Source: Thalia democratica
Lineage: Eukaryota
Direction: 5' to 3'
DNA: 64,000 bases
Assembly (NCBI GenBank): GCA_965202585.1
Contig: OZ241827.1
Coordinates: 54,374,001-54,438,000 of the forward strand
Under the pieces are notes generated by a model. The model did not search any database and had not been told where the DNA came from. It saw nothing but the letters and a program-made list of their open reading frames with translations. Of this stretch, positions 1 to 64,000 are shown piece after piece; position 1 is the stretch's first letter, and the number at the start of each line of letters is the position of its first letter. The translations under genes and the position numbers were made by a program.

Positions 1-943
1 ACAAAATTTGAATTAACTTTGGTAAAAAATTCTAATACAACAGTAGGGAATTGAAAAATTTTAAAGGTGTTTTTCTCTGAATTAAAAAATTAATCACTAA
101 AAATCTATCTTCTCCTTCATTTTTAAAGCAATTTAATTTAAATTTTCAGAAAATGTAGTTTTTAATATTACACAGATTTATGAAAAAAATTCATGAAGAA
201 AATTTATGACCAAAACTTATAAAAAATAAATTTTTTTGTTCATTTTTTATAAAAATATTTTTTACATAAGTTAAAAAATCTGTTTCTTAAAAGTTGTTTA
301 AAATTTATTAAAGATTACTCTAAAAAACGTTTTAAAACAATTGCTAAAAAATTGAAGAAGGAGATAAATTATTGGTAAAATAGTATATTTTGCCATTTTA
401 ATTGCACCTCCCATTAGCTTATCTAGTTATGAGAAAAAAATATTTCATCCCCCTATGCCTAATAACCATGCCTGTTAATATTGACAATGAAAGTCTACAA
501 TGAGCACAACACCATTCGATCTCTTAATGGTTTAACTTTTTCATTTGAAGTTTACTACTTTTTCATATTCTTAAAATAAAAAATTATCTCAATATTAAAA
601 AACAAATTTTAACAACATTTTTCATAAAGAAGTAAATATGCTAGAGAATAATTGTAACACTTACAATAAGGCTAATAGAGTGGTGTGAAAAAACATTTTG
701 ATCATATCCACCACAAAAGATCATATAAGTATTTAATTTATCATAAAATAATAATTGGCTATTTAAACAAATTAGTAATGACAAAAGCAAACTATAAAAT
801 GATGTTTCTTGAGATTAAAATTATCTGAGCTAATTTTTTAAGACTCTACATTATGACTAATAATACAAACAATTCTTTATATAAACTTGCAGGCATGTAC
901 TTTTATATGGTGGAAAAACATCAAACTTCTCTTTCCCCAACAA

Positions 944-1420
944 CAGGGGTTGGCAAACTGCCCATGGGCTGTATTCAAAATTTTGAGTAGACTAATTTAA
1001 TATAAATTTGTTTTCAAAAATAAAAACAAAACTTGGTGATTACCTAGGTAATTGCAAGCTTATTTATCATAAACTAAAAAACTTAAATATTTAATCACTT
1101 TTATTTTACAGTATTGTACTCAAAATAAAATGTTTATATAATAGATTTATATTGTAAAATTAAAGTGATTAAATATTCAAAATTATAAGCTTAAAATATG
1201 TAATTAAATTTATTTATGTATTTACAAAGCTTGTTTGAAGCAAAGTAAATTTTATACTAAACTTGTTAGGTTTTATACATAGATTTTTAGCCTAAGATTA
1301 TGGTTAATAATAGACCAAGAATAAATTATAATTTCTGTTTGATGTTTGTGCAACATCATGGTAAATACCAATTTTTTTAAGCACATTAAAAAATTTCCTT
1401 TTTTTACATGCCAACCCCTG
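944..1420. mobile_element. Non-autonomous hAT-like MITE (477 bp)
   Basis: 12-bp TIRs CAGGGGTTGGCA (944) / TGCCAACCCCTG (ends 1420). Flanking 8-mers CCCAACAA / CTCTACAA match 6/8, consistent with a decayed 8-bp TSD typical of hAT. No ORF. Confidence 0.7.
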
Positions 1421-1584
1421 CTCTACAACAATAAATGTTTTTTTGAAAGAGTTTTTTAATGTTTATCCTTAATAAAACTATTTTGTTTTGGTTCTACTTT
1501 ATGTATAGTAGTGGAGGAAATTGAAGCTTGAAGAGAACCAACAGCAAGTTTAGCATAATAAACAATTGCTAGTTGTTGAACTTG

Positions 1585-1900
1585 TTTTTTTTTCATTGTA
1601 GATGCTTAATTGGCTTCAGTTGAAGCAACTTTTATGTACACTAATTCAAGTAAAATATTTTCAAGTAAGGTGAAAAATAACTAAATTGAATGTTTAACAA
1701 CTAAAGGTGAGTTAGTTTTGAAAAATTAAAAAATAAATTATCATTTTTGTAGCTTAAACTCCACAAAAAAAAAAGTTTTGCACAAAAAGCAGGCTGTAGA
1801 AGTTGTTTATTTTTTCTACATTGATGCTTAATTGGCTTCAGTTAATGCAACTTTTAATGTTCACTATTCCACGTATTGTCTTTTCAAAGAAGATGAAAAA
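1585..1900. repeat. Local diverged direct duplication (about 95 bp x2)
   Basis: GATGCTTAATTGGCTTCAGTT..GCAACTTT..ATGT.CACTA occurs at about 1600 and about 1823, with similar flanks. Confidence 0.7.
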
Positions 1901-2875
1901 CTTTAACTTAGCTCGATTAGCATTTTTTTGCAATTTTTAAAAAATGTCCACCAAAATTTAAATCCAACTATTTTCCTTATCTTTAAAACTAAATGAGATC
2001 TTTTTTTAGAGAACGCTCCTTTAACTTTTTTTTTTTTTAAATCCATTGGATTGGGGTTTGGTTTTTTGAGCGGGGAAAAATAAAATTCGATATTTTCACT
2101 ACAACCGATGTTTTAGCCAGAAAAAATATTTATTTTTTTAATATTCTTACATTGCTGTCTTTTCAGAAGTTTTTTTTTCAAATTTTATAATATTTTAATA
2201 ACATATACAAATATACCCAACTGTAAATTTTAAAAGACCCTCAATTTTCTAACGGTCACTGAAGCAAAAAAAAATAGTTTAACTTTTTTAATACACTTAA
2301 TTATGACTATTTTAAATGGTTTACTCTTTTGTTATATCTAAATTGTTTAATGTAAGATATGACATGACCCATGCACGTTTTACTAAAATTATTATTCAAA
2401 CATGAATCCCTCATATTTCTTGTATAAGTGATTTCATGTTCAAACACATCAAAAATATATTTGATCATTTAATATACAATTTTATGCTTAAATTCACATA
2501 TACGGTTTTCATTAACACTTCAGTTTAACATCACTTGACTTTGTTGTAGAACTAATTATAAGTTTGAACATGAAATCTAATTATAAGTTTGTTCTAAAGT
2601 TAAAAAACTATGGCCAAAGTTCAAGAAAGATTTTTGTTAAAATCTGACCGGTAACTTATTAAGGGCTACGAAATCCTGTTAAAAAGCTTCATCATTATTC
2701 TACGCAGTTAAAATAATTCTATTAACTATTTTTCATTGCAAAAAATAAATGTCTATGCAGCTTAAACGTGTAAACTATATTATTTTTTTAAAGTAGTAAT
2801 TAATTAAATTATTTATAATTGCTGTATTTATCATTTCGTATAGAATTTATGCTTGATATTCACTTCAAAGTTTTC

Positions 2876-2961
2876 TTAAATTCCAGGTTTTTCCAGGTTA
2901 TTTTTGCCTAAATTGTCTAATTCCAGGTTTTTCAAGGTTTCCAGGTAAAGTGGCAACCCTG
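2876..2961. mobile_element. Truncated right end of the CAGGGTTGCC-TIR MITE family
   Basis: TTCCAGGTTTTT subterminal repeats ending in GTGGCAACCCTG, nearly identical to 26640-26730. Confidence 0.75.
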
Positions 2962-3542
2962 TAAATGTTAAAATCTTCAATTTTTTTCAATTTCAAAACA
3001 TAACTACCTCAAAGTTTATTTAATTTTTAAAACAACTTTTATACAAAAGCTTAATATATTTTACATTTAAAATAATTTTTGGTTTACTATCATGAACATT
3101 TATAGATATGCGAAATATAATAGTGTACAATAAAACAACACATACTTTAAACCTTGGTAAAACTTGAAGAAAATATTTACATCATGACAAAAAATATAAA
3201 AACAATCTTATTAACTGTTGGTAATTAAACCTAAATCTATTTAAAATTTAAATTCAATATTCATTAAAATGATCAAAACTTTTTAACAAAACTATCATAA
3301 TTTAATTTATTGGTACATATTGTGGCTAGATTGGATAACTATTTAGAAACTATGAAAACTTAAAAAATCAAAACAATTTTATTGCCATAGTATAAAAACT
3401 AACAATTTAATTTGTTGAATAACTACATATTCAATAACTTTATTTGTTATTGGCGATAGCCTCACTAAAAATTATGCTGTACTAGAAGATAATTCTTTCA
3501 CAGTATAACTTGAAAAAAAATTCAAAAATATTTTTCTTATGC

Positions 3543-3936
3543 GGATAGCTGTCTAAATTGCACAAGCGTACAAAATTGTACGAATATACTTTTGCACGAG
3601 GAGATAAAATTGCACGAAGATAATTTTGCACGACCAGATAATTGCACGGGTTAAATTAAAAAAAATTTTTTTTTCTTACTATTCCTGTTACCCCTAACCC
3701 TTAGTCAGTAGCTTTTATTTTTTTTAAATTATTATAGTTTTTTTTCTGATAATTATTTTTTTTACTTTTGTGCAAAAATGTAACTCGTGCAAAATTGACC
3801 CTTGGTGCAAAATTGTCTCCGTGCATTTTTTTGCCCTCTACCAAATATAGCTTTGTGCAATTTTTTGCATTCATGCAATTTTGTTCTTTTAGTAACCTCG
3901 TGCAATTTTGTCTTAATGTAATTTAGACCCGTTACC
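3543..3936. mobile_element. Non-autonomous MULE/Mutator-like element (394 bp)
   Basis: Perfect 9-bp TSD TTCTTATGC (3534-3542, 3937-3945). TIRs GGATAGCTGTCTAAATT / revcomp GGTAACGGGTCTAAATT. Left arm has repeated (A)ATTGCACG, right arm repeated CGTGCAA(A)TT, centre GTTACCCCTAACCCTT. Confidence 0.75.
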
Positions 3937-4185
3937 TTCTTATGCACCTACTAAGGACAATTATGTGTTTGATTTTTAAGAAGCGACTCAGAAGTAGAAC
4001 TTTCATCTTCAAACTGTAGTGCTCTCTATCGGAAAAAAACCTAAGTACATAAAAATTAAGTACTAATATTAATTAAATTAATATAAATTAACAATAAATA
4101 TCTTAATTAAATTTAATAGCCGGAATAAAAGACATACAGCTAAAAACTTAACAAATTGTGTTTAAAATTTTCAAACAGTTTTAAT

Positions 4186-4554
4186 TTATTTGAGCAAAAT
4201 TCTAAAAGCCGCGAAAACAAGTACACACTTTGCAAAATCTGAAAGACCGAACTCCAAGTTTGAGAAATCCCAGTTGATCTTAATCCCGTTTGTGTTCTTA
4301 CGAAGCTCCTTTTCAATTTGCTTTTGAGTCGTCTCAGCCGCCATCAAACACTTTTCAGCATTTTGAGTTGAAACTTTTGCCTTCTGTATTTCAACTTTCA
4401 TTGCTTCGAGCTGGTCAGTCAACATTTCTACCTCAGTTTTGACTCGTGACACTTCAACATTGGTTGGTGACAACACTTCCGAGGTCGGTGACACTACAAC
4501 TTGGCTGTTGTTTGTTTCAGAATTGTCTGGAGATACAGAAGTTTTACTAGACAT
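4186..4554 (-). CDS. Small coiled-coil protein with C-terminal hydrophobic tail (paralog of 28511-28876)
   Basis: 122-aa single-exon ORF. Heptad-like core EVSRVKTEVEMLTDQLEAMKVEIQKAK is shared with the 28.5-kb ORF. C-terminus FAKCVLVFAAFRILLK. GC is higher than in the flanks. Confidence 0.8.
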   Translation of the reverse strand: MSSKTSVSPDNSETNNSQVVVSPTSEVLSPTNVEVSRVKTEVEMLTDQLEAMKVEIQKAKVSTQNAEKCLMAAETTQKQIEKELRKNTNGIKINWDFSNLEFGLSDFAKCVLVFAAFRILLK

Positions 4555-5143
4555 TTTTGATCTATAAAGTAAAAAATTATGTTTTTAACAAAATATTATG
4601 TAGTTAATGAGAATATTATTTTAAATGCAAAAGTAAGTTATACAAAAATATTTAAACAGTTTACAATAAGACATAAAAACAAACTTTTAAAAAATTATAT
4701 ATAGGTTGTTATTTAAAGTAATTACACAAAAATAAAGCGTAGAAGCTAATAGAACCAAAAAAATTTAATAATAAGTTAAGTAATAATAAATGATATACTA
4801 AGGTATGATAATCAGAATACTTGATATTTTGAAAAACTTTGGACGAAGGTTAAAATTCAAAACTTAATAGAAACATATCAAATCACTTATCACAAATCAC
4901 ACTCAAAGTAAATACCGAGAACTATCAAAACAATAACATAAGGGGTTAATAAAAACACGTTTATAATTAAAATCAAGGATTAGCATGATATTTAAAAAAA
5001 TTCAAGTTTTGCTGGAACAAGCCTAAATTTTTCAAAACATTTTTAGCTGGCTTAAGTTATTGTGAATATGTTGAAAATTTGTAAATACAATTATTGTATA
5101 GTCCTGCTGTAAATAAATAAAAAGAACATACAATTGTAAAAAG

Positions 5144-5162
5144 ATATATATATATATATATA
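5144..5162. repeat. (TA)n microsatellite
   Basis: Run of TA dinucleotides. Confidence 0.9.
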
Positions 5163-6009
5163 CATATTAGCTGTATTAGATAAAATACTTTTAAATGAAT
5201 CTTATAAAGTTTCATTTTTGAACCTATTTTTACTTGGTTGATACAAACTGTTTAAACTGTTTCAGTAGCTAAATGTAATCAACAACATTTACATTTTGTT
5301 AACTTGGCAAATATTTTAACAATTTTAAGTCAACACTGGATTTAACATAATAGTACCACAGAGGAAAAGGCTACTCTGCTGCTAGATCAACTTAAACAGT
5401 ATAATGATTATGTCTAGAAGAACTTTATTTCTAAATTAGTCAGATTCCAAATATCAGGAGAGTATTTAGACTGGTTTTCTGGAGCCAGTGCTAACCCCCA
5501 AAAGTAAAAAAAATAGATTACTTATAGATAACTCTGTTTAAACAGAAACTTGACATGTGTTTATTGAATTGCTTGTGCTTTCTTACTTAAATTTTTAATT
5601 TATAGTGCTGGCATAAATTATTCAATTATGATAATGTTTTCTTTTTTATTGATAAGCTAACACTTTACAACAAAAATGTCAAATAAACTACACTTATTTA
5701 GATGTAAAATATAAACTTATCTGAAAAAAAAAACTTCATTTGTTCTTATTTATAGCAATTGAAAAACTAGTTATAATAAACAAGGTTACTACTCTTTGAG
5801 TGAAAAAAACTATCCTAATAAATATGTCATGAGTGACCTTTAGCTGTTTTGAGTCGCCCTAAAGTTTTAAAATCCTTTAAAAAATTAAATGAACTTTAAA
5901 AAAATCAAGCTTAGAACGAAATTGGTTATAAAAATATTGTTACTAGAACAAAAAAAATAATTTTAGATCTATAAAATATTGGACTGAGAAAATCAAAAAA
6001 TCTTAAAAC

Positions 6010-6125
6010 TACCCTGAGATTAAAAATAATTCAAACTGCCCTGAGCCATCCTGAGAATTAAAAAAATTTCAAACTGGCCCACGTTATTCTGAGCATTCTT
6101 GATACCCGACTGTGTGGCAACCCTG
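6010..6125. mobile_element. Partial MITE end with CCTGAG subterminal repeats and TGGCAACCCTG terminus
   Basis: Same terminal 11-mer as the 26.3/27.7-kb MITEs but different internal repeats. No left TIR found. Confidence 0.45.
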
Positions 6126-6436
6126 AATAAATCAGATTATCACAGTTATTTTATCATGATAATTTAAAATTTATATTTCATTAGTTTCTTATAAATTTTT
6201 AATTTTTGTTCTTGGCAGTAAACTTATTACTCTTTATGTTATTTAAACTAATTGATAAAGACATAAGTACATTGACATTTCAACTTTTGTTATCTAAGTT
6301 AGTTTAGTTTAATTTTAACAAAGTAATGCTTTTATCTATTGATACCTAAAAATAAAGAAAAGTTTAAATTCAAATTTAAATAATATAGTAATTTAGAATG
6401 TTTTATTTAACTTTTATCTTTATTAGTTCTTATATT

Positions 6437-6624
6437 GGGAGAAGTTCAAAATCCACCCGCGATCAAATCCACCCAGTCAAATTCGAGAACCGCTTACAGA
6501 TTGAGGGTAAAGGTTAGGGGTAACACTGATAGTGAAAGAGAAAAAAATAAAATTTAATGCAAAAAATATATGAAACAAATTAAAAAATAAAGAAAAAAAA
6601 TCGGTCGGATTTTGATAATATACC
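6437..6624. mobile_element. Short MULE-like MITE related in architecture to 3543-3936
   Basis: Imperfect 18-bp TIRs (GGGAGAAGTTCAAAATCC / revcomp GGTATATTATCAAAATCC). Core AAGGTTAGGGGTAAC is the reverse complement of the 3.7-kb element core. TSD not recognisable. Confidence 0.5.
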
Positions 6625-7069
6625 ATTATTTCAAAGGGTACCTAACATAGTAATCTAGCTACTATATAGTATTTTTAGCTGTTTAAAATTTTTTAATATT
6701 ACTTTATAAGAACAGAACGATGCTAATTAAATTAATATGAACCTTTGATTATTTCAATTTAATAACACTATAATAAACAAGTACTGTAAAATAACAGTAG
6801 ACATTTATTTCTATTTTTTTATAAATAATTTCGAGTAACTATATATAGTACTCTATAAGTCTTTAGCTTTAAAAAATGTACCTCGTTTTAAAATATTGGA
6901 TTTACTGCTGCAATAAGTACTTAAATTATAAAAAAAACACATTTAAAAAACTCTATAGTTTAAGTGTTCTTAAAAATGAGACATAGTTGTTTTGTTAGAT
7001 TGATTAAATGATAGCTTGAAATTAACAAAAAAATACCTAAAAAAATTAAATTTTCTTGTAGCTCTCAAA

Positions 7070-7283
7070 TTTTGATAATAATTATCAAACCTAATATATT
7101 AATTTAATTTTTTTAGTCAAATAGCAAATTTATCATTAAATTACTTTTTGTTAAATTGTTATCAATTTTTTGGTGATAAATTTGCTATTTGACTGAAAAA
7201 ATTAAATTAATATATTAGGTTTGATAATTATTATTAAAAAAATTGATAACAATTTAACAAAAAGTAATTTAATGATAAATTTA
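7070..7283. repeat. Nested inverted duplication (X-Y-X'-Y')
   Basis: About 7070-7135 is inverted at about 7174-7238 (nearly perfect, about 65 bp), and the spacer about 7127-7172 is inverted at about 7237-7283. Confidence 0.85.
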
Positions 7284-7899
7284 TTTTGTCACTTGAAATC
7301 AATAACAACTTACAACTTTTTTTTTATTTATGTAAAAAGATTTAATTATAGAAATAAAAACAAAAATACAACTTTAAATAAATTACTTAAAACTCAAGAA
7401 ATCACTCTATAACTAAATATAGAGGCTGAAATAAATATAAATTATGAAGATGAGTTTTTGTTAATGCAATGAGGCTAAAATTAGTACATCAGTAAACTTT
7501 ATTAAAGGGTCAAACAATAAGTTTTTTAAAATATTTCAGGTTTAACTAATGAAACTAGCAAAGGTGAAAACGATTTTAATAAAAACGTTATGTATATTTT
7601 TTAATTTAACATAGATATTTCTCAAAAAAAAAAACTAAGAGTCAATTTTACTTTGTATTACTTTATAATGTATGGTGCTTTAAGAATAAATTTTTATAAA
7701 GCCAACTTTTGTTAAAAGTCCCTTAGAAACAGTATAAAATCTTTGTTCAAACATTCAAAAAAAAGTAAAGCAAGGAAATATTTTGAAATTTCTGTTATCA
7801 AAACTTTAAAGAAATGACTTATTTTTTATTGAAAAATACTTGTTGTTGCTTTTTAGTTTTAGTACCTCAAAGCAAGCTTGCTATTTCAATTCAACTAAC

Positions 7900-8490
7900 T
7901 ACAAAATTTACGGGAGCATGAAATTTAAACTTTATAAAACATACGTATATTTTCAGAAACTAAAACTCTTTACTTTTAAAACTCTGTCACAACTTTTTAA
8001 GTAATTGATATAGAATTTGTATCTTAAATTCAACCTAAGTTTTAATTCCAAAGTTAATTTTTGAGTTCTTCATAAGTACCATTTTAAACCGTTAAATTGA
8101 TTTTTTTTGTATATTTTTTGTACAAAAAAAATGTTTCTAAAATTATGGTTTATAATTAAATAGTAAAATTGGATTTAAGAAAACAGTAAACAATAAATAG
8201 TTTATATAGTGTTTTTTTATAATCTTGTTATTTTTTTAAAATCTTTAACTATTATACCGTAGTTTACGTAGCATATTAAGAACAGAATATAAATACCTTT
8301 TTTTTTTTTTGAAAATAATGAAACTATAACAAAGAAATTTTAACAGTATTTTTTAAATTTTTTTGATCGAAAAAAAAAAACGCTCAAAGTATTTTGTTTT
8401 AGGACTTGGTGAACGAAGAAGTTTTTAGTTAACGAGTCGCACACCACAGATACCTTTGAACTTATTTTCCAGGACAAGGCTAGTAAAGTA
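7900..8490 (-). repeat. Fifth copy (E) of the long decayed repeat R
   Basis: 8370-8480 (TCGCACACCACAGATACCTTTGAACTTATTTTCCAGGACAAG) is clearly homologous to 18678-18716 and to the reverse complement of 15457-15560. The leftward extent is less certain. Confidence 0.55.
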
Positions 8491-10311
8491 ATTATATATA
8501 AACCTATCTTATTAGTAGAATTTATGTTTAAAAATATAATAAACTTAATTAACTGAAAATTATTTTAATTGTCAAAAGTATTTAATAAAAATAAAAAACA
8601 TGTTTTTTACACAAAACATTTAAATCATTCAAATAAAAACTTAAAGATGATATTAATTTTAATTTTTTTAAGAAAAAATGGAAAACATTAAATATAAATT
8701 ATTATAATTTGTAGTACTAGTTTTTTCAAAACAGGTCACAGCTATACCTACCTACAGTATATATCGGCTGTTTTTATGTTGTTTTAATTGTTTAGTGGGC
8801 AATAAATAGAATAAGCAGTAGTCTTAAAGCTGATTATAAAATTTGCACACTATACTGCGAAACAGTTAGTTATGAGCACCGCAGGTTTATATAATCCGTT
8901 TTTACTGAAAAGTTGTTACTGATTAAGTATATTTATTTTATTGAAGTTAACTGTAATTTTATTGAATTATAAAAAAATTGATAATGATATATGAGGTTAA
9001 AGAATATAGTATTTAACAAAAACATTTATAATTTGTACTTACAGAACCAAAAGCTTATGAAATTTAATACAACTATATTTAATCCTTTACAAATTTTATA
9101 TTCCTTGACCACTATATATTCACAAAATTAATTTAATAAACGGATGATCAACATAGTTTATTAATCATAAACGTTTATTTAAAAAAATTAAAAATAGTTT
9201 TTATAAAAAATGTATAACATAACTTAGAGTTAGTCACAAAGTTGTGGTAGAGTGTTTTTATCATTTAAAACTTGTACAAGTTGTACTTTCTCAACTTTAC
9301 TTATAGTTTTTGCGATTAACTATTTTTTTTGCTGATGTAAAACTTGTAATTAAATTAACACAATAATAATCTATGTTTAGTTGCAACAGTTTTATAATCT
9401 TTAATTGATATGAGTACAAAAATAATTTATTTTACACAATTGTATCTCAAATAAAAAAAAACTATTCATAAATAATATATATGATTGTCATAATTTTTTT
9501 TCAATTACTACATTAGTTGAAATATTCTAAACACAAAATTATTTTAAAACAGGCTAAAACTTATTAAATATAAGCATTTGTAAATACTAATTCGAACAAT
9601 TCTTAACTTAATGTGCAGTGCAGTCTATGTAAAGTATTAGCTTACATTGCTACATGTAGTATAAAAGTTTTACATAACTTGTTATAAAAAAATCAGTTAC
9701 AATTTAAATCAAGTAGCTTAAAGAGTCTGATAATTATAATTTCTGATTTTTTTACCTGTTAGTACTAAGATATTAATATACATTTTATAATATTATATAT
9801 TTATTCTAAAATATTTTCAGACAAACTTATTTTTGTGAGCATATGTTTTGAAATTTACTATTTAATACTAGCTGTAGGTTAACGAAGCTTGAACTTATAG
9901 AATCAATTTACTGCAGCATTAAAACATAATTCAAATGATAAGAATGCTTAAATTTTAGGTCTAAAAAGTACTTTTGTTATTTAAAGCAATTTAAATTCAG
10001 AGAATTAAACCTCTTATTTTTAGTAAATAACTTAAAAAAATATCCAATCAAGTTAAATTGGCTATAAGTAGAAATACTTCAGTTACTTAGAATGAAAAAT
10101 AATTTTGTGAAATACGTTTTTAAATACGACTCTTAAATGTAAGCAACTGGTTAGCAGCTTTCTTACTATTAGCTTATCTCAGTTTTGTAACGAATTGAAA
10201 AAAAAAACTATAATCTATTTGTTTTTCAGGTTTAGCAGATTGTATTTCAGTGTTGTTACTAAAGTCTAATTAAAGAATCAAACCTTTCCAACTATCAAAA
10301 AGAAGAAAGTT

Positions 10312-11163
10312 ATGAAACTTCGTTGCTTTGTGCGTTCGGTTTTCATCTACAGAATTAATCAGAAATTCGAAAGCTACGAATGGTTTAAGCATTCCATCAG
10401 ATTCGATCACACTGACAACTTGGTATGCATCTTGACCATGATATCACCTCCTGCTACTTGCACTGGAATAATCAGCAACCTGCTTACTATAGTCAATGGT
10501 AGTGGAGATCCGACATTCACCCTGGAGTTTCTGTTTGACAGATCTGAAATTACCACTTTAAGGGGGCCTTTCGACAAAAGAATAAACACAATCCGAAACA
10601 CTGTAGGTTTGAAATCCTTAGACGTTGTCCCTTACTACTTAAACGGTTCAACTGACAGGGTTGTTCAGGTCTCTGGCACTAACGACGCTATAGTTAGGAG
10701 TGTGTCTCAGATCATGAAGATATTGTCAGAAGAGCAAATCATCTGGCACTCAACTGATCCTTTCAATCCTCAAAAGCACGGACCTTACATCGGTTGCTTG
10801 GTGGATCAGAAGCTGAACAGTTTTGAAAGCCAGGAGAAGGAAATGATTGCGAAAATGGTTGGGGAAGAAATTGTTGCAATACAGACTGTGCAGTGCGGGC
10901 CTAGATGTCCTCCGGTTAAGCTAGCCATTCCTTTGATCGAAAATCCCGTGGAAACCCAACCGGATAACCTTCCTATGAGAGGTAGCATTCAGGTGGATGC
11001 TCCTGTGATTAAACATCCTCTCAGTCCTAAGGTGGCCAATCAGCAAGGCTCATCGATAAGCAACGACCGTTCTCAAGTGCTTGCTCCTCAAACCGACATA
11101 TTGAACGCTGCAAATAGAAATGTTGATGCGCTAGGTGGTGGTGATGGAATACCAAGAGCATAG
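10312..11163 (+). CDS. Divergent intronless KH-domain protein, hnRNP K/PCBP-like
   Basis: 283-aa ORF. TLEFLFDRSEITTLRGPFDKRINTIRNTVG...STDRVVQVSGTNDAIVRSVSQIMKILSEEQI...PFNP resembles hnRNP K KH2 (…STDRVVLIGG…ISESPIKGRAQPYDP). The GxxG loop is changed to GPFD and no KH3 is seen. Confidence 0.7.
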   Translation: MKLRCFVRSVFIYRINQKFESYEWFKHSIRFDHTDNLVCILTMISPPATCTGIISNLLTIVNGSGDPTFTLEFLFDRSEITTLRGPFDKRINTIRNTVGLKSLDVVPYYLNGSTDRVVQVSGTNDAIVRSVSQIMKILSEEQIIWHSTDPFNPQKHGPYIGCLVDQKLNSFESQEKEMIAKMVGEEIVAIQTVQCGPRCPPVKLAIPLIENPVETQPDNLPMRGSIQVDAPVIKHPLSPKVANQQGSSISNDRSQVLAPQTDILNAANRNVDALGGGDGIPRA

Positions 11164-14100
11164 GTGGTTGCCAGCGCAAAAGAAAACTATTCAAAGTAAG
11201 ACATAAAACTTTTTTACGTAACATTTTATCTTAGTCAGTGTTCATATCAGAAATACTTAATTTTTAAGTATGTGTAAGACAAACATATAAAGCTTGTTTA
11301 TGTCTCCATATAAAATTTTCTTTATTAGTTTTGTTAAAATACTATTGTAGATTTTGATCGATATTTAGCAACTAATGAGCATTTTTTAGAAATATATCAC
11401 ATACTATTTTAATTTAATATTTTTTAGGTCTCCAATTAATCATAGTTCCTGTCACTTTCTTCTACTGAAGGAAAAAAAGAATCTGTTTTAATTAGTTGCA
11501 TTATACTATATTTTTGTTGTTTTTTGATGCAGCTATAAGTTGTGTTTTCTCTATTTGATTATACTAGACTCTGTTTTGTTGTTTGCTACTATTTTCAAAA
11601 ACTTCGTCAACTAAGTTAAAACGCACAAAATAATAAGAATTGTTTATTCAACGGAAAAAGTAAATATACATTATGTGACTTTTACTAGTTCATAGAAAAG
11701 GCTCATTGCTAAAAAATTTAATACTTAATAAACTTAAATTTCAGTTCAAAGACTTTGTGGTTTAAATATATAACCTTAAGCTTCTTGATTGCTAAAAGTT
11801 AGTAAAAATAAAGATATTATTTTGAAATAGTTAAAGTTGCTTGCCAAAAGGGCCAGGTAGTATCACAATATGATTAAAAGAAATATTGTTGTAGAAGTAA
11901 ATTTAACTTAAACTTAAAAATTAACTTAAATATTTCAAAACTAATGTAGTTTTATACCAAAAATACAAATATACTTAATGCCTAATAAAAATTAGTAACT
12001 ACCGGTATGCCAGATATAGACTTCGCCCCATTTACTTTTAAAAAATAGTTACAGTATAGAAAATAAAGCATATTAAAATTATAACTAAAGAGATAAAATA
12101 ATAATTTATAATATTACATGGGTTTACCACATACAAATCCTCGTTTAAAACTTTTTATATAAGTACTAATTATTGGCATAGAACTTGGTACAAATTTTTG
12201 TATATAGCTTAAAAATTATTTTTATATATGGTTACTATTGATACTTAGATTTAAGATTTCAACTGGCTTGATGTTTGTTTCTCTTAACTAATGCTGGCTT
12301 TTTTCATTAGAAGTGGCAACCTGCTTATAAGACTACCTCATTGGTTGTGATAGCATTTTACTAAATTATGAGAATACTCAATGGATTTATGAAATAATAA
12401 AAGTCAGTAAATCTTGATACTTTTCCCAGAACTTGCTATTATACTTAAGTCTCAGTTTATTCTAAAATTGAAATCTGTTAATTCTGTCTACGCCAAGATG
12501 AACAATTTTCCGTTGTTATTTACATTAAAGTCCTTATTATGGCTAAAATCGTTTTAGAGAGTATCTTAATGTCAAACATTTTTCACTCATAATATTGTTT
12601 CGTTAATGATGACGGTTGTAATACAAACAAGTAACTACTACTGTAAACTTTAAGATCAATATTGTGTTATTCAGCAGTAAATTCGAATTAAGTGTGCAAT
12701 ACAAACTAAAAGCAGTTGCAACTGTAAGCTAATCAAATTTTTGCGGGTAAAACTTTGGGAAGTTTTTTTAAAACTGTTTAAGCTAATATGAATATAAGTT
12801 CTTAACTAATATAAGTTCTGAGGGTCAAACGTGCAAAAGTTTAAGTTGTCAATTTCTTACTGCCATATCTAGTTTAAAAAAATAACTTAGCAATGGAGAG
12901 AATTTATTGAATTTTTTTTTATACTCAAAGTTACTTTTTTAAAGTTTTTAAAGTTTTTTTTTTAAGAAAAAGGAAATCAAAATTTTTTTGCATGTTTAAC
13001 TTAAGTCAAAATTGCCTTTAAAAGTAAAACAACTTGCTTTTATTACAGTTTTAAACTACGTTCACAAAACTTCAATAATAAAATATGTGTTCGTTTAAAA
13101 GTTTTTGTAGTGAACTCCATAGTCCATTACGAGCCATTTAGCATTACGCACAGAAATTAGAATATAAGTATGATTTTTTATCATTAAAGGTTATAAGATA
13201 TTTTTTAAAGTAAACACAGCTAAATAAATGATACATAATTTTAAAATAACACGGCTAATATAAACAGTTGTTTTAAAAAAACTTAACATAATATAAAAGA
13301 CCGTAATTTTATTAAGAACCAGTACATTTTAGCTACTTACATTATTAAAAGGGTAAAACTTGTCTAACTATTTGTGCTAATTTCGCACAAAGTACACCTT
13401 GAGTTCAAGTAGATTTTTAATAAGGCAGTTTAAACATACTTGCAAAACTAATATTTTGTTACACTTAAATTATAAAGTTTTTTTTTTAACTATTATATTT
13501 ACTATAGATGCAATTATACTAAGTTAAAGTTATCATATTCCTTAAAAAGTATCTTGCACGGAAATTCGAATGTTATGAATATTACTTTTACTACAACTTT
13601 AAGTAAGTACTATACTTAAAATTTACAGTATGTTTTATACAAATTTAATTTATTAGAATATCGTTTGAATCAATGAAATTTAGATAAAGTTTAATGGTGA
13701 TATGCAAATAAAATAAATAGTTTTTATTAAAACTGACTATATAGTGCAGTAACAAAGGTGTAAAAGACAAAGCAAATGCTTATATACAAAACTTACATAC
13801 AATTTTTTATTCTATATAAATAAAAGTATCAGAACTAAGTAACTACTAGCTTTTCAAAAAAATCGATAACTGTAGAAAACAAAAACTGAAAAACTATCTG
13901 GTAGGCAATAACAGTTACTTAACATTAATTAAAACGTTCTACTTTCTAGTTTTTCTAAGTGCACTTTTTTTCTTTTTTAAAAATCTACTCAATTGGTGTT
14001 GATAATCACTATCTTTGAGATAATCGAAGCGTTTGTTGAGTTTGTCGGTATTTAGTCTAATATTTTTAAACTTCACTTTTTGTTTAATAATTTATTTAAC

Positions 14101-15149
14101 TTAGGTTTTTACGAAATAAAAGAATAATAAAGTAAGATAACGTCTTAAATTTATTTAAATGATTTAATTAGTATTTTGTACTTAAAACTAAACTGATCAT
14201 TTAACGTGGTTTGTTCATTATTTTTAGATAACAATAAGTGCAGTAAAGTTTGTTTGGCCTAAAATAACTTTTATTACTTTTTAAAGTGTTTTAAGGTACC
14301 TTAAAAATATTTTAACTTAACTAAAAAATATAGTTTGCTTACTTAAAAGTTCTTATACGCCCTTAGTATTATTTGGCATTTTTATTATTAAAACGAGTCA
14401 TTTAGATTGTTTTTTACAAAAACATTTATACAAATTAAAATATCTACCTAAGTGACTTAACACGAGTAGTCCATTGTTTTATTAGAAATTAATTACTTTT
14501 TTTATTGCATTTAAATTTTCAAATCTAAACTGTTAAGTATTGTTTTATTAATTGGAATAAAAAGGAGGTTTTGATATCATAATTGTATTGCCAAAGAATC
14601 TCTGACCCCATTACAATCCTCATCGCAATACTTCACGAGATGGGCGATTTTTCTTATTGCTTACCCTTTTCAACTGACTCATTTGCTTTCCCCCTTTTTT
14701 TTTCATCGGTGTAATCAGTGTAAGGCATGCAGTCTAACATGTTTTTTTTTTGTCAAGCAAAAATACTGTTTTGTTTTAACACAAATTTTTATTAATCTAT
14801 CAACCAAAAAATAAACCATTTACTTATAAGACATATTTTAAAATAGTTTTTATATAATTTTTTTTTCTTATTTTGCTTTATTTTTTTAGATATTTTTGTT
14901 ATTAAAAAAGGTGTACTCGCCAACAGAAAAAAAAATGCTAAAAAGTCATCATACTTGCAAGCTTTACTCATGAATTGTTTTAGAAATATTAAATTTGTAA
15001 AAATAAATTATGAGAAAAGCTAACAAATGTTTAGGAAAGTCATTAAATTTATAAGAATGGCAGTCTTTCTTTGAACAAAATAAAACTTATTTGAAATTTA
15101 TCATCTTGCAGTTCACTTACAAATTGCTCACTTGGAATAACTTTGTTTT

Positions 15150-16250
15150 GATTTTTTCACCTTGAAATTGACGACTGGAAACTTGGAAAGCCACCTTGAA
15201 TTTCTTTGGGGATACCAGTATTTAGGTAGTGGTTTTAAGGAAAGAGCACTGAAGTTTAAAGAAAGTAGAAACCGTCTTTATTTGGGCTGTATTTTATGGA
15301 AATTGATAAGCACGAACTTAAAGTTAAACCAACTCTGTCAGCGATGTTAAAAAAAATCGTACCCGAAAAAAGCTCGTTCAAATTAGGTAAACTCAACAAG
15401 CTTGGTAGTACACTAGTTAATTTTAATGTAAAAAATAAAGACACACATGAATATTACTTGTCCTGGATAAGACATTAAAAGATATCCATGGTGTGCGCCT
15501 CGATAACCGTAAGGTTCTTCGTCCACGAGGTCCTAGGACCAAATATTTTGATCGTTTTTTTTATCGTTCAATAAACTATAGTGATGTTGTACGATGCCAA
15601 TACAGGGAGAATGTAAAAATGACCACTGAGATTTGTGAAAAAACAGTTATTCGTTGTGGTGACAACAAACTGTTTACTGTGAGCGTTTTTAAAAAATCGT
15701 TCAAAACCAAGTTTTCTTTTGATTTCACTAGAAACACTAAAAAGTTACCCAGCTAGTAAAAGGTTTAAACTCTCGTTTATACCACTTGATGCGCTAAAGA
15801 AAAAAATTAATAAAAATTTCCCTTGGTTTCGTCAATACAATGTCACCACGCACTTTCATAGTTGATAATAAAACGTTGCCTTTAAAACACAATTCAGCTA
15901 TATTTTATTTTTAAATTGTTTAATATTAAAAAATAAAACATATTATACTACTTTAGTTAATAAAAAAATTGTAGTTTATTAAAAAGAATTTTCTTAAGAA
16001 AATCCATTACTCTATTAGCAACTAACTACGTAACTAATATTTTAACAAGTTGAATAAAATATATTAAAAGCTAGTTATACTTTCAAAAATTTTGAGAAAA
16101 ATAATGTTCAACAATAAAAGTTTAATTCAAAAACGAGCTACTATTACATAATTTTTCAAGAGAGCTCAGTTGTAAGTAACTGTTTATTACACATTGTTAT
16201 TTTCTTAAAATAATTGAATTTTAATAACACTATAAAAAACATAGAAAAAC
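15150..16250 (+). repeat. Long decayed repeat R, copy A (left of TPMT copy 1), with pseudogene-like coding remnants
   Basis: Landmarks CTTGTCCTGGA..GGTGTGCG (about 15457-15498), ATACCACTTGATGCGCTAAAGA (about 15780) and TTATACTTTCAAAAATTTTGAGA (about 16075) recur at 17.5-18.7, 22.1-23.0 and 24.3-25.5 kb. Broken ORFs at 15296-15756. Confidence 0.65.
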
Positions 16251-16582
16251 TAAACTTGTAACAACACTGACCCAAATTTGCACTAGTAAAACAGAAAAAA
16301 AAAATTTTCAGAGCAAATAATCAAAAATAGTTTTAGCGTAAAAACTCTAAAAAATAAATGATGGGTTGTAATAAATGTAGTTCTGGTTATAGATTTGAAA
16401 AAAAAAAAAACTTATTTTTTGAAATTATTAACATGAAGTAAAAACTTTTGTTTTTGTTAGAAAAGTGTAACATAGATTTTAGGTTATATAAAAGTATCCC
16501 TCTTAATTTTTAAATAAAATTTTTAGAGTTATAAGCACAATAATTCTAATAAAAAAATTCACAGTTTGAAAGTTGCAACTAT

Positions 16583-17275
16583 TTAATATTTCAACTTTAG
16601 ACAGTACAGAGATTCCAAGAACCAATCGATGTCATACATCCGCTTGAACATTTCATTGGTGACGTCATAAAGCAATTCTATGTCGCACTTTGTCCCGTAC
16701 AAACCTCTTATCATTTGCGCGGGAACCGAAAGGCCCTGACCGCCTTCTAATTGGCTCTGGTCGTAACTGACGCTCGAAACCAGGTACACGGTGGTCTCGT
16801 CCATCAGACCTGTGATCGTGTCCGCGTACCTGCGTCTGTCTTCCGGGTTCACCGCGACCAGGGCGGCCCTGTCCCAAACCCCGTCAATTCTTCCCACCAG
16901 CTCGCGAGTGACTCGGAAAAAGTCCCCGTTGTGAATCGTAATTCTTCCATCCTCTGACTCGTAAGTGTCAAAGTCGGCGTTTTTAGCTTTGGAAAACTCG
17001 ATTTTGTTTTCAGCGAAAAACTCTTCGACCGCCTGCTTACTGTACTCTACACCGACGACTTTGTAGCCTTCATCGCTCATGTACTTCATATCGACTGTTT
17101 TGCCGCACATAGGGAACAGTATCGTGCCTTTTTCCTTGAACCTCGATTTGTGGGTTCGGAGCCAGCTGTTGACATCTGGTTCGTGCCAATTATAATCTCC
17201 CTCCTTATACTTCTTGTCCCATTTATCTAAGCTCCAACAGAAGCTTGATGGAACTTTGCTATTGTCATTACTCAT
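16583..17275 (-). CDS. TPMT: Thiopurine S-methyltransferase family protein, copy 1
   Basis: 230-aa intronless ORF with TPMT motifs FPMCGK, VVGVEYS, GDFF, WDRAALVAVNPEDRRRY. Confidence 0.92.
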   Translation of the reverse strand: MSNDNSKVPSSFCWSLDKWDKKYKEGDYNWHEPDVNSWLRTHKSRFKEKGTILFPMCGKTVDMKYMSDEGYKVVGVEYSKQAVEEFFAENKIEFSKAKNADFDTYESEDGRITIHNGDFFRVTRELVGRIDGVWDRAALVAVNPEDRRRYADTITGLMDETTVYLVSSVSYDQSQLEGGQGLSVPAQMIRGLYGTKCDIELLYDVTNEMFKRMYDIDWFLESLYCLKLKY

Positions 17276-17549
17276 ATTTCAAGTTGTTTTATAATCTAAA
17301 TGAATTTTTCTTTACTCGTTTTATTTCTGTATTATATGTGATGACTTTTTGATCTAGTTTGTATTTTGCTGTTGCTAAAACTTTGTTTTAAAATATACAT
17401 GAGAACATAAAAAATAAACAGGTATAGATTTTAAATGAAAAAAAAAGTAAAAAAAAACATAAATAATTGTAATAAAATCGAAACCAAAAGAAAAATCACT
17501 TTTAAGAGTCTTATTAAAATATAATTAGTATCAAAATAAGTTTAAAGAG

Positions 17550-18720
17550 TTTAATCAAAAATTATTTAAAACCTGATTCTCTTGAAAGATTTTGTTATAC
17601 TAGCTTGTCTATTGAAAGACTTTTTAATCATTGTTTATTGTGTCTAAAAACTTTCTAAAAGTATAAATAGTTTCTAATATTTTTTTTCAACATGTCAAAA
17701 TATTAGAAATTTAGTTGCTAGCAGAAAAAGTAAGTTTTCTAAAGTTAACTCTTCTAAATAAATTAAAAGTTTCTATTTACTTAAAAACTACAAAATAATT
17801 TACTTGTGAATATTTAGAAATTGACAGAGTAAAAACAAAAGCTCAAATGTGTACCAAAGTTACAAGCTTTATACTATATATAAATTTTCGTCGTGATGTC
17901 ATGTTGAGAATTCTAGAGGAAGTTGTAATAAACGTTTAAAACTTTAATTAATATGCCCTTTAACGCATCAAGTAATTTTTTTTTATACCCAGTCGAAACT
18001 AGCTGAGTTAGTAAAAACAATAGTTTTTTTATGTAGCTTTTGCAAGTCAATTGTGTTTGCTCGAGATAAGTTCTAAATGTAAACGTTTAGAGATGTTGAG
18101 AATTTGATAACAATGAGTCCAACGTGTAGGATTAAACAGCTAGCATTATACTACTTGTGTTCATGTTTTAAAAAGTTTTGGCTGCTTTAACTAATAAAAA
18201 CTATATTTACCAGGTCTTATTTTCTTGTTGACTCTAAACCCTTTACGGTTAGAATCATCACTACTGTTTTGATTTAAGTTGTAAAGATAGTGATTTAGTC
18301 TACTGTCTTTAATTTAGTTTACTATTAATTTTTAATATTAGTTAAGTGTTGTTTATTTATAGTCAAACTTAAATTATTTTTTTTATTGCATGTAAAAAGT
18401 AGTCTCATTAAAGTGTTGGAACAACAGTTTTCATAACTGTTTAGCTCTAGATCTGGCTAATGTCTTTAGTACGAGTAAGAAATTATCTTCAGCAGAACAA
18501 TCGAACATCGGAGCGTCCAATGCAAAAGTGTTTGTTAAGAAATGTGTTGTTTAAATATCACGACTAGCTTCGGTTTTGATTTTTATTAAAGGTTGTAACA
18601 CAAGTTTTTTGTTAAACTAAGGTATTCATTGAATAGTTATGAAACTTAGTAACCAATACTTGATTAAAATTTTCTGTCGCACACCACGGATACCTTTTAA
18701 CTTCTTGTCCAGGACATAAA
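17550..18720 (-). repeat. Long decayed repeat R, copy B (inverted relative to A)
   Basis: The reverse complement matches copy A landmarks at 17575-17610, 17955-18006 and 18678-18716. It aligns directly with 24500-24960. Confidence 0.65.
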
Positions 18721-21700
18721 AAGTTATTTGGAGCACTTAAGCTTAAACAATAGCTTGTATAGCTATTATAAAATTTAGTTTAGCTCGTTAAAAGTTTTAA
18801 AGTTTTATTGAATGTAACGTATTTATATAAATTTATGGCAAAAAATTTGTCCAAACAAAACTTAAAACAAATATCTTTTAAATGTCAAACTTATTTTTTT
18901 AATTTGAAATATAGCAATTATGTGCTAAAAATACTTTTATAGTCAATAAAATGTCTTTAAACGATTAAAGTATATGTTTATTATAAAAACTAAAAACTTG
19001 TTTCAATAGAGTTTAAAAAGTCTGAACAATTTTTAAAACTCATTTAAAAATTAGTAAAAATGTTTTTTTTAAATGATTTTTCATAAAAAATTTAACTTTA
19101 ATTACTTTTGTAAAATATATTCCCAAGTAGTATCTTAGCGGCTTTTGCTGTAAAATTCTGAATTTATTTTTAGGCATACTTATTAATAATTAGATTTTAC
19201 TTCTTAAAAAGTTGTTTATTTCTTCAAAAGACATATAAAAATATTAACCTCACAAAGCATATGCGTGATTGAAATATATTTAAACTAAAAATTGTTAAGA
19301 TACTACAAGCTCTTGAGTAAAAAAAGCTATACAACATATTTGAGTTTTGACTACTTTGTAAATGTAATTCAGACAAAGAGGTTTTTTTTGATTTAATATA
19401 GACAAAACCTAAAATATAGAACGTACAAACATTTTTAAGTTAATACGGTTGAAGTTTGCTACTTCATTTTTAAAACATTTTATCATAATATAATTTAAAA
19501 AAAACTTTAAAATTACTCAACAGCTAAGTTTTTATTTAAAAAAATTAGATAAAATGTTTAAAACATTTTTGGAAGAGTTTAGTGAGCAATACTAAATATG
19601 TTGTAATTAACTAATAGGAAAAAAAAATATTGTTTTAAGTTTTCAAAAATTTTAACAAAAGATTTTTCACTGACGCGCTAAACAACAAAAAAAATATTTA
19701 AGGTTTTAGTACATTTTTTACTACGTTTTCTACTAAGAAAATTAGTAGTTCATTTCATAAGTAATCTTTTTTTTAAACTTCATTAATTATTTCAAATTTT
19801 TCCAGGTGAATTTTCGGTTTTCAATCTTATGCTGCTAGCTCTTTTGTATAAAGCAATGATAGAAAATTTATAACGCTTAAATAAAAAAACGCTAAAAAAC
19901 AAACATTATATAGAACGTAAGACTAAGTAAAAAAGTGTTTTCAAAATATCTAATAGAGTTTTAACTAAAAAATGACCTTTTTGTCGTATTTTTTTTTGCA
20001 TAGGAAATTAATTAAAAAATTAAACAAATCGGTTTAACAACTATACAAAGTTTTATATTCCTGAAATTGTAATAACACATTTAAAAATATCTTTTTTTTA
20101 AAGTTTTTAAGCATTTTAATTAATCACAAAAAATAACTAAAATAAAAGAATTTACCACCAATGATTTAGTTGTTTTACTTGCTACATACATTTTAATAGT
20201 TTCAACTAAATTTTTAAGGCAATTTTAGTGTGCTGTTTATTGTCTTAAAGCAACACAAATTATGACTTGTAGTTACGGTTAAAAAGAAAGTTGACATTTT
20301 TCTTATAAACGGCTAACTATATAACACGATACAAGTGTAAATGGTTTTGAATAAAAAATAAACATTCATTGTAATATTTACTTATAACATAAAAAGCGAA
20401 TTATAAATTAGAAAAAAAGTTGACATAACTAATAAATTAAAGCCTCTGGCATAAGTGAAAGAAGTTTAACAAATACAAAAGATTGTTTTTCAATTTTTGC
20501 AAAAGGGCCGTTTATAAATATGTTTGGAAACCTTGTTTTAGATAGTTCGAAAGTTATATACTTTCGATATTTTTACTAGTTTTAAAATTAAATTGGTCTT
20601 AGTATGCTTTTTTAATTTCAATTTTATTTGTTAATTATTTTAAGTTTAGTTAATCTTGATTTGAAGTTAATTTTACTCAATTGTGACACATATAGTTTGA
20701 AAAACTTTTACTTAAAATTATTAAGTCTAAAACAAGTAAAGTAAACTAAAATACACAACAAAACAACAAATCATAATATAGATTGTTTTAGACTTAATAA
20801 TTACAAATATTCATATAGCTTTATAACAGTCGGATTTAATATTAAGTATTTTACCTATCATTAACTATTATCTTTAGAAATTATTTTATTTTAATGAAAA
20901 ACATGTATACACCCACTTTATTCTATGCTTCTATTCTTTCATTACAGTAATTATTTTTTTACAGAACCCAGTTCAAGTGTGTTGATTCGTTAACACATAG
21001 AAACATATGTTGGTATAATAAAAGAAGATTACTGTACAATTTGTTTTTATTTATATTCCATGAAGTTATTTAACTAGGATCTTTTGTTAGCAATCGATTA
21101 AACTTATAATTTGAACAGTTATATTAAATATATCAACTGATTATATTTCACAATTTCAACATTTTTACTAGTTTTAGTTTTGTTCGATTAAAACGTGTTT
21201 GTAAAAAAAAGGAAAGTTTAATTGTAACGTCTATATAATAACTTGCGAAATAAAATAGACACAATCTAAACCAATAATAACTAAAAAACTATTATTTTAT
21301 TACATTGTATACTATTAAAGATAAACATATAAAAATATGAATTTTAAATTAAAAGTATAAATGAACAAATTACTACTTGTTTGAGATTGATTTTTTCATT
21401 AGTAGGTTTAGTATTTCTTTTATTAACTTTTCATTAAAGTTTTTAGTTTATATATGGAAATTTTATGCAATAACCTTTCTTAAAAATAAAACAGGAAGCT
21501 AATTGTATTTTTTTCTAAAGAGGTTATTAGATAACTTAGCTAGTGCCGCAAATAATATTTTCAATTAAGTTCTCAGTAGTTGAAACACAACAGCATAAAA
21601 GTAAATTATAAACTTTTATTATTGTTATAAACGTTTTTTTTTAATGAAATAATAAATTCCAAATGGGATTGCTACTTAGATAAAAATACGTTCTTGTTTT

Positions 21701-22139
21701 CTTTAAGTTAATAAATCTAACAAAATAGCTTTTAAAATAAAATTTTTATTTATTTTCAACTTAAATCGTGGTTGATTAATAAACAGTAAGCTGTTTTATA
21801 ATGACGTAGAATAAAAACATGATATTTTTAAAGACTTTTTTTAAGTCAAATGTTTCCCAAGTTTCCTTTAAAATGCAAAAATAAATCTTTTCGCAAAACA
21901 GTTGACTCTTTACTAGTGTAAATGAAATAAAAAATGTTTATAAAGTTAAAAAAATTCTTTTAATTAGTAATAATAATTAGTAAAACGTTACAGATTTTAA
22001 AACATAAGCATATGTACTCTGAAAAGTATGTAAATTAAATTAGTTTTTTAAAGGGTATCTAAGTATTGTACAAAAATGAGCTTATATAATTGCAAATTGC
22101 TGATCATAGAATAAAACGAATCAGCAAAAGTTTAAACCG

Positions 22140-23050
22140 ATAGCACTCTGACACCTAATGAACTGTTTTGATCTGGATTGTTCTCAGAAAATAGTATCCA
22201 AATTATTTAATTAACACTTCTGCATAAAATTTTGCTGAAAAATATAAACAACATTTTAAAATATAACATAAATAAGCAATTATTTGCTGAAAAAAAATGC
22301 CTTATTCATATTAAAGCCACTAACCATATCTAGAACTAAATAAACATAAAATCTATTATACAAAAAACTTAGTGATATCACATATTACTATCAAAAATAA
22401 ACTTAAATAAAAACTTGACTATAAAGATAAATACGCTTTAACTATTATTTAAAATTAACAATAATAAAACTTATTTAAAAAGATAGAAGACCGAATTTTT
22501 ACAATTTTAATTAAAACAGAAATAATGATTTTTACTGTAAAGGGTTTAAAACCAACAAAAAATTTAGAATCAATAAAAAAAAATTTAATTTAAAACAATT
22601 ACAGTTTAAAAATATAGTTTTTAAAAAGCATTTCAATTAAAGTTTTTCACGTTTATTGCAATTTCCTTTAGTATTGTCGAAATGAGTCATGATGAAATTT
22701 CATGTATAGTGTAAAACGCGTAACTTCTATACACAGTTAAGCTTTTGTTATTACTTTGTTAATTTTTTAATATTCACAAGTGATTTTGCAGTTTTTTAGT
22801 AAATATATTTTTTTTATTTAGAAGAGTTTACTTTAGTAAAATTACATTTTCTGCTAGCAAATTAACAATTTATTTTAATAAATTGAAAAAATTTATTTAA
22901 AACAAGTTATACTTTCAAAAAATTTTGAGAACAAAAATAGTAAAAAATAAAAAGTCAAGCTGCTATAACAAAAATTTCTAACGGAACTCAGTTCTAAGTA
23001 ATTGTCAAATGCACTTTTCGTTATTTTCTAAAAATATTTATATTTTAGTA
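22140..23050 (+). repeat. Long decayed repeat R, copy C (left of TPMT copy 2)
   Basis: AGTTATACTTTCAAAAA..TTTTGAGA and CTCAGTT.TAAGTAA match 16072-16180. TTCTGCTAGCAA (about 22849) is the inverse of 17713/24522. GAACTGTTTTGATCTG (about 22160) is the inverse of about 25354. Confidence 0.6.
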
Positions 23051-23247
23051 AGACTATTAAAATTTGACGATTATATTATAATTAATAATGCTTTCTTTTA
23101 CTAATTTTTCTATTTAAAATCTATACACATTTTGCTACTTTTTGTCTGTTTTATGTATAATTCAAAACAGTATTTATGAAATAACAATATATCACATTTA
23201 TTCCTGAAATAAACTATTAAGTATTATTTTTTATTTTTTATAGAAAT

Positions 23248-23940
23248 ATGAGTAATGACAATAGCAAAGTTCCATCAAGCTTCTGTTGGAGCTTAGATAA
23301 ATGGGACAAGAAGTATAAGGAGGGAGATTATAGTTGGCACGAACCAGATGTCAACAGCTGGCTCCGAACCCACAAATTGAGGTTTAAGGAAAAAGGCACG
23401 ATACTGTTCCCAATGTGCGGCAAAACAGTCGATATGAAGTACATGAGCGATGAAGGCTACAAAGTCGTCGGTGTAGAGTACAGTAAGCAGGCGGTCGAAG
23501 ACTTTTTCGCTGAAAACAAAATCGAGTTTTCCAAAACTAAAAACGCCGACTTTGACACTTACGAGTCAGAGGATGGAAGAATTACGATTCACAACGGGGA
23601 TTTATTCCGAGTCACTCACGAGCTGGTGGGAAGAATTGACGGGGTTTGGGACAGGGCCGCCCTGGTCGCGGTGAACCCGGAAGACAGACGCAGGTACGCG
23701 GACACGATCACAGGTCTGATGGACGAGACCACCGTGTACCTGGTTTCGAGCGTCAGTTACGACCAGAGCCAATTAGAAAGCGGTCAGGGCCTTTCGGTTC
23801 CCGCGCAAATGATAAGAGGTTTGTACGGGACAAAGTGCGACATAGAATTGATTTATGACGTCACCAACGAAACGTTCAAGCGGATGTATGACATCGATTG
23901 GTTCTTGGAATCTCTGTACTGTCTAAAGTTGAAATATTAA
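23248..23940 (+). CDS. TPMT: Thiopurine S-methyltransferase family protein, copy 2
   Basis: 230-aa intronless ORF. By hand alignment it differs from copy 1 at 13 of 693 nt. Confidence 0.92.
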   Translation: MSNDNSKVPSSFCWSLDKWDKKYKEGDYSWHEPDVNSWLRTHKLRFKEKGTILFPMCGKTVDMKYMSDEGYKVVGVEYSKQAVEDFFAENKIEFSKTKNADFDTYESEDGRITIHNGDLFRVTHELVGRIDGVWDRAALVAVNPEDRRRYADTITGLMDETTVYLVSSVSYDQSQLESGQGLSVPAQMIRGLYGTKCDIELIYDVTNETFKRMYDIDWFLESLYCLKLKY

Positions 23941-24329
23941 ATAGTTGCAACTTTCAAACTGTGAATTTTTTTATTAGAATTATTGTGCTTATAGCTATCA
24001 AAATAATTATGGTTGAATGAAGGGTAACATGTTAAAGTAAATAATTTAAGGAGTAGGAATTGGGCTCAAACAAATGTTCATCTAAACTACAATTTATAAG
24101 AGATTTCTAACGAAAACTTATTTTCACATATCTTTTAATAAAAGATACTAATTGCAAGAAAAAATTATTTTTTTTTAAACTTATAAACAGATGTACAACT
24201 ATTACAGCCCATCATTTATTTTTTTATAGTTTATACGCTGAAATTACTTTACATTATCTTTTCTTTTTACTTAAGTATGTTTGGAGCAGTATCTTTACAG
24301 CTTTTATTTTACCGGATTTTAAAAGTTTT

Positions 24330-25480
24330 ATTAAACTTTAATTATTTTAAGAAAATAACTAAGAGTGCTACTAAAAATTAATTAAAACTGATCCTTTTCC
24401 TAAAATAATTAGTTAGTTTTTGAAACAGATTTTTATTATTAACTATTATCTTTCTTAAAATTATTGAAAGAATAAATAATCTTTATTGGTTTTATTCAAT
24501 TTGTTAACATGTAATTTATTTAGTTGCTAGCAGAATAAGTAAATTTTCTTACCTTTTCATAAACTGAAAGTTTTCTATTAACTTAAATATTATAAACCTT
24601 TTTTTAATTAATAGAAAAAGATTATAAAGCTAAAGCAAAAGGTAAATATGTACGAAGGATACAGTTTAAGTACTTACTATGAAAAAAGTGGTGGCGTTGT
24701 ATCGACTCGACAAAACTAAAGGAAATAAACTTGTTTCAAACGTAATTTTTTTTTATCAATTCGCTCTTTAGCGCATAAAGTGGTATAAACTCGAAAGGAG
24801 CTGAGCTAAAAAGTTGTTACTTTTCTATCTAGTTCTTGCAACTTAGTTGCGGTTGCTCGGGATAAGTTCTACCTCTAAACCTTTAGAGATATTTAGGAGC
24901 TGAATGCAGTGAATCCAACCACTTGTGTGGAATCACTTTATAAGTTAACGTTGTACTACTTGTGATAAGTTTAAAAATGAATACGTTTGTTTTAACTAAG
25001 GAACTATTTTTACTCGGTCTTAATTTCTGTCGATTTTAAGTTCTTTGAAGTTAGCACGATTGTTAGTTCAATTAAATTTGTAAGTATTTTGTTTTAATCT
25101 AGTATGTTCGATAATAAATTCAATAACTGCTGATTTAAAACCTTATTTAAAGTAATGCATTTTATATTTAAGTTTGAAAATTTTTTTATTGTGTAATATC
25201 TCACTCAGTTGTTTTTGTAATAGTTTTCATAATAATTTAGTTCTAGATATAGCTAATATATTTAAAGAAAAAGTTTCTTTAACAAACACTCCATTAAGCG
25301 TTTAATGAAGAATTGTTTGTTAAGGAATCCTTGGGCAGGTTTCAGAAAATTGTTCAGATCAAAACAGCTCTGAAGTTGTCAAGCCGAGTATCCATTGGTT
25401 TAAAAATTGTTGCTGATATGACGTTATAAAGACCTTTGCGGGTTTAAAAACTCAATGCAGTACAATACCGAGAAACACTC
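24330..25480 (-). repeat. Long decayed repeat R, copy D (inverted relative to C)
   Basis: CTTTAGCGCATAAAGTGGTATAAAC (about 24766) is the inverse of about 15776-15800. TTGCTCGGGATAAGTTCT matches about 18058. AGTTGCTAGCAGAA matches 17713. Confidence 0.65.
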
Positions 25481-26343
25481 TTGAAAATATTTCAAAACAT
25501 TATTTTTAATAAGTACTTATTTGTATGTATCAAAACCTATTACAATTTAAAAAAATTAGGCCAATTCTATATAATTTTGTTAACTAATATTATTTCATTT
25601 ACACCAGAGAAAAGTTTTTTTTTGCCAAAATGGTATTAAAAAACTGTGCTTAAATTTCTAAAAGCTATTTTGTTATATATATTAACCTATTCAAATAAAA
25701 AATTAAGAATTTGGTACAAATAATCTATTACGTTTACAAAAGTCTCTTATACTAATAGCAACTTTTTAATTATATTACAATAACAAAAAAGATATATTGC
25801 TAATGGTCACATGACTATTCAAATTTATACAGATCAACTTTTTTAAATAAAAAGTCTTATAAAAAATACTGCTTAACAGCTCACAAAATAATTTAAATTT
25901 GAAAAGATAAGAGAACGATTTTGTAGGTTTAGTAAAAAAAATTATAAAAGTAAAAAACATTGACAGAGCTCAGTTGAAGTGTGTTAATCCCATAACACAC
26001 AAAAACATATATCAGTGTTATAAAAGAAGGATACTGAATTATATCTATTTTTATGTATTCCAAAAACCTATTATGTTTGTATATATATTTTACTGTGATA
26101 AAATTATTAATTTTTAATGTCTAAGCATTTAGTCGGCAAGAAATATTTATCAGAACAAATATTTTGAGGGTCAAACTTGTTAGAAAAAGAAGTATTTGCA
26201 GGCCGTGTAACTATTAAATTCATACTATAAAAAAATTAAACATGTTATCAAAGCAAGTTGTACTGGAATTTTTATTTACTAGACATTTATGTGCATTAAA
26301 AATTAAATTAATAGTAAATTTTAAATTACTTGTTTTTATTAAT

Positions 26344-26730
26344 GAGGGTTGCCACTTGTTTTTCAAAAATTTTTTAAGGTTTTCAAAATTTCTTCCAGGT
26401 TTTTAAAAGTACACATTTTTGGGTCTATTTATTGTTTAAAGTTAAGTCTAAGGTAAGAAACTGTGTTATATAGTATAAAAACATTGAAAAGATAACATAA
26501 AGCTACTTTAAATATGTTTAAAAAAAAAAAATTCGATGATGACAAATTTTTTTTATTTATTTGATAGATTTTTTGGGTCATCGAAATTTTACTTCTGAAC
26601 ATCTGAAAATTGTTAAAATTCCAGGTTTTTCCAGGTTTTTTTTTTCAAAATTTCTCATTTTCCAGGTTATTTTTGCCTAAATTGTCGAATTCCAGGTTTT
26701 TCAAGGTTTCCAAGTAAAGTGGCAACCCTG
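26344..26730. mobile_element. 387-bp MITE, (C/G)AGGGTTGCCACTT TIR, 6-bp TSD ATTAAT
   Basis: TIRs at 26344 and ending 26730. ATTAAT on both flanks. TTCCAGGTTTTT subterminal repeats. Homologous to 27685-28071. Confidence 0.8.
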
Positions 26731-27684
26731 ATTAATTAAACCAAGTTGTTTTACAGCTAAGGCATTTGTCGCGAGCTAGATATATTTCTTTTCTGCGAGC
26801 CGAATCCGGCCCACCCCCAGATCAACTTGATAAAAAATTCAAACTGCTGAAAAGTCAATGAAGCTTTTTGCTTATAATAGTGGAATAGCATTATCAGAAC
26901 TAAAATAAAGCTGTCTTTAGCAGACTGTGCAAAAATAACCTGGTAAAAGTTGATTTGTTCATTTTTTGGTTGTTTTCACTTTATTAATTTGATCTTTAAG
27001 TTTTACTATTTTAAGCTTAAAAAAACATAAGTCAGTTATTCGAAGAAAAAACAAAATTGTTCTCAAAATAAATTATTTAAAGGTAGGCTTACATAAACTT
27101 AATTACTATAAAACTCGTTTTATTTCGTACTAAGTACTTCTGTCAAACAAATAAACACTTTAACAATATTTCTATGCTAATGTAGACGGCAATTTACTAC
27201 TTTTGGGAATGATTATGTTCTACTTTTAACAGCTAAACATAAAAATCTTATTTAATAGTATCAAATGTTAAACGACATTCTATTAGCAATACAGCAGTTG
27301 TTTTTTATTAAGTTTTGGTGATATAAGTAAGAAAAAAATCAACGTGTACGCGACCTAATTTTCTTTGTTAGTGAACAACAGTAGCTAAACGCCAGTTAGT
27401 TGGCTTTATATACTTAGAGATAACTCATCTCTTTTTTAATTTGTGCTAACTTTTAGGTTGCCTTAGTACTAACACATAGAAGTAACTTTGCACTTTGAAA
27501 ATTAACTTTCAACGAAGAAGGTTTCAATGCTGAAGCAAAGCATATTTTTCAATTATATATTTTATATTAGCGTTAAATCAATACTAGCTTGGATTAAAAA
27601 GTATATACACTATACGAGGTTTTTAAACTCTCTAAATATATAGGTGTTTAAAACAAAGTTGAAAACAATTGGAAAACTAAAAAA

Positions 27685-28071
27685 CAGGGTTGCCAAATGC
27701 TTATAGCAGTTTTTCTCTAGGTATTCAAAATTTCCTCCAGATTTTAAAAAATACACATTTTAGGGTCTTTTTTAAGTCTAAAATTAAGCTTAAGGTACAA
27801 AATAGTATAAAAACAGTGAAAAGATACTATAAAGCTACTTTAAACGCGTTATAAAAAAATGTTTGATGATGACAAAAATGTTTTGTTTATATGATAGATT
27901 TTTTGAGTCAAACCGAAATTTTACTACTAAACATGTGAAAATTCCAGGTTTTTCCAGGTTTCAGTTGTGACAATCCAGGTGTTTTTTCAAAATTTCTCAA
28001 ATTCCAGGTTTTTTAGCCTAAGTTGTTAAATTCAAGGCTTTTCCAGGTTTCAAGGTTTTTTAGCAACCCTG
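27685..28071. mobile_element. 387-bp MITE, second full copy, flanked by AAAAAA
   Basis: CAGGGTTGCCA…TAGCAACCCTG. Same length and internal sequence blocks as 26344-26730. A6 on both sides. Confidence 0.8.
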
Positions 28072-28244
28072 AAAAAACCTGCAGTGTCTTTACAAGCTCA
28101 TTTAAAAATAATATTTAGTTTATATTTAAATGATTCTTTAAGTTTTACTTCAGTAAATTTTACTACATAATAATGGGCTAAAACTCAGAAAGCATTATTA
28201 AATTTTTAAAATTCCAAAAAAGTTTTATACTTTTTATCTACTTA

Positions 28245-28266
28245 ATATATATATATATATATATAT
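28245..28266. repeat. (TA)n microsatellite
   Basis: Run of TA dinucleotides. Confidence 0.9.
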
Positions 28267-28510
28267 GTATGACTTAACAACCGAATTTTTTTTTAGTGCA
28301 TCAGGTCCTACGACAAATTAGTTTGAGTGATTTTTTGTAGTTCAATAAACAGTATATATATGTAGATAAAATGTGTTCAATAACATACTGTAATACTTAA
28401 CTTATATATACATATCGAAATATATAGAAAACACATCATTTTTACTAGGTCATTTATTCAGAAAACACGCCTAGTGAAAACCTTAAGTACTTAATAAAAT
28501 TATAAGTGTC

Positions 28511-28876
28511 TTACTTAGTAAGAATGAGTTTGACTACTGCAACAATGCATACAAACTTTACCACTCCTTCAAAACTAATTTCATTAAAGTTGAATGAATC
28601 ACTATTGATGCAAATCTGAGTGCCTTTTTTAACACTTTGCATTTTTTGGAGCTTCTTTTCCATTTGTTTGTGGACATTCTCAGCAGCCACTAAACTCACT
28701 TCAGCTTTTTGTTGTGACTCCTTGGCTTTCTGCAGTTCAACTTTCATTGCTTCAAGTTGATCTGTCAACATCTCAACCTCAGTTTTGGCACGTGATACTT
28801 CATCAGGTGACACTACAACACCGCAGTTTTCATTGTCACTACCAGATACTTCGTGTCCAAACTCATAAACTGGCAT
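28511..28876 (-). CDS. Small coiled-coil protein with C-terminal hydrophobic tail (paralog of 4186-4554)
   Basis: 121-aa single-exon ORF with EVSRAKTEVEMLTDQLEAMKVELQKAK core. C-terminus VVKFVCIVAVVKLILTK. Confidence 0.8.
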   Translation of the reverse strand: MPVYEFGHEVSGSDNENCGVVVSPDEVSRAKTEVEMLTDQLEAMKVELQKAKESQQKAEVSLVAAENVHKQMEKKLQKMQSVKKGTQICINSDSFNFNEISFEGVVKFVCIVAVVKLILTK

Positions 28877-31800
28877 TTTTATGTTCTATTAACTATAAAA
28901 AGTGTTTAAACTAATTTAATACAATATAAAACACTCTTAAGAAAAGGTTGCTTTATAACTTTACATTAGGTATCAATTTGCTGTGCAAAATCAATATTAA
29001 CTAAAAACTTTGAGGTGAAGATTTTCTTTATATTTTTGGAGCATATTAGTAATAATAATATGTTTAAGGTGTCCTTAAAAAAGTATTTGTTTTATCATTA
29101 GTTTAATTTTCAGAATTATTTATCACTTAACAAACCCACAACAATGTGTTTTAATATATAAAATAATCGTGTTTTATCATGAATAGTAAATATTATAAAA
29201 AGTAATATTATAAAAATATAAAGATCTCTATACATACTCAAAAATAAAAAACACTAAATATTACTTATATTTTTAGCAACTAACTAAGAAAAAAAAAATT
29301 ATACAGAAAACACCACCTTTAAGACTTCTTTTTATAATCAAGAATAAGACTAATTGAAATTTGTAAACTACACCAATAATTCAACTTGAATTATTAATCA
29401 TTACTAAAAATTATCAAAAAAATTAGTTTTAAAGTTGCTAATATTTTAAAATGAAAAAAAAAATTATTGCCTTCAAAATATTACTTTTAAAAGTTTGAAG
29501 ATTTTTTTTTTGACATTTTTTCAGTAAATCTATACTCATCCCTTTAGCCTTGAAAATGTGAGGTTTCTCTTAGGTTTTTGAGCTATATGACCCTCTATTT
29601 ACTTCTCCCTCTATATACTAAGATTTCTCAAAAGCTCCCTTTAGTTTTCCAAAATTATTTAACAGATTAGAAAATTTTAAGATACTAAGTTATTTAAGTT
29701 TTCAAGTAATTTATTAGATTTTCTAGAAACTCTATTCTATACCATATCTAAGATTAATGGTAACAAATATAAGCTTATATGTAGATATTTTGAGAATTTT
29801 TGTACAGTTTAATCAGGTCTTAATTTAAAGGTAAATCTATGAAAAACTTTTTGTTTGAAAATACACAAATAAAAAGTAGTTTATCTAATTTCCAAAGTTA
29901 GAGGAACAAAAAACAAAGCAATTTCAATTTTTAAAACAAGAAGTCCCTTTCTATCCAAAAATACTTGCTTTGACTTTCGAACAACCAAAACATTCAACCC
30001 ACTGTTCATTGTACAATATTTTTACTTTTAATAATATTATTTTTTGAATTTAAGCTCTGTGTAAAAATAATATAGGACTTTTATTTTTTAGTTTTCAGCT
30101 AATAATGCTAGATGTAATTCAATTGTGACAAGTTGTGTTTAGACTTATTTTCAAAGTGAAATTGTGAAGTAATCAGCGTTTACTTTTGAATTACAATTGT
30201 AAATTCTAAGTTAATGTTTCTTAAGTATCAAAAAAAGCTATACTAACATTCTTAAACTCTTAAAGGTATAATGCCAGCTTGAGTGACCATAAACTAGATT
30301 GAGTTGAACCAGGCTAGACTGAGTTGACCTGGATTTTGAAGAAGAACTTAAAACAATTTTGCAAAGAAAGAAGTTATTTCTAATAAATCTTAAATATCTA
30401 AAACACCAAAATAATAATTCAAAGAACTTGGTAAATTAACAATTAAAAAAAAGGATTCAAAGTCAAAAAAAGCTAGCTTCAAATACAATAAAAATATCTA
30501 AGCAAGCCGGAGTTTTATAAAAAAAATATCAGTAAGCCTGATTCAGTTTGAGTTTTTCAAACTTCTCATACTTGTTTTCTCAAGTTTGTAGTAACTCTGT
30601 TCTAACTCAAATTAAAAAATAAATACTTATTGACTTTCAAACATCTTTTGTTCAGAAAACACCATACAGAAACTATTTATCTCATAAACTTTAATTCTTT
30701 TTATCTTACAAACTTTATTTGTTAAAATTTTAATGTATCTGTTGATATTTTAAAAGTAAGACCAATTAAATTTCAAGTGTGTACTCCCTATGACCATATG
30801 AAATTTCAAGTTTTATAAATAATACTTAAACAAACTTGGTTAAAAGAAACGTTATACGTACAACAAAATCTTGATATAACTTAAACTACATAAAAATACT
30901 GTGTAAAATAAAAACGATTATTTAAGATCAATTACTATTAAAAAATTCCATTAGTTTTATGATATTTTCCCTAACTTTCTAAAATCCAGGACTTTACATG
31001 TTTTTTTTCATATCTTTTAAATTATATTGTCATAGACTTTATTTTACAAATTTTGCTAACTTAGCATCAGTGATGTCCTTGTTTAACTTTTTACTTTATT
31101 TTCCTTTATTTTTATACACCTCAACCTTTTTTTAAATTCATAATTTTATTATACTTAAAACAAATCAAAATTATTCAAACCAATAGTTAAGCTTTTTTTA
31201 TCAAAGCCTATTTGTTAACAACTACTAACACTAAAAATGCTAGCAAGCTAGTAAACTTTTTTTTTTATCAGTGCTGAGCAGTGAGCATCATTATGTTTAA
31301 GCTAACAAATCTAAAAAGTCGCTTCTTTTTAAGCTAAATAATTTAAAGCTACATTTTTCTCACAAAAAAGTTATACGTATGATATTGTGACATTAATATC
31401 TCATTTTATTAAAACAACAGCACTAGAAGGCGTGTTTGACAAATTTCTGTGAGCAAATTGCTAAAACTACTCAAACGTGCAGTTTAAATATAAACATAAA
31501 AGTGTTTGTTCAGTATTCAGAATCCTAGCAAACCAGCTGGTGGGTTGCAAAGAAAGCACAACGGTAGCAATTATTATTATTTTTAAAAAAATTGAAAACG
31601 TGTAAAACTTTTAAACTTAATATTCTATTCTGTTACATAAAAATTAGATATTTTTTTAATAATTATGTTTTTTTCAAATAAATTTAGATTAACAAGAAAA
31701 ACTATGTACTTAAATAGCAAACTATTATAAAACAACCAACATTTCTGTGTTTAATAATAAAATCTTTAAAAGCGAGATAAATCATAGATAATAATTATCT

Positions 31801-32010
31801 AACTGTTACAAAACATGATTGAAAAATACCGGTTAGCGTTTTTCGAAATAAAGAATAAAGTCAATTTACGGAAAACAAAGCAAAATCGATTTTTTTTCAG
31901 GTAGAAGTATCAACTGAAAAAGAAGCAGTTCTTGTAAATATTTTTTTTTAATAGGAAAATAGGATATAAAGCAAGTTTTAAAATTGTATAATGTATGTTT
32001 TAGTTATTGT

Positions 32011-32301
32011 TTTCCTGGATCCAAACGCTGTAAACTGCCAAATCTAGCCACAATTTGCAAAGACTATTAGTTTGAAAAAAAAAAGGGTTTGTTCCAGGTC
32101 TGGCAAAGCTCAATTTAAAAGCAAGCTTTGCAAAAATCAGTAATTTTAATCTAAATCCACGTCTGTTCAAAAGCAGATAGGACCATTTTCTTAAATCAAA
32201 ATCTAGCCTGGACTGGTAATAAATTGTTTTTTCAACTACTATTTTTGTTATATGCAGACCTTGGCAAGTCCTACAGTACCCAGCGTTTGAATCCGGTAGA
32301 A
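32011..32301. mobile_element. Probable MITE with about 20-bp imperfect TIRs
   Basis: TTTCCTGGATCCAAACGCTG at 32011 and CAGCGTTTGAATCCGGTAGAA at 32281. Internal short repeats (AATCTAGCC, TGGCAA). No TSD recognised. Confidence 0.5.
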
Positions 32302-32581
32302 GACTAGTTTAATTTCTTTTAGTTAAAATCTTCATGTTTTACTTTAATTCAATCAACGTAAAATTATGGTGAGAATTTATATAACAAAAGTTATAAAGCT
32401 CTTTTAACTCAACTAGTAGGTAAAAATAACTTTTATAAACATAACTTATGATTGAAACTTAATGGTACTTGTTTTTCATTGATACAAGAGAGTTGACTTT
32501 TGATAATATTATTGTTTATTCATCGATAAAAAAAATCGCTGAAAAGTTTGGTCTAATGACGTGGTGTACAGAAAAACACAG

Positions 32582-33488
32582 TATAATTGGTAGTTTCAAT
32601 TAAAGGTTTATCTATTTTGCACTATTTAAGCAGAAATCAAAGCTCCGGGCCTCAATAACTTTTCGGTTATCGAGTCGTCCACCAAATAAAATATACAACT
32701 CGTTTATTTTATTAATTAAAATAAATAGATTCAAACTAAAACCCGTTAGTTTAAAACATTTTTTTTTAATGACCTATAATTGATTTAAAAACTTGTATTG
32801 TCTTTAGTAAACACTTTTAGATACTACTATGGTTTTAACATGAAGTTAGAATAGTTAAAGTGGTAAAGTGGAATAATGTGAGTAAACATTTTAGATTATA
32901 AGAATAAAATAGTTAGTGATTATCTAAGCTAAAAAGATTTTATTTTATTGTCATATTGCAAATAACTTTAATCTTGTAACCTTAAATACTTTAACAAAAC
33001 TATTTTCACATTTGCTCAATAACTTTTAAGATCAGCAAATAAAAATAAGAAAAATTATTAATAAATATTTTTTGTATTGAAGATTATAATACTACAAAAG
33101 TTAAAAATAATAAACCTTGTTAAAACATTTAAGTATTAAAAAACCACTTTTAATAAAATATTAAAATATTGAAGTTTAAAAAGATGTTTTTGACACACAA
33201 AGGTGTTGCTACTTAATTATATGTTTTACTTATGTTTTTGAAATTGTGTGTCTTGACTCTTGTGTAACGTATTGTATATTTTCACATTTTACCAATTTTA
33301 AACATATGCTACTTGGCTTTCAATATTCTCAAGTATATAGAATGTTTCCTGTGTTTTGTAAAATAACTTGTTTCAGAGTGTTCCAGTTTAGTAATTATAA
33401 TTGGTAGTTTCAACTGAAGGTTTATTTGTTTTGCACTATTTAAGTAGAAATCAAAGCTTTGTGGCCTCAACAACTTTTCATTTATCTA
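32582..33488. repeat. Pair of about 90-bp diverged direct repeats (32582-32670, 33397-33488)
   Basis: TATAATTGGTAGTTT…TTTTGCACTATTTAAG.AGAAATCAAAGCT…GGCCTCAA is present twice. Confidence 0.75.
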
Positions 33489-35235
33489 AATTCAATTGGT
33501 TAAACCGTAATACATGGAACATAAAAAATCAAAACAATGCTCTATACCTACTTAAAGAAGTTTTTAAAGGAGTACCAAATGTTTTTTTGATCAAAGGTAA
33601 CAAACTTTTGTTATTAAACAAACACGTAGATTAAAATAAAGTTAGCAACTAGTTCTCACACTGTAAAATCTAAAACGAAGTACACATACTAAAATAAAGT
33701 AGCATGCAAACTTGACCTGCGAAAATAAAACTCTTAACTTGCACTAGATATTTAAGAATTTGAAAAGAAGACCATAAAAAAAAGACTTGTACTATTTACG
33801 GGATATTTGAAATTTATGCTAGGTATTTGGGGTCTTTAAAACTAAAACTACACTGCGGCCAGCGAATATTTTTATTTTCTAAATTTTGCTTGCAACTACC
33901 AAATGCCTGCAGTGCCGACCCTAGTTGCCATATGATAAGCTTTTGTAAACCTAGCTGTTTAGTGGAAATAGTTTCTTTTACCATCATGCTTTTTTTCTTG
34001 TCGAAATATTAGCAAAAATATTTTCTAGGTATAAGGTCTTTAAGTTATAACGATAAACATTTAAGAAACCACAGGATGTGGTATGGTGTAAGAGGGTGGA
34101 ACATTTTCGCTTAAAACTAAAAACATTTAATACAAATAGTATAAATATCAGTAAAGTTCAGTAACTTTCCACAAAAACAATACAGAAAAATAAATAAATT
34201 TTCTATTGTGTTTATCCCTTTAAATTAACTAGTGATTTCTTCATTTTCCTAATTCTAGTGTTAGTTAGTTTTATCTCCCTACGCCTCCCACCTAACAGAC
34301 TTTAAATTTACTTTTAATAATTTTGTACAAATTTGTTTGTATGTACTAAGTTATCGCCTTTTAAATCAAGCAAATAAGTTTAAACTTATTGGTGAGTTTT
34401 TTAAAATTCTAACTTTGTTTAATATTTTATTTATGTTTATTTTTGTTGATATATTTCATCTTTATTTCGTCTTTATTTTCATTTTTCTCATTGTATGTCC
34501 TTTTAAAGTGGCTTAGTTGATGCCTGAGTCCAACATTGCACAATCAACAATATGATAATAAAAACAAACAAACATTTGACCAGAAGTTAGAAATATGTTG
34601 CAGATGGCAGCTTTGTTGTGTAAGCTTTAAATAAATATTTGTTTTAATAATTTATGTTTAGACAAGCAAAACATGAAATATGATAACGAAAAAGCTAATA
34701 AAGAAAAAATATAAACAAAGCAGCTAATGAAGTATTTGTTACCAATACTAATCATTTTAATGTAGTTTTTTAATAAAAAACTCTAAAATTTATTAGAAAA
34801 TTAATATAATATGGTTAAAAATAGATAGACTTTTTTATTCTGTAAAACAACGAGTTTACAAGTTAAATGAAAACAAAAAAAGCAAAATTTAAACCACTAA
34901 GACTATAATTAAAATGCTCGTAATATACCTAAAGTGCTGTATAAATATTTCATAGCAAATAAAGCTCAGAAAATCTAAATATATAGTAAAAATTTGTATT
35001 GAAATACGAAGTTTATCCTAAAATTCATCTTAGTTAATAAATGAATATATTTGCACTTTTGTAGAGTTTTAAACCAAAAAAATCATACAATTTCTAAAAA
35101 AAAAAATTAAGTATAAAAATTTATTAAAAACCGTCACCAAAAAGATTATTACATCATCTCATTATTTTCGTACGATTTTACAAAAAATAATTTTTATACA
35201 CTTTCATACAAGTACATCTTACAAAGATTTACAAA

Positions 35236-36858
35236 ATGAGTACCTATCTATCAACAGCAATAGTTGACATGATTATTGAAAAGGTGATTTTGGAGCACCT
35301 AAAGAAAAGTCAGTTCTGTCGAAACGACAAAATCGAGCTGAGCAGTCCAGTGCACGAATTGCCGAGTTTTGAGGAAGGAAATTTCGAAAAAGGAGATTTT
35401 GAGAAAGAGCCGCAGTTCTGTGATACGAAAGTTTCTAATAATGAAATTGATGAGCTCGGAGATGGATGGAAAACCGAAAAGGTGTTAGAGAGTCACATCA
35501 AGGATGATAAAACCAAGACTAATGTTGAGGAAGCAGAAAGCATTATGGTTGAAGAAGAATCTTCAACTAGCTCAGATGAACTATACCAAGTCATGAAGAC
35601 TAAATATGAAAATTCTGAAGCAAAATGTCTAATTGAACAAGACTCTTCAATTAGTTATGACGAGCCTGATAAAGTAATTGAGACTAATCATGAGGATAAA
35701 AGAACAATATATCTAGTTGAACAAGACTCTTTAATTATTTATGACGATCCAGATCAACTAATGAAGTCTGAATGCAAGATTGTTGAATTGGAAAGTCTGA
35801 TTGAACAAGACTCTAAAATTATTTATGACGATCCAGATCAACTAATTAAGTCTGAATGCAAGATTGTTGAACTAGAAAGTCTGATTGAACAAGACTCTTT
35901 AATTATTTATGACGATCGAGAACAACTAATAAAGTCTGAATGCAAGATTGTTGAATTGGAAAGTCTGATTGAACAAGACTCTTTAATTATTTATGACGAT
36001 CCAGATCAACTAATGAAGTCTGAATGCAAGATTGTTGAATTGGAAAGTCTGATTGAACAAGACTCTTTAATTAGTTATGACGATCGAGATCAACTAATAA
36101 AGTCTGAATGTGAGATTGTTGAATTGGAAAGTCTGATTGAACAAGACTCATTAAATATCTATGACGATCCAGATCAACTAATGAAGTCTGAATGTGAGAT
36201 TGTTGAATTGGAAAGTCTGATTGAACAAGACTCTTTAATTAGCTATGACGATCCAGATCAACTAATAAAGTCCGAATGCAAGATTGTGGAATTGGAAAGT
36301 CTGATTGAACAAGACTCTTTAATTAGCTATGACGATTCAAATCAACTAATAAAGTCTAAATGCAAGGTTGTTGAATTGGAAAGTCTGATTGAACAAGACT
36401 CTTTAATTATTTATGACGATCGAGAACAACTAATAAAGTCTGAATGCAAGATTGTTGAATTGGAAAGTCTGATTGAACAAGACTCTTTAATTATTTATGA
36501 CGATCCAGATCAACTAATAAAGTCTAAATGCAAGGTTGTTGAATTGGAAAGTCTGATTGAACAAGACTCTTTAATTAGTTATGATAACCCAGATCAAGTC
36601 CTGAATACAAAATATGAGAAAGTTGAAGCGAATATTGTTTCTTGCAAATCTAAATCATTACAAAAATCCAACCGGGTCTCGCTTTGCAGTGTTAAAAGCG
36701 AGAAAAAGAATAGTAAATCCAAATTTAACAAATTTTTCACTAACTTCGGAAAAAATGTAAGAAAAAGTTTTGCAAGACTTTTTAATAATAGTGGAAACAA
36801 AAAACGTATCAAAAGCCGTGTATTCATTGGTGTACCGATGTTTTTCTATTATAAATAA
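35236..36858 (+). CDS. Acidic 28-aa tandem-repeat protein of unknown function
   Basis: 540-aa single-exon ORF with an acidic N-terminus, a central repeat array and a basic C-terminus. No signal peptide is evident. Confidence 0.8.
   Translation: MSTYLSTAIVDMIIEKVILEHLKKSQFCRNDKIELSSPVHELPSFEEGNFEKGDFEKEPQFCDTKVSNNEIDELGDGWKTEKVLESHIKDDKTKTNVEEAESIMVEEESSTSSDELYQVMKTKYENSEAKCLIEQDSSISYDEPDKVIETNHEDKRTIYLVEQDSLIIYDDPDQLMKSECKIVELESLIEQDSKIIYDDPDQLIKSECKIVELESLIEQDSLIIYDDREQLIKSECKIVELESLIEQDSLIIYDDPDQLMKSECKIVELESLIEQDSLISYDDRDQLIKSECEIVELESLIEQDSLNIYDDPDQLMKSECEIVELESLIEQDSLISYDDPDQLIKSECKIVELESLIEQDSLISYDDSNQLIKSKCKVVELESLIEQDSLIIYDDREQLIKSECKIVELESLIEQDSLIIYDDPDQLIKSKCKVVELESLIEQDSLISYDNPDQVLNTKYEKVEANIVSCKSKSLQKSNRVSLCSVKSEKKNSKSKFNKFFTNFGKNVRKSFARLFNNSGNKKRIKSRVFIGVPMFFYYK
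35629..36636 (+). repeat. 84-bp coding minisatellite (10 near-perfect + 2 degenerate units)
   Basis: Unit LIEQDSLIIYDDPDQLIKSECKIVELES. Core units start at 35713 and recur every 84 nt to 36553. Confidence 0.95.
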
Positions 36859-39800
36859 TTATTTCAATAAATTTATCAACTGAAAATATTCTGTGTTTGA
36901 TATCTAGCTAAATACTTATTAGTGTTATTAAAAAATATTAATAGTAAAAAAGACTAAACTTTTGTAACCTTAGTTATATCTTTTATACTGTCATAAATTT
37001 CTTTTTAAATAAACTGCTTGTAGCTCTGGAATATTAATAAAATATCATACATTTTTAAAATATAAAGTCTAAGAAAACTTATATACCTCGAACTAAAAAC
37101 AACTTTAAAAAAATATTAGTAAACCAGGAGTATTTTGATATATTTTTAGGTTATAGTAAAGCAAATATATTTTTTCTGTTTCAAAAATTAAAAATAGGAA
37201 CTACTAATTATTACGAAAGGTAAAAGAATGCTTTTGTTGAATTTAGAAGTTTCATAAATGTGATTTTTTGAGGTAAGTTAAAACAGCTTCTTCTGAAAAA
37301 GTAAGGTTTTTGTATATTTTATTGCTGTGTTTCTTACTTCGAGAAGTTTTCTAAAATGTAAAAAAAAATTAAACAGCTTTATTTTTCTTCAATGATGTTA
37401 AAATATTTAACTATATAAAGAAGACCTAGCTAAAAGTGTTGGAAGAGTGTAGTCGTAATAGAGCAAAGTTTATAACTAGGTTCAATAACAACAACAAACT
37501 TAAATAGTGAACTTCGAAGGCAGAAATTTCTTATAAATCACAGCTGAAAACTCTTTTAATTTTCAATAGACGTTTAATTGTCATTACAAATGCTCTATTT
37601 AATTTCTAAATGCAAAAATATAAGATGACAATTTACATTATGATTATAGTTGTAGAAAAAAACAGGGAAAACTTTTTTCACAAAATCTAGGTTGATAAAA
37701 AAAGTGCTTTAAGCAAACAAACTCTTATATTTTGTTAATACCACATACTCTAAGTGCGAGCCAACTAAACTAATTTGGATTCAAGCACAGGAAAAATTAT
37801 ATCAGTTTGAATAACTGCTTTAAAAAAGAAGCATAAAAAAACATTAAAGTGTAAAAAACTTAAAACTGTTGCAACTTAAACTTGTTATTGTTTAGCTTTA
37901 ACTTGCTTTGCAGTTGATCGCTTAGTATATTTCTACTTAAAACTAATTAACTAAAAATATTTTCTATAAAACTAAACACTATTAAATCGAGCCATCGTTT
38001 GTAAATCAAAAAAAAAGTTATCGAAATATACATTTTTTGGAATTTTAATTTATCAAAAATATGTTATATTTTTAGCAGCTGCGCAACTACTGAAAATTAG
38101 ACAATTCTACTGCAAAAACTAAGTCATAGTTAAATAAAGGTATTTAACAATAAACAACGAATTTTTATTTTTGTGAATTAACAATATTAAGTTATTGTAG
38201 ATGATTAAGATTTTTTTTTCAACATTCTATGTGATTAAGTGTCTAAAAACTCTTATTGTTCTGAACTTACGTAACTAGTAATACCGTACTTACTATTTAA
38301 ATTATTTATAATATATGCAAAAAAAGCTAAAAAGATAAATTAAAAAACTAAAATCGAATAGGCAGTTTTTAAAACTTTACTTTAGAAATAAAAGTATAAA
38401 TATATAACTTTTCTTTTTTGTTTGTGTTTTTATACTCCATATTACAATACTTATGTTCATCTTTTTAAATGCAACTTCTACTTTAAATACTGTTGAGATC
38501 ATGTTTGGTATTAATCAACCTCGTAGTCAATTGTTACTTACACACTAACTAAACATTACTTTTTATTATTAAGACTTTACTTAAACACCAGTTCGGCTAA
38601 ACTATTAATGCTTATATATAAATGTGTTGTCTGTATTCTATGCCACATTACTTTTAAAATTATTAAAATAACTTAATGAACCATTTTCTAACTTAACTAA
38701 TTAAACTTATTGCTACACTTCTTTAGAAGAATTAAAAATAAAATTATATTTAAAATATTTAGGATCACGAATCTTTTTATCGATTCTTAAAAACCTATTG
38801 TAACTAATTCAAATAGTATAAACAAAAATTGAATTTAATTTACAAAAATTTGTTGTGTATTTTTTTTTTCTGTTAATATTTCATTATTCAAAATTAGCGA
38901 TTTGTTGCTTAGCGCCTTTATTAAGATGCCTTAAAAACTTTATTAAAACTAAAATAGTTTATAATCTTTAAAGTTTTGGACAAATAAAATCAGAAAAACT
39001 TAAAAATCCAGTAAACAAAGAAAAATTAAGCTTGTATTTTTTACCTGTAAAGCATAATTTTTTATAACTTTAAATATCAAAATATCTTTTTAAGTGATAC
39101 TACATAAAGCATTACTTAAAAATAATAGTCAAAAACTATAATACAAATCAGAGATACAAAACCAATAAATAATAACTAAGATACAAAGTGCTAGTTTTTT
39201 ATAAACATTTTATGTTTTGATAAAATTGATTAAAGTTTTAATGTTTGCCTTTTTTAAAGTGCTTTATTTTCAGAAGTTTGGTTTAATGTATTTAAATACT
39301 TTCATAATTATTAAAGTTATCAAAGGTCTAAAATCAGACTTTCCAGATTAAAAGCTTCATTTACCTTTTATTAATTTATATATAATTTATATGACTAACC
39401 TAGTATTTATAACTGTTTTAAAAAACTGTTTTTGTTATTTATTGTAATATTATATTTAAACTTCGTTACTGTTAGCTTAAATCTCTAAGCTTTTACTAAA
39501 AGCTTTGTATGCAGACATCTTTACATCAACAACGCGAAAATTTACTTTAGCAAATACTACTACTAATTTTACACTGATTAATACGTTCTTCGTGCTAAAC
39601 ACGATTTATGCGCTAGTCACATGAATTAATTTGATTTAACAACATAAATTTAAAATATGTTTTTATTTTAGTCTGCAAGTGCTTGTTTACATACTTTTGG
39701 AAAGAAGTTAGGATTTTACTTTTGATTACTTTCAAACGTAATTAGTAAGTATTTACTAGAAAACACAAAAGTACTGTATGAAAGTACTAATATTTTTTCT

Positions 39801-41046
39801 ATATATTGCTATATTTAAGAAGACTTGATCGTGTACTTAAAACAGAGCTTATAAATTAATCAGGTTTTTTATGAAAAATAGTATTTTAACCTGAAGTGTA
39901 TCAAAAATTTAGTCGTTTTACTAATCTTTTTTTGCTACTTCTAATAAATTTAGATGCTAATACAAGTAAGTTAAAACATCTAAAATACCTAAAACACTCT
40001 TTTTATCTTTTACAAGTTTTATAAAACTAGATAAAATTAAATTAATAACTGTGACTTTTAAGTATTTATTTATAGTAAATAATGTTTGTAAACACACACT
40101 AACTTGTTTTTAAACCTTAACAGGTTGTGATTTTAATTAATCAGTGCTACTATATATTATACATATAAAACATAAAGTGGTGTTACAGTTCAAATCTAAT
40201 TTAAAGTAGTTTTACAGAATGATAAACAAAATTAACTTTTCTATTAGATGTTAATTAAGTTTTATCATACCTTTAACTTATAGGTATTTTGAAACGGGCT
40301 CTGAGAAATTAGTTGTATTTAAACTAGTTGGTAATATATATGACAAGAGTAAAATTTATCTCTATGTAAACTAACTGTAGTCGAAAATAGTAAAAAAACT
40401 CTGTATATTATTTGACAAATACTAACTAAAAGTACTCACAATAAATGACCTAGTGTGGCTTTTCGTAAAAAAACAGCCTTTCAACAATTTTTTTTTGTTT
40501 TATTGCAATAAACGATATTTAGAGGCATTTTACCAAAAAAACTTATAAACATCAGTTTTTATATTAAAGAAAAAAAAACAAATTAAAGATAAACAGTGCT
40601 CTACTATATTTAATTTATAAGCTTTATCAAAAAATGATATAACAAGTTCAAATTTTAAAGAAAAACAGTAAGTTAACTAAAATGAATAAATAAAATTTAA
40701 AACAACTTATCAATGAAAAATAGCAGCACATATAAACAAAACTTACACACAAATGTTAAACGTAAATTAAAAAAATGAAATTTACCTGAAAGAGACAAAG
40801 TTTAATATTTATTAGTTTTAGGCAAAGTAATGATTGTAGGAGAGAGTTGAAACAAAGTTTACCGCCAGCTTGCAAAATACTTGCTGACAATGCAAAAGCT
40901 ATCGTTGCAAAAATTTACCTAAAAGCTTGGCAACAAAACAAGACAACAAGAACATGACAGAGACATTTATAATAACAATGTTACAAATTGAAAAAATTGA
41001 TAAAAATTTAATAAATGCTTAATTTTTTTTTAATATTGATAAGCTG

Positions 41047-44000
41047 TTATTGACTTTGGTCGCTGTAAAAATCGGAAGTGGAAACTTCACCTTTGCAGGG
41101 GTTGGCGGGTATTTTGGGGTGGTTTCTGTCGGAAGCCAGTTTGTGCGCTTGGTTGTCATGACGCGGCGTTTGGAAGGTAGTGAACTGCGGAGGATCTGTT
41201 GCCATGCAATACGACAGTTATACGGTTATTATGACAATTTAAATGCAAACTGACAACTTGACAGTTAGTATGTGAGAAATTTTTCACGAATGTTAGCCTT
41301 GTTGGTAAGCTAACACCAAAAACATAAACTAAAACTATATAAAATGTTTGTTTCAAAAAGTTATATTATACTGATTTTCTGTAATGAAACAGCAATTGGT
41401 TTCTGTTGTTAAAGTTTACTTAAAAAAGCCATGCAAACAACTTTAATGACGTAAAAAGATATGCTGCGTTGCATATTTGAATTCATACTGCAATTAAAAC
41501 ATGAAATAAATCACATAAGTTATTTTTAATTAACTCGATGTTCGTAATGAATTATAACTTAATCTTTGAAACTGACCGGGAAACTCTTCGGCCTTCGCTT
41601 GGTTTTTCTCGTCGAAATTCTTGTAAAAGTTATGCTTCGCCTCGCCCCCCTTGAACGAACTCAGCGACGGCTTCGACCTCCCCACCTGTTGCTGATGGTA
41701 ACCGTGGTGACTCCCCGGCTTCTGGAACTGCCAGCAGCTGGAAGCCGTGCTGTTGTGGCCGCTGTGCACCGAAACGGCGCTCTGTTGGGGCGACACCGCC
41801 CTGGCAACGAACTTCTCGTCCAACCCGGCTATCCTCCTCACGACTCCCGCGTCTTCCACGTTGGAGGAAACGCCCGCCGACATGCCACTGTCGCCCGTGT
41901 GGTTGTTGTACGACGTCACACTGAAGTTGGTCGCGCTCCCGTGGTTGCGGCGGTTTCTATGGTAACCCTGCTGGTTGCCGAGCGAGGAGGTATCCAGGAG
42001 GGGGTCGGTGTCGTTGGGGTTCTTCGCTTCCTCTACCGTGGGCAGAACAAACTGCTGCTGGTTGCCGCGGTGGTGAAAGTGCTGGTTGCTTGTAGGGGGG
42101 AGTCCCACTTGAGAAACGGAAGTCATGTCGAAGGACTCGTCGCCGGAAGAAGCGTATTGGTCGTCGGCTACACGGCGTTCGTCGTAGTCTGTCAAGTTTA
42201 AACTTTTCATTGACTTTTTGTTTTAGCCTCTTAAGGATTAGCTGCTTTTAACTTTAACATACTTAATACGTTTTTGGTAGCGAAAAATTCTTTTAAACGC
42301 AGTTAATACTTTTTTTCAAATAAAACAGTTTTTATTTATTTATAAGTACAAGCTCGTTTTTTACAAATAAATGCTTTTATCATAGTGCACGAGAAGACAT
42401 CAACTACTTTTAGAAAAGCATCTTTATTTTTCAAACAGAATTCAAAAACCCACCTAATGTTTGATTGTAAGCTTCTCTGTGAACCACGTTTTGGTTGCAA
42501 GTGTTATCAACATTGTTCAGCATCAATGGTTGTTTTATTTGTCTGTTTCAATGTTTTTTTATCATGTTATACACTTGTATCAATTTTTTTCTTAAGTTAT
42601 GAGTTAGTATTAGTCATAAATCAATTTAATGTTTAATAGTGATTGATCGCGGTTTAAGTGATTTGTCATTGTTTTACAAGTGCCTCGAACTATACGTTAG
42701 TTTAATAAATGTTTTATGCAACTTATCTTTTTATATATAGCAGATAACTTTAAAGTAAAAAAACAAAATAATTTTCTATTCGAAAAGAAACAGTTCATCT
42801 TATAATTTCAGTTATGGTATTTTTTACTTAGTATATCTTCTAACGTATTAAATATTATAATCTTACAATTCAAAATAATTAACTTTTTGCCTTTTTTGAA
42901 AAGATAAAAAAATTGTTGATAAATTTTTACAAATTTATTTTAGTAATAGTACACATAAAACCTTGTAAAAAGAGTACAGCCAATAACAAAGTTTTCGAAG
43001 TTTTGTGCATAAATACTAGCAAAATCTAAATGTAAATTTTAATGACTTAAACTATTTTAAACTGTTTGGTGTAGTTAGCTCAACTTATGTGCTAATAGAA
43101 AAGTTTTAAAAATAGTGTTTTCGATAGAAGGGCATAGTAGAATCAATAAAACTTAAAAAAAAAATTTAAAAAGTTACTTGAAGGTAAAAAAAATATTTAT
43201 CAAAATGCTACATAAGTTTTGTTTCAAGGTTTTTTAACAACTACTCATCATATCATAAATCTAAAAAATATCAGAAACAAGTCTTCCAACCTGTGTTGCA
43301 TTGCAGGGGGCTCGGTGAGCGTTGTCATGGCAACGTTCGTGTTGGGCGGGTTGGAGTAGTTACTAAGGAGCGTGGATGTGGAGTTGTGTCTGTGGATCTG
43401 TGAGATGTCCCGCATCTTGTTCCTTGGAACTGAGGAACCCGTCAGGCTCATCTCACTGTTTATAATAAATATTACGAATTTTAAATTTCAACTTTACAAC
43501 AAAATTGTCTGTATGGTATATAATAGTTTTGTTTTTGAATTTTCTTGATATATTTTTTAACACTACACAGAACTTAATGTTTGTATTTTAGAGAATTTTT
43601 AGTAATGTTTTTCTCAAAATAGAAACAACTTAAAATGATGGAAATATTTCAAATTGTAGTGCACCCGTCACGTTCATTTCACTGCTCGTAAATACTTTGA
43701 TTAACATTTCGATATTTTTAATTCTAGTATAAAATTGTTTGTATGGTATAAAATAGTTTTACTTTTGAGAACTTTTTTTATATCACACAAAACTCTATTC
43801 TTATACTTTTAGAGCTTTTTAAGTAATTTGAAAATATATAATTCATAAAATATGTAGTTAACAATAACATTTAAAATCATTAGTTGTTGTCTTATGGATA
43901 AAGAATATTTAAGAAGAAACAAACTTGTTCTGGTTTCTGCTTCTCAGTGAGTGCTGGGGGCTGGTAGTCTGCTGTTGTTCGTAGTGGTCAGCGTGAGTTG

Positions 44001-47000
44001 AGTTGGCTCTTTGCATCACAGAACCTTGCCTAAATATTTAAATTTTATAAATTTTTGCTATACTCTTGTTTTCAAAAGAAAATATAACTACCTAAGACAC
44101 CAAAGTTTGTTTTTAACTTTTTTAAGGTTCATTATGGTATGTCAGATTATAGCCAACAAGTATGCTTTTAAGAGCATTTTAGTTAATTAAGCATTTCTGA
44201 AAAGTTTTACTATTTCAAAACGTATGTTGAATAATAACACTTGTAACGTAATAAAACAAACTTTGCAGTGCTTTGTTGAGAGAACTGAGCACCGATTGAA
44301 GTCAGAGAAATCAGCTGGTCGTTTACGTAGGAAAACTGAGGGCTCGTGTTGCTATTAGCAACCGTTCTGTTGCTATCAATGACTTGGTTTGGTCTAGAAT
44401 GTTTTTAATAAAAATAAAATTAGGCAAGAACAAAGCTTTAATGTGTACTAAAATAAAACCAAATCTGTTAACTGCATTTGCTTAAAAGCTTGTTATTAAA
44501 ACTTTAGTATTTATGTAATTTAGTTACACGAAAAAATTTATTCTAATAACCCGTAAGATCTGACTGACGACGGCTCATAATGTTTTTGTTGTGACAACGG
44601 AATGTACTCGTTGTTGACGACAGAGTTGAAAGGCTTCGTGTAGTTGCTATCGCTATGACTACCAATAGTTTTTTGAGTTCCCGGGCGATCGACCAGAGTC
44701 AAGTTGAAATTGTGAGAATAGTTAGGCGATTGACCAAACTTGTTTATTCTTCGTGTGCTATCTGTAAACGTCATGTACTAAGTAAGAAAATATTTCAGAC
44801 AACACTTGAAAAATAGACACAATTTTGTATACTTATAGCCAATAAAAACTTCAATGAAACCTGTGTGAGCAGTAAAGCTAAACGAATGAACTGCAGCAAC
44901 AAGTTTCACCAATCCAATCAAATAAGCATGAAAAACAAAACAAAAATTAACATTGCCCGTTTTAGCGCTTAGGTTTTATAACAATCTAGCATGTTAAATG
45001 AAACTTACCGGTTCTTTCGCGTAACTTCGGCTTGCGTCTCTTCTTCAGCCAGCAGCTCACCCCTGTGATTATCGTGACGACTATGACGAAACACGTGATG
45101 ATGATCGTCGCCATTCCGGCGGGTGTCGCCAGAAAGCTCTCGATGTTCGACGTCATCGAGGGGATTTCCCTTTCTTCTGGCGTTTTAGCGGCGGTGGGCG
45201 TTTTTGAAATTGAGGGTCGAGTGACGTTTCCTGCTTGAGATTACGACTTCAAAGTTAAAAAAGAAGAACTCAATAAAGGTGGGTTAATCATTTAGTTTAG
45301 CTTTATAAAATTAATCTATTTTTATTTCTTGTGACTTTTCTCGTGTTTTATTATTGTGTTTTAGACAATTTTTTTATTATTTACAGCCTAACAGTATCAA
45401 CAAAAAGCTTTATTAGATAAATGCTTTATCCAAAACACTAATTAACATTTATTGTATATTTTTTGTAGTTTTCTACTTAATTAAAAACAGTCTTAACTCA
45501 AATCAAAGTTTAAGAAATTTATGTTTATTTAATTTTCTTACGTTTGCTGAAGTTGAAAGATCTTGTTGAAGCAACTGCGGGCCCTAAACTTGAGACTGGA
45601 GTTACTGTGACATCTAGTAAAACATTTATTTCAGAACTGCTGTAATATTTAACTTCGTAGACTCCATCGTTCAGGTTTTTCTCATCGGCGTAAAAGATTA
45701 CGTTCAAACTTTTTTCGCTACTTTTTATAGAAACGTAGAATTTATCAAAGTTTGTTAGATCGTCATCTCTTGTTTTTTTCCAACGTATTGTTAAACAATG
45801 CTTGCCTTTTAAGTTTTCTTGTTTCGCGACAAAATTTACTGGGCGTGTGTTGGTCACTGTAAGACAAATTATACTGCTTATTCTAGTTGAAGAATCTTTA
45901 AAACAACTTATTTGTGTTTTTTAATGAAAACTAGCTTACCAGTTCCACTTGCTGAAATCACTGCAACGGATCTCGGCTCTGAAATCAGTTTACCTCTGTA
46001 CAGGCGAATGTGAACCTCGTAAAATGAATCAGCTTCCTTGTCCACCGGCAGCTTGTATGATCTATAGAGTGTTGAAAATATTATGTAAGTTTGTTTTTAA
46101 AAGATAAAAGTGATAAGTAAGTAATAACAAGCAGTACTAAAGTATAATATTAGTATACATTTTTTTCTCTAGTTCATTACACTAATATTTTTTGTTTAGT
46201 TTTTGTTGTGATAATGACAAACTTTAAATGTCGAAATTATGGTGAAATAAAAATAAAAAGAGAAAACTTTGTTTTTTTTCATTTAATATTATTTTAGTGG
46301 TACAAGTTTATTTTAGTACGCTCACCTATGCTCGCAAGGTACTGCAACTGTTTGGTGCTTGTTATTTGCATCGTTCTGCAGCTTTTTCACTGTCAAAATG
46401 AACCCGTGGGCCACTCTGCAAGCGTCTTTGTACGTAACCCAGGACAGCAGCCTGAATTCCCTGTTGCCTTGGTTACCGCTGACCGGTGTGACGGCAGATA
46501 CGTTGATGCCGACTGTTGCCAAGGAATTCAGTACTGAGGTTGTAGTTTTGTCGACAGCATTTGGCTGATCTATGAATAAAAGAAAAAAATAAATTTATTA
46601 TCACCAGTATCAGTTTGATTATTGTTAATTATTACTTTTTATTTTAGAAAAAAACATTAGAATTCTTTACTACAACTAGTTTTTGCTTCTGAAATAATTT
46701 AAATAAAACTCAATTAACTATTTCTTACAAACTATAAAATATTTGACAAACATCTACTGAAACTAAGAAATATATGTGTAATTTATTTTTGGTTTAAAAC
46801 TTTTAAATGGTTGTGATACTTTTTTTTTCAGAAAATGACATTTAATGATTATATTTAACACTAAATTTACGTACCTAACGTGTAAAACGGTTTGTTGGAC
46901 TGTACAGGTGCAGAGCCCATACTTTTATCAAATTTTCTCACGTAAATGAAATAACCGCTAGAAGGTTTCAAACCAGTAATTGTGTACTCAGTACTTTTTA

Positions 47001-50000
47001 TATTTTTCACAGACGTCCATAATCTACTGTTGCTTTTGATTCTGTTTACAATTGAATATTTTGTACTAAGTAAATTAAACACTTTTAAGATATTTAAGTG
47101 TTTTTAGAAAAATATTACACGGAACTTGGTTGTGCTAATGTCATAAAAAAAAGCTACGTAGCCCTTCTTAATAAAAATACTAAATAACTTCTATTCAATA
47201 AAAAAAAAAGTTGTGTTCAATTATAATTTAAATAAACTCCATTCACCTAGCAAGTTATTGTGAACTTTTAGTGTATAAGCTGTGCTAAATATTTTATTTT
47301 TATTTAAAGTTATTACATTCAACATTTTACGAAAAAGGCAAATGTATAAATTTATTTATATAGTATCTTAAAACTAAAACATATAAGTTGATAAAATTGT
47401 TTTGATTTTCAATAGCAGCTTTAAAGCAAATAATCTTAACTTTTTTTTGTGTGTTTTAAAACTTACAAGTAACCGTGATATGTTTTACCGTGGTAAAATC
47501 TTTAGTTTTTATTACTGAACTTACACTCAAATAACTAATATAATTCTATATACTGTAGGAAATAATCTCACTCGTATTAACCTAAACGAACTTCTTAAAA
47601 TACGTTCGTTCATAGTTTTATCAGCAAAGTCAATTAAACAAACTACCAAACCAATTAGGCAAAAATGTTTGTCGAACCTGTAGTGCGATACTTGGTAATT
47701 AACTTCATCAGCATTCTCATTTAAATCACCAGCAGCCCAGCTGATACGAAGCGATGTTAATTCGGACGAGACTAATTTCAAGTGCTCCGGCGCTCCCAAT
47801 ACATCACTGTCGGCTCCGTTCAATTCTGAAAACATGTTTTCGGCTAATTAATGTTTGTGGTACATGCGCGCGGAACATGCTCGAACTCGAAACAGAAATC
47901 GGAATATCAAATGAAAAAATGTGACGTACCTGGTAGCTTTAAGTTCACGGATATAGAACTTGCGCCGTGCTGGTTTGAGGCTTCGCACTTGTACTTTCCG
48001 TAGTTTCCGGCCTTTGAAAATATTTTAATTTTACTCTTTTTTTACTCACTTCAAACTTTTAAATTTTATTGCCAAAACAATGTTTCGCGCGTTTAAGCAA
48101 TTCAAAAGAGATCTTCAGTTAATGAACAAAAAACTTTTTCAAATAGAAACCATTTTAAAAGTCAAAGAAAATCTATGATTTCGACCTATTAAGCGCGCTT
48201 TACCTATGTTTTAAAGATTTAACCAGATTTTGTAGAAACATGTATGCATATTTAGAGCGCGTTCAATACGCTTTTATTGCGAATTCAGGCAAGGCTTTTT
48301 TTCATTTAAAATATGAACAAGGTGTCAAAAGAACTTTTCATAAACTTTGCACATTTCTCGACCTCTTTATTTATTCATGCGTTTCAAACTTCGCTCTATC
48401 TCCTGTGCTGCTGTCCGGCAGAAAAATTTAATTAAATTCGTGTCGCCGCTACTAACTATGACGTAACAACCACCTTGCGAAAGTGACATTTGTGCGATGC
48501 AAAACAAAGCTGTAAGACTTGCAGTCATTTATAAAGTCATTTACATAACAACTGTTTCTCAAATCTGTTCTCTTAAATTTTTCTTAAACTCAATTTTGTT
48601 TAAAATAGTTTAAAACTTAAATTTTGAAATTTTAATTTTTAGTTACAAACTAATTTTTCAATAAAAACTTAAAATAACAATTAAGTAGTTCAGTCTATCA
48701 ACTTAATTAAGGAGCCTTTTATAAACTCGTTTGAATGTTAGAAAAATATTGCGTGAAAGCTTTAAGGAGTGTTACTTAAATATTTGTGCTAAACAAACTT
48801 TTCGTTATCTATCGGCCCGTCGACTTAAACTTGATTTCCACTAAGTCACGATATATTTAGGAATTGGACTAAATAAATAGAAATACTGTGACAACAGTAG
48901 TCAATATGGAGCTAAAAGTTGAAAAAACGAAAATAACTGTTTAAATAACTGTACTATATAGGAAGTTGAAACAGTGCAATTAAAACAACGTAGTAGTGTT
49001 TGAAGTTTCGAAAACCAGTTAAATTGTTAGTCGACTTAAGTAAAGCAAAACAATCATCAAAAAAAGTAAAAAAAATCTTTTGTAGACTGTCTGATATGTT
49101 AACTGATAAATTTTGATCAAGTTTAGGTTAACAATATGTGTTTTTATTTTAAATACATGTGAGAAATTTAATAGATTTTCTCTACGAAAAAATTAATAAC
49201 TCTACTAAATAAATAATGAGTGATTCGCTACATAAAAGTTTAAAAGAACTTTAAATACTCACTTGTACGCTTTTTATGGTAAGCTTTTCACCGACGGCCG
49301 AATTAAGTTTTTCAATTTTAATTGAATTATCTTGGCTGCTTTCGAGCACAGTAATAAGATCATCCTTTATAAAGTACCATTCAATTTTCCACGCGTTGTC
49401 ATTTTTTCCCAATTCACAAACAAATTCTATTGTTTCGCCTTTTGCAGCGTACAAATTCTGGACTTTGCTTGTAATTATTGGCGGGTAGAAGTCACCTGGT
49501 CCTAGCACAACATACTTATTTAAAAGACAGCTAACAAGTTAAAAATCCAAGAAAATATACATTATTTATCAAAAGTTACAACGAAAAATATTAAATGTAG
49601 CACAACTACAATTCAAAAAATAAAACTACGGTTTATTATTGTTTCCGAACACTTTGTGTTTACTAATAGTTTTCATAAAAAAGGAAATATTTTTCATTTG
49701 TTAACCAAGTGCTGTACATATCAACTGTGAGTAACCTTTCACTTGAAGGTCTATTTGTTCCTGCAGTCCGTTCTCAATCATGCAGCTGTAGGTACCACTG
49801 TCTTGAGTACTGACGTCAGGTATTACCAGGTTTCCATTCAAATCAGGTATGGCGCTCAACCCCGACTTTTGGTAAGTGTCTGAAATGTGAAGTGTAGTAA
49901 GTAAATAGAATAATGTTTTTCAAACTTTGTACAAATGCAACCGTTTTAATTCTAAAAATAAAATGAAACATAATAATTAAGTTTTTAAATACTTAAACGA

Positions 50001-53000
50001 ATAAACTTATGTTCTAAATATCTCGTAATTTTATTATTTGTCAAAAAAATTGTTATGACTAAAAATAATACTGGATCTAAATTAATTCACAAAATGCATA
50101 GATAAACTGTGGAAATTTAAATAAAACTATCACCTAAAGAAATAAAAGTTCGGATAATTTAGCTTTAATATTACTTCTTTTGCTTAGAATTAAGTACATA
50201 TTATTAACAAATGTTTTTTAGAGTGTACAGTGCTTTCAAAAAGTTGGTAAAAGTATTCGATTTTGTTTACCTTTAATCGAAAACCATGTGACTACGGAAC
50301 GAGGCTTGCCACTCTGTTTACAAAACAACATTACATTTTCCCCTACTTCTGCCTGCTTGCTTGATGAGAACTTTTCAATTTTCAGCGGATCTGTTTAATA
50401 AAAGCTTGTAACTTTTATTTTGCCTATGAAATTAGACTGTTCCCAATGCGCTTATAAAAAGCTACATCGCATATAAAACTCTATATGTTGTATTGAAAAC
50501 AAAAGATACATTGCATGAAAGCTACATTGTATATAAAAATGTATAACTATATATTGCTTTGAAAACTGTATACAGTAATTAGCTCGTATAATTCAAGGCA
50601 TTTGAAAAATGTCAAAAGACTGGTTTCTAACATAAGCTGTAAATGTTAAATTGTATTAGAGATTTATTACATTTGAAAATAATACGTACTTCACCATATG
50701 CCGTGGGTAGCTGTAAAGATTATGACAAAATATTATCACGTAAGGAATATTTTATTAGTTCGCAAGGAAGATAAAGGTCAAGCTTTTGTTATTTGACAAG
50801 AGTAATTGTATGAAAAATTTAGTTCAAAATGTTTCACACAAGAAAGTTGGTAGCTTCCTACAAAAACAAAGTTTTGATAAGTTCCAGTTAAAATTGATGT
50901 AAAAATAAGCAACATTATTTCTGCTAAAAAAAAGTATTTTTTGTTAACAAATATGTGAAATTCATTTAGTATTTTTAAAATATGTATTGTTGGCAGTACA
51001 TTGTTACCCAATGTAATTTAGCCATTAAAAAGAGCAATCATAAGATAAAAAACAATTTCAGACGGAAAACTTACAATTTTAAAAGCAATGTTTTTGGTTT
51101 TAGTTTTCAAACAAGTTCTTCACATAACAAGTAAAAATTAAACACTTACTAAGTGTTTAGTCTCAAATGGTTATACAGTGTTGTAATAGTGTATTACATA
51201 GTTTTTTTTTTGTGAACATACTATTGTTTATTTCAAGCGCTAATTTTAGTTGTACACTTTGAAATGCACACGCGAACTTACTATCAACTTCCAGGTGCAC
51301 GTTGTGCTCCACTTCGCCCACCCTGTTCTTCGCCTTGCAGGTGTAAACCCCCGACTGCTCCCCGCTGCCCACGTTCACTTGCAGCTTCGTTTCTATCAGG
51401 TTGTAGCTGCAAATGTTTGGTTATTTTGAATTTTTTCTTAAGCGTTTTATAGCCAACTAAGACTGTTTTAACGACTGAGTATATACAATTTATTTTTGGG
51501 TAATAACAATATTTATTGTAGCAATTAAAATAGGATAAAATTAAACTTTAACAAAAAAAAATACTTTTTATTTAGTTTCAAATGCAACTTAATTATATTT
51601 ACAATATTCAAAAACGTGTTTCACTTACTTTTTACCATACTGACTGATTTCTTTAACGTCTCTTGAATCTTTGTACCACTCTATCCAAGGATCGGGATTT
51701 CCAACAGCTTGACAGTCTAACGTGATGCTTTCACCGACTTTCACATTTCTATCTGCTGCTAGCTGAGTGAAAACTGGAGGCTCTACAAAACCATAAATTT
51801 TCTTTTATTTATTATTCAAATAAAATTATGACAAACAAACATATTTATTACTGTAAATATAGTATCATACGTGTATATTTAATATGTAGAAAAAAGTTTT
51901 AAAACTTTTTTAGAATAAAGAATTCTCTCTTATTTTTAAGTAATAAATATTAAGTTATTGCTGAATTTTATAATCAAACTTCAACATACTGATATTTTTT
52001 TTGTTAAGACTATGTAAAGTAGTTTGATTGAATAATAGTTAACGGGCAAGACAAAGGTTCAGTTTTACTTTTTTCAAACTCTGCTTAAAACTGCTGATCT
52101 TTTGCTCGAAGTTTTGTTTGATACAAGTTGACAAAGTAATAAATACTGAAAAAGGTTAATTCGCTGTACATTAGTATCACTATTGATTTTATGTCACTAA
52201 AAAGCAAAAGGTAAGTTTGTATTAACAACAGTGTGACAACCTTGTACTATTTTGTCTACAAGTCTTACTGCGTTTGTTTCAGTTGCTTTATTAGTTTAGC
52301 ATAATATTTCTCAAAGTATAATACATTAGCTCGTAACAATTTTTTTGAGTTACAGATGCGTAGTTGAAAAGTTTATTACTTCAACTCGTAAAATTGAGAT
52401 TAAACTCATGTAAACTTATGATTTTTTTCCTACACGTGAATATTGAGTTTGTTTACTAATTTGCTTTTATTAACCGCACATTCACAAGCAGGTAAGAAAC
52501 CAGCTTTATCTTTTCTCTTAGGTTAAAACTTGTTTACGACAAAAGACTGCAAAAATAAACAATTTGACGTCTTGTGTTAGTTTTTCAAGCAAATGTTATT
52601 AATAATTAAAAGCGTAATTAAATATGCGACGTTTTCCGAAGCAAAAGTTTCTTTCACCAAAAATACTAAAACTTGGTTTTGTAAGAACATAAACTTAAAT
52701 ATAGCGAGGAATTAAAAACATGAAAATAGTAAAAAAATATTATTATTAACAAAACTGCAATGGTTAATTAAAACAAACCAAAGACTCTTAGCTCTGCAGC
52801 TAAACTCAGTCTAGTTCCTGCATCGTTTTTAGCTCGACAAGTGTAAAATCCTCTGTCTTCGGGTTGCAGATTTTTTATTACGAGATTGTTTGATTTTATC
52901 TGTAGTTAAATATAGAAAAAAAGTTTAAGTTAGTTTAGTGTGAAATAAACAACAACGTACTCGTTTATCTAAAAAAGCATAGTTTATACTACTAAGAAAA

Positions 53001-56000
53001 TTTATTCCAAATTTATACTAAACAAGACAAAAAGTAGTCAAATTCAAAGTTAAAAGTACAAACAGTTTATATTTTAAATTTGTTTCTAAATAAACACTTC
53101 ACCAAAGATTTTAAGTATTTTTTTATAAATGAGTTTTGTTAGTATGTTAACAAACTAACTACTAAAATATTGGTGTATCAATTGTTAAGTTAGTAATTTA
53201 GTTACAGTTAGCACTAAAACAAGCTTAATGTATTCGCTTCTATGGATATCAAAGCATTATCTGTCTATTAAGTACACTGAACTTTTTTAATCTGAAAAAA
53301 TAGCAAAAGTATACCCACTTTATATTTTAATCCTTTAAAATAAACATTTTATTTATAAAATTGTATCATTTTTAATCTTAAATTTTTCAAATACAACGTT
53401 TTAAATAATTTATAATTTCTTAATATTAAATTGAAAAAACAATTGTGTTTGAAATATTGAGTACAAAAACAAAACAGTACTTTTTTCTGAAAGGAAAATC
53501 GTTGTATATTTTATATCAAGTACTTCTTAGTAACTAGATTTGGAATTTTAAAAAAGTATACCTTGAACACTTAGATGTTAGCATTAATAGCATTTTAAAA
53601 TCAATAATGTAGTTCTTAAAATCTATTTTTTGACCAATTTTTATGTCTTTTTACTCTTTTTGAGGTTGAAATATTAACTTAATACACACACAGTATGAAG
53701 CAAATGGACACTTATGCTACTTTAAAAACAATAAAACCATCTATCAATCAGAAATGCACAAAAACAGATTTGCGCAGCATTGATACATTGCCCTGGGTAG
53801 AATTTGCTTGTAAGCAAATTACAACGGGGAATTTCTAGCAGTGATTTTGTCTACTGTGATTTTGCTTTTCCTGTAACAAACAAATAGCTTTTAGTGTGTA
53901 TTCGGATGAAAAACATACGGTTGCTAATTTGATTTATTTTATTGATTCTACTCCTATTTTGTTTATTTAGGTCCAGACAGCTTCAGCACAAATTCTAAGT
54001 TTTTTAAAGCAAGTCATAGCCAAGTTTAAAATGTTTTGTTTGCGGCTTTTAAAGCGTGATACATTGATTTAAAACATTAGTGCAATTTAAGTAGTTTTAG
54101 TTTAGTGTGATAGTGAACTTAAGCTGATTGCTTTTTTGCTTTTAAGCTAACAAAAATCTATAAAACTTTTTACAGCCAATGTAAGCCTGATACTAACTAC
54201 TTCAAGTTGATTGGTGATAAATTGACGCATCTGATTTATGTTAAAAGTCAAATGTATTCTTTCTTTGCTCAATTAAACTTAGTACTAACCTAGCAGTTGT
54301 CTACCTTAGTTGAATTATACCAAAAATTTTTGACTTCATTAGAAGTCTTAAATATCAAAAACGTGTTTTTCAAAATAAAAGAAAAGTAAAGTAAAAACTA
54401 AAAAAAACTATTATATGTTAGTTAGACGTTACTAACCATTTTTCTTTTATCGTATAAAACTTCAGTTCTGTTAATGCCGTCGTATTTTTGAAACAACCAC
54501 GTGACTTTGGGTTCTGGGACTCCCTCTGGTGGTGAACATTCGAACATAACGTCATCGCCAACATTACCAGCCTCATCGAACGGATTATCGAGAAAATTTC
54601 CGATGGCTGTAAAAAGTTATGAGTATTTCAAATTAGCTAAACCTTTACAAATTAATATAATATTATTCTTGCCTTATTTACCTTTACGAGAAAATCTTTT
54701 AAAATATTAGATATTTCTCTAATGAAACGAGAGACAAGAGGCCATCGAAGGTAATAAAGCTAGAGGCAAGTAAATTAGTTGCAAGTCATCGATTTTAAAC
54801 TACCCACCGCAAGTAGTTAGTTGGCGAAAAATACAAGTGCTTTGCAAGCGGAGGATTAAGCGACCTCTTGCATTTTTCAATGTCTGCTACGTCACAAAAC
54901 GTCGATTCACAAACTTTTATAAAATTGTTTTGAGCCAAGACTCTAAGTTGTAAAAGCAACAGTTTTACTAAGTTTTACTAAAGATTGCTTACAAATAAAC
55001 TCTCCTAAACAGTTTTATTTAAAACATTAATATAAAAAACTACTTCGAATAACTTTGTAACATTTTTTTGCTTAAATTTAAAGCTTAAAAAAACTAAATT
55101 AAAAAAAACGTATAAAAAAACTTAAAAATATAATATTATTATACTACTTTATCGTTCAAAAATTGACAACTTTGCTTTTTTCCGAGTGATTTATGTATAC
55201 AATTTTAGTATAAATACTTTTTAGTTTCTGTAAAGTTGTTCAAAAAAGTAAAATTTAGATTTTTTTAAATTTAGTTTTTTAAAGCCTTTAAACTAAAGTC
55301 AGTTTGTTATTAATAATAAAAGAATACTTTGTTTAAAAGACTCAATAACTTTCAAATAATCATAGTAAAACTGAAGCTTATTTCAAACTTATGTCTTTGT
55401 TTTAAAAAGAAAGACAGAATTTGAATAATATTAAAATATGTACCACTTAATAATATATCAATAAAATTAAATTTGATAAATTTTATATTTTTAATTTCTA
55501 ATTCAAAAAGTTATTTTTTACATCAATACACATCTTTCATTGAAAAACTTCTTACATAACTTTTCTAATTTTCCTAAATAATTTATTATACAAGTAAGTT
55601 AAACACAAACAAAACTCCAATAAACTGACAATTGAAGACAATTAATTTCCTTGAAGTCAATTAAGTGATGGTAAATTTGAATTTAACTATTATTAAGTGT
55701 TTTTGTCAGTTACACCAAAAACATTTAAACGTTCAAGAAACCCAAATTTTTCACCAAGTTATTGTTACAAATCTAAAAAGTATTGTTATATTAATACTTT
55801 TTTCCAGCTTCTAAATAAAAACTAAAAATTTTTCATTATTTATAGCTTTTATACAGATAAATCAAAATTTCAAGTATCAAGACAATTCTTTTTTAAACAG
55901 AACATTTAAGCTTAACGATTAATTTTACAAACTATTTTTTAATTTTGTAATATTTCCGCATCAACTTTCGAAATAAAATTAGAACGAACGAAAAAAGCAC

Positions 56001-59000
56001 GCACAAACTAGCTTCCGGTTTATATTTATTTTGAGGCAATTTTAAAATCACGAAAACTTAAAAAGCCAAGTCAAAATCAATTCGATATACTCTAATCTCA
56101 ACATATGTAAATATTTTTCGCTTAAAAGGAACTTAACAGTTTAGTATTTACGTCGGCTTTTTGTTGATAAAATAACTGATAAGTAAAAAGGTTTTAAATC
56201 CTCACATTAAAGATGTATTAAGTAGTATTCATGAACAGTTTTCATTGCACTTCAAGTCCTTTACACAACAATTGCATACAACAACTTTAAAGAGGATTAA
56301 GCGTTTACTATGCTTCAGAATTAAAAAAGAGACATTTTTTATTTTTAAATTAATTTGTTCAAGCAAGGCATTACAACTTAAAATATAAGTGCTTTCGTTT
56401 AGTGCGCAAGATCATTATCGAAATAATAGGGAACAGAAAAAGCTTGTAAAGTTTTTTATAACATCAACAGCGCTACAAAGTTAGCAGAGTAGCGTTCAAG
56501 CTATTTAATTGGTGTCAATAATAAAATGTTTTAATCAAGTGCCACACCTTATTGGTATTTATCATTATTAGTGAACAAAGTGTCGTTAGAGATTCAAAGC
56601 ACAATGACGAATATGTTATTTTAGCTTTTTTACCTTGAAGTAAAAGTGTGTTTAAACTTGAAAGTTGTTTTGTTATTACGACAAGGAAGTTTAAGTTTAA
56701 TATACATAGTTTTAATTAATACTCTTCTAATTGTTATAAACATCACTTAAGCGTTAGTAAAAATTTTGTACAATATTTAATGGTTTTTTAAGCTTGTTTA
56801 ATTAATGTCAACTTTGAAACACCTACTATGAACACAACAGGGATAGCTGTTTAGACTCTTACTTCAATTTTCAATATTTCAAAGCTCTTTAAAAGTTTTG
56901 TTTTCACTCTCTTTTTTCCAATACTTTACTTTTAAAGCTAATTTAAGCAAAGCTAATATCGTGTACCTTATAAACAATGTTCAGAGGGCATTACATATGT
57001 TCATATTTTCCCTGCACACAAAAGCTAATACTTTTCAGAAACGGTGTATCACTTTCAAAAAAGACACAAGAGTTTATTTTCGGCGCTGTTGTAGTTTCTG
57101 TTCAAAGGTCAAAGTTCGCGCGCTATCTTAATTGAATTCTTCAGCACGGGCGCAGCTGACACAAAGGTCCCGAACCGATGCGAAATGAGTTTTCAAAATT
57201 GACTTTTAATAACAGGCATTCACAGCTATTACTTTGCAGCCTTTAGTTCGCGCTGCGGCAATTTTCACTTTCGAACTGAGTGATAACGAATCTGGGTCAG
57301 CATTCGTCTGTCGTCGATCAGAAATTAACGAGCGAGACGTTCTAATTGCGACGCTTTAAATTTTGCGCAACTTGCACCAACACATAAAACAGGATGTAAA
57401 TGTGCTGAGAAGGTCGATTCTCATGCCAGCTACGTGCTGTGCTGTTCGAATCAAGTTACTTCTTGCTGCGTGCTGTAAGTTCAAGTAAACAAGCGTGTAG
57501 CTTTCATGGAAATAAGCTGAAAATAATCTTGTACAAAAACTTGTTGTAGCAACTTTTATGTTTACACGAAAGTGGAAGCTCGTTGGCTGGCAGCTTCACG
57601 TAATTACGCGCGACTAATTCGCCACTCGTCGCTCAACTTTGCCGGGTTGCTCATGAAAAATTCCGTGTTTTTTGGGGCAGCCACCTCTCACGCGCTCTTT
57701 GAGGTGTAAAGTTGCCCCAGATTCGCGACGATTAAGCTGTGGAAATCCACTTATTTACGGCGGTATTTCGGTTGAAAGTGATTTATTTCGGTTTTCACGT
57801 CTCAGAAGTTTCATCGCGCGCGGCCAATTAAAACGGTATCAAGGAGCCAATTGAATTATCATGACAAATTACCACTTAACTAGCTTAAGATTTTCAATTG
57901 TTTCTCGTGTTTGCTTGGTATTTTTCTTTCGTCAGCTAAACTTGTTCGCTTTTAATTTCTGCTCTTAATTTAAAACAAATAAACACGATTTGTACAGCAG
58001 TTCAACTCAATGAAAGGGGAAAAAAAAAATTTCCGAGAACTTAGCATACTGAAAAAAATGCATGCTTGAAAAGCCAAAACACTCGTGTATTAAGATAAAG
58101 CCGACGAAAAGCGAACGATGTTGTGCTTTAACCTTTTACCGGGCAAATATGATTGATTTTTCTTCTTCTTTTCTGCCGAAGTTCACTCCGTAATGAGCTG
58201 TTTTTACTTCTTACTTGTTCGCATTGAACGGCGAGTTGTGAAAACAAAATTTTTGCTCGAGTTGTGTACACAAGAACGACTTGTGAATTTTTTTAGCGCT
58301 GAATTTTAAATAAACTTTTTAAACCTTCAGTACATTTGTTAGGTTTAAATAAACAAATTTTCATGAACCTTATTAACTTTAAAATTTTTGATTTTATACA
58401 TTTAAACTTGTCAAGAACAATAGCCCTGTCAAAAGCTTTTGTTTTCTCTAATCTATAAAAAAATCTTCGTTTTTTTTGGCTAATTCAAAAATTCATATGT
58501 TACTTTGTTATGACTTTGTAACGGGAAAACAGCTAATTTCGATATTCCATCGCACAAAAGTTTCCAAAAGTATCAAAGCAAAACTATTTGTTAAAAACCT
58601 AGGAAAGGGGCACAAAGCGCGCAAAACAAGCTACATTGTGCTGGAAATAAACAACAAAAAAAGAGTAAATTCGCCGTAGTAAGATTGAAATCCATTTATT
58701 TCGCTGATATTACGCGTATTAAAAGACCACAAAGAGAGCACAAAAAGCAACAAATCGATAAAGAGTTTGGGGGACGCCAACACAAAAAGAACGGACCGCC
58801 GCGAATATGCGCGCTGTTTGGAATACAACATTATACGCTTGCCGTTGTAAAGCCGAAATGTGCTTATCGACGGTTCGCAGGGCTGATAAGACCGGCAATG
58901 TGCGAGATTAAATGCCCTTCTTACCTTTGCATGTAACAACAAAAAATATTTAAGGCTTTTATTAAGAACATTTGAAGAATTAGACGTGTCACACAGATGG

Positions 59001-61688
59001 TGTTCGAAACACGCTTTTGGTTGCTTTTTATTTCTCATCACTAAATTCAAAAAGGTATCTTTTAAAATGATTTGTTGGAAAACACCCAGTGAGGTTTTAT
59101 TTCTGAGCTGCTGAGACGAAATTCTAAATAGTATAATTGCTTAGTTAAAAGAACATATGTTCAGTTTATTTTGGTACGAGCATCATTTTGAGCTTAAAAT
59201 AATTGTGTACACAAAATTCCACAAATATTATTTGAATTTAGCTCTGTGTTGGCCTAATCCACTCAGGCATTAAGGCAGCATTAGACGGATTTGACAAAAC
59301 CGAAAAAAAAACATGAAAATAATTGTTAAGTAAATTAGCTAAAGAAGAGTTGTGCTTGAATTTTCTAGTGACATGTATACTCTAAAACAGGCAAATTAAC
59401 AAAAATTAGGCAAACTAAGTAGTTTTGAAATGCTTTAAGTTTTAAAATTTGTGTGATAAAAGACCTCGATCGTTTCTAAATGAATTAAAGTTTAAAACCT
59501 TAAACTGTAGAATGTTAACAATTATCATAGTTTTTACAACATATCAAAATAACATGTTATACATATATATATATAATAACATTTAAATATATTTTTGTTT
59601 TTAAGTTTTCTGTTGTGGATCTTCTGAACTAAAACAAAATGAAATTTTAAAGGTAAGGGTACGCTATTTTTAGAAAACTGTTATTTATTTAAAAGTTCAC
59701 CTCATTTCAACTTGCCAAACTAAAACTATTTTCGATAATACTACGGGCCGACGCTTCCAAGATTTCAACTTTTGTAAACAAAAACTTCAAAATGGAACTG
59801 CAAACTCTAATTGAAATTACCAGTAAAGAAAAGGAGAGTAGAAACTAGGCAATTGAGATGATCGCAAGGTAAACACACCGACAGCAGATTTGCATTAAAT
59901 GTTTTCGTTGTAAACGCACCTGCATTTTCGTGAGCAAATCTGACTGTAATTGGCTGGCGGACAACAAAAATGAGTTTTTGTTGATTTGCTGAGCGGGTTA
60001 ATTTGAACTAAGTCGGTTGTTTTGTGAAAAAACGTGAAAGGTAAATGTACAAATCGCTTTCACTTATTATAGTATTGATAATAAAATAACATGCATAACA
60101 TTCTATAAAAGTAATCTTATTGCAGTAAATTTATTAGACATTATGATAGTTTAAAAAAATTGGTAAATGACAACTAATTTTTAAGATTTCATATAAACTA
60201 AAACTGTAAGATAAAACTTGCTAAATGAAAACGGAAGATAGCGACTAGTTTTGTAAAAAAAAAATAGCAGATTTACTAGTTTTCAAACACAAGTTTTAAA
60301 CGTGTTTTGACTTTTCAATGTTTTAGTTGAAAACAAAAAAAAAATGTATCAAAAAACTCAAATAACAACCTACTATTTGGTTTGTTAAGGTCAATAAATT
60401 ATTCATCGTGTTTGAAATATATACTCACACAGCTAAATAACAGGAGTATTAAAAGAATTTGCTACACGGATTAATTTTCCCACACAGCTTTGGCTTAAAA
60501 ATTGCTTGTTTTTATAATATGTGTCACTTGTAGGCTTGCCAAATTTTTATTGTCATTAATTATTGACCGTAAACGGTTAATTATTACGGCTCCCTTAGTA
60601 TGTATTTTTCGGTTTACCTTAATCTGTAAATCAAAGCCTTTGGCAAGCTTTTGTTGACATGTTAGAGGAAATATTTTAAATTCAAATGTGTTTTGTATTA
60701 AAATCATTTAATATTTCTTTCTCTAAATGTTATACAACCAAGTTAACATTTAAGCTTAGCTAAATTTTTCAAGGTTTATAATTCATTTGTTTATAGTTCT
60801 GACTCTTACGAAAACACCATGAGTTTTAAAACTGTTCTAAATGAAAGATACTTGGTTTATATGAAAAGTTAAAGCATGAAACCCACTAACATTTTACGTA
60901 AACTTGGGCCACACGGCTGGTTATTTTTCCGTGTTTGTTAGTTGCAACACACTGGTAATCCCCTGTATTTCCCTCCTCCTTTTTCGAAGAATCCCATATT
61001 GTCAAGAATTTCAGTGATGAAAACGTCTTAAAAAACAATCAAGTTGCATTTAAATGAAAAACATAATGTGTTTTTTACTGTTTTTTTATCCCTAGTAAAA
61101 TAGCAGTTGTATCTAAAACTTTTTCAATACAAACCGACAATGCAGCTTAGTTTTTTATTAAAAATCAAAATCAAACTCACTCGGTTTCCATAAGATTTGT
61201 CTTTTTTGTAGATGCTGCGAACTGTAAAAAAATGTAATTAAAGTAATGAAAAAAATAGGTATGTACATTTCGGGGACTTAAAATTTCAATGGAAAGCTAA
61301 AAACAGGTTGACTTTTAAACAGGTGCACGCGTGAAAGACAAAATTTTGTTACTTATGTATCACCTGCGCATGTATGTTTGCGAAAGAGGAGCCTTTGACA
61401 AAGCTCCATTTCCGCAAAAAACCAACCCAAAGACACGTACGCCAAACAAAAGGGTGCGTGCCTTCCCAACTGCAAGCCCTATCTAAAATGCGGGCGTAAG
61501 TCGACTTTTTACAAAAAAGTGTTGGAAACACTCACACGTGGTAATGTTGTGCCCGTCGACGGTCCAGTACATTCGCGGAGGGGGAAACCCCTCAGCCGTG
61601 CACACCAGTTTGACGCCGGAGTCGTCGTAGGTGGTGTAGAAGCTCCTCGGCTGCTCCAAGAAGCACAGGTTGACCTTGGACTTGGAAC
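41047..61688 (-). CDS. robo: Roundabout (Robo)-family receptor, 24 exons assembled (5 Ig + 3 FN3 + TM + cytoplasmic tail), N-terminal exon not confirmed
   Basis: Hand-spliced GT-AG exons with consistent phases: 61536-61688, 61181-61221, 60891-61026, 54437-54606, 52779-52899, 51629-51782, 51282-51406, 50271-50390, 49736-49879, 49263-49501, 47930-48011, 47678-47825, 46875-47065, 46326-46569, 45940-46061, 45542-45856, 45009-45233, 44551-44761, 44262-44393, 43925-44029, 43291-43455, 42454-42542, 41577-42188, 41047-41195. Ig1 CTAEGFPPPRMYW…SLKFLTI and Ig2 CSPPEGVPEPKVTW match Robo Ig1/Ig2 signatures. Confidence 0.85.
45009..45233 (-). other. robo transmembrane exon
   Basis: MATIIITCFVIVVTIITGVSCWL followed by the basic stop-transfer KKRRKPK. 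Confidence 0.9.
45542..47825 (-). other. robo FN3 x3 encoding exons
   Basis: LRISW…YTITGLKPSSGYFIYV, LLSW…FYEVHIRLY and LTIRW…VTVTPVSSLGP. Confidence 0.75.
47930..61688 (-). other. robo Ig1-Ig5 encoding exons
   Basis: Five C…W…(D)xGxYxC patterns: GDYQC, DRGFYTC, QSGVYTC, DSGTYSC, NYGKYKC. Confidence 0.85.
56900..59000. promoter_or_regulatory. CpG-rich intronic block in robo intron 3, candidate enhancer cluster
   Basis: Marked GC/CpG enrichment against the AT-rich background, with no coherent ORF. DR1-like AGGTCAAAGTTCG at about 57108. Confidence 0.4.
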
Positions 61689-63555
61689 CTGAAAAAATAT
61701 GTGTACTCTATTGTGCTATTAAAAAATTCTTGAATATTTAATTTCATGTTTTTATTAAGTTAACTTTAAAATAAAGAAAGTTTTAGGGTTAAAATTTATA
61801 TTATGTATGAAAATCTTATATAATACTATTACAAATACTAATTGTCAACATTTAAGATTAGTATTAGTATAAATACTAATATTTTTCCGTACCATGTAAA
61901 AACAAAACTAAATTAAATAAAAAAAGAATATGCTTTTATTGAGTATAGCAACAAATTAAGGCATTTGGAATTTTTCTACATTCGCGCAGTACATGTTGCG
62001 ACAAAGGCAGTTAGTTGTGTGTGAGTAGGAAGTGAGCTGCCAAAAGGACACCTTGTCGGCAAGCACAGCTGGCCGGAGAGTCAAGTGTTTGCTGTGAAGA
62101 GTTCGGCGAAGAGTTATCTCATTGTTAGCATTAGCACAGTGTGTATTGACCTCAAACATAAACGTCTATGCAAACAAACCGTGTTTGAGTTCGTTGTGTT
62201 TTAGCGATAAACTTAAGCGGCTGTAATTATCTTAGGAAAAAAACCTTACTGTTTTAGGTTTTTAATATACAAGCGAGCGAAATTTTTGCGTAAACGAATT
62301 CTTATTTAATTTTATTTTTAATAACATGTTTGTATTGATTATTTTACTACTGGTAATTTTGGTTCAAAATAAACAATAAATGATTGAAAATAGTTTTGAT
62401 TGAATTTTTTTAGTTGAAGTTATTTTTTGATCGATATACGTATCTTGTTTAACACAGAGAACACATGTCAGTTAAATAAAGAAAATTACTTTGAAAATTT
62501 TGTTATTAATGTAAGCGAAATCTTTTAATTTTAGCTCTAATAAGCTTGTTTAAAGTAAAAAAAGCTTAAAATAAAACACCACTTGTTTTATGCGAAAACT
62601 GCCAAGTTTTAAGTTTTAACGGTTTTTTCCAGCTAATTAAGCAAACAAAAAAAGTTTTAAACAAAAGACGTCAATAAGTAAGTGACAATAATATTTAATT
62701 TCTGTTGAGTATCACCACAAAAACTTAAATACCGCTTCCTTGTCTGATAAAAATTAAAGCAGACGCTCGGCTGATACATAACAATGTTTACAAGTTTAAT
62801 CTTAAAATATAACATAAGTTTGAGAAATTTGCTACAAAGTTTGTGCAATACTTTTAGAACCTATTCTATATTAGGACTTTTTATTATAGGTAAACAGCTA
62901 AGCAAGATGAGCATTTGTTTAGTTGATTTTATTTTAATAATTTATTTATATTGATTTTTTACTGATGACGCGTTTTGATCCAAAATAAGTAATGAATGAT
63001 TAAAATTAATTGATATAGTAAAACTACTTTTTATTTAAAAGTACTATTGTTTAAGCTGTTTTTGAAAGGCGTACGCATTTTGTTTTACGTATTATTACTA
63101 ACAATATTTATAAGCATGTTAATATCAAATTTAAATTTTTCAAATCAAAGTTATTTTTCAACTGAAAAGGACAAAATTGAACAAATGTACTCGAAAGGAC
63201 AATTAAATGTTATATAAAAGCGTGAGATTCTCTTAAAATTTAAATGACTAATTTACCAAGGGACAATACTGTCATAGTGTAAAACTTTATCACTCAAAAA
63301 CTTTAAAACTTGCCCAATAGCATTCAAACTCAATTCAATGTATTTAACGTTTTAAGTATACTTTGAGTTTTAACTTAATTTTTTAAATTTTGAAAACTTG
63401 TTTTTGTTTGCATAAAACAAAGTTATAAGCTTTTTTTAAACAGCATAATTTTATTCATCTTGTTTTGTAAATCTGACAAATTGTACCTATTGACCAAAAA
63501 TACAAAAATAACACTCATTTTAATGTAAAAGTAAACTTTCAAAACTATCATTAAC

Positions 63556-63676
63556 CATTTACTTTTTTAACTTTTTTCCTAAAAACCCTATACTGAGAAA
63601 ATTGTAAAACCGATTTCAAAGCAAATAACAAAAAAAAAGCCCCTATCATCACGCTACTTAGTTTTGACTGGTTCAT
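63556..63676 (-). CDS. Candidate robo signal-peptide exon
   Basis: MNQSKLSSVMIGAFFLLFALKSVLQFSQY…VNG ends at a phase-1 G|GTTAAT donor that is in frame with exon 61688. It may equally be intronic. Confidence 0.25.
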
Positions 63677-64000
63677 TTGGGGTTCAAATTTAAACTTTGT
63701 TTCAACACAAAACAACCCCACTTGTTTGATCAAGCAAGTTTCTGATTAAAAAAAGTTTCATCGTTGCGAAAATTTACGTTAAAAAATTTCAAGTAGCTTC
63801 TTGAGGTTATGATACTAATTAGTCTCTTTAAGATACTTTACATAACTGTTGAAATTGTTTTCAAGTTTAATTCAATGTTTTCAAAGCTTGTTTAAAAAAG
63901 TTTGGACACAGTATATGAGAGCATTTATGGTATTTGAATGGTAGTTTTGCTAAATTTTTTTGATATTAAAAGAATTTCTTTATTTTGTAGTTTTTGCTAA

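Follow-up and report, generated by a model that had tools for sequence, protein, structure and literature searches.

Within the window, i.e., the whole stretch of 64,000 nucleotides of Thalia democratica DNA that was analysed, two thiopurine-methyltransferase (TPMT) genes each lie between inverted copies of a segment designated R. The features are given below by position in the window, with the strand where one applies.

15455-15590, (-): high-copy short repeat of ~135 nt, inserted left of A, outside R
15775-16238, (+): R copy A, situated 3' of TPMT1, truncated to ~0.46 kb and sister to D (BLAST ends, quartet test)
16239-17499, (-): central unit 1, i.e., TPMT1 with its proximal flanks on the 3' and 5' sides, 1261 nt enclosed by the R inner ends
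16519-17280: left homogenised core, 98% identical to the reverse complement of 23243-24004
16583-17275, (-): TPMT1, intact intronless ORF of 230 aa (ORF list; Pfam PF05724, E 3e-48)
17500-18546, (-): R copy B, situated 5' of TPMT1, ~1.05 kb long and sister to C (BLAST ends, quartet test)
18547-21690: palindrome spacer, unique sequence plus a young high-copy MITE of ~420 nt
18675-18722, (+): 47-nt terminal fragment of the ~135-nt repeat, just outside B, where contigs have loose ends
~20716-21136: the spacer MITE, ~420 nt, young and high-copy, seen as a depth spike in the contig tiling
21691-23063, (+): R copy C, situated 5' of TPMT2, ~1.37 kb long (collinear match chain to D)
23064-24315, (+): central unit 2, 1252 nt
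23243-24004: right homogenised core, the 98% identical counterpart of 16519-17280
23248-23940, (+): TPMT2, intact intronless ORF of 230 aa (ORF list; Pfam PF05724)
24316-25702, (-): R copy D, situated 3' of TPMT2, ~1.39 kb long (collinear match chain)

TPMT1 and TPMT2 belong to the family PF05724, whose profile is matched over its full length (positions 3-216 of 218) at 164.6 and 159.4 bits, respectively, i.e., above the gathering cut-off of 26, and the closest solved structures for TPMT1 are those of mammalian TPMT (E 4e-39). The two ORFs differ at 13 nt and 9 aa. As described in an earlier reading of the sequence only, the two cores, of 762 nt each, stand in opposite orientation, and they are 98% identical; the proximal flanks of central unit 1 match solely their inverted counterparts in central unit 2. 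An exact-sequence look-up found neither protein in the collection. Other TPMT paralogues exist in the genome, namely three in tandem on C10 as well as on C9 and C8, all of them intronless and the protein being of animal type; none of these carries R or is bracketed by inverted repeats. The spacer MITE, with inverted ends of ~65 nt, gave more than 3500 first-look candidates in the genome at 92-94% identity, and neither the Rfam nor the tRNA scan gave a hit in the window.

The four flanking segments had previously been described as homologous, about 0.9-1.2 kb long and pointing the same end inward. Their homology is confirmed by BLAST, i.e., A to the reverse complement of B at 70.6% (E 9e-31), A to C at 72%, B to D at 65.6% over 1090 nt (E 4e-48) and C to the reverse complement of D at 71.7%, but the lengths are not, with arms of approximately 0.46, 1.05, 1.37 and 1.39 kb. 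The same R end does face the TPMT gene in all four copies, where the inner ends (16238, 17500, 23063, and 24316) coincide within 1 nt; a global-alignment identity test at this boundary, with a high null of 72 +/- 6%, supports the BLAST end points short of proving them. The outer limits, on the other hand, had to be redrawn. Segment A had been started at 15150, a position from which the sequence up to 15775 lies outside R and corresponds to a fragment of unrelated multi-copy sequence (14896-15730 matches such sequence on another chromosome) with the ~135-nt repeat inserted, while C and D, formerly placed at 22.14-23.05 kb and 24.33-25.48 kb, both reach further out. Compared with B and D, copy C has lost an internal stretch, and copy B is cut at 18546, a point past which the sequence of an orthologous contig, L023, runs on. 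The common outer terminus once suspected for A and B is the 47-nt piece at 18675-18722, for which the genome holds 436 candidates at 94-100% identity; as such, the copies of the ~135-nt repeat left of A and outside B produce a false shared outer end.

At a larger scale, a continuous inverted alignment links 15775-17963 to 24790-22621, with 77% identity over 2285 nt, and extends to 18494/22285, which delineates a palindrome of two inverted arms, each with a TPMT gene, around a spacer of ~3-3.7 kb. In a quartet test on 420 common R columns, 35 sites favour AD|BC, against 6 for AC|BD and 3 for AB|CD, and the R identities amount to 72% for A-D and 74% for B-C, with 63-67% for the remaining pairs. 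The choice between the groupings A+D/B+C and A+C/B+D thus falls on the former, from which it follows that an older R>TPMT<R unit was subsequently duplicated in its entirety and in inverted orientation, as the sequence-only reading had surmised. At the A/D and B/C level, the pairs are also what that reading had opposed to its mobile cassette, i.e., the outcome of a palindromic duplication unrelated to transposition.

The locus is probably a small, old and locus-bound palindrome derived from two nested rounds of inverted duplication, with no sign of transposition. In the first round, at least 1.4 kb beside an intronless TPMT gene would have been copied, inverted, onto the other side of the gene, giving R> 1.25-kb TPMT unit <R; from the geometry, the likeliest route would be fold-back or template-switch repair with the gene as the unique loop. 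A remnant of a second inverted TPMT gene or 5' flank, which would favour a tail-to-tail pair with one copy deleted, was sought between the gene and the 3' arm; local alignment scores there equalled those of shuffled controls, and since no second inverted gene copy is left, the mechanism of this round is unreadable from the sequence. In the second round, ~2.5-2.8 kb of the unit was copied, inverted, ~3 kb away, yielding two head-to-head genes within A-TPMT1-B and C-TPMT2-D, of which the latter is the fuller copy. Afterwards, the non-coding flanks decayed to 64-77% identity, whereas the two ORFs have been repeatedly homogenised by gene conversion, being 98% identical and nearer to each other than to orthologues, and the palindrome centre is structurally unstable among related genomes.

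The orthologues considered are marine-metagenome contigs, among them L023, L024, and L025. Flank identity to the orthologous contigs is 91.5% on the B side, 93.9% on the C side and 88.9% on the D side, and since the paralogous flanks within the locus are 64-75% identical vs. 89-94% to orthologues, the duplication is older than that species split. The opposite pattern, where paralogues are more alike than orthologues, is confined to the ORFs, with 13 nt differences between TPMT1 and TPMT2 (1.9%) but 29 between TPMT1 and L023 and 32 between TPMT2 and L023 (4.2-4.6%). This greater closeness of the paralogues indicates, in a comparison with one orthologous contig (L023), concerted evolution of the two ORFs by gene conversion, the tract of which approximates the extent of the ORF (left core 16519-17280 vs. 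the TPMT1 ORF). In a taxon further removed, represented by L024 and L025, R likewise lies 3' of a gene of the TPMT1 type. In L023, the B side lies in opposite orientation and TPMT1 is cut at codon 15, so that the palindrome centre is structurally unstable; the outermost 200 nt of this contig, searched against the genome, gave no match. A JGI metagenome scan for further orthologous loci returned distant relatives only, at 28-40% identity, and among the RNA runs on record none contained the locus.

The flanked genes had been interpreted as an old long-TIR cassette, possibly mobile or invertible. Invertibility finds some support in L023, in which the B/TPMT1 side is flipped, whereas mobility does not, given a single locus, no TSD and no transposase. 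A relic of a long-TIR DNA transposon of the Pack-MULE or Foldback type, having captured a whole TPMT gene and then undergone local transposition or duplication, would account for R arms pointing the same end inward with sharp, identical inner boundaries and for a cargo that is a compact 1.25-kb intronless gene unit, in a genome where MITEs are plentiful. Against it, R occurs at this locus only: the search of the 802-Mb genome for other R-bounded cargoes, a heuristic one that recovered local copies at 66-72% identity, yielded just the four local copies with A, B, outer C and D as queries. A TSD search at the candidate outer-end pairs found nothing beyond chance, the longest direct matches of 5-7 nt being reached by 114-426 of 500 random pairs. 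No transposase-like ORF was found, the small ORFs in and around the arms being without Pfam match, and TRF over 15000-26200 detected five trivial arrays of ~2-3 units each in place of tandem subrepeats. The arms of the second copy (A 0.46 kb, B 1.05 kb) are asymmetric and stop at arbitrary breakpoints, unlike the equivalent, defined termini expected of an element, while the supposed common outer termini stem from a short repeat unrelated to R, and related taxa have inherited R beside TPMT at the corresponding locus. The transposon explanation is very unlikely overall and largely refuted for the second round; as the arms are only 64-72% identical, a very old TSD or terminal motif could have eroded, so that these negative tests weigh less for the first round than for the second. 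Copy number, TSD, quartet and orthologue tests together lead to a locus-bound nested inverted duplication instead of a transposon.

Alternatively, a perfect palindrome R><R could have broken centrally, the break being filled by a retrocopy of TPMT or a piece of DNA, in which case the gene would be an insertion and not a fold-back loop. The sharp R inner boundaries would suit such an event, as would the intronless state of all TPMT paralogues despite their animal-type protein, since the family may have spread as retrocopies; inspection of the central-unit junctions, though, revealed neither poly-A tract nor TSD, and no empty R><R site is known. The available data fit this scenario and the fold-back model alike; overall, it is quite improbable. 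That the inverted layout is an assembly artefact of the 98% identical cores can hardly be credited: assemblers can be misled by 762-nt repeats at this identity, but independent contigs, drawn from two studies, run through both 18546 and 21449 with 0-5 differences to B, spacer and C, and flanks at 64-77% are too diverged for collapse or mis-joining. Logan contigs that come from two studies and carry different organism labels cover 17251-18705, 18687-20745, and 21064-22300, so that what the assembly shows at 18546 and 21449 is real; these contigs break at the core boundaries and do not report the orientation of the 6-kb inter-core segment. Joints on opposite strands at 16519/17709 and 17762/22300 were rejected as inversions, being paralogous contigs placed at 85% likeness. 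Compared with nested inverted duplication, a more dynamic proposal is that of a palindromic hot spot recurrently breaking and still flipping, with R>TPMT<R, in the furthest version, as the final remnant of a Pack-type long-TIR element of animals that carried a whole gene. Though unlikely, it would, if true, mean that recombination between the 98% identical 762-nt inverted cores inverts the 6-kb segment with both promoters in living populations. On this view, one copy has already been inverted and truncated in a sister lineage.

Among known systems, the palindromes of the primate X and Y chromosomes comprise two inverted gene-bearing arms and a spacer, the gene copies being held similar by gene conversion and the arms being >=8 kb long and >99% identical throughout (PMC8327919, PMC8600007), and both spacer inversions and non-orthologous spacers have been reported for them (PMC8327919). 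The TPMT locus resembles them in its two inverted arms with an intact gene copy each, its spacer and its gene conversion, as well as in rearrangements that cluster in the spacer and the inner parts of the arms and in a spacer non-orthologous between relatives. It differs by arms of ~2.5-2.8 kb at 77% overall, short of the >=8 kb and >99% of the primate set, by homogenisation limited to the 762-nt coding core, and by an older inverted repeat internal to each arm; as such, it is a small, decayed analogue of the primate sex-chromosome palindromes. MULEs, for their part, are defined by a TSD of 9-11 bp and TIRs of 100-500 bp common within a family (PMC3310237, PMC5861414). Like Pack-MULEs, the locus has host-gene sequence enclosed by inverted repeats that measure at least a few hundred bp, whereas R shows neither a 9-11 bp TSD, nor a family or second locus with shared TIRs, and instead of a gene fragment the cargo is a complete gene that looks functional. 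Foldback elements, e.g., FB of Drosophila, have long TIRs made of tandem subrepeats; long inverted arms round a unique centre are found here too, but without tandem subrepeats and at a single locus, not as dispersed multiple copies. Fold-back priming and events of the DUP-TRP/INV-DUP type generate inverted duplications with a unique spacer, and the TPMT locus shares with such fold-back or template-switch duplications the succession of arm, unique loop and inverted arm, the arbitrary outer ends, the lack of TSD and the nesting at one locus, a mechanism suggested here by geometry, junction microhomology being no longer readable.

The outcome is chiefly a correction, in that a gene flanked by kilobase-long inverted repeats, in an animal genome rich in repeats, can mimic a transposon with gene cargo, and to specialists the locus is an ordinary inverted segmental duplication with gene conversion, with nothing surprising. 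It nonetheless provides a compact, clean example of gene conversion that, in a pair of inverted genes, stays within the coding core, an example of palindrome-centre instability in a marine animal, beyond the mammalian sex-chromosome cases, and one of an expanded intronless TPMT gene family. The TPMT ORFs are moreover GC-rich, with a GC3 of 0.61 amid flanks of 25% GC; GC-biased conversion was rejected as the source of this richness, the unconverted singleton paralogue on C9 having a GC3 of 0.70.

On sensitive self-BLAST of 13-28 kb, the locus is one inverted segmental duplication, where A-TPMT1-B, i.e., the first methyltransferase gene between two copies of the non-coding repeat R, is the reverse complement of C-TPMT2-D. 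A single long inverted alignment pairs 15775-17963 with 24790-22621 (77% over 2285 nt) and resumes at 18215-18494 against 22568-22285. The palindrome comprises the following elements.

15775-16238, R copy A, ~0.46 kb
16583-17275 (-), TPMT1, intact intronless ORF of 230 aa, full-length Pfam TPMT match (E 3e-48)
17500 (inner end) to 18546 (outer end), R copy B, ~1.05 kb
21691-23063, R copy C, ~1.37 kb, collinear chain with D
23248-23940 (+), TPMT2, intact intronless ORF of 230 aa, full-length Pfam TPMT match (E 1e-46)
24316-25702, R copy D, ~1.39 kb, collinear chain with C

By BLAST, A (15887-16238) aligns with the reverse complement of B (17852-17500) at 70.6% (E 9e-31) and with C in direct orientation at 72%; B (17500-18543) aligns directly with D (24317-25328) at 65.6% over 1090 nt (E 4e-48), and C with the reverse complement of D at 71.7%. 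The inner ends of R, namely 16238, 17500, 23063, and 24316, agree within 1 nt in four independent pairwise alignments and enclose central units, 1261 and 1252 nt long, both of which consist of a 3' proximal flank, the ORF and a 5' proximal flank, where the proximal flanks match solely their counterparts in the other unit. As proposed in the sequence-only reading, which had each TPMT bracketed by inward-facing repeats of ~1 kb, each gene lies between two inverted copies that turn the same end towards it, but the arms are unequal, from 0.46 to 1.39 kb. The opposite orientation of the TPMT cores is borne out: the 762-nt stretches 16519-17280 and 23243-24004 are inverted to each other at 98% identity, with the genes head to head and their 5' ends looking onto the intervening sequence.

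Respective to the order of events, 420 ungapped columns common to the four R copies were submitted to a quartet test, where identity was 72% for A-D and 74% for B-C, against 63-67% for the remaining four pairs. Informative sites favoured AD|BC (35 sites) over AC|BD (6) and AB|CD (3), so the R>TPMT<R unit came first and was then copied as a whole in inverted orientation; the suggested history of duplication and flip is supported. With arms of ~1.4 kb in C and D vs 0.46 and 1.05 kb in A and B, C-TPMT2-D looks like the fuller copy. The outer ends of A and B are arbitrary and non-equivalent, and A-TPMT1-B resembles a segmental duplicate broken at random points rather than an element with termini.

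The window, strongly AT-rich (GC ~25%), is part of a chromosome-scale contig in a genome of 802 Mb; ORFs at 10312-11163 (+; 283 aa) and 41530-42210 (-; 226 aa) have GC of 44% and 56%, above background, without Pfam match. The closest solved structures to the window TPMTs are mammalian TPMTs (E 4e-39), with the bacterial enzyme behind them (7e-23). The genome holds eight TPMT-like loci, including the two in the window, the others being as follows.

C10:29640270-29645067, three tandem paralogues, intact and intronless
C9:35534836-35535486, singleton paralogue, intact and intronless
C8:41477500-41478180, singleton paralogue, intact and intronless
C7:10812562-10812927, broken copy

The five intact intronless paralogues outside the window stand at 30-56% aa identity, indicating an expanded family, and GC3 across it ranges from 0.29 to 0.70.

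In the public collection, the closest proteins come from marine metagenome assemblies. One such contig, L023 (4380 nt), encodes a TPMT with 95% aa identity and is orthologous on both sides: the flank 5' of the gene matches C at 93.9% identity, the flank 3' of it matches the D side at 88.9%, and another stretch matches B at 91.5%. Since paralogous flanks compare at 64-75% identity only, the duplication predates the split from the L023 organism. Two further contigs, L024 and L025, carry a TPMT1-type gene (86% aa identity) with a 3' flank including R (75% to A vs 67% to D), and thus the association of R with TPMT was vertically inherited at the locus. The ORFs show the opposite pattern to the flanks and evolve in concert: only 13 nt separate TPMT1 from TPMT2 (nine nonsynonymous and four synonymous codons), whereas the L023 gene differs from them at 29 and 32 nt, respectively. 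As the paralogous ORFs are nearer than the orthologues and the effect is confined to the core, this pattern is the signature of gene conversion. In sequencing run X3, a core contig (16553-17280) is of TPMT1 type in its 5' two-thirds but shows TPMT2-type letters at 16650-16672; this mosaic hints at, rather than proves, ongoing exchange between the cores, a polymorphic conversion tract or a crossover being possible.

The relative is rearranged at the palindrome centre. In L023, the B orthologue lies direct and upstream of the C orthologue, i.e., in opposite orientation to the window, and is followed by the first 15 TPMT codons only, TPMT1 being cut there, then by a sharp join to the orthologue of 21449; the two sides of this junction (L023:1440-1600) map apart in the window genome, at 17224-17303 (-) and 21449-21535 (+), and a metagenome contig from run X4 starts exactly at 21449. 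The R-like sequence of L023 also runs on past 18546, where the B arm of the window ends, and no orthologue of that further sequence was found in the window genome. These differences therefore imply at least two rearrangements near the centre between genomes differing by ~9%: the L023 lineage may have inverted 17229-21448, or the ancestor may have been tandem, with the inversion arising on the way to the window. Similar behaviour is published for palindromes, in which spacers are frequently inverted or are non-orthologous (PMC8327919). Concerning the assembled layout, Logan contigs from runs X1 and X3, labelled as different organisms and studies, tile 17251-18705, 18687-20745, and 21064-22300 with 0-5 differences, which shows that both junctions, at 18546 and at 21449, are real; as these contigs end at the core boundaries, the support covers the junctions and not the orientation of the 6-kb inter-core segment. 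RNA runs containing the locus were looked for as well, and the records listed none.

The locus bears no hallmark of transposition, and the mobile long-TIR cassette envisaged from the sequence alone is not supported. Whole-genome DNA searches with A, B, outer C, and D, sensitive enough to regain the local copies at 66-72% identity, returned these four copies only; neither R nor any bracketing inverted repeat was found at the TPMT-like loci on C10, C9, C8, and C7. Direct repeats at candidate outer-end pairs reached 5-7 nt at best, a length that 114-426 of 500 random pairs also attained; tandem subrepeats are absent from the arms, and small ORFs in or near them lack a Pfam match. MULEs are defined by a TSD of 9-11 bp and TIRs of 100-500 bp common to a family (PMC3310237), whereas neither a TSD nor family-shared TIRs were found here, and the R-TPMT association at this single locus is vertically inherited. 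Instead, the R>gene<R unit would have formed when fold-back or template switching duplicated R in inverted orientation, the unique loop being the gene unit. Alternatively, a gene copy may have inserted into a pre-existing palindrome, or a tail-to-tail gene pair may have lost one copy, which a remnant of the inverted partner gene would have backed, but none survives. Palindromes that bear genes and undergo gene conversion are a kind of structure already known, to which the locus adds one more instance as a small, decayed analogue.

Other repeated sequences lie around the arms or elsewhere in the window, namely:

14896-15730, multi-copy sequence, left of the palindrome
15455-15590, high-copy repeat of ~135 nt, interrupting the former
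18675-18722, 47-nt terminal fragment of the ~135-nt repeat, just outside B
about 8359-8478, third copy of the ~135-nt repeat
~20716-21136, MITE of ~420 nt with ~65-nt inverted ends, in the spacer
25960-26062, partial copy of the MITE

The segment 15150-15775, initially assigned to A, is not R but falls largely to the multi-copy sequence and its inserted repeat. The former matches at 73-77% a sequence in several copies on contigs C6 (15.55-15.63 Mb) and C240, has GC above background and several ORFs of 60-87 aa, none matching Pfam, and is possibly an old repeat or else an exon belonging to a local gene family. The ~135-nt repeat, which has one sharp end and a run of A inside, is unrecognised by ARAGORN and Rfam and probably represents a young element resembling a SINE or a MITE; for its 47-nt fragment, a first look at the genome gave 436 candidates at 94-100% identity. 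A and B seemed to share outer ends because pieces of this repeat adjoin both. The spacer MITE, with >3500 first-look genome candidates at 92-94% identity and frequent nested or paired copies, is young and has no relation to R; it is probably the MITE mentioned in the sequence-only reading. Just right of the palindrome, a direct repeat of ~0.4 kb (26345-26731 and 27686-28072) is 74% identical, with a spacing of ~1.33 kb.
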